DNA of 62,147 nucleotides, filler included, from Vannella sp. (Eukaryota): the NCBI GenBank assembly GCA_023345925.1. It is 7 parts of 7 records of this genome, joined end to end, with 100 filler letters (N's around TTAATTAATTAA, not from the genome) between each part and the next. Parts side by side here need not be neighbours in the genome. Positions count along the whole stretch, not along the records: positions 6,697 to 14,479 come from JAJQQN010000288.1; 6 more parts are not named here. One strand, given 5' to 3'. Below, in pieces: positions 1 to 62,147 of this stretch. A model generated the notes under the pieces. That model saw only the letters and a list, made by a program, of their open reading frames with translations. It was not told the origin of the DNA and ran no database searches. The translations under genes were made by a program, and so were the position numbers. Each line of letters begins with the position of its first letter. Position 1 is the stretch's first letter.

Positions 1-1071
1 TGACATAAGTCCCATTGATTTCAAGTAAAAGTTCGTTTAAATAGAGTCTATTATGCATTAATGTGTGTGGACAAAATTGTCCAAAAACTCTGGGAATTTG
101 ACAAAGCTGGAGATCATGTGAGCTCTTGACCGCTTGGAAGTCACACAGACCCATTCACTCATCAAATGACCCCAGGAAGTTGTCAATGAACCCGACGTTC
201 GGAAGGCCAAAAGAAAAAAGCGCTCTTGCTGGGAGATGGGAAACCCCGAATTTATTAGCATATCACTACTTGTCTTTTCTTCTGCATACTCTTCTCTCAT
301 TCTTTGACTGTCTCAGAGAAATTAGATTGACGATAGATCTTACTAGTCCTGTTTGCACCCTCTCGAACCAATTCCTCAGCTGGTCCTCGGGCCATTCCCT
401 TTTCTTCGAAGAACTTCATCATTTCAACGTATCTGCCCACTGCCTAGTCGCAAAGTCATGCCCTGCAACTTGTGCACAACTAAATACAATAGAATACAAC
501 TATTGGTCACACCTACAGAAGTCATTCTTCTGGATTAGTGAGAGAGCTTCTCGAAAGGGTTCAGGTCTTCCAGAGTTTTGCATCTCATCCTGAATCACAC
601 TTTGCCATTTCTGAGCCATTACCTCTTTGACAGACTCGTTGTTGGCTGTTACAGACGAACACCAATCAGGCAAATCAAAATAGAAACATAAATACAAGAC
701 TTACTCATTTTCCTGAGACATGACCTTCCATGAAAGCAGAACAAAAAAAAGGAAGAAGAGCGATTTTTCAAGATTCCTTTCAAGCCGCTGAATTTTCGGG
801 AAATTGAAAGAATAGCAGAGGTTACTCATTGCTTGTGCACAAAAGTTCTCTTGAGCCTGCAGTAGGGTACGTAGAAAGTGACTCAGAAGATGAGTACCCA
901 ATCCCTCATTGACCTCCTTCCGATGCATCATCTCCTCAGAGCTGAGGAAAGCTATTAAAACCTCTTGCTTATAGCATTGCCATCTCAACAACTAATAGAG
1001 GGTTACGGAGGTAAGATAGATGCGGACAAGCTTCGTCAAACTTACTTCTTTATCTAATCGAATTGTTCTCT

Positions 1072-3544
1072 TCAGTTGAAGAAAAATTCGGTGCCAGCAA
1101 GAGCAAACTGGCTGCGAGATTCGGGATTGTCGATTCGAAAGAAAGCCAATCGTTCTTTGACAGAAAGAAGATCCTTTTCAATAGGCTTGAGGTGATTTCG
1201 AACGTGCTCCTCGGCGGATCCTTGCAAAGGAGAAGCAGACACTATTACAGCCACAACTGAACTGTCCGGAAAATAGTTTGCTACTTTCACAGCCTCCGTG
1301 ACCCAAAGCTGATACTCGTCGGGGGCAATAGATCCAGAATACTCTTTTGCCTGAATCAACAAGATGAAGTTACTGAAAACCGATTCGAAACGGGTGTCAA
1401 TGATGTCCCAGCCTGTTTGACCATCTTCTGCCAGATACAATCCTTGATTTTGGCAGCAATCCTGATAATCAGTCCGTGTTACCAACTTCTTGCCCAGCTG
1501 AGACAGCTCAGCGCAGTGCAGAGATTCCAGAATGGATTGAGAAAGCCCGAACTCGTAGTCCCATAGTGATGGAGTAGGAATAGACGTCAAGCCAGGGAAA
1601 ATAGTCTTAAAAGATACATTTTCTTTGAGATGACGGATGCCATTGGCACGTAGAAGAAGGACCATCCCAGTTAGTAATACGAAACGTTGATTTCTTGCTC
1701 CTGTGCACAGCGCTGCCTTTGTTTCCACCAAGCCAAAGGGCTCGAAGTTTTTTAACACCTGGAGAGCGGGATGTTTTTGAAGGCATGATTGAGAGAGGGC
1801 TTTGACCAAAGGGATCGCCATTTTGGGCGCAAATCCAACCATAGGACGTTCCCAGCCGAGAACGCAACCAAGTCTCCGGAGTTCATAGAGAGCCGGGCAT
1901 TCGGGTGCTGCTGTTCGGAGTAAGCTCGAGTAACAGACGCTTGCAAGAAAGTCCGATTCCATAAGAGGAGATTGAGAGTTACATACTCCTTTCGTGTAGA
2001 GAAGATTGCTCAGGACAACACAAAGGTACTGACAAACACCAGAGACTTCGGCTTGCTCGAATCTTTGGTCACTACAGACTTCTTCCAGAAGGCTGATCAG
2101 CCTTGGCACAAGGAAAGGCACCACTCCTAAGTACTCAAGAAGATCTCGAAAAGCTCTACTATCAAGCATGCGACTCAGCTTTGGGGGAAACTTCAATTCC
2201 TTCGCCTGAAGGAATTCAATAACTGATTTTGGAGAGAAAGGCAACAGACTGATGTACTCGGTCCGGAAATAACTGTTTTCGAGGCTGTAGGGAACTGAGC
2301 CAGTGACCAAAATGGACAGAATGATGTTATGACAAGCGCACAGCTCTCTAGTTTCACTACTTAGTCGAGCGTATAGGTCCTTCACAAATGCCTCTCCGTT
2401 CGCCGATTTAGAATTTACGGTGTTGGAGTTCCATTCGTACTGTCCCACTTCCTCTTCATATCTTTCTGCAAGAAGGTGGGGCTCGTCGATGTGGATGAGC
2501 AAAAGCGTTTTTTCGGTGGGAGCTTCAAGCAGCTGAACTAAGGTTGTCACCGCTTCCTCTGTCTCGAAAAGCATCCATTCTTGTTCTGAAAGCCTACAAT
2601 CGCCTCTTGTAGTGGCCCAGGTCCCCAGACATCGGGCCAGTAGGCGATTAACGAGTGTTTTCTTCACGGCCTCATTCAATGGGAGTGAGTTCTTGACCAA
2701 CTCTCCTTCCTTATCAGTCACAGAGTCATGTCTCCCAAGTGCACTGCAGTTTAGCCAGCAGTATCGACCTCTTTCCATTCCATGCAATACCTCTGTTTGG
2801 TGAGGGCTGAACTTGTTCCTGGGAAGTGTGAGGATTTCAAGGAAAGCGGCACTGCCGAATGTTGTTTTCCCCATCCCACTCATGTTGTTGCAGTAGATGA
2901 TTGGATACTTTTGGGAGTCTGCCGGATTATTAATCCAATTCCATTGCTCCGCTATTTTCTCGAAGAGCGAGAGATACTCCTCCTCCCGTGGGATCAAGGA
3001 TTCTGGGTTCACTTGGGTTGCAGATTTCCCTGGAATGGTTTCTTGCGAATGTTCATCAAATGATCTACGGCCAGTCTCAACGACTGTAACCTGTCAGGGA
3101 GTACAAAGAAGTGGTTGGAAACAAACCTTTCCTTGCGCCATCGTTTGGAAGTCGTTTTGGTGTGGGACCTATTCCGTCCATGGATGTTGTTCTGTTTCGC
3201 TTTCTGTTTAAACAAGTTAGAATGAGTTCCAGGAAGAAATGGAGGCGAGTCGGTCTCCTCACCCTCCCGCTTCGCACTGATCTTCGCCCCCTCCGTCTGA
3301 TGAAGGACCTTCCCTGTTTCAGGCAAACACTCATCAGATCAAATAACAATGTAAAGCAAACAAGAAGGACCTACGCTTCATCATGAGGCATGGGCTTCGA
3401 AGAAGGCGGAACAAAAAATGAAAGGAGGAGCTTTAGAGCTTGCTGCTTCCTGTCCACGAGTTCCTGGTATTTAGAGGAACAGAACTGACATCTTTTGCAA
3501 GCGGTACGAGCCAGAGACTTTGCATTTACCTGGTTCGGGTTCAT
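1072..3544 (-). CDS. Crinkler (CR)-like protein: P-loop NTPase plus C-terminal PD-(D/E)xK restriction-endonuclease-like domain; 5' exons uncertain
   Basis: Long exon 3090-1072 with Walker A MSGMGKTT, Walker B LLIHIDE and C-terminal GWDII...LLIQAK. The ORF-track start is a GTG; the frame stays open to a CAG acceptor at 3091-3093, with a likely 36-nt intron (3126-3091). Start near 3544 is a guess. Confidence 0.65.
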
Positions 3545-3736
3545 AGAAGCCAAAACTCAAAAAATGAAATCAGCCCTGAAGCTTATCCTGAAGAGATGGA
3601 GGTCACTAAGACCACTCAACGGAAAGACACGAGTTTTGGAACCCTTTTCTCCTTCAGCTCATAGATTTCCTCATCTCCTGAGGAGTCTCATAACCAGTTC
3701 TGTCTCGTCTTACCATTATAGTGGGAAGAGATTGCT

Positions 3737-4353
3737 TCACTGGGACAGAGGAAAGTCAGAGCAGCTTGGCATTTCAATCTTTTCCAGTTTTCCCGAAAAG
3801 GCTTTTCCGTGCTTGCGGGAAGCTTTGCTGTCAAGGAAGCGATTCGCTCTGGTGAGTGGAAAATCACAGATGGCATCAATGCCCCCAGGAGAGGAAGGAT
3901 GGTGATTCTCCGTGCCTTCCCCATCGGAAGTGAAATAATGGTGGGAATGGAGCGGTGGGGTGTTCACCAAGTTGATTCCTGTGTTGATTACCCTCATCAG
4001 GAATAGAACAGAGACGCACATGTGTGTGGGGAAAGCAATGGTGCCCACCACTTGTCTGGATAGTAGCTGATTCCCATCTGAAGGAGGAAAGAGTTCGGTA
4101 TGTAAGCCCAGATCAAGAAGATGACAATGGCGAAGAGGGTAATGATCCAACCAACGAACCCGTACACCTCTGCATTTGCTTCTTTGGGAAGAGAGCCCTC
4201 CAGAGAAGGAGGTTTCAAACGAGCTGGTTGATTCCGCCCTTCTTCCTCGTCTCCCAGCAAAGAAGGCACGATCTCCTCCCGCGTCACTCTTCCATAGATC
4301 CTCCCCACACTCTCCCTCCTCGAAGGAACCGGAATGTTAGGAAGCACGTTCAT
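3737..4353 (-). pseudogene. PIGP: PIG-P (GPI-GlcNAc transferase subunit P) copy, intronless, with a frameshift
   Basis: EVYGFVGW...LIWAYIP...GISYYPDKWWA is in one frame and IAFPT...GINLVNTPPL...DFPLTRANRFL in another; 2 extra nt near 4040-4044. Confidence 0.7.
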
Positions 4354-5163
4354 TGTCGTGTGACAGGAAAATACTGAGGTGCAGCTCATAATTCATGCAA
4401 TCTCAAGTCAACACTCACATTCGGCACTAAAATACCGGTTATCTTCCATAACTTACAGGGTTATGACAGTCACCTCATCATCAAGGCATACAATGCTCAA
4501 GGTGATAGAAAAGACAGAACCTCCCTTATTCCCCGTAATTCGGAGAAGTTCCTCACATTCACAATTGGTAGATTCTCCTTCATCGATTCAAATCAGTTTC
4601 TATCCTCATCACTGGAGGGACTAGTCAGCACTCTCTCCAGTAAAACTACCGATTTCAGCAAGTATATCAAGGGTTTTATCCAGGATGTGATAAAATCCAC
4701 TGATTCACACCAGGAATCACACAATTTCTCAACTTTATCGAATCTTTTGTCTCAAATACCAACGATGAGCCAACACGATTCATGGAAAAGCCCCTCCTAC
4801 AGCTACTAAAACAACTTACTCAAACAACGAACACCAGCTTTCTCATTGAACCTCTCCAGGAGACTTCTCGATACTCTTCAGAATAACGGCACTGATTTCA
4901 GTCAATTCACCTACATGAACGGTTCTATCTTCAAGTCCAGCAACAAAGACAATCACCGTCACTACCAGAAGCTCCTAATCTCCAAAGGTGTTTATCCGTA
5001 CAAACTCACAGGTCAGGATTTCGATCATCTACCAGCACAAGAGCATTTTGACAGTGATTACAATAAAGCTCAGGAAGTATACAAATCCTTTGGCTGCAAG
5101 AGTTTCAGAGATTATCACGATCTCTATCTCACTACGGACGTTCTACTCCTAGCAGATGTTTGA
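4351..5163 (+). mobile_element. Degraded Polinton/Maverick (adintovirus-like) protein-primed DNA polymerase B fragment (endonuclease VII-like motif plus exonuclease region)
   Basis: Reads HCRVTGKY*GAAHNSCNL...IPVIFHNLQGYDSHLII...EKFLTF...FIDSNQFLSSSLEGLV...KGVYPY...DYHDLYLTTDVLLLADV; stops at 4375 and 4807; truncated at both ends; more AT-rich than host genes. Confidence 0.85.
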
Positions 5164-5825
5164 TTGATTGGGGCCACCAGCTACAGTTCTAAAAAATAGT
5201 TCATCCTTACGATTATCAAATGTCAGAAGTTCAGTTTAACTACTCGTACACGTTGACATAGTGCATAGTACATCATAGGATTACTCAGAATAACACTGTC
5301 TGAGTTGGTTGGAAATTGAAGTGTCATTGGTACCTGCTGATCATTCCTGCAAACAAGGGTATGATGCACATTATCAGGAAAGACGTTCCGAGGATCACTC
5401 ATTTATTTGCGTATTTTATAGTACTCACAATGATTTAAAATCATTAATGATTCTATACGATCCACTTGTGGATCTCTGCTAAGCAAAAGATTACATTAGA
5501 TAGCATCCACTCGAATGTAGAATGTACCTTGGTGCTGCTTTTTTCAGTAATACCCATCTGCTCTTGAGTTTGAAAACATCAGAAATTTCACTGGGACTGA
5601 GTTCACCATATGTCTTCAGAACACGTTGATGAGTCCGAATGTTGTCATTGAGACTATCGCGACAGATATGGGAAAGGGGCAATCTGTGATCAACTTTTTG
5701 TAATCTTAGGAGAATAAATAACCCTTTTGAGCAAAACTTGAGTTGATGAGAAAAAACTCATTTTTTTAGCCAGACAGTGCCCCGAAAACAACCCTTTATG
5801 AAAAAATCAACAACCCTTCAACAGA

Positions 5826-6596
5826 TTACAAGACCGGCATCGCTATCTTGTGGAAGAAGCCCTCCTCTTTTCTGGATCGAATGCGAATCTTCAGTTCGAC
5901 GAGAATGACTCCCAACAAGACCAGCAGAATGGCTCCAGCCACGAATCCTAAGGAAACCCACGACAGAGTGTTGCTTGGTTTAGGTCCTCCACAGGGGTCT
6001 TCGGTTCTTCCTGTGATGAGAAGTGCAAAGTTCGTGAGATGTCCAGTCTGGCCGCACAATTGGCTGTCCTTTCGAATGGAAGACAAGCAGCGGTCTTCAC
6101 ATCTCCACTTTGACTTGAGCTCGTCATAATAGCTCAAACACAAGTTCTCGTTCTTCTTTGTATCATTGGGAGGAGAAAGGCAGATGGTCAGGGGAGTGTC
6201 CAACTGGGTGATGGACTGGCCCTCCGCATTCACAAGAGTAATGTTCAGAATTGTGCTTGCCAGCAGCTGATCAGGGAATTGCGCGGGCTCAGCAATCACA
6301 TAGGCCACTGTCAAGGTGGTGTTCAGCTCATTGCTCAAGTCGGGGGGGACTGCCAAACTTCCCACCACTGCTCCCTCTGTAGAGTTTGGAAGCTCCACAA
6401 ATCCAATCCTTGAGGGAGTAGAGTCAGTGGCGTTGTTCAGAATAATCTCCACTTGGACAACTTGGGGAGCTGGGGAAGAGCTCGCCGTCACTGTTGAACG
6501 ATCAAGTGACGCACTTGGAGTCGCGTTGTTTGTCTCAGAGGGCCCAAAATTGGGAATGAAATCAGCGCGAGATGTTGAAGAGAAAGTAAAAGACAC
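5826..6596 (-). CDS. Single-pass membrane protein with a GAIN/GPS-like domain (5' end cut by contig break)
   Basis: Ser/Thr-rich stalk, then C..YYDE...W.CED.C...CGQTGHLTNFALL (GPS motif with H-L-T site), then one TM helix and a short basic tail. Confidence 0.75.
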   Translation of the reverse strand: MSFTFSSTSRADFIPNFGPSETNNATPSASLDRSTVTASSSPAPQVVQVEIILNNATDSTPSRIGFVELPNSTEGAVVGSLAVPPDLSNELNTTLTVAYVIAEPAQFPDQLLASTILNITLVNAEGQSITQLDTPLTICLSPPNDTKKNENLCLSYYDELKSKWRCEDRCLSSIRKDSQLCGQTGHLTNFALLITGRTEDPCGGPKPSNTLSWVSLGFVAGAILLVLLGVILVELKIRIRSRKEEGFFHKIAMPVL

Positions 6597-6696
6597 NNNN
6601 NNNNNNNNNNNNNNNNNNNNNNNNNNNNNNNNNNNNNNNNTTAATTAATTAANNNNNNNNNNNNNNNNNNNNNNNNNNNNNNNNNNNNNNNNNNNN
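6597..6696. other. Artificial contig spacer
   Basis: N-run, TTAATTAATTAA, N-run; 100 nt; same design at six places. Confidence 0.97.
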
Positions 6697-6959
6697 TTAT
6701 CAAGCCCTTCTTGTCCAAACAGCCCTTCGCATTGACCCCTCACTTGTCGACGAAATCAACGCTTCTTTTGCTGCAATGGATGAATAGACTATCATAAAAG
6801 TCTCTTCTCACCTTTGGCTCATTCCCTCTTCAAGGCATTGCGCAACAAAGATGAAGATGAGATGAAAATGCAGGAATAATTTCTTGGAAAAAGATTGGAG
6901 TCAATCAACATAGATTTTCGTTTGTTTTTGGTGTGCACAACTCGTCTCTCTTCGTTGTG

Positions 6960-7528
6960 ATGCCGAAGAGAGCGAAGTATGAAGCCACCTCTGCATCACG
7001 TTCTTGCTCTCCGGCTTTGAAAAGACGGAGGACGGGAACTACGGATCCTGTTTCGGCGAATGAACTCGACAAATCAGCCGATGGGCAGCGAGGCGTCCGT
7101 AATTCAGTTGTACGCACGAAGCCTTCATACTCTGTTGAACGTTCCTTGGAAAGCAAGTAGCTGCGCTTGTTTTGAGTGGGTACTAACCTCCTCCTCAGTC
7201 CGAAAAGTCACCGGCCATCAGATTCAAGTTTTTGGCGAGGAGGTGTTGTTCCTTCGCGGCCAGCTTGTTCTACCTCGATGGGTCTCAGTTATCGTGCCTT
7301 TTTATATTGGATCCTGGTCTTTGGTTTACTTGCGAGAAGGGAGCGGTAATTGATGCAGGAAGCAATCTAGTTGACAAAGCCAGACTTCACGGGAGAATGC
7401 CGAGTTCTGAGTTTAATGACGTTGAAACCAACCGATTGGAGGGGAGCAGGAAAGAGTGCGTTTCTTTCCAATCATCCCTCATTGGGGAGGAAACTCAATT
7501 CTCCATCTTCAAATGGATAACCTGTTAA
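6960..7528 (+). CDS. Possible small spliced hypothetical gene
   Basis: ATG at 6960 (MPKRAKYEA...), a TACTAAC branch-like site and CAG acceptor near 7181-7198; structure unresolved. Confidence 0.25.
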
Positions 7529-7643
7529 TGGAGGCTGAACCAATTTGTAGGGGAAGGAATCGTGGACAAGGCAAATTTTGCTTTGGACGCAGGAACAGCA
7601 AAACAACTGCCCTTCAGTCATAGTGTCAAGAGCTTTGTATCAA

Positions 7644-8795
7644 TCAAAGGAAGAAACAAGACGCAGAGGATCTTCTTTCACTTCGAAATCTGTTGCGATG
7701 GAGCCCTGATTCCCCCTCTTCCAATCCATTCAGTTTTCTCCGGATTGATTCCTGCATCTCGTGAGCAGTCGGTCATCTCTTCTCACTGCGAGAGCTCACA
7801 TCATTACATCTTCCACCCGCATCAATTAGTGACTCCGCAACCTCGCGGTGGCCCCCATCAACAGCATAATCTAAAGACGTCTGTTGCCAGTCAGCCCCTC
7901 CCGTTACTCAATAGGTTAGTGAGGGGCTGACTTACCCACTGAAGCATCTCAGAATCTCTTCCTCTGTATCTGACTACTTACTGCCTAAGTTACTCTTTTG
8001 GTGAGTGTGGCGCCTCTTTCGGGAGATGACTCACAAGCTAATTGAAGAATGTCACTAATACTGGGAAAAGAGTCAAATACTGATTCCGCCCTTGTGTGGG
8101 AATCACCGTACCTGGGAATAGAGAACTGAGCACCGCTTCACTTACTTCCTAAACCATGTTCACACTTTTCATTGATTGAGAGAGTAGCCTGCTCACTTGA
8201 TGATGATGGACGTGAACGTTGATAGTCCTCAGAGAGAGCAAGTACTTCACAATCTCTTTTTTCCCAGTTGCGGAGGCGCACGTGAGGAATGTCTGAGAAA
8301 TGAATAAGACTTGTTGACGGTGAAGGTCACTTACCCACTAGATGAGCCCTTTCTGTGAGGCCAGAGTCTTTGCTTCCTTTGTCTAAGTGGCCACTCACCA
8401 CCTAAATAGGTCAGAAACATCCACAACCGAAGAGGCAAGGAGAAGAGATTCGCAGCTTACATTCTAAAGTGTGTCTTAGAGAAGACCGAACCTCTTCCCT
8501 GAGACAAGCTGTACTCACCCACTGCAAGCATGCTGTTTAGTAAATGCTGTATTCCGCTCAGGGGAGTGCGGACCTTCTGAAAGGGGGTTTGGTTGAGCTT
8601 CTCACTCGATGAGTCCGCCACTTACAGACTAAAAAGGCCTTTCTGTGAGCGACTCGCCTTTCCATTCCATGGAAGAGCACACACATAGAACACTTCGTTA
8701 AGCTCAAATGGGTTAGCTTGCAAGAAGGAGGCAACCTCCTTCAACTCCCCAGAGAGCACAGCTTTGCCGTGAGCCTCTCTTCGAGTCAACGCCAT
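7644..8795 (-). CDS. Small ankyrin-repeat protein (~141 aa), 14 exons, ten of them single-codon micro-exons; ends in CaaX-like CFFL
   Basis: Exons: 8795-8685; TCT 8628-26; AAG 8576-74; TGG 8521-19; AAT 8463-61; GTG 8401-8399; TGG 8337-35; 8292-8197; GAA 8148-46; CTT 8037-35; GCA 7984-82; TGG 7938-36; 7880-7800; 7751-7644. All introns GT-AG and phase 0. Cores TFLTCASATGKKEIVKYLL and TSLDYAVDGGHREVAESLIDAG fit the ankyrin consensus. Confidence 0.85.
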
Positions 8796-9342
8796 CACAA
8801 AATGATTTCCGCCTAAACATTTTATAAACCTCTCTTAAATAGCATTTGGGGTAGGCTATTGCTCGATTTCGACTTTCAAACCCAGAAATACAAGCCAAAA
8901 TTTTCAAGGAACCCAGAAGTATAAAAAGGCGATTTGCTTCTTGGTCAGTGTTTTCTGCAAGAATCGCTACAAGGCCACGGACGGAGCAAGTGGTTTCCAT
9001 GATGCTCATTTGCCTTGGGGAAAGTCCCCGGATACTAGGGTAGAAAGTACCGTCTGTAAGAGATACACCTCCGTTGCAGCGCTGTTATTGGAGGGCCAAG
9101 ATGCGCAAGCTGAGCCCCGATATCGCGAAGGCGCTGCAACGGGAGAAAGCTCATCGCAGCACAGTCATGTGATTACTGTTGCCCTCCTTTCGAGGAGTTG
9201 ATCCGACTGGAAGTCGTGAGCGGATCGGCAAACATCAACACAACGGGGCTCACTCTGCAGATTCCCACGCATCTTTTTCAGAACAGTGCCCACGTTGATC
9301 AGCGACCCCCGCTGAACAACGTGTGCTTTGATCTGAGCAGAC

Positions 9343-11232
9343 ATGGAGACGCCAGACGAGCCCTTGTTGTCAATAAATCTGTCTTTCACTCGCAGAAGAG
9401 CCCATCTTTCGTTGTCCGTGGTCGGCAACATGGGCTTGCTTACCTTCGATGGTCTGATGTCCATGTCGTGGATGGAGATGGCCCAGTCCCTTCCAGCACC
9501 AAGATCAGCAGCGCAGGTTAAGCGGTCTGGAGAGGAGAATCGCCGCGCCTCGGTGTTTGGAGCGAAGAGGGTTCTGCCCCGTTCGTCGGGACCGATTGAT
9601 GAGACGGTCTCCTTCTCCCAGCAGAGAATGGCCTTGTAAGGTCAAACACTTCTCCCTTTTCATTCTGGGACTAACCAAACGCGGTCTCCTAGGTTCTGCT
9701 CTGAGGAAGAGCTCGACGAGCCGCGTCGAAAGTTAGCAAATGGAATGCTCTTCAGTTTAGAGCACCAGGAAGCACTTGAAAGTCTCACTCTCCTTTATAA
9801 GAATGCCTCAGGAGACCCCTCTAAGGCAGGCGCCTCGTCCCTTCAGAAGAAGGCGTCATTCTCCAAGTTCATCAAGATGAAATCATCTGTCTCTGTCTCA
9901 CGTGGCCCTGTATTAGATGTACGGATGTCTGTATTACCTATCAACATCAACTAACGGTACCCAAGGTGCAAACCTACAAGATTAACTTCCAACTTCCGGA
10001 CGGAATCTCCGCTCCTCTTCGAGAGGAGATGGTGGCGCATCTCTCCCTCCCTTTGGTTTCTGGCAAGGGAAAGTTTTCATGGTACTTGCCAAAGCCTCAT
10101 CCAGCGTATACACTTTCTGTGAACCCATCCTCAGGTTCCTTCAAAAAAGTGAGTTTCTCTCCACCTGGATTCTCTCTCCTCTGAAGCTCACTCCTGTCCC
10201 CAGAAAGGGCCTCAAGAGTTTGATATCTCAGTGACATTCAACTCCAGTCTCTTCCTGGAGGAAATCATCTCCTTGGAGATACCTGGTGAGTCTCACTGTC
10301 ACTCCCTTCTTCCCTTTGCTGACTCGCTCCCAGGAACTGGGCGCTACTTCTTCCTCGTCTCTCTAGAGAGCGAGTTTTCTGTCTTTGGCGAGGATCTGAA
10401 GCACTATGTACGAGGGCGTGGCCAGCGTGAGTGAATCAACGAGACCCAAAGTCAGGCTTAGAGTCTCACGTTACGCGGCAGCTGAGATCCCACCAACTCT
10501 TTCTACCATCAGGAGCTACATGCTTCAATCGGGGGTCATCAAGAACACTCGAATCCTCCTTGACACCAATCTGGATGAGGAAGAGGTCCAAGTCATTCGA
10601 GACAAGCTCAATCGCGGAGTCTTTACCTCATGCCAAACAGCCAACTCTCTTGCGAGAGTGCTCTTAGTGAGTACTAAGACCCTCCAGAAGGCAACTATTC
10701 AGTATATTGACCGCCACCAGGACTGGTTCAACGAACAGAACCCACCCCTTCTACAGCGGCTCTCTGAGAACCAGCTTATGCTCGCTGTGGGAGAGCAGGA
10801 GTTCGTATCCATGTGGGAAGGATTGCAGGAACCTTGCCAGGCCATATTCCGATGGCTCCTGGTCTTCCTAAGTGATGTTCTTCACGAGTCGGCCTCCAAT
10901 CAAGTGACCGTTAAAGAACTTGGTGAGTGAACAGATAGATGTCTGTCAGAGTCAAACTCACAGCCTTCCAGCGACTGTGTTTGGACCAGTTCTCTACAAA
11001 CCAAGAAGTCAAGATGCGAGTCGAAACGAAAAGTTGGCGAGCACTATCGAGCGCTTGGTTGTCTGCGCAATCGAGTACGATCAGAGATTTAGAGGTCTAT
11101 CCAGTCACCTGGTGTTGAGAGACAGCTCGCACTGAGCCATCCATTAGAGCAACAGGTCCCCAAAAGGCATCCGAAAAGTTCAATAGTGACTTGTCTCTCG
11201 CTCTCTCCTCGGCATTGCGCGTTTATCACTAG
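9343..11232 (+). CDS. Multi-exon protein with a divergent C-terminal RhoGAP-like domain (both ends approximate)
   Basis: Spliced frames give SVFGEDL...EIPPTL...DWFNEQNPPLL...IFRWLLVFLSDV...NQVTVKELATVFGPVL, typical of RhoGAP helices. Confidence 0.6.
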
Positions 11233-12360
11233 ATCTTGAGGATCTCCATTTGCTTTCCGTGAGCAATGGCAATCCAGCTGGGGTTTTCAGTGGACCATTG
11301 GAGCTGATTGATCTCTCCTGAAGCGTGATATCCCAGAATTGGCTCCTCAATAGGATTGGGAAGCTCCTTCAGGTCCCAAATGAGAGCTTGTGAGTCATCC
11401 CCGGCTGTGCAGATGTGACAAGAGGAATGGGGAGCCCACGCCACAGCATTGAGAGCTGCCAGTGAGGTGGATTGGATCTCGGCGGTGGGTATCGAAGGAA
11501 CGCGTGTGTCGAGGATGGTGGCTTTGGCAGAGTCCAAAGAGATGGTTGCAAGATAGTGGTCGTCTTGTTTGTTCCAAGCCAGCCGCAGAAGTGGCGAGTT
11601 GTCTGGATTCTCGTAAATGATGGTCGAGTGCTCTAAGCTCCTATTTCTTTGGTGAGCACCTTCATTTAGGGGGGCTGAAGCTACCTACCGAATGTCGAAG
11701 GTTCTCACTGAACCATCTGCGCCAACCGAGGCAAAGGTGTCCTTCTCTCGGCCAAAGGCGATGTCATACACCTCCTTGTCATGAGCAATGAGCTGGGTGA
11801 TGGCCTGTTTGGTCTGTAGTGGTGTTATGAATGACACAAGGGAAGTTGTGCACCAGATAACTAACCTCAACGTTCCAGATAGTGCAAGTTGTGTCAATAC
11901 TGGCGGTGCCGATGATGGCAGGGTCAATTGTGTTCCAGTCGAAGGATGTAAGCGGAGCGCAATGTGTTGATGATGTCTATACATCTCTAGTTAGAATGAC
12001 TTGGCTCTTGCAGAGTCCAGGGCTTACGTTGGTGGTGAGATGTCCTCGGTCAGTGATCTTGTTGTCCTCACCAACAGACCACAAGCGCAGGAAGTCACCA
12101 GTTGTAGCAATGAGATCAGAAGCACCCACAGGACAGTCAGGCCGCCACATAACCTTCGTGGGAGGGTAAGGGTGAGAGAACTCCGCGACTTTCACAAAGC
12201 AATCGTCCTTCTGGTTGAGGTCCACCACCTGCACCATGTTGCTCCGATCCTCAACAAAAGAGCACACAGCTAGCCGATATGGCGTTCCTCTGCTCCAGTT
12301 CAAGGCGTAGATCGACCAAGGTGCGTCATACCGATAGATCTCCCCTGCCGGCCCGCTCAT
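11229..12360 (-). CDS. DCAF7: DCAF7/WDR68/AN11 WD40 protein
   Basis: [75 protein letters not shown] across exons. Confidence 0.93.
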
Positions 12361-12623
12361 CCCTCTGAACGTGTAAATAATGTATTTCGAGTAGTTTGTA
12401 ATGTGTAGCGGCTCTGGGAGAGTGAGGGGGCGATCATCCAGTCCTCCTTATGCCAGGTTGGTCAAGAAGTCAACGGGAATAGACTTTTCGAGGGTGATAT
12501 CGTCCAAGGTGATCTTGATGGGACATGGTTGGCTATTGAGGAACCAGTTGCGACCTTCGTTGGAGATGAGGAAGCTCCCGTGGCTTCCACTGTTCGTTGT
12601 TCCTTGGTAGAACCGTCCGATAG

Positions 12624-14252
12624 ATGGCTGGACATGGTTATCGGTTAAAAGAAACGCATCTCCGTTCTGTACTACAACCACAGGCTGAAGCGGAGCCTCC
12701 GGAGACGCGAAGAGAACCAGAAGCCGATCAACAGAAGCCATCAATAAATGCTCTTCACTCATTATCATCAAAACTATCATTTATTGGGGGCTTGATGGAT
12801 GAGGGACTGGCTGGTAAAGTTGCTGCCCACTCGGCTGCCTTGAAGCTTGCACTCTCTGCAGAGGAGGGGCGATATGTTGTTGCAGCGACAAAGCTGGCTA
12901 AGAATGATGTGGTCTTGACGCAGTACCCATACGCCTGGGCGGTATTCGATCAGTGGAAAGAGTCAACTTGCCGCTTCTGTTTGGGGTTTATTGAGGCTCG
13001 CCCACGCCCCTGTAAACGATGTGAACAAGTATACTACTGCTGTCAAACCTGCCAAAAGGAAGATGGGCGTGAGCATCTCATCCATGAGTGCCAGGTTCTA
13101 GCAGAACTGCTGAAAGTACAACCTGATGGAAAGCCCGCAGTCTGCCCACCCTTTCGCGACGATCTCTTCACTGAGCTGAAACTCTTACTCCGTCTGGTCT
13201 CTAGAAGGCGTGTAGAGCAGCTTTCCCCTGATAGTGACCGCCCAACAGACTTTCTCACCTCGTGGGACCGCGCTCACCACTTTGGAGACTACCTGAGCCT
13301 CATTGGCTCGCCAGAAGCATTCCCTTCTGAAACTAGAGAGAGCATTCGTTACTGGGTAGTCAATTACGCTCAAACAATGGGGGAGTACATCTTCCAGCGG
13401 TCCAATACCACTTATCAGACCAAAGTGGGCCGTCCTGAGTCCTTTGAAGAGCTTGAGGAGATGGTCTGTCGGAACAGATTGAATTCGTTTGCCTATGGGA
13501 ATGGATCTTTTGAGGAACCACAGGGGTTGGGCGTGTTCTTGACCGCGTCCTTCTTTAATCACAGTTGTGCTCCAAACGTCATGCTTAGAACAGTGCCTAC
13601 GGAGTGCGAGGATATCCTCCCAACGACAATGAGTGGTTCTAAGAACCCTCGAGCAAGTCCAGCCGGTCCAATGGTTGTCTTTGTTGCGGCTCAAGAGATC
13701 GCTGAAGGGAATCCTCTCACAATATCTTACTTGGATAACGGCATGACCGAAGCAGGCCTTTTAAGCGACGGAGAATCTGAGGATGAATCCGGAGAGCCAC
13801 TTTCACTAGGATATCGTCAGGAAGAACTGAAGACAAGCTACCTATTCACCTGCAAATGTCACAGATGCATTACCGAAGGGACCAGTTCCATACCCGATAT
13901 GCAAGTGACTGAACCTCAAATTGCAAAAGTGGAGGGTAAAGATGAAGTAGTTGACCCTCTTGAAAGTCATATCCTCTTCAATAGAAGGTCGCCCTTACTC
14001 TCGTTGGGAGAAGGCGAGCCAAAGCTCCTCCAAGAACAGTTCTGGAGTCTGATAGGGACTACTCACTCCATCAAGACCTCCAAAGGGAAGACAAAACTCA
14101 CAATCAAAGGGTTTTCTGTTCAAATGGCACCTGACAACCGCCCAATCCAAATGGCCTTGGTCCACTTATCCGGAAAACCCGATCCCGACCACATTCCCCT
14201 TCAACGCCTTTTGGGTCTTGGAATTTTTGCATCACTGATTGGCACACCGTAA
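12624..14252 (+). CDS. SET and MYND domain (SMYD-like) lysine methyltransferase
   Basis: GRYVVA, MYND CRFC...CKRC...YYCCQTCQ...H..EC, SFFNHSCAPN, LTISY, post-SET YLFTCKCHRC. Confidence 0.88.
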   Translation: MAGHGYRLKETHLRSVLQPQAEAEPPETRREPEADQQKPSINALHSLSSKLSFIGGLMDEGLAGKVAAHSAALKLALSAEEGRYVVAATKLAKNDVVLTQYPYAWAVFDQWKESTCRFCLGFIEARPRPCKRCEQVYYCCQTCQKEDGREHLIHECQVLAELLKVQPDGKPAVCPPFRDDLFTELKLLLRLVSRRRVEQLSPDSDRPTDFLTSWDRAHHFGDYLSLIGSPEAFPSETRESIRYWVVNYAQTMGEYIFQRSNTTYQTKVGRPESFEELEEMVCRNRLNSFAYGNGSFEEPQGLGVFLTASFFNHSCAPNVMLRTVPTECEDILPTTMSGSKNPRASPAGPMVVFVAAQEIAEGNPLTISYLDNGMTEAGLLSDGESEDESGEPLSLGYRQEELKTSYLFTCKCHRCITEGTSSIPDMQVTEPQIAKVEGKDEVVDPLESHILFNRRSPLLSLGEGEPKLLQEQFWSLIGTTHSIKTSKGKTKLTIKGFSVQMAPDNRPIQMALVHLSGKPDPDHIPLQRLLGLGIFASLIGTP

Positions 14253-14378
14253 TTATATTTTCAATTATTTGGTTAAATTCTCCTTTTCTCAACCTTCTGC
14301 CTGCTCAACACAACGAAAATTTTCGTTTTTGCTCGTTCCTTCTGCCACCTGGCTCCTTTTTTTTAACCCTTCTCGGAC

Positions 14379-14479
14379 ATGGTCAGTTCGTGCACTAGGG
14401 AAAAGAGCGCAACTAACTCCCTGTGAAGCCTCCTAAAGAGAAGAAGACCAAGGAACAGATCGCCAAGGCCGCCGCTGCC
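14379..14479 (+). CDS. RPS25: 40S ribosomal protein eS25, 5' fragment
   Basis: ATG, intron 14382-14428, then PPKEKKTKEQIAKAAAA; pyrimidine tract upstream; cut by contig end. Confidence 0.7.
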
Positions 14480-14579
14480 NNNNNNNNNNNNNNNNNNNNN
14501 NNNNNNNNNNNNNNNNNNNNNNNTTAATTAATTAANNNNNNNNNNNNNNNNNNNNNNNNNNNNNNNNNNNNNNNNNNNN
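14480..14579. other. Artificial contig spacer
   Basis: N-run/TTAATTAATTAA/N-run. Confidence 0.97.
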
Positions 14580-15118
14580 AAGACTTATTCGCGGTCCTTT
14601 GCCCTCGCGGTCCACTCAAAATGCTCCTTGATTTAAGTGAGGAAAGAGGGGAACCCATTCCAGCACTTCTTTACAATGGGAGTATTGTATGCGTGGGCAT
14701 GGCCTTTGACTCAAAGCCCCCGAAGCAATCAGAGTTCTCTGGGAGGGAAGAGGAAGAAGTTGAACTTGTTTCATTTACGAATGAGTTTGACGAGCACTCT
14801 GACGGTGAACTTGATGAAATGGAGTCCATCGAATCAGCTCATTTACAATCCGTTGAATCGTCCGAAATGGTTCATCAACCCCATCAACTCGAAGAGGATT
14901 CAGAAGCAGGATCTTCTCTCCTACACCCAGATGCAGGGCAGAAGCGAGAGGAAGAAGCGGATCCAAATGATCGATTGACCTTTACTAATGGATCCCCAGC
15001 AGGTAAGCAGGAACAAGATATGGTATCGGTACATCCAGTCACTAATGTGCCACCTTCGTCTGACCAGAACATTCGGTCAAATTGGGACTTGGTGACTTTA
15101 TTTTCTACAGTGTCCTGA
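14580..15118 (+). CDS. Acidic low-complexity protein, probably the 3' part of a truncated gene
   Basis: 165-aa E/D/S-rich ORF next to the contig start; no motif recognised. Confidence 0.4.
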
Positions 15119-15583
15119 TTGGACGCGCTGCCATGTACGACATCACGACAGTATTTACCTGCCTCCTTGCTATTATCGCGGTAAGATATCTGACCTCCCC
15201 ATTGACACAGTCCCATCCTCATTGCTGTGACAGGGATTGTTCTTTACTTTGATTCTCCTTGCAGTCTTCAGGAAAGCTCTGCCAGCTCTTCCCTTCTCCA
15301 TCTTCTTGGGATTTATCTTTTACTTTATCACTCGTACGTTCTTAGTGCCTTACGTACAGCTCTTGGGTTCCAACGGCGTTTTCATTTGAACCAAAACAAC
15401 AATCCAGCCAGTCATCAAATCCTCTTTTCTCTAGAGGAGCTCCACACTTTCCGAGAATCATCATCATCACCATTCAGAGTGATTCTCCCTCTTGTCAGAA
15501 TACACAACTCAATCAATCAATCAATCAATCTGACAAACTAACACTATTTCAGTGGATGCGAGAGACTCTAGGGTTTCCTATAA

Positions 15584-16282
15584 TCAGTGTTCCTTTATGA
15601 TGACACCCACAGCTAATCGGCAAAGGAAACTCCAACTCACAATCCCCACCACCCCAGAAGGCCAACCAGGCACACTTAATAACCAAAAGAAGAGCCTCTG
15701 GAGGTATCCCAGCTCCACAGTAGAAGTTACCACTTGAGAATGTGCTAAAGAAGAGAGCCAGACCATGTGGTCACCAAAGGGATAGCGAGAGACCACATCA
15801 GAGCAGATGCCGATGGGGAACACAAACAAGGGCGTGTTCCACCACCAGTAGGATATGGCCACTGCGAATAAACCCTTCATGCGCGTGCTAGGTCAGAATA
15901 CACCACCTTCAGCAAGTGGAGGAAGGAATCAGCGCACCTGAAGGACTTGTTCCAACAAGTGTTCGACGATCTGGTCTTTGAATGCGGGGGCTGCTGGTAT
16001 GCTCCATCAGATGAGAGGAAGAGAAGGAAGAGATATCCTCTCACTGTAAGCTGAGTCGATGTCCTCTTGTTTGGCGATCTCCCGCTCGAGGAGAGTGCGA
16101 GTGACAAAGGTGGAGTTGGATTGGAAGTGGATCAGCTCCTTTCGCAGACAGGCTGCATACGCCTGGCTCCTTTGCTTTCTATCTTTCGCATGTATGATGC
16201 TACCCTTCCCCCACAGGATGGCCCATCGAGAGAGGAGGAACAAGAAGAAGATCAAAAGAGGAGATCCGAGTCCCATCGCCAT
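15584..16282 (-). CDS. GET1: GET1/WRB-like tail-anchored protein insertion receptor
   Basis: N-terminal TM, coiled coil LRKEL...FVTRTLLEREIAK, then WWWNTPLFVFP and WLLSVPGWPSGVVGIVSW; spliced; start approximate. Confidence 0.65.
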
Positions 16283-16433
16283 CAGCCCTCCGTCTCCCGG
16301 CTGTCAAGAAATGGCTGCCATGTGTTGGGAATCCTCTTCTTGTGGGTCAATTGGGTGTTTACAGGTGAATCGAATGGAATTCCATCGAAAGGCGTCCTCT
16401 CAGAAGAGGGGAAGAGGCTCCTCGACAAGAAAC

Positions 16434-17249
16434 TTATTCCTTTCGGAGTAAGCCGTCTTTCTCGTCGACTTCGTCTCGAGGGAGCAGTCTCATGTCTCTG
16501 AGTTCTCTCTCCAGTGCGAACAGCTCCTGTACGTAAGAGGGCACCTCGTAGGTCTGTTCGATGGCGTCCTCCACGGTGGTGTCACTGGGCCCGGCTTTCA
16601 TTGGCTGTTAGAGGGGATGAGAGCGATGTGGTGTGGACTCTCACTTGTTGGATAAGGCTTTTTCCACTCCTCAGGCTTCGGAATGATCTCTCCCGACCGC
16701 ACAGAGACTCGGACCTTCTCCCCGTCAATCTTCTTCCAACTGGTCTTGGTTGGGAGCCTGTGCTTTGGTGAGAGGATACTCCTTTCTAGTGAAGAGGACA
16801 GACCCGTCAACGGGATCAATGAGTGCTACATTGGAGTAGTGGATGGGAGCGTTCTGTGTGAAGATGCCTCCTTTCTGCTCAGGGGTCGATGCAACATGCT
16901 TCTTGACCTTCGAGGAGATGATTCGTTGGTAAGCGCGGGTTGGAATTACGACCTGGGGCCCTCAGAGGACCTTCTTACCAAGTTAACTTGATCAACGAGA
17001 ACGGTGTTCCTCCGTCGGTCGACTCCAACCACCTTTCCACGCTCGCCTGTGCTCTTTCCCTCCATGACTTGAACCTATCATCATCTCTGTTGGTACAAAC
17101 TCAAACCCTTTGACAGGGAAACCCACCAGATCGCCCTTCAGGATCTTCCAAATCTTAAAGCGCCGAATGGGGCTTCTCTTTCCCGCTCTCAAGCGATCGG
17201 TACTCTCCAAGATCACGCGAGGAACATGCTGAAAAGACTTGCGCCCCAT
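16434..17249 (-). CDS. MRPL24: Mitochondrial ribosomal protein uL24m
   Basis: Spliced: WKILKGDLVQVMEGKSTGERGKV...VKKHV...NAPIHYSNVALIDPVDG...KVRVSVRSGEIIPKP...GPSDT. Confidence 0.88.
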
Positions 17250-17401
17250 GTCTAGCACGCAAGGAACGCCAAAGAGTGACCACTTTTCCGACCTCCCAGA
17301 GGGAAATGCGAATTGATTAGGGGATGGACTGAGAGAGTCTTGTTTGTAATTCATAGCCAGCTTGGCACTGAAGATTGATCCATTCCCTCTTTTGCCTTTG
17401 C

Positions 17402-18301
17402 ATGTCGAGTGTGGAAGGCGCCTTGCAGCCGCCCAAGCTCCCACGCAATGAAGTGGAGAAGGAAAGTCACAAGAGGTTGATTGTAGTGCTGGAAGATGCG
17501 TGCCTGGAGACGGTGAAGGCCGGGAAAGCCTTTCAGCTCCTCAACTGCGACGATCACATTTCGATCCTTCGCAAGAACAGCCGCAACTTGAACGATGCCA
17601 GACCGGACATTACTCATCAGGTATGTTGATCTCTTCTCCTCTTCTGGAGTGGCAAGTGGTGGGCATACCCCACTGCGGGAGGTGTCTTGCCTACTGATCA
17701 GTGGATTGCAGTGTCTCCTCAACTTGCTTGACAGTCCCTTGAACAAAGCTGGACTTCTTCAGATCTACATCCACACGGCTAAGAACGTTCTGATCGAGGT
17801 CAACCCCAAAACCCGGATCCCCCGCACCTTCAAACGATTCTCCGGACTGATGGGTAAGTTTCCTTCTCTCCCACTCGTACATATTCCTCCTCTATGTCCC
17901 TCTCTGGTGATGAAGAGCGATACCAGAGGAGTTCCTAACGGTTTTGGCCCTCGTTTCGGCCACTTGTCAGAACAGTGCAGCTTCTTCATCGAATGAGCAT
18001 CAAGGCGAATGGCAATGAAACCCTCCTGAAGCTAGTGAAGAACCCTGTGACGGAGCACTTCCCTGTGGGAGTGAGGGCCATCGGCACCTCTGTGAACGCT
18101 CCTCTGGTGAACCCCAATGACTGGGTTGCCACTCTGCCAAAGGATCAATCTTTCGTGATTGTCATTGGAGCGATTGCTGTGGGCAAGATCGACGTCCCGT
18201 ACGTGGAAGAAGAGATCGCCATTTCCTCCTACCCCTTATCCGCTGCTGGTGTCTGTGTGAAGATGTGCAGCGCCTTTGAGCAGCACTGGGGCATTCTGTA
18301 A
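17402..18301 (+). CDS. EMG1: rRNA small-subunit pseudouridine methyltransferase NEP1
   Basis: [50 protein letters not shown]; two introns. Confidence 0.96.
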
Positions 18302-18396
18302 CTAAATAAATGCTCACGAGCAGCAAAAGCGAGCCCTTCTCCCGCCCTCTCGTCCTGCACGAGGAGGTGAGCGATCCTTCATCTCCTTCATCTCCT

Positions 18397-19181
18397 TTAT
18401 TTCTTTTGGTGTTCGTTGTGGAACTCCCATTCGACGATCTCCCAGGCAGAGTAGCGGATCTGAATGAGATTGAGGACCTGCTTGAGGAGGAAGACAGGGG
18501 AGCAGACTAGCATGGCGAAGCCAAAGACATTCGCACTGTACTCCAGCAAGGTCACCTCGGGGAAGAAGTATGTCATGTACGCGAAGATGTAGAAGAGTTC
18601 GTTACCCAAGCATACCAGGCCCAGCACAAGCCGGTTGTGATAGTACAGTTGGAGGAGCTGCGAGTTACTTTTGATGTTTTTGTGACCCTCTCCAATGAGC
18701 AGAGAGGCTACGACTCGTAACCAGTGGCTGGAGATATCCAAGATAATCAAAAGCATGCACACGTGTCGGAAGGGGAAGAAGAGGTGAGAGAGAATGACCA
18801 CCAAACAGGCAGTTGCAAAACGGTCCGTTACCATGTCCAGAATGGCCCCAAAACGAGAGCCTGGAGTGCTGGTGTGAGAGGAACCTCGTTTTCATCCGTG
18901 TACAGATAACCTACATTGTCCAAACAGACGAGCGACGTGTCCATCCGCTGCATCGAGGAGGAAGCTCACCAAGTAACAGAACAAGAAGATGAAAGGGTTC
19001 TCGTAAAGGCAGAACGAGGCGATGGCCAATATCACTCGAGTATAACCTAAATCCCGCACCCACACCGGCGTCAATCACCTTTCGCGGAGGAAGGGAAGAG
19101 AAGCAGCGAACCAATAAGATTAGGGTACCAGAAGAAGATATCCCCGGGGTACTTCGGGGTTGCTTTCTTCACTGGTGGCAT
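18397..19181 (-). CDS. CDIPT: Phosphatidylinositol synthase
   Basis: YPNLIGYTRV, LDAADGHVAR, FGAILDMVTDR, LDISSHW, GNELFY; two introns. Confidence 0.93.
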
Positions 19182-19329
19182 CTGCGAGACTTGGTCAAGC
19201 GGCTCTGAGTGCGCCAGAGGCAAATGAGAGACCAAAACGCCTGTTTTGAGTTGGGAAGCTTTTCATGCGCATGCGAGCTTTTGAATGATTAGTTGGGCGA
19301 GAGGTTCATTATTTGGTGATCATATCGGG

Positions 19330-20439
19330 ATGGCTGCGCTCTTTGGCGAGTCACTGGAGTCCATCATGGCTCGCACAGGGGAGGAGAGAATTCCCACGTT
19401 CGTGAAGCAAACCCTTGGTGTTTTGAATAGCAAAGGTGGGTGATGGTGGTGACTGGTGGAGCCAGGGGTGTGGCTTACAATGAACTGACTCTTTCCAAGT
19501 GGACCTTGACGGACTCTTCCGGGTTTCGGCTGGCGTGAAGGACCTAGAAAATCTAAAAGCCAAGTTCAATACAGGTGAGCAGAGCCGGTTCCCTCCTCCT
19601 CAGGCTCACCAACAATGTCAAAAGGCAGCGCTGTTAGTTTGTTGGAGTGTGATCCCCACTTGGTTGCTGGGCTCCTTAAAGTGTTCCTCATCGAACTACC
19701 TGAGCCCCTACTCACCTTTGATTTGTACGACGAGTTCATCGAGGCAGCAGGTGAGAAACTCTTCTCCTCCCTCCCTCCCCAGGCTTCCAGGTGGGGAGGT
19801 GAAAGCGATCCTTCCACTCACAAACAAGAATAGATCTTGATGATAGCAAGGAGAAGTTGAAAGCTCTCTTTCAAAAGTTACCAGAAGCAAACAAGCTCAC
19901 AGCTGGGTGCCTCTTTTACTTTCTGTCCCGCGTAGCCACATACGAGTCTCAATCAAAGATGACAACGAACAACCTTGCTATAGTGTTTGGCCAAATCCTC
20001 CTGCGGCCCAAGGTTGAATCTCTCGTGTCTCTTTTACGTCATTCGCCCAAAATCACTTCACTCCTCAAGTGTCTCATCGAGAACTACGCAGAGACTGTCC
20101 CTGTTGGTAGAAGCTCTTGTGAGTTCCTCCTTTGCTCACCAAAAAGGGTTCTTGTAGGCAGATGAAACGGAAGCCACCCTCGTCATCGATCTCATCTCGA
20201 TGGCCAAGAACAAAGCGGCTTTTGGCGGTGAGATTAAGCTTTCAAGGGAACAACAAAAGCTTCGAAACATCAAATCAACTGTGGACGAGTCTATTCAGGT
20301 CGCCTTGGATCGCCTTGACGAGATGTCCAAGGAGCTTGCTGCAACTACCTCCTTGGAAGAGACCATTGAGATTGCGAAAAGAGTGCGCACGGCAAAGCGC
20401 TACCTCTTTGCGAAGGAAATGGAAACGACAGCTGCATGA
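19330..20439 (+). CDS. RhoGAP domain protein
   Basis: LFGESL, GLFRVSAG (arginine finger), LLKVFLIELPEPLLTF, KMTTNNLAIVFG; C-terminal coiled coil; several introns. Confidence 0.88.
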
Positions 20440-20623
20440 AGCGAAGGGTCTTTACAATGATACAGAAGGAGCCTCGCAGCACTCTATTCTCTTTAGAGTA
20501 TGGGCTCTCTCACCCTTCAAGTGCAACCAAGAAAGTCCCTTTTGCCTCATCAGCCGTTGGGAGCTGGTTGGCTTTTTCTGGGCGGGAAAGGAATTGGGAC
20601 CGTTTGAATGCCATACCTCGTTG

Positions 20624-21420
20624 ATGACTTCTCGACGTGGTGCTCTCATTGTTGTCGAAGGCGTAGATAGAAGCGGGAAGAGTTCACAGTGAGTTGGCCG
20701 CACCAAAAGGGAGGGAGAAGGCAAATGTCACGAGAGCTCTTACCAACACGCGATGGCGGGGAGCAGATGCGCCAGTCTGTTAGAAGATCTCCAAAAGACG
20801 ATACCCATCGTCTCTATGCGCTTCCCTGGTGAGTGACACTGGCACAGAGAAGCGCCATTGCCATTCCCTATCGGACTGATTGGCGGACTGACACGCACTT
20901 AGATAGGAGTACGACCATTGGGATGATGATTGACGGCTACTTGAAGAAGGGAGTGGAACTGCCAGACGAGTCGATCCACCTCCTCTACTCGGCCAACCGG
21001 TGGGAGAAGCGCGAAGAGATTGAAAGACACTTGGCCCAAGGGACCAATGTGTTGTGTGATAGATATGCCTACAGTGGAGTGGCATTCAGTATGGCCAAAG
21101 GGATGGAACGATCGTGGTGTCAACGTCCAGATGAAGGGCTCCCACGTCCTGATCTACTTCTCTTCCTCCATCTATCCCCTGAGGCGGCAGCATCGCGCCC
21201 TGGCTTTGGAGAGGAGCGCTATGAAGTGAGCGCGTTCCAGCTCCAGGTCCGAGAAGCATACGCTCGATTGGAGAAAGAAGAAGCGCACTCTATCCCCTGG
21301 ACCTTTGTGGATGCGGAGAGATCCATCGATGAAGTCTTCCTGGACATGAAAAGAGCGATCCTCTCCACCGTAGAGAGTGCCCATGGACCCACAAAGCCAC
21401 TGTGGCGAGAGGACCAATAG
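20624..21420 (+). CDS. DTYMK: Thymidylate kinase
   Basis: RGALIVVEGVDRSGKS, HLLYSANRWE, DRYAYSGVAFS, GFGEERYE. Confidence 0.95.
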
Positions 21421-21578
21421 AAAGGAATGCGCTCTCCTCTTGTCTCCCTGATGGTGGCTGTTGGCTGCTAAATCTTCATTTCCTGAATTACTTTGGAGTG
21501 GTACTCTGGGGGACTCAACCGGGAGTGTGCGTGGGTTTGTATTATCTTCCAGCCCGCTCAAGGGAGGAGTGGAAGGAG

Positions 21579-22168
21579 ATGCCCGTGGTTGTGCAACACA
21601 TCGAACTGTCCCCCTCTGGGGAGGCCTCGCCGGTTCTCCTTCCTGAGGAAGTCATTCGTCATACGCAACCCAACGTGATTCAGGAGTCTCCTTTTAGTGA
21701 CGCCAAGACAGAAGGTGTACTGATCGTCACTAATCAGTAGGTTTCCTCGTTGTTCACCTCTCAGAAGGTTGATGTGGTGCCAGGCGGGTCCTTTGGGTGA
21801 ATGCAGAGTGTCCTTCTCAAGGATCCAGCTACCGATTCAGGGACATCTCCTTGCACGCCGTCGCGGAGACTGCTTTCGGAGCACCCTGCTTGTACTGTCA
21901 CCTCGATACCGAGGATGTTACAGAGCTTCGCTTCATTCCTGCTGATTCAGATTGCTGTAAGTGTTCCTAGTTTGATCACCACTGAAAGGCTAAGGGACCA
22001 CATGGATACGCAGTATCAAAGGTCTACAACGCCTTCTGCCAAGGGGCAATGGAGAACCCTGACACAGATGAGGAGGAACCAGAGGATGCTTGGCTTGCTG
22101 CCGCGATGGAGGATGACGCGGAGGGCCAGTTTGAAGATGCAGAAGAAGCGGACAATGAGGTGCCGTGA
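21579..22168 (+). CDS. CLNS1A: Methylosome subunit pICln-like
   Basis: Spliced: GVLIVTNQRVLW...ISLHAV...PCLYCHL...ELRFIP...YNAFCQGAMENPD...GQFEDAEE. Confidence 0.8.
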
Positions 22169-22579
22169 TTCTCTTCGTCGTAGCTAGTTCCTTCTACCAG
22201 GACCACGATCAAAGCAATAGATGCTTGATTGTCCCTTGCTTGACAGTGCCCCTTTCTCCTTCCCCTTGGTTGGAGTTCTCCCGATCCCATTGCAAGCGAA
22301 GGGATCGCAGATCTGATCTGGGACAAGGCTGCGCTCCTCAAGAACTCATAGAAGAGCCTTCATTCGTGTGAGTTGCCAACAACATCTGGTTGCTGGCAAG
22401 GACGTCCTTGCCAGGCACCAGCGAAAGGGGTCCGGTTGGAGGACGGGGAAGGAGCAAAGGCCGGGAGGGGAGGAGGGAAGGCCATAGAGAAGATATTTAC
22501 GAGGAATGAACGAATTGGGGCCAAGGGGAAGGGCAGACGGAGGGAGATTCATTCTTTCTTGTCCACCACGGCTCGCTAC

Positions 22580-25500
22580 CTGACTTCGAAGGGCCTGTTG
22601 GGGCGGACGGCCCCGCAAGGTCTGCGTGAGCCAACAGTCCCCATTGGGGATGACAATGATAAGGTGGCTTTGCTCCTTCGAGAGGTCAAGACGGGGTATG
22701 TTCCTCTCCAGTCTTCCCAAGGCTTGGTGCTCACACACGGGTCCTGAACAACAGCTCTCTGAGGGAGCCCAAGGAAAGAGTATCCAACAATGTACAGCTC
22801 TTTGTAAGTTCCTCTCCGCTTTCAGGAAGCCTGTTGGCCTTTCCAAGGTGGGAACTTCTCGCTCACCAAAGGGCAATGAAAGCTTGTGCAACACGCGCGA
22901 GAGAGTAGCCCAGAGGCCTTTCAGAGCATCGTCTCATCGCTTACCACTGAAATCTTCAATTTGACCAACAGCAACGAACTCGCAGACCAAGTGGCGGGGA
23001 TCAACGTGATGGGTAAGACATTGCCATCCCCCCTCTCCTACGAGAGGATGGGTTAAGTGATACACGTATCTAATACTATACAACAGATGCTCTGGTAGAG
23101 TTTGAGCTCGAGAACAGTTCCAACACCCTCAAGATTACGCGTTTATCCAATTACCTGACCCAGGTTCTCGAGACAGACGACCTCTCCCTTATGAAGATGG
23201 CTACTGCTGTTCTTGGTAGGTCCATTGGATTCTGAACAGGGAGGATCCTCGTTCTTACCAGCTTCCTCCAGGCAAGCTTGTGCGATTCGAAGGAAGCGTG
23301 TCAGCAGAGATTGTGGACAGCGAAATCAGGGAGACGTTCAATTGGCTCAAGGAGGGGAGTGACGAGTGTAAGAAGCAGGCTGCCGTTCTCGTTTTACAGT
23401 CGCTGGCCATCAATGCTCCTTCCCAATTCTACATTCACGTGTCCGATTTCTTTCGTGCTATCTGGCCAGCCCTCACAGCAATGCATCCAACCACTCGTGA
23501 TTGTGCTGCAGACTCACTGAAGGCTGCACTTGAGTTGACTGCCACTCGAAAGGGTCGTCTTCGACTCCAATGGCTGGATAACATGTGGCAACAATCTCTG
23601 GCTGTATGCTTACCACTTTTTCAGGATTGCAATCACTCACTTACTCACTTATTGGTAGATCCTCAAGAAGATGCAATCATCAGAGCAGATGCATGGAGCT
23701 CTGTTGGCTATCCGCGAACTCATTGCGAGTGCAAAGGAGTTGATGATTCATCGGGTCAAAGAAGTTTCTGAAAACATTCTCAAGTTGAAGGACTTTTCCA
23801 TCAAGGGAGACAAGAATTTAGTCAAGCGCACCGTGATCATGATGATGCCTCGATTAGCTGCTTTCTCTCCAGAGATGTTCTTCCGATTCTACTTCAAGTC
23901 TTGCACTGAGTTCTTGCTGATCATTCTCAATTCGAGTGAGTCAGAGAGGGATGTAGCCTTCCGAGCTCTGGGAGAGATGCTCTCCGTAAGTGTTCTCTTT
24001 GAAGAATCAGAGCTCTGTCACTGACCCATTATGAAGTATGTTCCATCTTCCAAGATGGTTGAACCGTTCCTGCCCCGTATTTTAGATTGCATTCGCGGCA
24101 ACCTGAACAACAAGAAGCAGTTTTGCTTCGAGTCAGTCACTTGTCTGAGTCAACTCTCCGTTGTTTTGGACAATCAAGTTATTCCCTCTTCTGAATGGGA
24201 TGATTTATTACGTTAGTCCTCGCCAGTGTGGTCGAATGCTAATGATCTAACTCTCTCGATCCAGCGACTGTGTTTATGGCTGGTCTGAACGAATCTGTCA
24301 TTCAAGCAGCCGCCCTTTTGGCGAAAAACGTGTCCTCAAAAGCTACAGAAATCCAGACGATGCTTCTACAGCTAATTGCTTTCATCATCACCAAAAAACC
24401 ATACGTGATTCATCGCATTCCACTGGTGGATACTCGAGAGAAGCCCAAGGACAAAGTGATTGAGCCAAATCAAAAGGTAGGTGCCAAGCTTTGCTTTGAA
24501 GCTTCTGAGAGTCTCATTGTGCTTTCCTAGCTCTTGGCGGCTTGGGGAACGATTCCGATCGACGAGTCTCTTATCCGATTGGCTTTAAAAACTCAAAGCA
24601 CGTTTGGTTTCACGAAAGAACTGTGCTTGTCTTTTGTCAGAGATGAAATCGTCAACTTTTTGGATAACGATGATGTGGAGATACGGCGAGATGCAGTCGT
24701 GGCATGCGCCAACAATATTCGACCCCACGAAAAGAAGATCAGTGCACAAGCAGCGAATGTTATCGAGCAAGTGTTCGAGAAGCTTCTTATTGTTGGCATT
24801 GCGGATACGGATCCTTCTATTCGTATTACTGTGCTTGAATGCTTTGATGAGAAGTTTGATGGCCATCTGGCGATGGCAGAAAACTTAAGGTCTCTTTTCA
24901 TTGCTCTCAATGATGAAGTCTTTGACGTGAGGAAATTGGCCATCCGCATGATTGGCCGTCTTACCTTACGCAATCCCGCCTATGTCATGCCTTCCATGAG
25001 GAAGACTTTGGTACAGCTATTGACCGAACTTGAGTTTAGTGGTGACACCATCAAAGAGGAAAGTGCTACACTTTTGGGACATCTTATCAATTCATCCAAA
25101 CAACTCATCAAGCCTTATTGCGAACCAATTCTTAAGGCGCTGTTAGAGAAGTTGGATGACCCAAATACCAGAGTTGCCAGTGCGGTGCTTCAAACCACAG
25201 GAGAACTTGCCATGGTGGCTGGAACAGAGGTCCAAAAGCATCTTGATCGGCTCTTACCCATCGTGATTGAGTCATTACAAGACAAAAGTTCCACTCGAAA
25301 GCGCCTCATCGCTCTTCGGGCACTGGGTCAGTTTGTTGAAAGTACTGGGAAGGCTATTTCGCCATTACATCAATACCCCAAGTTACTTGATATTCTCCTC
25401 GCTATGCTCAAGACAGAAAGAATGGAATCTATTCGAGAGGAACTGAATCGAGTATTGGGTATTCTGGGTGCATTGGATCCTTTCCAGTACAAGTTGATCA

Positions 25501-28500
25501 GCCAGCAAATCTCGAGCGAAAAAGACGATTCTGATTCCGCTCAAGATATTCTGGCTTCCATGTCGGCTTCCTCTGAGGAATATGGACCAACTGCTGCCAT
25601 GGTTGCTCTCATGAGGATTCTCGGAGACCCATCATTGGGTATTTATCACAGTACCGTGATTGATTGCATGCTGAGTATCCTGGGTGATCTGGAAGAGTCA
25701 CAAATCGCTCCTCTGGTACCCCTGATTATGCCTCCTTTCCTCAATCGTCTTCGCTCATCTGATCCTGCTGTCCGCGAGGCACTCCTCATCAAAACTAGTG
25801 ACATCGTCAATATCGTCAGAGAGCACCTTATGGGGTATCTTAGCGAGATCTTTGAGCTCATCATCGAGTATTGGAACAGTGGACACAATATTGTTTCACT
25901 TTTGACCCTCATAGAGGTCATGGGAGACATGTTTACTGTGCATTTGCCCGATCTGATTCCCCAGATTCTGAACATGTTACAAAGGGACTTTTCAGACTCA
26001 GGGGATTGGTCCCCCATTTCGAAAGTGCTTCATACACTTGAAGTAATCGCGCACAATTTAGACGACTACCTGCATTTAGTCATTCCTGCGTTGGTGCACT
26101 TGATGGAGCAAGTTTACGTCCCGATTGAAATCCGCAAGGAAACTATCCGCACCATTGGTCGCCTCAGCTTTGATCTGAATTTTGAGGATTATGCATCACG
26201 CATTGGCCATCCACTGGCCCGTATTCTTGAGTCTGAACCAACCCTGAGGGAGGCTGTTATGGATACACTATGTGCTTTGGTGTATCAGCTTTGGACTGAC
26301 TACGCAATAGTTGTGCAAGTGGTCAACAAGGTTATGATCAAGCAAAAGTATTCGCATCAGCTTTACAATAACATGGTGACCCCCTTGCTCAAGAAGATGG
26401 CACGTCCTGAGCTTCCTAGTGAGTTCGAGTCATTCATGAAGCCTCAGCACAAAAAGGTCTCTCAAGCAACCTCGAAGACTCCGAAGGAGGAACTACATGT
26501 GAACGAAAGCACTTTGCAGAAAACTTGGAAGACCTCTAATCGCGCTACCAAGGAGGATTGGAACGAATGGATGAGAAAGCTTTCGGTGGAGCTCCTGAGG
26601 AACTCTTCTTGTCGTGCTCTGCGTCGCTGCTTCGGATTTGCTCAAATGTACAACACTCTGGCAATGCAATTGTTTAACCCCGCTTTCTTATCAGTTTGGA
26701 CGGTTCTGAGTGAGCGAATGCGAGATCAGATGATTCAAGTCATAATCAGCGCTTTATCCAGCCCGGATAGTCCCCCTGAAATAATGCAGATTCTTCTTAA
26801 CTGCTTAGAGTGGATGGAGCGTGATGGCCAGCCGATCACTGCAATCGACATCAAAAAGCTCGGTCAATTCGGCACGCAATGCCATGCATATGCCAAAGCT
26901 TTGCACTACAAAGAAATTGAGTTTCGAGAAAAGCCTGACAGCCAAACCATCGAGGAGCTTATTAGTCTAAACAATCAACTACAGCAACCAGAGGCAGCAG
27001 TTGGTATCCTCACTTTCGCTCAAAAGCAGCATGATGTCCAGTTCTTCCCTTCATGGTACATCAAACTTCAACGTTGGGATGATGCCCTCAAAGTTTACAA
27101 CTCTTCAGAACCTACCGAAGAGTCACTTCGCCATCGTGCTAGCTGCTATCATGCCCTTGGAGAATGGACTGAGCTACTCCAACTTGTAGATTCTTCCTGG
27201 GAATTTGAGCCTCTTCGCTCCGAGTTGGCTCCTCTGGGTGCCTCTGCAGCTTGGCATCTCGGCAATTGGGAAAGAATGACTCAGTTGGTCAAGAGCATTG
27301 ATGAGAGCTTTGAGTCATCCTTCTATCAGTGCGTCCTTGCCATTCACGACGATGAACACGTCAAGGCACAAAAGTTAATTGGAATGGCTCGTCGCCAGAT
27401 GGATAATGAACTGACTGCCCTTGTTGGTGAGAGCTACCAACGTGCCTATGATGAAATGGTCCATGTTCAACAACTGTCCGAGTTAGAGGAAGTTATCCAG
27501 TACAAACAGGCCAAAGACGATCCTGAACGCCGAAACACAATAACTCTGTTGTGGGAGAACCGCTTGAAGGGATGCCAAAGAAACGTTGACGTTTATGAAC
27601 GCATTTTGATGGTCAGAACTCTAGTTTTGGCTCCCAAAGAGGAGCCAGGTATGTGGTTACATTTCATCAAGCTCTGTCGGCGCAGTGGAGCGCTCTCGAC
27701 CTCCAGAAAGGTCTTGAATTCTCTCTTAGGAAAGGATCACTTTAAATCAAAGAGCAAACGCCTTCCTTCAGCTCCTCCCTCCATTGTTGAAAGTTTCCTC
27801 AAGCAACTTTGGGCAGAAGGGGACCGCACCTTGGCTTTCGAGAGCATGACATCATTCTGTGAAACCCTCAATGAGGACAAGGCCACCAACTCTACTCTTC
27901 TTGCTCGTTGTCATTTGAAATTAGGTCAATGGCAAAAGGCGCTGACCGAGGAACTTGCAGAGAAAGATTTACGCTCCATTGTCCAATCCTTTAAGGCTGC
28001 ACAGGAATTAAGTCCAAACTGGTACAAAGCTTGGAACGAATGGGCATACATCAATTTCGAGGCACTAAGCTTCTATGACAAGCCTGAAAAGGCGACTGAA
28101 GCCCAGAAACTGGAGGAGCATCTAATCGCAAGTATTCATGGCTTCTTCCAGTGCATTGCCTTGTCACCCTCCCAGTCCCTTCAAGACACCTTGCGAGTAC
28201 TGACCCTCTGGTTCAAATACGGAGACCGACCTTTGGCTATTCAAACCCTCAAAGAAGGCTTTGATTTAGTATCGATTGACACATGGCTTCAAGTGATTCC
28301 CCAAATTATTGCGCGGATCCACTCTCCAATAGCGCATATTCGAAAGCTGATTCAAGAGTTGCTCATCAAAGTTGGTCGTAGCCATCCCCAAGCACTGGTT
28401 TTCCCTTTGTACGTTGCTTCAAAGTCAGCTTCACAACAGAGCTCAGATGCTGCGCAAGTTATTCTGAATGAGCTACAAAAACATAGTGCGTCTTTGGTGG

Positions 28501-30203
28501 AGCAAACAAGGATGGTTAGCAACGAACTTATCCGTGTATCTATTGTTTGGCATGAAATGTGGCATGAAGCACTTGAAGCAGCTTCGAGGTGTTATTTCAA
28601 TGAGAATAACCCTGATGGCATGTTGGAGCATCTCTTTGCAATGCACAAAGAGATTGAGCGGGGTCCCGAAACGCTTAGGGAAGTCGCTTTCGAGCAGCTT
28701 TTTGGCAGAGACTTGAAGATGGCACTAGAGTGGTGCAAACGCTATCAAAAGACTCGAGACCTTGCTGATGTTAACCAAGCTTGGGACATTTATTCTACAG
28801 TGTTCCGCCGAATCACCAAAGTAATGGCCCAGATGAAGTTGTTCGATCTTGAATACGTCTCTCCTTATCTTCTCGAGGCTAGAGATCTTGACTTGGCTGT
28901 TCCTGGGACTTATCGCGCAAACTCACCATTGGTGAGGATCAGCCAGTTCGGTCGTAAACTCAAAGTTTTCAGCTCTAAGCAGAGGCCCCGTCAAATGAGT
29001 ATGGAAGGAACTGATGGGACAACTTACGACTTTCTCCTCAAAGGTCACGAGGACCTCAGACAGGATGAGCGCGTCATGCAACTTTTTGGTTTGGTTAACA
29101 CTCTTTTGAGAAGTGATACAGAGACCTCTAAGTCTCATCTCAGTATCACTCGATTCTCTGTGATCCCACTCTCTCCCAACTCTGGAGTCATTGGGTGGGT
29201 GCCAAGTTGTGACACTCTTCTAAAACTCGTCCAAGACTATCGAGAGTCCAAACAGATTGAACTTCGGACAGAACACAAACGAGTCTACCAGATGATTCCC
29301 TCAGATAACAATCAATTTGATTCTTTGACTTTGTTCCAGAAAGTTGAGATCTTCGAGCATGCAATGGCCGAAACCACAGGTGAAGATATAAGCCAAGTCC
29401 TTTGGCTGAAAAGCAAGAATGCTGAGGTGAGATTGATTGTCATTTTGCTTACCCTTTGCACTAACTGGTACTTGACTAGTCTTGGTTAGAGCGTAGATTG
29501 ACATACACGCGCTCATTGGCTCTCATGTCCATGGTGGGCTACATTCTCGGTCTGGGAGATCGACATCCTTCCAATTTGATGCTGGAGCGGATTCATGGAA
29601 AAATCGTTCACATTGATTTCGGGGACTGTTTCGAAGTTGCAATGACCAGAGACAAATACCCTGAAAAGGTTCCATTCCGCCTTACACGAATGCTGATTAA
29701 GGCCATGGAAGCCAGTCAAATCGAAGGAAATTTCCGCACCACTTGCGAAAATGTCATGCGTGTCATGCGTACTAACAAGGAAAGTTTGATGGCTGTACTT
29801 GAGGCCTTCGTTCATGATCCTCTTCTCAATTGGCGCCTTCTTGGAGTGGCTGCTCCTTCCGATGAAGAGACTGATGAATCGGAAGCAGAAGCAGAGCTTG
29901 GCCCCATCAATCCTTCAAGGAAGCAACCCACCTCTTCGTATGTTAAGATTTCCCCTCCAAACAGCTTACTCATTGACACCATTTAGAATGAAGCCAGATG
30001 TTGCTCCTGAAGTAGCTACTGTTCCAGAGGTCTTGAACGAAAAGGCTGTTGAGGTCATTACGCGAGTACAACAGAAGCTTACCGGAACTGATTTCAGTAA
30101 CACACGCCTTACTGTGGAGGAGCAAGTTAACAAACTTATCGACCAAGCCACTTCAACAGAGAATCTCAGCCAGTCTTACTTTGGTTGGTGTCCATTCTGG
30201 TAG
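22580..30203 (+). CDS. TOR: TOR serine/threonine kinase (start uncertain)
   Basis: HEAT and FAT regions, [51 protein letters not shown]...HIDFGD, FATC end GWCPFW. Confidence 0.97.
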
Positions 30204-30641
30204 AGCTCCTTCTGCCCAACGGAGGTTTATCAACCCTCTTTCAATTAAAAGTGTTAAGTGAAGGCGGCTCCATTTGTTGGTTCTCTGGAGAGGGGTTTGA
30301 GAGTGTCCTTCTGAAGAAAAAGGACCAAAAGTCTAGTTCTCAGAAATGGTATCAGAATGTGACAAAGCCAAGATGACTTTTGTCCCTTCAAATGAAAGAA
30401 TGAAAGGAAGATACCCGACAAATCTCGCGTTGAGATGCAGCGCATTTGGATTGTCGGGTGCGTTGAATCTGAGTTGGTTTGATTCGATGTTCGACAATTG
30501 TTCGAGAGAGCGTTTTAGCTGCCTAACCCGACAACTGTTACCTAATTCTAATGCTCCTTTCAAACAAGGGAGGCGTATTCCATTGTGGAGAAAGGCTCCG
30601 TGGGGGCACTTTGCTGCCAGCCTTCTGTCCTCCGTTGGGTG

Positions 30642-30910
30642 ATGAAGCGAGTGGAGGTTGTTCCAACGTTGGAGAATGGTTGTTTGCAGGTAAGGACTCT
30701 GGAGTATCTTTCTCTGCTTACCCCGCTGTGCTGGTCTTCAAGGGTGAGAAACCAACACCCCATCATCATCTCTGGCTTGGCGTCGCAGTGGCCTGCTCTG
30801 GAGAAGTGGAAATCTGTCGACTACCTCGCTGATCTAATGGGGGACAAGCTGATGTTCTTGATGCAAGCGAAGGACAACCTCAACTTTTTCAAGAATGACA
30901 TTACCTTCCA
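30642..30910 (+). CDS. JmjC/cupin-8 domain protein, 5' fragment
   Basis: PIIISGLASQWPALEKWKSVDYL matches the start of JMJD5/7-type domains; cut by contig end. Confidence 0.7.
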
Positions 30911-31010
30911 NNNNNNNNNNNNNNNNNNNNNNNNNNNNNNNNNNNNNNNNNNNNTTAATTAATTAANNNNNNNNNNNNNNNNNNNNNNNNNNNNNNNNNN
31001 NNNNNNNNNN
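30911..31010. other. Artificial contig spacer
   Basis: N-run/TTAATTAATTAA/N-run. Confidence 0.97.
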
Positions 31011-31248
31011 GCAACTGAGTCAAATAAGTAATATATCTTCAGCTGTGGCAGAGGGGATTGTCGCGCAGTACCCAACTCCCCTCTCTCTGGCACAGCAGTA
31101 TCAACGAGAAGATCTGACGACTTTGGCCAAGGAGGAACTGCTTCGAGAGATCCCAATTCCCAATCAATCAAAACAAGTTGGTTCCAGCCGCAGCCGGAAG
31201 ATTTTCCAAATCTTCTCCGCTGAGGATCCCTGCACCACCCTCTTGTAG
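31011..31248 (+). CDS. EME1: EME1/MMS4-like crossover-junction endonuclease subunit, C-terminal fragment
   Basis: QLSQISNISSAVAEGIVAQYPTPLSLAQQY...LLREIPI...VGSSRSRKIFQIF resembles the EME1 HhH2 end. Confidence 0.65.
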
Positions 31249-31607
31249 CATTATATGTATCTCTCATCATCACCATCATCATCATCATTGCCTCTTCCTG
31301 TCGGGGAGATTTCCCAATGAAGTGTCTTGAGAATGTTCCTTTTCCAGCAGATCTAGACTCCCACTGAACCGCATCTGAGTAGAGCCTGAGGACGTCAGTT
31401 GTCTGCAGATGGGATCAATTTGACTCGTTGTTTCTTGCGTTGGGACCAGATCTGGTCACCTGCCACTCCATCAACGAGAGGATCAGGACTCTCAGCGCAA
31501 GTTTATCGCTTGCACTCTTAAAGCACTATTGAATGGCATCTAATCAACGCTAAGGTGTTGCGTGAATGCTATTGCCTTAAGAGCCTCGGTGGAAGCTCAA
31601 AAGGGAG

Positions 31608-32082
31608 TCAGAAGCTGAATCCGCCAACCTCTTCCTCTTTCTGGGCCTTCTGACCCATCAAGGAGTTCGCTTGCTTGAATGTGTTCCTGATTGCAGATGT
31701 TTTCTCGTCATATTCAGGGTCAGTAGGACTACTTGGAGCTCGGGCAACCGCCTCCGCCAGTTTAGCAACAACTTTCTGGGCCCTGAAGGCGAATTAGAGC
31801 GACTCTCATGCTCAAACTGCACACCTACCTTACTCTATAGCGTCCAGGAGCATTAGCAATCATTGAAGACCACAGAACAGCTGAAGCATACGCCGTGCCG
31901 AGCTCCACACCAAACTCGAAGCCCCGCTGAAGTCCAATCTCTCTCCCATCATCGTACCCACTTTGTTCTCCCTTTTGGATGCCTGCCAAACGCCCCTCCG
32001 CGACGAACACCTCCTCCACCACCAACAAACCCTCAAAGCAGCCATCCACGTCCACCTCGTCAGAGTCGCTCACGGAAGCCAT
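31608..32082 (-). CDS. LTO1: LTO1/ORAOV1 (Yae1_N GxxxG repeats)
   Basis: EGRLAGIQKGEQSGYDDGREIGLQRGFEFGVELG; one intron; ends GGFSF. Confidence 0.78.
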
Positions 32083-32166
32083 CAAAATGACTAAAAAATG
32101 GATTGGAAGTGACAGGAGCGATTTAGGACCACTTTCAGCCGGTTCTTGAAGGCTTGCGGCCGAGCC

Positions 32167-33168
32167 ATGTTCAAGTCACTCAAGGACAAGTTCATGGGCC
32201 CAGCGCCTACTAAGGGCTCAAAGAAGGGTGGTGCGAGTGAGGCGCGGGAGATTGAGAACGGGCGCGAGTACAAGCTGGTATGTATCGCAGCGTTCCCGGA
32301 CGTCATCGTCCTCTGGGCGCTGACTGCAGTGCTTAACTGGTTTGTTTGGGTGATAGGTTGTGATGGGAGAAGGTGGTGTTGGTAAAACGGTGAGTTCTCG
32401 CCTCATGTTCTCTCACCGCAGTCCTCACTGATGCGGGGTGTGCCTTTGGTCTAGGCCATTACCATTCAGTTCATGAACAACAAGTTCATTACTGAATACG
32501 ATCCTACTATTGGTGAGCAAGGCACTTACGCATGAAGTCTGCTTCTCACTTTTCCCTCCAGAGGACGCCTACAAGAAGGAGTACACTATCAACGAGAACG
32601 GTGTTGATAAGAACATCGTCGTAGAGATCAGCGATACAGCAGGACAGGAAGAGTTCGCTGCAGGCCTGCACGATAAGGTAAGGCAAACAACTTGCAAGAC
32701 GCTCGCAGGCTCCCCAACAGCATAGCGGGGTTGAGAAGAGCATCCAGTCTGATAGGAGTTATACTCAATTTATTACTTAGTTCATGCGGCAAGGAGAAGG
32801 CTTCATCCTTGTGTACAGCATCACTGCGGCGAGCAGCTTCGAGAAAATCAAAGAAGTCCGCGAGAAGATCCTCTTTACAAAGAACGCCTCATCTGTACCG
32901 ATGGTGATCGTTGGCAACAAGAAGGATTTGGAAAGCGAGCGCAAAGTTGACACCGCCACCGTGGAAGCCTTAGCGCAGCAGTGGGGTTGCGTCTTTTTGG
33001 AAGCTAGCGCTAAGACTGGCGAGGTGAGATAGCTCTCTACGTGCCCCACTTCTCTAAGTATGCTGGTAGAACATCCAAGAGGCTATTGACAGGCTGCTGT
33101 TCGAAGTGGCCAAAGCAGGCGTGGTGGGCGACGACGGTGTCATGCGCCGCCCCACTAAGGGCCGCTAG
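32167..33168 (+). CDS. Ras-family small GTPase lacking a CaaX end
   Basis: YKLVVMGEGGVGKT, YDPTIEDAY, DTAGQEEF, VGNKKD, EASAK over six exons; ends RRPTKGR*. Confidence 0.9.
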
Positions 33169-33298
33169 GGCTCCTTGGTTCACCCCAATCCTGCGGGGGA
33201 GTCCCACTCTGTAGTATACAGGTTGTACCTGCAAGTACACCAGCCTAAAGGTTCTCGCAATCGGCATCTAATTACAAGTTCATTTGGTACTTGGCCTC

Positions 33299-35563
33299 TC
33301 ACTGGGCCCTCGATCGTGTGCTACGGCGAGGAGTCGCCTTGTTCTTGACTGCTTTACTTGCTCGAGAGGAAGGTTCTTCTAGGGGAGCAGCTGGCTCGTT
33401 ATCATGCTCCTCCTCTTCCAAAAGAGCTTCTTTGGATGGGTTGACAAGGACCATGACCTCTTCCTTTGAGGGGATGATGCTCTCGTTAGCTTGGTACGAG
33501 TAGTTGCAATACTCGAGCATATCAGAGTGATCCTCCTTCGTGGGAGTGCGGAATTCGTTCTTGCGAGCGGATCGTCGCAGGTTTGTGAGCTTCTTGTCCG
33601 AGTGGAGCCGTGCTCGCTCCCTTTTGGAGGTGTCCACGGGCGTCATAACCACAACAGAGCCCTTTCGTTGCTGTTTCACTGGTGTACGCTGAGAAGTCGC
33701 CTTCCGCTCCGCATCGCGCTCCGAAAGCAGTTGAATCAGCTCCACGGGGACCCCATTCGGGTCTCCTTTGGTGCTCCTAAGAGGTGTGCTGGGATGAAGA
33801 GTCCAAGAGGGAGTCGTGGGAGCGCATTCCAAAGGGAAATCGTCATCGAGCTCCTCATCAGCAAAGAGGGAGTCCACCATGTCATTGACAGAAGTCTTAT
33901 AGAGGACAGACTCTCGCCTATACATAGCCAGAGCGTCAATGGCCTCCTGCGTCTTGGCAGTCTCCTTTAGGTGTTGGTGGTGGTCACGAGGATTGACCCT
34001 CTCCGGGTTATTACTCCGGATGTACGGGGATGTAGAGGGCATGAATAGGCTAGATCGCTTGCGGTTCGCTTGACGCAGCTTGTTCATGAGTGGAGTGTTG
34101 ACTCGGCCAGGTGTACTCGGATCTGTGGACCGCGGAGTCATTGGGCGCGACGGGGTGAAGGACAAAGGGACGGAATCTGGCACGGCACGACCAGGAGAGA
34201 GTGGATCTTCACCCAAGTCCTCTTTAGTGAGTTCCAGAGCCATCTCTGGGAGAGGGAGGAACTCAGGAGACCGAGGATCTCCTCCAAAGTGTCTTGGAGC
34301 CAGCTCGTCATCGCTCTCTTCCGAGTGAGACTCAGTGGTGTCGTCATCACCCACCTCATGTTCTTCAGCACTTCCTTCTTCTTCTGAACACGAAGACAGT
34401 TCAACCAAGATCTCATCCGAGTCAGAGACTGGCTCATTCTCTTCCTGGTCTAGCGGGGCCGAATCCTCTGTGGTTGCTTGCGGGATCTGCTCTTCAAGAG
34501 GCGCATAGGGGTCTTCATCCATAGAGGAATCCTCCTGGTGCAAGAGAAGGGACTCTTCTGTGTCATCCAAAGAGTCGAATTGACATTCCTCCCGAACGTT
34601 GTTTTGGAGAATCTCTTCGGACTCGTCGTCTGAGAGGGATGTGAAGCTGATGGCTTTAGGAATGGGAGGAGCTTCAACTGGAGAGATGCTCGTTTCCCTA
34701 CGATCGACCGGATCTTCCATTGTTTTGGGCACCAAACGGATAGTGAGGAGTGCGTCTGGCACAAGAGACTCGTCGTAGGCAAGCAAACGAGTGTGAATCA
34801 CTGAGAGTTTCTCACACGCAATGCAAGACACCAACGAGAATCGTTGAAGCCTTTCAATAGCAACCAAAAGAGGCTTCGCACTGTGAACAAAGGCGGATTC
34901 CTCGGGCTCAGAGAGTAGCAATGAGGCCTCGTGCTTGACTAACTTGAGCAGAAACTGAATGCTCTCAAGAATAGGATGCAGAGGCTGCGCCTTGGCCTTC
35001 TGGGCAAGGTCTAGCAAAGCAATGGCAGACTCAATATCACCGGCACTCCATTCAATGAAGGCGCGAGTGCACCAATACTCTGAGAAGTGGAACGTAGCAG
35101 CATTACACTCCAATGCAGTTATCAATTGCTGCTGAAGCCGCGTCCTCTTCTCAGAATCAGGTAAGGCATCAATGTGCCTCTGCATCACCAAAGGGTCTTT
35201 CCCAACCATTCCGCGAAGCTTCTCTCGTGCTGCACGAAGGTCTTCAGCTCCACCACGGAGAGCTATCTCCTTTGCAAGCTTCAGCTTCATCTTGAGGAGG
35301 GTAGCCTGAGGATGTTGGCTTCCCACTGGTATAGCGGCCACAGTGCGGCGAAGGGCAGTAGATGAGGGTACAGGAGTCGGCTTGCTGCGAGGGCGAGTGG
35401 GAGTCTTGCCTTTCTTGGCGCGCCACTCCTCTAGAAGCTGATCTCGAGTCTTTCCAGCAACAGAGAGATTGGATCCGGTTTGGAATGTCGCTTGGTGCGT
35501 GCGGGGCTGACTCATCGGAGCCACAGCTTTCACACTCAAGTGGGAAGGTTTGCGCTGTGACAT
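33299..35563 (-). CDS. CKAP2-like microtubule-associated protein
   Basis: LEEWRAKKGK, YWCTRAFIE...AQKAKAQP and TPV...LRRSAR resemble CKAP2_C motifs; long acidic middle region. Confidence 0.5.
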   Translation of the reverse strand: MSQRKPSHLSVKAVAPMSQPRTHQATFQTGSNLSVAGKTRDQLLEEWRAKKGKTPTRPRSKPTPVPSSTALRRTVAAIPVGSQHPQATLLKMKLKLAKEIALRGGAEDLRAAREKLRGMVGKDPLVMQRHIDALPDSEKRTRLQQQLITALECNAATFHFSEYWCTRAFIEWSAGDIESAIALLDLAQKAKAQPLHPILESIQFLLKLVKHEASLLLSEPEESAFVHSAKPLLVAIERLQRFSLVSCIACEKLSVIHTRLLAYDESLVPDALLTIRLVPKTMEDPVDRRETSISPVEAPPIPKAISFTSLSDDESEEILQNNVREECQFDSLDDTEESLLLHQEDSSMDEDPYAPLEEQIPQATTEDSAPLDQEENEPVSDSDEILVELSSCSEEEGSAEEHEVGDDDTTESHSEESDDELAPRHFGGDPRSPEFLPLPEMALELTKEDLGEDPLSPGRAVPDSVPLSFTPSRPMTPRSTDPSTPGRVNTPLMNKLRQANRKRSSLFMPSTSPYIRSNNPERVNPRDHHQHLKETAKTQEAIDALAMYRRESVLYKTSVNDMVDSLFADEELDDDFPLECAPTTPSWTLHPSTPLRSTKGDPNGVPVELIQLLSERDAERKATSQRTPVKQQRKGSVVVMTPVDTSKRERARLHSDKKLTNLRRSARKNEFRTPTKEDHSDMLEYCNYSYQANESIIPSKEEVMVLVNPSKEALLEEEEHDNEPAAPLEEPSSRASKAVKNKATPRRSTRSRAQ

Positions 35564-35776
35564 CGGTTGGTTGCTACGAATGGTTCGATCTTCTCTAGAG
35601 TTAGCTCTTGGCACTGAAAGCTTCCGTTCCCCTCACTCACTTGTCTCATTCTCAAAGGACCGCTGCATTAGCTCACCCCAAAGTCAGAGAAAAGATGAAG
35701 GAGCCTTCCCGCCTCCATCAGGCCAGTTGAAAAGTTTTCCCGCCAAAAAAGAAGGTTCGTGTTTGGGTGAAATGGT

Positions 35777-36919
35777 TCATTCTGGACTCTCTAAAGGATC
35801 AAAGGGGTTGGGGGATCCTTTGATTAGCGTGAGGAGGCTGGGGGCCTGCTGGTCCCACCAAAACGGAACAGTGACCAATCGAATGTTGTGAGTTTGGCAC
35901 AGTCTGGCCTTCTCCTGGTCACGTAATTGATGAAGTTCTAACTGTCCGAAGGCTGGGATGTCCTGGTAATGATGTTCTCCGTGGAACTCAAAGGCCAAGC
36001 GAAGAGAAGGAATATAAACATCCAATTCTGTGGGACTTCCCGACAAGCGTGACAAGTCGGTATGCAGGAAGTCTTCCATGACTTCCTCTAGTGGGTAGAG
36101 CCTCTTTACAGCTAAGAAGAGTGTACGCTGCTCACACTTCTTACTCTTGGACTCCAACAGCTTCTGGTCCCATTCTCTGTCCGGATAGACGATTCTGAGG
36201 AAGTTGTAGATAGTTCCATACTCTTTCAGGATAGAAGATCCGCCAGTGATTCTTTGGAACTGTCGAGAAGAGATACGGTACCAGTCATCAGCGGTCTGGA
36301 GCTCATGAAGTAATTCGACTTCCTGAGCAAAGCCTATTAAGGCTTCCTGTCTCTTCCAATGACCTCTTGGAGACTTTGAATTCATACCAGACCAATCTTG
36401 ATCCTGGTAGATAGCCTGAAGTACACAGGAGAGGCTATGGGAGTATCTCCTCAGAAGTGATGATCCCCCATTCTCTCGAAATCTTGCTGTTGTGATATCT
36501 AGCCAATCTGAAGGACACTTAACGCCAAGCTGATGGCCTATGTTATCTACGATCAGGCGTTGAGAAGCCTCCTCTTCATAGAAAGCCCGTGGGAGCTTCC
36601 GCCTTGCTTGCACGGTCCAAGTCCGCTCTGGGAGGAGCTCGCGCAGGGCGGTAAAGAAGTCAGGATACATCCGAAGGAGTTGCCTTCCACCATGAAGACG
36701 AATGGTACGCGTAGAGACGCCTGCCCAGTCAGACTCCTCCTTCAAACCGAGGTCAACTTCCAATCGTTGAAGGAAGCGTCTCTGGTTCTCCTTGCTCGCC
36801 CAGAACCCCTTTGGCCGCCTTTCAGCTTGTCCTCCACTTCTCTCACAAGCCAGAGACCTCACCAGGCCTCCCCAAAGTGTCAAACGAGCACCCCGTCCGC
36901 CCCCAAACCCGCCAAACAT
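35777..36919 (-). CDS. Helical-repeat protein with a C-terminal PD-(D/E)xK (Vsr/DUF559/RAP-like) nuclease fold; possible mitochondrial presequence
   Basis: Three ~65-70 aa repeats (P+xxW/Y...DW...GG..LL..Y), then ELDVYIPSLRLAFEFHGEHHY...RDQEKARLC...LVTVPFWWD; Arg-rich N-terminus. Confidence 0.7.
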   Translation of the reverse strand: MFGGFGGGRGARLTLWGGLVRSLACERSGGQAERRPKGFWASKENQRRFLQRLEVDLGLKEESDWAGVSTRTIRLHGGRQLLRMYPDFFTALRELLPERTWTVQARRKLPRAFYEEEASQRLIVDNIGHQLGVKCPSDWLDITTARFRENGGSSLLRRYSHSLSCVLQAIYQDQDWSGMNSKSPRGHWKRQEALIGFAQEVELLHELQTADDWYRISSRQFQRITGGSSILKEYGTIYNFLRIVYPDREWDQKLLESKSKKCEQRTLFLAVKRLYPLEEVMEDFLHTDLSRLSGSPTELDVYIPSLRLAFEFHGEHHYQDIPAFGQLELHQLRDQEKARLCQTHNIRLVTVPFWWDQQAPSLLTLIKGSPNPFDPLESPE

Positions 36920-37108
36920 GAGAGAAATGGCTTCCCTCAACCCTTCAACGCGCACGCATAAGGAAATGTCTCTCCTCCACCAGTCACTGCCCGTTTCCCG
37001 CCACCACACAATGCGAACGCTGCGGGCCTCCTAATCAAGAACCTCCCAATCGACCAAGCTGAGTGCGAGTTCGCCACTTGGCTGTCGCTAGAATGGGAGA
37101 GAGTGCGT

Positions 37109-38011
37109 TTAGAACCCGGGGGTGAGCATCTCTTGAGAGGAATGGGTGTCTGCCTCGAACTCGAAGGGGGAATAGGAGAACACTTCGTTGGCCTCTGCCG
37201 CTTTTCTGAGCCTCGTTCGAAGGACCACACTCAGGATGGTGGTGATGAGCGAGATGGCGGAGCAAACACAAAGGAGGATGAAACCTGAAGAAGGTCCCCA
37301 AGTCGACTCTCCGGATGTGCCAAGGCGTCCCCACTCTACCTCTCCTGTGAAGGAGGAACATGGGCTCCTTCATATGGGTAAGTGAGAGAAGAGGATAGGA
37401 CTGTGAATGATGCTCACAAACGGTCCGTGTTGCTCGGGATAGTGTTGAGGAAGCGCTGGCATTTAGAGGTGTCATCGCCCTTACTCTCAGGAAGGCTGAT
37501 GACAAAGATGCAAAGGGCACCCAAATAGAGGCCGGTAATCAAGATCCACAGGAACATGGGGACTGCGGACACTCCTGAGGAAGGGTATCCTCGGTTCAGA
37601 GCCCATACGATGGATCCTTGCACCAGCAAACTGAGAAGGAGGGCCAAGGTTGCTGCGAAAACCATAATCTTGATGCACTGTGAGTCTTGGGGAGGGCGAG
37701 AGGGTCATCCTTACCCATGTTATAGTAAACAGGCGGAGTTGGCTGTCGCACTCAGGACAAACGTCATACCAGGAGAACTGTCCATTCGCGGGCTCCCCTT
37801 GGATCTTGAACGCACCACAGCCATTGCCGGTGCAAGAAAAGTCCCAATAGAACGCGTGTGCGCGGACTTTCAGGTCAACAGAAAGCAGCGGACCGTTGCT
37901 GATGGTTCCCTCCTCATACCAAGGAACAAAAAGCACACATAGCGCAAGCACCAAAACAGCCAACGAGCCACACAGGGTGGCACCCAGAGTCTTCCGTGTT
38001 GTCGAGTCCAT
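37109..38011 (-). CDS. Claudin/PMP22-like four-TM membrane protein
   Basis: TM-PWY, Cys-containing loop, two TMs, PCSSFTG...WGPSSGF, fourth TM; two introns. Confidence 0.6.
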
Positions 38012-38133
38012 GCCAGCGAGAAATGACTGAAAGACACTTCCCTTAGCTGGTCTAAACCCTAAACCCTATAAAGTCGCACAGTGATTGGTCATTTAAAGTC
38101 CCGCGAGTTTGGTGGTCCACTTGTGGTGACGAG

Positions 38134-38668
38134 TTAGTTGTGGTTTTGGCAGCCGCTGTTGAAGGTGGGACCGGTGAAGGGGAGTCCAGTGTTGACAACA
38201 ATGGTGTTGACGTTGACTTGGTCCTGTCCGAGGTCACACGAGCCGGAGCGGCTGATAGAGAACCCAATGACAGTGCATGGAGGTGGGGTGTTGACCATCT
38301 CGAAGAGAACTACTCTTGGTTAGCTGCTGCGGGGATTGGTCAGTGGCGGTGAGGCTTACCGTCTTCGTAGTAGCGATAGAAGGGAGGGCAGCACTTGCTG
38401 ACGGTCGTGTGCACGGCGGAGAGAGAAAGAGAGGAACCAGTTGAGGCACTCTCAAACTCATAGTTCTTGGTGCTGTTCACAGCCTCACTGAGAGCCTCCA
38501 AAACCTGAGAGCAGGGATCTGCAAACATGTACGTCATGTTGCAGTAGTTGCAGCAGCTCGGAGACGTGCATGAAGGTGGGTTCTGGATAGCTTCCGGTCA
38601 AAGGCAAGGACAATCTGCACCACAGTCACACAGATGGTGATCAGAAGCAGCGAGCGGCTGGGAGACAT
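38134..38668 (-). pseudogene. Frameshifted paralog of the neighbouring secreted Cys-rich protein gene
   Basis: Near-identical to 39098-39634 but one base is missing at ~38595 (GAC C-G GAA vs GAC CTG GAA), just after the signal peptide. Confidence 0.7.
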
Positions 38669-39097
38669 CAGAAAATGGTCAATCAAGGTCGTTCCAGTGA
38701 TCCGTGTATCGTTTTCAGTGTCCACAGTGCACTGGAACTCGGCTCCGACATCTGCCATATCGAAGATCCAGTTTCTACTCCACAGCAGAAAGGGATTGAT
38801 CCCCTCAGCCCTTCCTCTCTAGAACACTAAGTTGAGTGCATAGCAGACTAAGTAGCTGTACTAGATCCCTTGTTGGAGCAAAGAGACGACTGTCTGGCGA
38901 CCAAAGGGCTGGTTTTGAGGAAACGCAGCCTCTTGTTCAAGACTGCCAAACAAGGATCGACCCTCTTCCTTGGAGTTCGCTCCTTGTCTCACGAGGAATG
39001 AAACAAAGCTCACCTCTGTCTGAGTCCCCTCCACCATGGGCGGAAGTCATGTCAATGGGAGCTTTACTCTTTGGAAGCAGATTGGAGCTCGTGCTAG

Positions 39098-39634
39098 TTA
39101 GTCGTGGTTTTGGCAGCCGCTGTTGAACGAGGGGCCGGTGTAGAGAAGCTTAGAGTTGACGACAATGGTGTTGACGTTGACTTGGTCCTGTCCGAGGTCA
39201 CACGAGCCGGAGCGGCTGATGGAGAACCCAATGACAGTGCATGGGGCTGGGGTGTTGGCCATCTCGAAGAGAACTGCTCTTGGTTAGTCACTGCAGCGAT
39301 CGGTTGGGGGACGGTGAGACTTACCGTCTTCGTAGTAGCGATAGAAGGGAGGGCAGCACTTGCTGACGGTTGTGTGCACCGCAGAGAGAGAAGGAGGGTT
39401 GTTCACTGAGCTCTCGAACTCATAGTTCTTAGTGCTATTCACAGCAGCACTGAGAGCCTCCAAAACCTGATAGCAGCTATCCTTAGGGAACACGTATGTC
39501 ATGTTGCAGTAGTTGCAACAGCTCGGAGACGTGCATGAAGGTGGGTTCTGGATAGCTTCCAGGTCAAAGGCGAGGACAAACTGCACCACAGCCACGAAGA
39601 TGGTGATCAGAAGCAGCGAGCGGCTGGGAGACAT
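39098..39634 (-). CDS. Secreted Cys-rich protein
   Basis: Signal peptide MSPSRSLLLITIFVAVVQFVLA; one intron with GACTAAC branch site; ends YYEDVLFEM...GFSISRSGSCDLGQDQVN...GCQNHD*. Confidence 0.75.
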
Positions 39635-39956
39635 CACGAAATGGTCAACTCCGGTCCCTCCGAACAGAATATTCTGGTCCTCGGAATCGGCCCCTTTCTG
39701 GTGTCTTGCATCTTCTTCCCAACTGACCACCCTCAGATTTACTCTTGGCATTGTTTTCTCTCCAGCAAAGGGATGGGATGAGAGTTCACTGCCCCACTGA
39801 ACCACGTCCGCTGGCCCTGGTTGAAAAGTGCCTCTAAAATCGATCGTGACCTTTACCAATCGACTTTTTATGTGTTTTAGTCGGGGCACTTTTTGGGCTC
39901 ATTTGACCATCGCCCCAAAAGAGGGAAAAGTAGCCCTCTTAAAAACATATAAAAAC

Positions 39957-40056
39957 NNNNNNNNNNNNNNNNNNNNNNNNNNNNNNNNNNNNNNNNNNNN
40001 TTAATTAATTAANNNNNNNNNNNNNNNNNNNNNNNNNNNNNNNNNNNNNNNNNNNN
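39957..40056. other. Artificial contig spacer
   Basis: N-run/TTAATTAATTAA/N-run. Confidence 0.97.
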
Positions 40057-40381
40057 ACAGCCCATGTCGCATGAAATGGCGCGCCTCTCTCTGGGAGAGA
40101 AGCGTGAACTGGCTAAAACGGTCCTCAACCATCTCATGAACTCCATTGACAATGACGAGGAACCGGAGACAGCCAGAAAGGCCAGTGAGTGCGTTCTAAC
40201 CCTCGTGGGCAGCCGCATCATTCGACCTGAACCAAATGACAATCTGGTCGGGTTTGCCAGACCATTGCATCAAAGATTCCCGACTCCTAACAGTCTCAAA
40301 CGACAAGGGCAAGACGATCGCTAAACTCTAGCTATTCCCTCTCACACACTCCATTCCATCCTGTTATCCTCTGTGGTGGAC

Positions 40382-40455
40382 AGGGAAATGCACTTTGAGA
40401 AGGGGAAATGCGAGGGGAAATGCGCTGTGAGGAGGGGAAATGCGAGGGAAATGCA
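40382..40455 (+). repeat. Cluster of five A(G)GGGAAATGC motifs
   Basis: Copies start at 40382, 40401, 40413, 40433 and 40445. Confidence 0.8.
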
Positions 40456-40563
40456 TTTGCAGTTGGCGGGGTCATGGAGGAAGAGGTAGAATGGGTCTTA
40501 GTGGAAGACGAGGTATGTAACATGGGTGGAATGGGAGTATGCATTGAAAGGGGGCGTTTGGAG

Positions 40564-43500
40564 ATGGAGGAAAAGGAGGAGAGGTTGGAGGATCTGGTGG
40601 TGCCTGCAGTTCAGTTGCTCTTCAGCACGATTCTCTCAGAGACAGTGCTTTCTTCAGTTAACATTCAGCTGATGATTGCTTCAGTTGTAGCAGAGGGACA
40701 ACTGGAAGCTCTATTCAATAGAGAGGTGAAGTCACCTTGCTGACAGAACCAAGCAACTGCTGACGACTCAGCTCAGACAGCCTTACAAGTAGCTTGTCGA
40801 ACGCACCGAAATGACTTTGTTCAACTCCTTCTGGAAGCAGGAGCGCTCATTCACCCGACCCACTTGCCTGTTGGTACTCTGATTTTCCTTCTCTTTGACT
40901 TACTCGCGCTGCAGAGAGGGCGCTCGGTTTTGTTTGAAGCTACTGCTGATGCAGCTGATGCGAACTTGAATTGGATGCTCGTTAAAGCTCGTGCCAGCGG
41001 AGCAGGGGTGGAGGGTCTGTACTTGGCCGATTTAGGTTTGAAGAAGATACCTGAGAATCTGAGTTATTGGAGTTCTTTTACAGAGCTGCAGTCTCTGATG
41101 CTTCATGGGAATAATTTACAAAGTATTCCCGCTGCTTTAGTTGCTCTCCGGACTCTCACAACTGTGACACTCTCCGGGAATCCGCTTGGAGAATATCCTG
41201 TTACTCTCCGCTTGTGGGGCAGAGATTTACACGACCATCTGCAAGCTATCTTGATTCGCGCAGAAGAGTTTAGAGATCGCCGCATTGTCCTCATTGGAGA
41301 AGAAGGCGTAGGAAAGTGTATGTTTTTCTCTTCTGCAACACCAATGTCTCTGAATATCACCTAGCAACCCTTTTGAAGTGTCTTCAAGCTCCTCTAGGAA
41401 CAGTCAAGACGGGTACCAACTTGTCGACTGACGGGATAGTCATTGAAACTTTGGCGTTGAATGGCGACCTGAGCAAATCATGGGCGGATTGGGCCAGTGG
41501 ATACTTCGCACCTTCCATTCCCCCAACCTACCATGTGACTGTGTGGGATATGGGAGGGCAAGAGGTATTCTACCCTTCGCATCAATTCTTCTTGACTAGC
41601 GCATGCATTTATGTCGTGGTCTATAACCTGGCCAAGCCCAATTACGAGCGATTAGACTATTGGATGAATCATTTGAGATCCAGTGCCCCAAGAAGCCCGA
41701 TCTTCAGTCCAATAGTGCTGGTAGGGACACACGCAGATTCCTGCTCAGAAGCTGGTTTCATTGCTCATAAGCAAGAGATCAAGCGTCGCTTTCCTTCTGA
41801 TCGTTTCCGAGCGTTGGTTTATGATGTTGCAGTGGATTGCCAGAAGGGCGGCGACGAAGGAGGCATCTCTTCACTCAGGAGAAAGCTATATTCTCTTGCT
41901 TCTAATCAGAGAATCTCTGTGAGACCTTCATGGATTATGTTACAAAAGAAACTATCTCAAATACTGGAGAAAGGACAAAGTTTCTTGAACTGGGCCACTT
42001 TTCTGGATCTTGCAAACCAGTGTCTGGTCAGTAAATCGGAGAGAGACGCTGCGGTTAAGTTTCTGCGCGATACTGGCTCGATTATACATTGCAAAAATCG
42101 TCCTCTGCTCGATAACATTGTTGTTATCGACCCTCAATGGCTGGCCGATTTAATGGCTTGTTTTGTGACTTTTTCCAATCGTTGGGCCAAGTCTGGAATG
42201 ATTTCGCGTCAAGACATCGCCCACGTTCTTCGAAAGTATGAAGATACTATCCATACTGAATTGCTAGCGCTCTTGGAGCGCTTTGGTATCCTCACTCGCC
42301 TTCCATTTCCAGATGAGTCTTATCAGGAGGTGTATATTCCTTCTCTTTTGCCTCTTTCTCCCCCCTATTTGCCTGGGGCTGACTCGATTACGCAGTGGAG
42401 TAAATGCCCAGCGCGGTTGATTGAACATACTAGGACTTACGAGTTCCGCTATCTTCCTGTGGGTTTCTTTGAGCGCCTTCTCATTGGAACGAGCCACTTG
42501 TCTCGGGAATCCTCAATAGCTAGATGGCGCAGTGGGTTTGCTCTTAAATCAGGTGAAGAGAACATTTGTTTGAGTAAATTCCGGCATCGCACCGCTTCAG
42601 AGCTACAAACAGGACGTCCAAATCATCTTTATGCTCTTACAGTTCGAACTAGGATCAATGCAGGGCATTTTATCGAAACAGGAATCAATAACTTGCTCGA
42701 ATCAGTTCTTCAACTTGTGGATACAACCTTGGAAAGCCATTTCTCTGGGCTGGAAGACACTCAGATCTTTCTGACCTGTTCTCACTGCTTGAAGAAAGGC
42801 AATTCCGTTGAAGATTGCTACCTCTTTCTTTATCAAGAATGTGTTGATGCTGTCCGATCTGGCCAACTATTCGTGTATTGCCAAGGCATTAAGTCAGACT
42901 CAAGAGCAGTTTTCGTACCTCATCTTGCACCCGATCTATCTTTTGGAGGCCAGAGTATCATTTGTATGTCCCAGTTAGGCCCCAGAGATACTTGGACAAA
43001 GATTGGAGAAGGAGGCTTTGGAAATGTATTTGTTGCCCAGTTTGAAGGCGTTGATGTCGCCGTCAAGGAGTTAAGAAACGAAGGCGTTGAATCGCTAGCT
43101 GGAGAAAGTGCCTTTTATGAGTTTAGAAAAGAAGTTCAGATGATGAGGTAAGCCTCAGCAGTGATGAGCTCACCCACTAACATTAGATCAGTATCCTAGA
43201 TCATACTAACATTGTTCATTTCATTGGTGTCTCCCTATGCCCGCTTCTTCTCATCTCTGAATTTGTGAAAGGCGGAGATTTGCATCAGATTCTCTCCAAA
43301 TCTGATCATGAACACCCGTTATCTTGGAGCCAGCAGTGTCGTATCGCTTGGGATATTGCAAAGGGAGTAGAATACCTCCAAAACCGGTCTCCTCCAGTCG
43401 TTCATCGGGATTTGAGATCTCCAAATATCTTCGTGAGTATCTGTGGATTGAGGCAAGGTCTGTTTGTAACTCACCACCTAGATTTCATCTTTGGATGTGA

Positions 43501-45056
43501 ATGAGGCCGTGTGCGCTAAAGTGGCTGACTTTGGTTTGAGTACTGTGGTCGCTCCTTTCGTTTTTGGGGCTCTTCCAACTTGGGGATGGCTTGCTCCTGA
43601 GGTGATTGATATTGAAGGCGCCCATTATGACGAGAGGTCTGATATTTATAGCTTCGGAATGGTCCTTTGGGAAATAGTAACCCGTCAATTTCCCTTCAGC
43701 GAGTTTAGCGAGGATGCCAAGTATCTCAATAACGGCTCGACAGATACTTTGGCTATTCGCAGAGATATTGTGCACTCAAACCTACGCCCAACGATACCGC
43801 CAGAATGCAACCCGATGTGGGCCAAGCTAATTGAGCAATGTTGGAACACAAATCCGGCACTCCGCCCGCGATTTGGAACTATTCTGGAAATGCTATTGCA
43901 AGAGATGCCTTCTGATCTTGTTTCAGCGTTGTCTGAACGTGAGATGGAAGAATCAAAACTCATTCCCCCGCCACTCTCAAAGTCATGTTACCGACCAAGC
44001 CAACAGGAACTCATCAGGTCGGCAGAACACACTGAAATGGAATCCCTCCGGCTCATCCCCCTGAACGACGAAGTCTCTTGTCTAGTCATCCACGAAAAAC
44101 GCATTTGGGTTGCCTGCAAGGGAGGTGAGATCATTGTCTTCTCCCTCGAAACGCTGGAATACTCGCCGGAGAGAATTTTCTCGTGGAAAGCGCATAACGA
44201 TCAAATTACTGCGATGGTTGTAGGTTGTGGAAATGACGCTATCGAGTTGTGGACTTCTGGTAGCAAAGGAACCGTCAAATCTTGGCGAATGAGTATCAAT
44301 AATCGTTTGACACCCGCTCGCATGTCTGAAGACTTAGAAAGCACATCTTTCTGCCTCTGGGAAACTCAATTGGGCTCAGAAACGTTCATCGGTGCCATGG
44401 CTGTCGTCCCTGGGACACTCAATTCCGGTGATAACGTTTGGGTAGCAGCAACGGAAGAGGCGCAAATCTACGAATTCTCATTGCAAACGAAAGCCAATAC
44501 CCGCCGATTCGGTCTAGAAGCCAACCTGCCTCCTTTCACGTTGGCTTGTAACAACAACTTTATCTTTGTTGGGTCAAAGGGATCTCTTTTTGTGTATGAC
44601 ATCAACCAAACCTTCATAGGAACTATCGAAATCCACGGGAAAGAGCGAATTCGACACATTCTGGTGTCCCAGCAGCTTTCAGATGATTCCGACTTGTTTC
44701 ATGTTTGGACAGCGGCGGGAAAGCAATTGATTCAAACCACCCTCCAAGGAGGACATCAACTTGCCGTGGTCAAGCAGCTTTCTTTAAACGCGCAAACTAC
44801 CAAAGTAACAGCCATTGGCCTCGTTCAAAGGCTCATCATGGGCGAGCCGAGGTGGAATCTGTGGTCATCCTCGTATGACTATTCTGCACTGATTTGGAAT
44901 ATTGAGAGCGGAAAGGCCTTCTCAGAAGTGGAGATGCCACATCCCAAAGAGTTTCTGACTTGTTTGGTTCAAAGTGCTGATTGTGTGATAGCCGGAAGTT
45001 CTGTTTACAACGGAGACCAATCCTTGGGCTGTTTGCAGATCTTCTGCGTTCATTGA
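40564..45056 (+). CDS. Roco protein kinase (ANK-LRR-Roc-COR-kinase-WD40-like); start approximate
   Basis: ANK TALQVAC...VQLLLEAGA; LRR LMLHGNNLQSIP; Roc IGEEGVGKST, WDMGGQEVFY, LVGTHAD; COR IDPQWLADL; kinase IGEGGFG, HRDLRSPN, DFG, APE; C-terminal propeller. Confidence 0.92.
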
Positions 45057-45097
45057 TCTTTCTAAAGAAGCGCTAATACACTTGAAACCTGAAAAGA

Positions 45098-45955
45098 ATG
45101 GATCATTTCCTGATGGCGCCCTTAGATCTGCGTGCAGCCTCGGCATTCCTCATGTTGGAAGAGGCTTACTGTCACTTTGGATTCGCAGGATTGCTGAAAC
45201 AGGTTGAAGAAGCGCATCACATAGAAGGGTTAACAGTTAACTTGAATCCCGGCTTTGCCTCCTCTGAGGAGAGATTGATGTTTGAAATCGATTTCAGCAA
45301 TGCAGAACGACTTGTTCTTCGTGCTTGGGAGGAACTGGAACTGTATCTTGAAGAGAACCCCGTCCTCTTTGATGGAGCCATGTTGGAATCAATTCTCACC
45401 AGGAAGCGTTACCTAACAGCATCCACTCGTGCGAGAATCCTCCTGAAGCAAGAGATTGGATCATCTATTGAGTCTCGCTTCTTCCACTTTCTCGTCCAGA
45501 TCGATTCCCTGGTTTCTGGCCCTCTACTTCCTGAATGCCTTGACTTGGCCCGCGCCCTGGCCTTTGCCACTTGGATCAATCAAGAGATAGAAGTGGACAT
45601 TCTGGGCTTCTCCTTTGAAGAAGAGGAAGGAGAAATCTCTTTGTTTCTCGCAGAGAGACCGAAAACTGCGTTTTCTTGTCAGTTGCGCCTTCCTATGTCG
45701 CACTATCACTTGGAAATGATCTTCTCATTCACAGGAAGGTTGGCTTTCCGCCTTTCTTCGAAGATTCGGAAAGTTCTCTGCGAAGGTCACTTACAACCTT
45801 CCCCCATTCTCTTTCCCTCCTACTCAGCCAGCCTGTGGGTTTGGAGCGACGCTTTACCACGTCCTTTTATAACTATTGAGCCTATCGCACCTAACGAGAC
45901 AAGAACAAGCACTCCAGAGGAGCCAACAACCATTTCCCTCCTTTCCGATGATTGA
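45098..45955 (+). CDS. Hypothetical protein
   Basis: 285-aa ATG-initiated ORF filling the intergenic space; no motif recognised. Confidence 0.55.
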   Translation: MDHFLMAPLDLRAASAFLMLEEAYCHFGFAGLLKQVEEAHHIEGLTVNLNPGFASSEERLMFEIDFSNAERLVLRAWEELELYLEENPVLFDGAMLESILTRKRYLTASTRARILLKQEIGSSIESRFFHFLVQIDSLVSGPLLPECLDLARALAFATWINQEIEVDILGFSFEEEEGEISLFLAERPKTAFSCQLRLPMSHYHLEMIFSFTGRLAFRLSSKIRKVLCEGHLQPSPILFPSYSASLWVWSDALPRPFITIEPIAPNETRTSTPEEPTTISLLSDD

Positions 45956-46024
45956 AGGTCGGCCCAAGAGGCAATTCCTTTCATGTATCATTAAAACTTC
46001 ATTTTTTGGAGGTTCTGTTGAAGG

Positions 46025-47276
46025 ATGAGCTACTTCGAGGACGGGGATAGCCAGATTGACTACAGCGACCAGGAGAGCTTCTATGCTCAGACTGGTAATC
46101 AGGTAAGGAGAGGGCAGGATGGGAGAGGAAGAGGGGATGTCGGCTGATGCGGGGGTGAAGCCTCCAGCGTCTTCTCTTGAGTTTCAGACGTACAACACTG
46201 CTGACACAGCGGGTGTTGCTGCACCCACATTCTTGAGTGATGCAGAGTTGGATGCTTCTTTCCAAGAGGAGCTCCCGCCTCCATTGCCACGGGTAAGCCA
46301 TTTCGGAAGGGGGAGCTGCTTTCGTCGCATGTTTTGACTTCCAGTGGTGCGATAGAGAGCCCCAGGGGAAGGCAAACCATGGAACATATCTTATTACCAA
46401 CATCTGGCTGATGTGGACACCCTGGACGTCCTGAAACGGATCGGAGCGACTCTTTTCCCCATCCCCGACTTTTTTGCCTTAGTGGAAGGTCGCCAGGACC
46501 TCTACGGCTGGTTCTGGATCGCTATGACACTTATCTTTGCTGTGGCAGCAGCAGGAAGCTTCGCGTCCTTCCTAACGTATGCCCTGAACGATCAACTCGA
46601 GAAGTGGAAGTACGACTTTGCTAAGCTCGGGTTTGGCGCTTTGACGGTCTCTGTGTATGTCACTGTATGTCCTGCGTTAGCCTTTGTCTCCATGAGGCTG
46701 TGGCTTGAGCTGCGGCCGAGTTTGATCGATCACTTTTGCTTGTACGGCTATTCCCTCTTCCCCTACATCCCTGCAGCAGTTGTGATGATCATACCTGTTG
46801 AGTGGGTACGCTGGCTTATCATGGTCCTCGCCTGCACTCTTGTCTGCGTGTTCTTAGCGCGCAATTACCTTCCCCACATTCGTCCCAAGCCAGCAGAGGG
46901 AGGCGTCGTCCTTTTCGTCCTTCTCTTGTTCAATGTTCTCTTTGCACTGATCCTTCAACTGTACTTCTTCGAGTACGCTGTGGAGGCACGCCCTGATAAT
47001 GGGTCAGACTCGCCCTCTCCCATGTTCTCTCCCTCTCTTTCCGTGACCCCTTCCACCTCTGTCACTCCATCCAACTCGATTCAGATCTTAGAGAGCATTG
47101 CCCCTTCCCCAATTCCATCGTCAGTCCCGTCCTCATCTCCCGAGGCTGAAAGCGTGTCGATGGCTGCCTCTCCCATTCCCATCTCTGACAGCCCTTCTCT
47201 GATCCCTTCTATCTCCTGGTCCTCTTCTCCCACTCCCACTCCCACTCTATCACTGGAGGCTCAGCCCACCGAATAG
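46025..47276 (+). CDS. YIPF1/2-like Yip1-domain protein with a Ser/Pro-rich tail
   Basis: DVDTLDVLKRI, DLYGWFWIAMTLIF, CLYGYSLFPYIP; one intron. Confidence 0.85.
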
Positions 47277-47854
47277 AGGCTAGATTGATTCTCTCTGATC
47301 GCAAAATGTCACAGAAACCCCGCCACTTTCTCTGGCCTTCCTCGGAGTGCACTTCTCGTTAGCGCTGCCAATGGCTCAAGTAAGAGAGAAGACTTGTTTC
47401 ACCAGATCTTGCCTGGGAGCTGCAGCCAGCCGTGGTTAGAGGAAGGAGTTTGGGAAACGCATCTTCTGAACCTCCAAGGGAAAGGAGGCTGGGGACACTC
47501 TGAGCTCTATATCAGCTTGAGAGACCAAATGAATGAAGGCATACGCCTATTGGGTCCTTGGGGAGCTGCCAAATGGGCATTCTGTGATGCCTTTTGGCTT
47601 TCACACTCTCATGCTCTGAGGAGAAGGCGAATCGTTTGCTTTTGGGTGAATGACGAGAGCCAACAGGGTCTTGGTCATCAAACAGAGCCAAGTGAGTCCT
47701 GTGAAGGTGCCTTGGGAAGGATGGATTGGCAACAACAAGTCTTCGCTGGAGGTCTCGAAGGCCTTCTTCCCTGCAACCCTGAAGGCAGGAAAGAAGAGGT
47801 TCCTTCCTTCCCCTTTGAAAGGCTTGCCCCCCTCATTTCCCCCCATTCATTGGA

Positions 47855-48333
47855 ATGCCCTTTGGCTTCCACACGCTCCTCCTCTCCCTCGAAGGGGACC
47901 TTTTGGCTTTTGGATTAAACCAGCGAGGTCAACTCGGTCTCGGTCACAACAATGAGCAACTCACGCCCGCAACGGTTCCCTGGAAGGGCCCTCAGCCGGT
48001 TCAGGTGGACTGTGGAGTGAACCACTCCCTCGTCCTTGACGCGGAGGGCGGTGTGTGGCAGGCTGGTAAATCCCGCTTCTCTGCTTCTCCTCTCACCTTC
48101 GAACGAGTCGCAGAAGTACCTCCCATGACCCTGGTGGCTGCTGGACAGTCTCACAGCGCTGCCCTCGACACCGAAGGCGGCCTTTGGGTGTGGACAAGCG
48201 AGGAAGATCTCTCTTGGGTGCGTTCTCCTCCCCAACGAGTGGAAAGCCTCCCTCCACTCCTCAAGGTGGCTTGCGGAGACAACTTCCTCGTGGCAGAGGC
48301 CGAAGAAGGCCTCTGGGTGTTGGGCGACAACTC
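47855..48333 (+). CDS. RCC1-repeat protein, family copy 1 (3' end cut)
   Basis: HTLLLSLEG.LLAFG.N..GQLGLGH; VAAGQSHSAALD..GGLWVW. Confidence 0.85.
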
Positions 48334-48433
48334 NNNNNNNNNNNNNNNNNNNNNNNNNNNNNNNNNNNNNNNNNNNNTTAATTAATTAANNNNNNNNNNN
48401 NNNNNNNNNNNNNNNNNNNNNNNNNNNNNNNNN
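48334..48433. other. Artificial contig spacer
   Basis: N-run/TTAATTAATTAA/N-run. Confidence 0.97.
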
Positions 48434-48803
48434 CATGGGAGGATGAACTTCAAGAAGGACTCCTTTTACTCACTAAAGAGCTCAATACGCTTTCATTCAA
48501 CACTTCGCCCTCCTCCTGCAAGAAAGAAGCTCTGTTCCGGCTCTGCCTACAAGCGGGGCGATCTTCATTGTCCATTCAAGTGGCCCAGAAAGGTCACATT
48601 GGCTCATGCAAAGAGAGCTATGCATCGTTGGGATGTAATCAATCCCAGGGGAACGAGGTCCATTTACCTACCCGAGAGTTGGTAGACATTCCCGACCAAA
48701 TCAGCGAGTTCCAACGACTCGTTGGTGCCCCAGAGAGTCGTGGCTTACCAATGATCCGCAATGTGCTTGGTCCCCTGGCTTGGCAGAGAAGGGCGATTCC
48801 AAG

Positions 48804-48839
48804 GGGGAAATGCAACATGACGTCATGTCGCATTTCCCC
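48804..48839. promoter_or_regulatory. 36-bp near-perfect palindrome centred on TGACGTCA, ~60 bp upstream of an ATG
   Basis: GGGGAAATGCAACATGAC|GTCATGTCGCATTTCCCC with one mismatch; the regulatory role is inferred. Confidence 0.45.
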
Positions 48840-48898
48840 TGCTGGACCTCGTTCCCCTTGGGAGTTCTCTTTCAAGAGGAGATCTGTTCATTGTCTCA

Positions 48899-49462
48899 AT
48901 GGAAGCTCTTCGGAGAGGAGTGTGTTTGGCGATGTTGCTGGGTGTGGCGTTGGGTTTTGGGCTTCAGTTTGAGGAGGAGGCAGAAGTTATCCTCCTGGGA
49001 GACGATACGTTCGATGCGTGGTTAGAGAAGCATGATTTTGCCTTTGTGTGGATCTGTGTAAGCTCTCCGGAATCACAGCGTTGTGCTAATTCTTGGCAGG
49101 CTTACTGGAGCGGCCACGACAAGGTTCTAGCCCCTTCATTCAATGAGGCGGCGAAGCGACTGAGGCGAGAGGGATATCCAGTGGGGATAGCTTTAGTCCA
49201 CGGACCAGGCTCCTCTGATTTTGATGCAATTCACCCTCCAAGCCCGCGACTGGTGGAGCGGTTCATGGTTCAATCATATCCTTCTCTTTTCTGGATAACG
49301 TACGGAGAAGCTCTTTCTTTCCACCCGATCATCGCCTCACCCCACCCCAGAAAAGAGCCGAAAAGCACTGTCTTCTATTCTGGACCGAGGACAAGTCAGG
49401 CTGTGTTTGAGTGGATAAGTTCTCAAGTGAATCCCTCCTTTGCTGTTCATAATGAGTTGTAG
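48899..49462 (+). CDS. PDI/thioredoxin-like ER protein with an altered active site
   Basis: Signal peptide, VILLGDDTFD, AYWSGHDKVLAP, VQSYPSL, YSGPRT; ends HNEL (HDEL-like). Confidence 0.75.
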   Translation: MEALRRGVCLAMLLGVALGFGLQFEEEAEVILLGDDTFDAWLEKHDFAFVWICVSSPESQRCANSWQAYWSGHDKVLAPSFNEAAKRLRREGYPVGIALVHGPGSSDFDAIHPPSPRLVERFMVQSYPSLFWITYGEALSFHPIIASPHPRKEPKSTVFYSGPRTSQAVFEWISSQVNPSFAVHNEL

Positions 49463-49590
49463 AAAAGCCACATTCACTAATATAAGCTTTTGGGGAGTCG
49501 GAATGAAGAATAGAGGACGACCTCTTTTTCTCTTTGCCAGAGCGATGTTTCAGTATCCAAAGTGAGTCTGTTGAGCTCGGAAACGAGCTC

Positions 49591-49699
49591 TGTCTTGAAA
49601 GAAGCACTTGGATGCTTATCGGTCAGCGAGAATCGAGGTCGACTTCTCCCATTGTCATGAAAGAAGCACTTGGATGCTTATCGGTCAGCGAAAATCGAG
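49591..49699 (+). repeat. Direct repeat, 2 x 47 bp (45/47 identical), period 62
   Basis: tgtcWtgaaagaagcacttggatgcttatcggtcagcgaRaatcgag at 49591 and 49653. Confidence 0.85.
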
Positions 49700-50058
49700 T
49701 GATTTGTGAGACTTCATTTTGAGATACATTTGCGCAGAGCTTAGTTACTGCATTTTCTCTGGCCAAATGCACCCTTCAGGGATGGATCACCAATTGCTCA
49801 CGAAGGAGCCAACTTGCTCCGATCGTCAACTGATCGCTGTACCATCGTTTGATAGGCCGTGGACTCTCCACGCCAGAGAGAGCAAACAGTGATCTCTTTT
49901 GTTCCGATCCATTTGTCGTCACCAGAATTGTAATTCGCTCCAGAACATAATTGTGGGACCTTTCCTCTTCCTAGAAAAAAGATTGTCGTAATAATTATGT
50001 CATTTTGGGACGGCGGAGTTATCTCAGAGTTTTCTATTCATTCCGTGCTGCAACAAAG

Positions 50059-50502
50059 ATGGGTGTCGAAGACCATGGCTACCAACAACCAGAGCAATTC
50101 CAACCAGGCTACCAACTACCAGCTGCTCCGGCCTCCTATTCCTCCGGTGCACCTGCGGCTTCGATGGACACTGCTCAGTTGTTCCACGTTGTATGCATTG
50201 TCTGCGCTGTTCTCACCTTCTTCTCTACCCAACTCGTGATGTTGATCCCAATGGTGATGTGGTTTGTGTGCAAAGACGCGATGATGAACCAATCCGCAGA
50301 GCATGAGGCGTCCCACCGCGTTGACTGGACAGTCAACTTGATCATCTTCCTTTTCTGGGTCGTTATCTTTGCTATGTTCACCATCCTTACCTTTGGCCTT
50401 GGAATCATATTCGCGGTTTTCCTGATTCCTCAAGGCATCGTACTGGCTCAACTGCGCCATTCCAAGCCCCAAATGGGCGGTTATCAGGCTGTCTACGTGT
50501 AA
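50059..50502 (+). CDS. Small multi-TM protein with a Q/P/Y-rich N-terminus
   Basis: ATG at 50059; hydrophobic segments; ends GYQAVYV. Confidence 0.65.
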   Translation: MGVEDHGYQQPEQFQPGYQLPAAPASYSSGAPAASMDTAQLFHVVCIVCAVLTFFSTQLVMLIPMVMWFVCKDAMMNQSAEHEASHRVDWTVNLIIFLFWVVIFAMFTILTFGLGIIFAVFLIPQGIVLAQLRHSKPQMGGYQAVYV

Positions 50503-50538
50503 CTTGGTAGATAAAAGGTTCCCCTTTCGCTGTATTAC

Positions 50539-51565
50539 TCAGCAGATGGAAGGATCCTCGTCCTTGATGGTCTTCTTGACGCGAAGGAGCATTGTGGTCT
50601 TCCAGTTGTCCAGCTTCTGGATGGAGTCGAACTCGACGATGGCGTTGGTGAAGCCCTCCAAATCAAAGTTCTCGAACGCATCAGCCAAGGCCTTTGGGTT
50701 GGACAAGTTAGCTTTCAGAGGAGAGGTGTGGGTAGCTTACTGTGAGGAACGTGCATTCACGGGTACTACTGAACGTGTAGTCCATCTCCTGATACCTTTC
50801 CAATGCACGTTTTGCGACTACAGAGTCCTAGACGATCCGAGGTGAGAAGGAGGTCCTTTTGGACGTTGGGGGCGTACTCCTGAGGCGAGATGGCAGATTG
50901 TAGCCTTTAGGAAGTACTCCTTTACTCCATACTTAAGGAGTTTGTTGTCTAGAGAACTGGCAGCGACCTGATCGTAGATATCGATGGACTTGACGTAGTC
51001 CTCGTGAAGGGCAGCGTATTGGGCCACCTTCAGAAGGCACTGGTTCGCTGAGCTAACAGATCCCTCCCCTTCATAAAAGTCTGCAGCACTCTGATAGGCT
51101 TCCATGGTTCCACCAATGTCCTCTTCCTCTTCAAGCATCTCCGCCAACTCTTTTTGATACTTGGCTGCCATAGAGAAGCGTCCTTCTTCTGCGTAGAAGG
51201 CGATGCCTTGTGCAATACACTCCCTAGCCTTCTTCATATTGCACTTGCGGTACATATGCGAGGCGTTGATGTACGACGTAGCGGACTCGTGGCCATATTT
51301 GTCCTTTGAATGAGCTTCAGCTGCTTGGCAGAAAGTCTCTCCAGCCTTTTCCCCTGTAGAATACAAGGCCCAAGGTCAGGCCTTGCGGAAGCAAAGGGGG
51401 AGAGAACTCACACTTCTTTGCGATCTTGTAAGCATTCGCCGCCTTCCCTAAAAGCTCAGCAGCCTCATCATAGCGAGGCGTACTAAACGCAGAGAAGAGG
51501 CCTGTTGGTTTCATCTTCTTCTGGGCCTCTGCAATGAGAGCCTCCGCTCGGCTCTCTTGACTCAT
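50539..51565 (-). CDS. NAPA: Alpha-SNAP
   Basis: KAANAYKIAK, GRFSMAAKYQKELAE, SANQCLLKVA, NKLLKYGVKEYFL, FDSIQKLDNWKTTMLLRVK. Confidence 0.94.
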
Positions 51566-51812
51566 CAGACTTGGCCAAGCGAAATAATGGCCTTTTCTCA
51601 TTCAACCACATCATTTATCACATAAATCTAAAGCTAATCTCCTTCATTGATGCCACGTGGCAAGAGAAAGCTAAAAAAAAGTCAAACGAGATAAACGATG
51701 TGAGCTTGTAGATAATTAAATTAATTATATAGAACAGGATCTATGAAAGGAATTTATGAGACAAGGAGGGAGGCGAGACGTTGGCTAGGGCTGTGAGGGG
51801 AGATAAACGGTT

Positions 51813-52579
51813 CTATTGTACAATACAGTCGCCCTTCTTGTCCTTCTTACTCTTCCCAGTGGATGTTCCAGTAGTGGCTGTGGCTGTAGCAGCAGAAGGA
51901 GAAGCAGGTGCTTCTTCGGGTTCTTCCTCGACCTCGGGTTCTACTGCGGGTTTGTTCTTCTCCGCCTCGAGGATGAGCTGCAGCAATTTCTGGAAAATCT
52001 CGTTGACGTTGGTTGAGCGCTTTGCGGACACCTCCATGTAATGGCAGCCTTCAAACTTCTTCGCCCAACTCTCTCCCTCCTCCTTTGACACCTTTCGTTT
52101 GTTTTCCAGGTCCGCTTTGTTGCCAATCACTAAGCATGGGAACTATGAGAGGAAGGTTAGTCTTAGGGGCCTTGTGGATGAACGAGGGAGGAGTAGACAC
52201 AACACGCACATCTTTGTTCTCTGTGACCTTGGTTATCCTCTCTCGACACTCTCCAAGTGAAGCAAAGGAAGAGGGGGACGTGACATCAAACACAAGAATG
52301 AACCCCTGACCATCCTTCCAGTTGAGATCGGGAACAGCCGTCATGCGGTCCTAACTCGCCGTCAGCACCAGTTCCTTCGCTTTAAGGAGGACATACGTTA
52401 CCAGCAGTATCTAAAATCTCTACGAGATAGTGAACCGAGTCAATCTGCACGTTCTTCCGGTAGCTATCTTCCACAGTCGGGTCATACTTGGGGATGAAGG
52501 AATCTTGCAAGAAGCGGATGCTAATAGCCGTCTTCCCCACCCCAGATGGTCCCATCAGTACGATTTTGTGCTCTGGCAT
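51813..52579 (-). CDS. Ras/Rap-like small GTPase with CaaX (CIVQ)
   Basis: GPSGVGKT, YDPTVEDSY, DTAG, IGNKAD, EVSAK; two introns. Confidence 0.9.
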
Positions 52580-53473
52580 GTTCTTCTCTTGTGTGGAGGT
52601 TGAGTGGAAGCGTCAACGACCACTAGACAGCCAGAAAATGACGTTCTCCCTTGAATCCACCTCAGAACCTCCTTCAAAGGAATACAATGATATAAAAAAA
52701 GCCCCTTTTAAGAGCTCTTCTCATTATTTACCAGCCATTCATCTCCCCGACGAGGCGACCCGCCATGTTGGCAGTCAAGGCGGGGTAGGTTGCCCTCCCT
52801 TGGGGTTCCTGAGAACTAACACTGTTGTAGCATATAGAGATGGTATCTGAGTAGCCTCTTGAGAGAAGGGGAGCACAGAAAGAACAAGAGAAGAGAGATT
52901 TACAGTTTACCAATCAGCATACTTTGAGATGGAGATGCCCACCGTGCTTCCACGAACGTTGCCACAGGTGTAGCCTTGGGAGGAGTCGAGCTTGTTGGAG
53001 TGTCTTCCTTTGGACTGAGACTTTGGTCCAGAGGTGTTGCATCGGCAATGGCAATGTCGCTTGCAGTTTCGGCCTCCGCTGCGACTCTTGGAGGATGGCG
53101 TACCATTTCTGCCTTTGCCTAATCGTTGCATGTGTTGTGTTGAGCGGATCTGTGAGAATGAACCCAAAGAGGAGACTTCTGTGGTTCCTCTTTCTTTCTC
53201 ATCGGATTCCTCGATCGGAAGATGGGCGATAGGGTTTAGGGTTTTGTGCTCACGAGGTGCCGGCAAAACTCCATCATCACCATAGTCTCTTGGAGTGGGT
53301 TTGAGATTCATGTTGGTTCTCTGAGCGTTTCACTGCAACCTCGGTGGGTCTGCGAGTACATCTCGCCAACGTCTTGTTAGTTTCGTGAGTATGCTTCGTC
53401 AGCCTTTTGCTGACTTGTGAGCGCATCTCTCCAACTTGTGTCTAACAGACCGACCGCAACCGATGATTCTTGA

Positions 53474-53573
53474 NNNNNNNNNNNNNNNNNNNNNNNNNNN
53501 NNNNNNNNNNNNNNNNNTTAATTAATTAANNNNNNNNNNNNNNNNNNNNNNNNNNNNNNNNNNNNNNNNNNNN
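53474..53573. other. Artificial contig spacer
   Basis: N-run/TTAATTAATTAA/N-run. Confidence 0.97.
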
Positions 53574-53634
53574 TCTCGCTTCCCTGAAGGGCTAAAGCTC
53601 TGTATTGGACTCTTCTATCAAACGCAAGACCAAA

Positions 53635-55122
<1,488 letters not shown>

Positions 55123-55221
55123 ACAAGCCGCTGGCACCAACTGAGAGGCAATCAAGGCTGCGCGCTCCAGGCTGCTACAAAATGCCCCTTTTAAAGGATA
55201 TTCAGTTAATCCGTTCATTTC

Positions 55222-56361
55222 ATGCCAATCTGCGACCACACGCTCCTCCTCTCCCTCGAAGGGGGCCTTTTGGCTTTTGGAGACAATAGAAAAGGTCAAC
55301 TCGGTCTCGGTCACCGTCAAGACCAAGAGCTACCTGTGGAGGTCCCCTGGAATGGCCCGCAGCCGGTTCAGGTGGACGGGGGATTCGCGCACTCCCTCGT
55401 TCTTGATGCGGAGGGCGGTGTGTGGGAGGCTGGTCGTTCCCGGTCCCCTCCCCACTCCAGAACTTTTCAGAAAGTGCCGGAGCTACCTTGCATCGCTTTG
55501 GTGGCTGCTGGCGTGTCTCACAGTGCTGCCGTTGACACCGAAGGCGGCCTTTGGGTGTGGACGAGCAGGAAAGATCTCTCCTGGGCGTGTTCTCTTCCCC
55601 AACGAGTTGAAGGTATCCCTCCAATCACCAAGGTAGCTTGTGGTCATAGATTCCTCGTGGCAGAGGCCGAAGAAGGCCTCTGGGTGTTGGGCGACAACTC
55701 CCAAGGGCAACTGGGCCTCGGTCACAACGACAGCGCTCTCAAGCCGACCCTTGTGCAGGTGGAACTCTGTTCTGAAGGACCTTTTCGATGCCTGGCTGCT
55801 CTCTATGAAGGAGTGATCCTCATCGACTCGCAAGGAGGCGTCTTCTCCTCTGGAGATAACTACAATGGCCAACTGGGGCGCTCTTTCAGAGATTATAGGA
55901 AGCTTCAGGAGTTCCTTCAAATCAAGAACATCCCTCCCATGCTTGCAGCCTCCTGCGGAGGTGAACACACTCTCTGTCTGGATGAGAAGGGCGGCGTCTG
56001 GACCTGGGGATGGGGCTTTTACGGACAATTGGGGAACGGATACACAACTAATCGGCGCAATCCCCGCCTGCTTCGTTCGCTAAACGGAATAAGCGCCGTG
56101 ATTGCGGGAGGTTCCCATTCTTTGGTATTTCCAGAAGAAGGCGGCCTGCTGGTCTTCGGATCCAACAAAAAGGGGCAGCTCGGACTCAACCCTAAGGCCA
56201 AGCGAACCATGTTCGGACTCAGTTCCACAACCAGCCGAACTACTCCCAAGCGTTCTCCTCTCCAGCCTGCTCTCCCTCCTTTAGCCACCGTTCACAGCAA
56301 GAATAAGAAGAAGAGTGCCCGCTCTGCATGGCAAGGCACACCAGAGGATAATCAGCCTTGA
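55222..56361 (+). CDS. RCC1-repeat protein, family copy 2 (intact, intronless)
   Basis: Repeated (C/A)G..H(S/T)L.LD..G.V(W/F)..G.N..GQLG blades. Confidence 0.9.
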   Translation: MPICDHTLLLSLEGGLLAFGDNRKGQLGLGHRQDQELPVEVPWNGPQPVQVDGGFAHSLVLDAEGGVWEAGRSRSPPHSRTFQKVPELPCIALVAAGVSHSAAVDTEGGLWVWTSRKDLSWACSLPQRVEGIPPITKVACGHRFLVAEAEEGLWVLGDNSQGQLGLGHNDSALKPTLVQVELCSEGPFRCLAALYEGVILIDSQGGVFSSGDNYNGQLGRSFRDYRKLQEFLQIKNIPPMLAASCGGEHTLCLDEKGGVWTWGWGFYGQLGNGYTTNRRNPRLLRSLNGISAVIAGGSHSLVFPEEGGLLVFGSNKKGQLGLNPKAKRTMFGLSSTTSRTTPKRSPLQPALPPLATVHSKNKKKSARSAWQGTPEDNQP

Positions 56362-56917
56362 CTCAGTTGCTCTTCTGTCGATCAGATGACGAGTGAGTGA
56401 TTTCTCCCATCTCCTGATCACATCTTGATGCTGACAAGTCCACGTATTAATCAAGTAACACCCCGACCCCGTCGGTTGTCAACGGACTACAGCGATTGTC
56501 GGATGGACGAGGGGAGCGAGAATGGAGCAAAGTCAATTGTTAACATCGGCGGATCAACTCGCAAAGAGGCGCCTTCTCTACTGGTTGCAACCTTGTTTAA
56601 CAACGTTAAGTTACTCAAGTCCCTGCGATAGCTTTGCAATCCGCGGCATTGTGGGAAAGGGCCGTTAAATGGGAGAGGGGAACACTTGGAGTTTTCTAGA
56701 GGAAACCTAGTCCGAACATGGCTTGCACGCGGTTGCGACGAGTCAACGTTCTCTGCAAGCGTTCCATCCGACCAGCAAGCCACCTTCGGAGGCCAGCGGA
56801 TGTGGTTTAGTGGGGCCGTGAACTATCTCTTCACGAAGGTCCTGGTTGCAGGTGGTCCCTTGGCCTCTATTCTGAAGCTTCGATCTGAATAAAGCTCCAA
56901 TCTTTTTCATCGTTGGA

Positions 56918-58113
56918 ATGCCCTTGGGCCTGCACACGCTCCTCCTTTCCCTCGAAGGGGGCCTTTTCGCATTTGGATGCAACAGATACGGTCAACTCGG
57001 TCTTGGCCACGAGATCGACCAAGAGCAACCAGTTAGGGTCCCCTGGAATGGCCCGGAGCCGGTTCAGGTGGACTGGGGATGGAAACACTCCCTCGTTCTT
57101 GATGCGGAGGGCGGTGTGTGGGATGCTGGTTGCTCCCGCTCTCCTGCAACTTTCCAGAAGGTGCCGGAGCTACCTTGCATCGCTTTCGTGACTGCTGGCT
57201 TGTCTCACAGCGCTGCCATCGACACCCAAGGCGGCCTTTGGGTGTGGACGAACGAGATCGATCTCTCTTGGGCGCATTCTCTTCCCCAACGAGTGGGAGG
57301 TCTCCCTCCAATCATCAAGGTGACTTGTGGTAAGCAGCTTCTCGTGGCAGAGGCCGAAGAAGGCCTCTGGGTGTTGGGCGACAACTCCCAAGGGCAACTG
57401 GGCCTCGGCCACACCAACAGCGCCCTCCAACCGACCCTTGTCCATGTAGCAGACCGTTCTGAAGGACCTCTTCGATGCCTGGCTGCCCTCTATTTTGGAG
57501 TGATCCTCATCGACTCGCAAGGAGGTGTCTTCTCGGCTGGACACAACCGCTCTGGCCAACTGGGGCGTTCTTCTGAAGGTGTTTATGATTGCAAGCTCCA
57601 GCGAATCATGAACATCATTCCCATGCTTGCAGCCTCCTGCGGATGGGATCACACTCTCTGTCTGGATGAGAACGGCGGGGTCTGGACCTGGGGAATGGGT
57701 GGATATGGGCAATTGGGGAGGGGCAACGCGTTCAATCAGAGCCAACCTGCTCTTCTCCCTTCAAGAAAAGGAATCAGCGCCGTTCTAGCAGGAAAGGACC
57801 ATTCTTTGGCATTCCCCCTCCTTCTCTGGCCGATCCAAAGGACTGCAAAGTGCCTATGCAGGAAGGGGGACTGCTGGTTTTCGGATCCAACTTCTTCGGG
57901 CAACTCGGACTCAACCCCAAGGCAAAGCGAACCATGTTCGGACTCAGTTCCACAACCAACCGAACCACCCCCACGCGTTCTCCTCTCCAGCCTGCTCTCC
58001 CTCCTTTGGCCACCATTCGCAGCAAACAAAAAAGCGCCCGCTCTGCATGGCAAGGCGCTCCAGAGGACTCGACCTTGAACCATCCAGTCTCCAGTAGATC
58101 AGACGAAGAGTGA
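56918..58113 (+). pseudogene. RCC1-repeat family copy 3, frame broken by a 41-nt insertion (57818-57858)
   Basis: Collinear with copy 2; after AFP the homology resumes in another frame (QEGGLLVFGSN...SARSAWQG). Confidence 0.7.
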
Positions 58114-58373
58114 TTTCTCCCATCCACCCAAGTTTCCAATCACCTCTTGACCCTGGCAAGCAGTCCACGCGTTGTCAACTGGTGACAGTTGTTGACGAAG
58201 TTCCATTGGCCAAGACTCCTTTCTCATCGGTCAGTGCCCCCAGACGAATGACCGCCCTTTGAGAAATAGAGGATAACAAAGTATGGGAGAGAACATATTC
58301 AGGGTAAGGAAAAAGTCGGAGTTGCCGCTCGACAGTCAGGACAGCAGTCGACTGCAAAGGGAGAAACTGGAAT

Positions 58374-60108
58374 TTACATCGACAAGTTGTGGTAGATTCG
58401 GTTGATGGTGCTCAGCTTTTGGTGGATGGTGAATGAAGTATCAAGAACCTCTTGCGTATCAGCGATGATACAGTCTCGCTCTTCTTCAGGGAGCTCCGCA
58501 GCCAATTCTTGAATACAGTTGACTCGGAAGACCAAACGTCCTGCGTCCTGCCAAGAGACTGCGGGAGCCTCAGGGACATTGTAAGAGTTAACAACTATTG
58601 CAATCTCTCTAAGGTGCTTCCTGATGGAGCCCAAAACCTTCGGATTCAATCGAGGATGAGTCAAGCGGTAGAACCACCAAGAAAGTCCTCCGACACCCAA
58701 AATAGCTGGAACTAGTGCAAGTAGTTGAAAGTTCAACTCGTTTGCCCGCATAAGTTGGTCCATCATAATAACACTCTTCTCCGCATCGACCTTGAGCTTG
58801 TGAACTTGAATCAGGAGAAGTTGAATGAGAGACCCAAATACTGCACTCTTCACTGGAGAAGCTACCATTGCTGCATAGTCACTCATAACTGGTGATAAAT
58901 CATTGTTCCTGGCCAACTCAACAATCTGCCGAGCCCTTTCAGGGGAAGCAATCTCCTCTGGGCGGTGATGCTTCATGTAATCCATCACCATGATGGCCAA
59001 GGCATTGCGCTGCGACTCCAAGTTCGATGCACTCGCTTGGATTCCGATGGCAGCCTCATCATAGCGAATAGTTCGATAGATATTCATCAATGGCTCCTCC
59101 AAATGTCCATAAAAGAAGCGAGTGAGTACCTCCCCAGTCTGTTCTATCTGCCACTGAATGTCTCGGATGATCTTTTTGGCTCCAATGGACCGAATTTTCA
59201 GAGCAGCGATGACGAATGCACCACCAAGGAGGCCCCTTTGGAACCAATGGCTCGTCCTAAACTGGTGTTTTTTCACCTCCTGGCTCAAATCAACGATATA
59301 ATAGCTTGATGTCTCCTTCACTGATTCAAATAAGCTTCCTGTGTCTCCAAATTCAACGGTTCCGCTCACTTCTGTGCGAATGTCAATACTTGCTCCCTCT
59401 GAATTGCTCAGACAACTTACCCAAGGCACCAAAGGATCCGCGATTCTCATTCTCACGCAGAAGATGAGACTCTATGGTTGAAAAGAGGTCATCTGATGGG
59501 ATGCCGGTCAAGTTGGGCTGGAAATTGGCGAGTAATAGGCGAAGGCGATCGCCAATGAACTTCTCGAGCTCTTCTGGCGTGATAAGCGGACGCTCTTCTA
59601 AAGCACGACGAAGCTCCATCAAAAAGAAGAAGCATTTGCCCATGTGAGAGCAAGCTAACTCGTACAAACGCGTGGTTCTGTCGATCTCCACTGCAGGAAT
59701 TACGATGGGATTGATCTGGGGCTCTTCAAGAAGCCTCGTTCCAACAAAGTAACACGTCCATTCATATGGACTCACATCCAACAAGTACTGACGCCAAAGA
59801 GGGCGTTTCTGACGTTCGCGCCAAGCGGCTCGAGCATCCTGAAGCTCATGCGCCAATCTGTTCAACAGGGCTCCTTGTAGTGCACACAAGTTGATGAAAT
59901 CACGAAGATCTCCCTCCAACTGGTCGCTCAGACCCTCTGGAAAAGCCCCTTGAAGGGAGTTCAAGGCTCTCGTCGCCGCATTGCGGTAAGCCGGTGGAGC
60001 TTCCTTCGATTGCACCTGCCGCCAACAGTTCGCCCTCCACAAGAGAGTGGTACCACTCTTCAGCACCTCCAAAGAGAAGTCCCGAGCTACACTCAAGGAG
60101 CGCTCCAT
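58374..60108 (-). CDS. NCA2/DGS1-family mitochondrial protein
   Basis: LLLIQVHKLKVD...MDQLMRANELNFQLLALVP; one intron near 59420-59374 joins the two track ORFs. Confidence 0.85.
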
Positions 60109-60152
60109 CCCTGAGCCAGCCCCAAAGAAATGCTTCACAGTTATGTAATTAG

Positions 60153-60250
60153 CAAGAGAGGAGGCCAACGAGAGCGAGGTCTCAGAGGAACCCGGTCGGG
60201 GAGGAGGGAAGAGTTGCTCGTCATGGACGGTTGGTTGGCTGTCTCTCTTG
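60153..60250 (-). promoter_or_regulatory. Candidate SECIS element with a non-canonical CC apical loop
   Basis: caagagag..gccaac..ATGAc-gagcaactc-tt-CC..gggttcctc-tGAg..gttggc..ctctcttg: outer helices, AUGA/GA core and upper helix all pair by eye; lies in the 3' UTR of the TGA-containing gene. Confidence 0.7.
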
Positions 60251-60255
60251 GTTCA

Positions 60256-60641
60256 TTACTGCTCCTGTTGGGCAAGAGCCGAAGCTGCAGAAGCCGCTGC
60301 CTCTATCTGTTGGATGGAGGTGGTACGGCGGCTGGCGTTCTTTCTGAAGAGGTTCCGCTGGTCTCCTGACCAGATGACTAGGAGGGTTGGAATTAGATCC
60401 AGCAGGGGAGTGCAGTTTGAACGAACCTTTCGTGCCGCAGAAGACCCGTACTTGGATGGGGTACTTGTCCTGGATCTTGTGGTCAACTTGAGCGCCAGGA
60501 ACAGCACGTCTAATGGCCTCCATTGCGGTGTCCCGCTCTTGGAGGCCCCCATCTCAGTTACGACTGACATTTCTGTCAGATCCCAAGCTTCTTCCAGGCT
60601 CAGAGACCTCACCAGAACTCAACGAGGAACTTGGCAACCAT
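60256..60641 (-). CDS. Small CxxU selenoprotein (Rdx/SelW-like motif position), ~95 aa, 3 exons
   Basis: Exons 60641-60613, 60563-60427, 60377-60256 give MVAKFLVEFCRN[TGA 60556-54]DGGLQERD...IWSGDQRNLFRKN...; both introns are 49-nt GT-AG with branch sites. An alternative in-frame ATG lies at 60665. Confidence 0.78.
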
Positions 60642-60731
60642 CGGTGTCCAAGATAAAAATGGCATAAACTGTCCACAGTTTCACCTTGCTGATCATCTCA
60701 TCTCTCAAACTTCAATATCTGACAAAGATCT

Positions 60732-61872
60732 TTAGTCACTCTTTTCGGTATTATTATTGTACATGGTGGAGTTGTCCACATCTTCGAGCTCTTCCATTTC
60801 CACTCCCGTTCCAGCAGATTCTTGAACGGGAGAGGATGATGAGGGTCGCAATGTTGTGATGCCAGCAAGGAGAATAGCAACACCAAAGGCAAAGAAGATT
60901 GCAGAGAACCAGGTCATCTCCTTGTACTCTTGAAAGAAGACTTCGCCCCCCAGGATCCCGAACAAGAGCCACACGCACTGCAGAACGGGGATGATGAACA
61001 TCGCATCGTACCTGCGGAGGGCCGTGTTCATTCGGTAGAGCCAGAAGATGGTGATAAGGATGAAGGCCAACACAATAGCGTACGTCCACACACTGGAGAA
61101 GATCTTCTCCCCACGAAAGAAGTTTTTGAGCAGTCCAGCGCACGCCTTTCCCAACAGGATGCTGTTGGTACCGATGATGGCTGATACAGAGGCATAGGCA
61201 AACGGTAGAAAGCTTCTGATTGCCTGGGGAGCGTCATTGAGAGTCGGATAGCTTCGGATCTTGTAGCAGAGAGCCAAATAGATGCTTTGAAGGACCACAA
61301 CAATGGCGAGGATAGCAATCAAGTACAAGACGAACAACGGTGCGAAAGCAAGCTCCTTCAACTCCTTCAGAGTGTGGCTTTGAGTGCCTTTGCTGCCAAA
61401 GATGACGATGAAAACGTTCCCTACGATGATGATGACCGTGGCGATGATTGCGCGGACTTTGACTGGCTCTTTGTTGATGAGGTTGGCGAAGAAGATGTTT
61501 GTAACGAACTGAATGGAGCCCAGCGCGGCCAGAAGTGACTGGGCAGCGAACATGAAGGCCACAAAGTTAATCGTGTTCCCAACAGCGAACACACTGAACC
61601 CTGGACCGAACCCGTTACTCTGATGCTCCTGGGATTTTGAGGCTCTTACCCAGTGCCCAGATCGGACGCTTGTAAGGAGGGGCTTTCACTCCAGCCTCCT
61701 CTTGCCGCGAGTGATCCCGGCGGATGACGTTTGAACCAAAGTTGATCATGATCGAGCCTGTGATGTAGATGATGGCTCCCAACCACCAAAGGTCCCTCTC
61801 AATCCCTAACACATCGTCCCCCACATCCTCTCCTTCAAAAGCAGGAAAGTCGGGATAGAAGGGACCCATCAT
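60732..61872 (-). CDS. NIPA-family magnesium transporter-like protein
   Basis: GSIMINFGSNVIR, FAAQSLLAALGSIQFVTN, MNTALRRYDAMFIIPVLQ, FFQEY; one intron. Confidence 0.85.
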
Positions 61873-61929
61873 CCCGTCGCAGGCGAGGAAAAATGGTCAT
61901 TCATTGACCTCTGGAGCTTACACTTGCAC

Positions 61930-62147
61930 TCAGTCTGTAGACTTGCCACACTCGCAACAGATGTGATACTGCGTCAGCCCATCCGCCTTCCTCTGGAAGA
62001 GAAGTCGAGCCTCTCGTCCATAGCAACCGGGATATTTACACTTCTTCGTCACCTTCTTCAATGTGGGGTCGTTCATCAAGGCTTCTAAGGTCCGATCTGA
62101 AGGCTTCTGCTCCCTAACCGGCCCTCCAGCGTGAGATGGGTGTTTGG
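61930..62147 (-). CDS. RPB9-like zinc-ribbon protein, 3' fragment
   Basis: LMNDPTLKKVTKKCKYPGC..REARLLFQ...QYHICCECG*. Confidence 0.5.
   Translation of the reverse strand, partial: KHPSHAGGPVREQKPSDRTLEALMNDPTLKKVTKKCKYPGCYGREARLLFQRKADGLTQYHICCECGKSTD

Follow-up and report, generated by a model that had tools for sequence, protein, structure and literature searches.

Can a gene edit the loops of its protein one residue at a time by splicing? The question is raised by an ankyrin gene in the window, by which we mean the whole 62,147-nucleotide stretch of DNA analysed here. The window is assembled from pieces joined by N linkers, and the gene lies in the piece at 6697-14479. As predicted from the DNA, it encodes three ankyrin repeats, with six and four three-base units set into two hairpin loops. 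The ankyrin hairpin belongs to the binding face, and DARPins are randomised there. We modestly favour a reading, drawn from the layout of the gene and from analogy, in which partial skipping of these codon exons would vary the two loops residue by residue.

The minus strand of 7600-8900 holds 15 AG-NNN-GT sites, 10 of which fall into two chains of even spacing: S, K, W, N, V, W in loop 1; and E, L, A, W in loop 2 (Table 1). All ten YAG/NNN/GT units proposed by the sequence-only reading lie where it placed them. Joined to four larger exons, they complete a 14-exon model with one open frame of 141 codons, 10 of them in micro-exons, which bears out the claim of whole sense codons in phase 0. The 13 introns all have GT-AG ends and lie in phase 0, and their sizes (42-61 nt, plus one of 108 nt) are as first described. 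Donors were said to be mostly GTRAG; this stands for nine of the ten units, the exception being the Lys exon, which has the weakest donor (GTCCGC) and a tandem NAGNAG acceptor. Local tandem splice sites are present at both the Lys and Val units.

Table 1. Predicted features of the ankyrin gene; on the minus strand, each begins at its higher coordinate.
Feature	Position	Strand	Evidence
Exon 1, 37 codons from ATG, N-terminal ankyrin-like repeat	8685..8795	-	Open frame, GT donor, phase 0 end
Codon exon TCT (Ser), loop 1	8626..8628	-	TAG/TCT/GTAAGT
Codon exon AAG (Lys), loop 1	8574..8576	-	CAG/AAG/GTCCGC; spacing fits, introns 49 and 52 nt
Codon exon TGG (Trp), loop 1	8519..8521	-	CAG/TGG/GTGAGT
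Codon exon AAT (Asn), loop 1	8461..8463	-	TAG/AAT/GTAAGC
Codon exon GTG (Val), loop 1	8399..8401	-	TAG/GTG/GTGAGT
Codon exon TGG (Trp), last of loop 1	8335..8337	-	TAG/TGG/GTAAGT
Exon 8, 32 codons, ankyrin helix-turn-helix core from Thr of TPLH-like motif	8197..8292	-	Pfam Ank, PDB matches
Codon exon GAA (Glu), loop 2	8146..8148	-	TAG/GAA/GTAAGT
108-nt intron, twice usual size	8038..8145	-	Length
Codon exon CTT (Leu), loop 2	8035..8037	-	TAG/CTT/GTGAGT
Codon exon GCA (Ala), loop 2	7982..7984	-	TAG/GCA/GTAAGT
Codon exon TGG (Trp), last of loop 2	7936..7938	-	CAG/TGG/GTAAGT
Exon 13, 27 codons, third ankyrin core from Thr of TPLH-like motif	7800..7880	-	Pfam Ank; phase 0 best in coding model
Proposed last exon, 35 codons and TGA, no known domain	7644..7751	-	48-nt GT-AG intron, open frame

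Could two ordinary introns, of 392 and 316 nt, contain these units by chance? Direct joining of the large exons does keep the frame, and the product still scores as ankyrin. Yet nine strict YAG-NNN-GTRAG units fall within 7600-8900, whereas 2000 dinucleotide shuffles gave a mean of 0.128 and a maximum of 2. Moreover, the spacing is regular (42-61 nt), and five introns of other window genes, placed by frame continuity, measure only 47, 52, 53, 55, and 122 nt, the same size class as those of the array. Across the 62-kb window the strict pattern occurs 14 times, nine of them inside the ankyrin gene and the other five isolated. A pattern of three units in a row matches the window twice, both times in the ankyrin gene, and never in 100 shuffles. 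The earlier remark that no other gene in the window has a similar array also holds: no further chain of 3-nt units was found elsewhere in the 62 kb, where the ankyrin gene has one copy. A chance origin is extremely improbable, and we are confident that the ten units are real exons.

Ankyrin identity comes from several matches. Residues 3-27 of exon 8 align with positions 6-29 of the Pfam Ank model (E 0.042), and residues 1-22 of exon 13 with positions 4-25 (E 0.066), both weak and below the cut-off. A PDB search with exon 8 (E up to 5) returned 23 sequences; those with names are either ankyrin proteins, namely TRPV3, FEM1B/C, and KANK1, or designed repeat proteins, and designed repeat binders match best. 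Exon 1 has no Pfam match, and its ESM Atlas neighbours with an assigned family are all ankyrin, which serves as a lead only. An ankyrin profile built from repeats of the metagenome locus L173 gave 9.0 bits with all codon exons in, 10.5 with all out, and 12.2 for the best combination; shuffles reached at most 6.0. With weak Pfam matches, the PDB matches, and 9-12 bits, the modelled protein reads as tandem ankyrin repeats of about 33 aa. Scoring all 1024 exon combinations did not separate the isoforms, which are ankyrin either way.

Exons 8 and 13 each open with the Thr of TPLH, which is position 4 of the Pfam Ank model. The arrays therefore fill hairpin loops, in keeping with the original placement between ankyrin cores, with TGG just before that Thr. 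The large exons alone supply 31 residues to repeat 1 and 32 to repeat 2, beside 32-33 in ordinary L173 repeats; with all codon exons in, the repeats are 37 and 36 residues long, and with all skipped, 31 and 32. No signal peptide is evident by eye in the modelled protein. The least certain part of the model is the last exon (7751-7644), which has no Pfam match, a frame not preferred by the coding model, and no independent support.

The same junction recurs in L173:1-3790, a likely fungal locus unrelated to the window gene that encodes NPHP3_N (NACHT-type) plus ankyrin repeats. Its array, in the last ankyrin hairpin, consists of nine codon exons: R, A, W, E, E, W, R, K, C. The exon after the array starts at Ank position 4, the junction of both window arrays, and the exon before it covers 31 repeat residues, as against 31 and 32 in the two window repeats. 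Six of the eight internal introns are 64 nt, and most are near-identical. By its sequence, L173 is a direct look-alike of the truffle nank genes. In another locus, L183, a nine-unit array ends before an exon that looks ankyrin-like by eye and has no Pfam match.

What surrounds the window gene? No effector domain was found for it by Pfam or in flanking frames. On the minus strand of 8800-10450 no P-loop or NACHT frame was seen, and the longest ORF there has no Pfam match, so the ankyrin protein appears to stand alone. On the plus strand, the upstream DNA is occupied by a RhoGAP-like gene (Pfam E 0.05). In a tree of 66 rows and 136 columns, drawn from the top 60 plus labelled matches among 108 of 120 listed, a DCAF7 fragment encoded in the piece that carries the ankyrin gene clusters with a Vannella protein (100/75, not starred). 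From this grouping the host is probably a vannellid-like amoeba, with one gene as the basis.

Relatives are few. Searched against 1.84 billion representatives, exon 1 had one match, P0121 (ENA, a 1699-bp contig). This is a 57-aa read-through of exon 1 into its intron, one residue different from the window's own, and on that comparison P0121 represents either the same organism or a very close one, sampled a second time. Exon 1 scored in none of 14 candidate longer proteins, and exon 8 with its flank in none of 11 candidate homologues. No homologue was found in viral contigs; and the protein and viral-contig searches together found no homologue with a spliced loop, no paralogue, and no intron-less homologue. 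A tblastn search of three exons against all metagenome loci returned only noise among the best 80 lines listed, with exon 13 matches lying beyond these.

These results bear on another alternative: that intron proliferation produced the array as a by-product, introns having entered between codons to no advantage, or that the gene is decaying and is poorly spliced or silent. A sole homologue that is one near-identical sequence fits this, as do the weak ankyrin scores, the single oversized intron with stray splice sites, and a coding-potential model, itself weak, in which phase 0 is best for exons 1 and 13 and not for exons 8 and 14. However, every exon is open in phase 0, both arrays stop at one ankyrin position, as in L173, the helical cores are free of internal introns, and introns that are not clones of one another retain consensus donors. 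We consider decay quite improbable; even decay and chance taken together are improbable.

Other parts of the window hold genes of separate interest. An uninterrupted 673-aa ORF at 1072-3093 (-) has a P-loop-like motif near its start and no Pfam match at E 0.1; by eye, we take it to be a possible NTPase-nuclease fusion. An interrupted frame at 4378-5163 (+), with a weak DNA_pol_B_2 match (E 0.021), is a possible Polinton-like remnant. At 5826-6590 (-) lies a membrane protein without a Pfam match, in which a GPS-like cleavage motif precedes one predicted membrane helix (by eye). A 417-aa ORF at 35777-37030 (-) has internal repeats, a nuclease-like C-terminal motif by eye, and no Pfam match at E 0.1. 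The gene at 40744-45056 (+) is a ROCO-type kinase, in which Pfam identifies ankyrin and LRR, and inspection by eye adds ROC-COR, kinase, and propeller. Also by eye, RCC1-like repeats mark three similar genes, at 47819-48385 (-), 55210-56361 (+), and 56876-58078 (+), which are a probable lineage expansion.

Do such arrays occur elsewhere? Metagenome contigs were scanned for runs of three units with TGG as the last codon; of about 150 stretches, 124 were retrieved, and these gave 123 parsed loci. A varied-codon rule (at least four units, at least three codons, commonest codon under half) selected 62 of the 123 loci; satellites make up most of the remaining 61, among which L160, a HET-linked array, was also placed by this rule. 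The 56 non-duplicate loci contain 958 codons and seven stops, all seven in L149, an irregular satellite. With L149 dropped after inspection and one pattern-forced TGG removed per locus, the remaining 55 loci contain 890 codons and no stops, against 71 expected from position-specific base use; these loci come from other organisms, many are related or from shared datasets, and three very AT-rich ones may be satellites. The lack of stops argues that the units of such arrays are selected as coding exons. Trp appears 67 times among the 890 codons, against 13.9 expected (4.8-fold), and Phe is 2.5-fold over expectation.

Controls, run with a three-unit pattern that resembled this one without being identical to it, gave 20 stretches in viral contigs and about 150 in prokaryotes. 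The varied-codon rule passed 3 of 20 viral loci and 6 of 120 prokaryote loci; in those six prokaryote loci, 6 of the 80 codons are stops. Viral contigs held no match to a two-unit pattern with TGG at its end.

Pfam searches on 18 chosen flanking ORFs gave matches for seven, in L173 (two ORFs), L160, L176, L174, L166, and L182: HET in L160 and L176, NPHP3_N/NACHT in L174, and weak GTPase in L166 and L182. HET, NACHT, and GTPase families beside arrays point to fungi. In most arrays of the fungal type the introns are near-identical, at about 53 or 64-66 nt, and the longest arrays among these other loci reach 30-49 codon exons.

Several of the loci deserve individual mention. Codon-exon arrays lie directly upstream of HET frames in L160:66-1177 (9 units) and L176:1153-3889 (20 units); in L174:234-4718 about 35 codon units come after a NACHT frame. 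One gene family forms the scan's largest class, likely fungal (L166, L182, L181, L202, L194, L214, L216, L218, L154, and L165), with long arrays of about 11-49 strict codon units after the gene; the weak GTPase match is in the first two members, and the others share a motif by eye. L240 and L241, from one contig, are neighbouring parts of one very long array. L223 and L224, also from one contig, show codon blocks repeated within one array, a sign of tandem duplication at the DNA level. Finally, L085 and L104 are short contigs in a bacterial genome bin with varied-codon arrays of 26 and 29 units and 0 and 1 stop, respectively, possibly eukaryotic contamination.

Real exons need not be skipped. 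All ten could be constantly included, the loop instead being changed residue by residue at the DNA level by duplication, loss, or mutation of units between alleles or paralogues. A full GTRAGT donor is present in eight of the ten codon exons and in none of the three large exons, and these stronger donors fit efficient constant inclusion. Exon skipping is uncommon in microbes with short introns. Duplication has left its signs elsewhere, in near-identical introns (L173, pair z up to 16.7) and in the repeated codon blocks of L223 and L224. In the window, the 108-nt intron resembles a lost unit: it splits 55+3+50 at an AAG/GGC/GG site without the donor GT, and may have arisen when loss of a codon exon merged two introns. 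(A second GT-AG stretch of 51 nt, 8111-8061, lies inside this intron; an alternative reading that uses it runs into a stop.)

The window introns, in contrast to those of L173, are not clones of one another (across 78 pairs, z averages 0.72 and peaks at 4.7), which suggests that the array is old, or was built differently from the fungal arrays. Such divergence leaves little room for easy unequal crossing-over, yet the splice sites are still strong. Arrays of 30-49 exons, as in other loci, would be costly if never skipped, and the available text on the truffle case describes it as alternatively spliced. We rate constant inclusion as a genuine possibility, if not the expected outcome.

Partial skipping, the reading we favour, would operate as follows. 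Each intron of about 50 nt would be recognised separately, so that a 3-nt exon would need no exon definition. Skipping would pair a donor with a later acceptor, giving an intron of 96-161 nt for one exon; NEP1, in the window, has a predicted intron of about that size (122 nt). Loop length and sequence would thereby change without a frame shift. The 2^10 exon combinations amount to 960 distinct proteins, and not to the 1024 isoforms of the sequence-only reading, because loop 1 contains two W. The gene would thus yield as many as 960 small binders, differing on the ankyrin binding face. By analogy, their partner might be a foreign protein, microbial or viral; this is a guess.

Counting for splicing-based variation are the truffle precedent, with alternative splicing in ankyrin-repeat NLRs; the excess of strict units over shuffles; intron sizes that match those of other window genes; the start at Ank position 4 after both arrays, shared with the NACHT-type L173; the ankyrin-like exon of L183; and, for arrays in other loci, the stop-free, Trp-rich codons. 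Counting against it are the strong donors of the codon exons; window introns that are not clones; an ankyrin profile that chooses no isoform; searches that found no NACHT or effector domain, no paralogue, and no intron-less homologue; and the fact that the stop-free statistic comes from other organisms, with many of the loci related to each other. The suggestion of an immune-like receptor gained no direct support, the protein being small and no NACHT or effector domain having been found, and an immune role, argued by analogy, seems doubtful.

Together, a probable-amoeba gene, a matching junction in a NACHT-type gene, and dozens of metagenome loci suggest a general, overlooked form of recognition-surface variation in microbial eukaryotes; codon exons are likely missed by standard gene finders and read aligners. 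A bolder proposal, which we think unlikely, is that codon-per-exon arrays are a eukaryote-wide, repeatedly evolved loop diversifier, the amoeba gene being a minimal "loop-DARPin library" against intracellular bacteria or giant viruses. If so, the spliceosome would generate binding loops combinatorially, residue by residue, in ankyrin proteins and in recognition proteins of other kinds, and the amoeba gene would encode hundreds of binders in 1.2 kb of DNA.

How does this layout compare with known systems? DARPins and loop-extended DARPins are synthetic libraries in which the β-hairpin binding face is varied together with helix-1 positions. Variation in the ankyrin β-hairpin would be common to both, whereas the helix-1 positions varied in DARPins lie in constant exons here.

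Schistosome MEGs skip exons in frame. They share with the window gene many short exons, and their diversity is ascribed to alternative splicing. MEG exons are reported to measure 3-81 bp, with introns up to 5 kb and secreted products (10.1101/2023.06.21.545858). By contrast, the array exons of the window gene are all one codon, with introns of about 50 nt, and fall in the loops of a folded repeat domain; the gene thus does not show the MEG combination of mostly micro-exonic coding sequence, long introns, and secretion.

In brown algae, ROCO-LRR and NB-ARC-TPR genes are candidate immune receptors diversified by exon shuffling, one exon encoding one whole repeat, according to the excerpt available (PMC13449251). 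Exon structure matches repeat structure there as it does here, but a window array exon encodes one loop residue instead.

The closest system is that of the truffle. The sequence-only reading knew of no codon-per-exon array; however, the NACHT-ANK (nank) genes of Tuber melanosporum carry dozens of alternatively spliced 3-bp mini-exons, as stated in the available portions of four papers (PMC4986451, PMC3689799, PMC13449251, and PMC9815663, citing Iotti 2012, Fungal Biol 116:261). In those portions, the runs of 3-bp exons in ankyrin-repeat genes are proposed to diversify a recognition domain through splicing. Tandem 3-bp exons in an ankyrin-repeat gene are likewise present here at the DNA level, as ten units in two arrays. 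The truffle genes combine a NACHT domain with dozens of exons, whereas the window gene encodes a stand-alone protein of about 141 aa, with 6+4 codon exons and no NACHT NTPase domain found, in a probable amoeba. In the literature searched (most subscription journals lay outside its scope), no report described codon-sized exon arrays in amoebae, other protists, or NACHT-less ankyrin proteins; in the portions available, such arrays are described for truffle NLRs only, by way of one 2012 paper. The window gene is laid out like the truffle nank system and stands outside the nank family because no NACHT was found; within that literature its lineage, its stand-alone form, and the shared junction are new.
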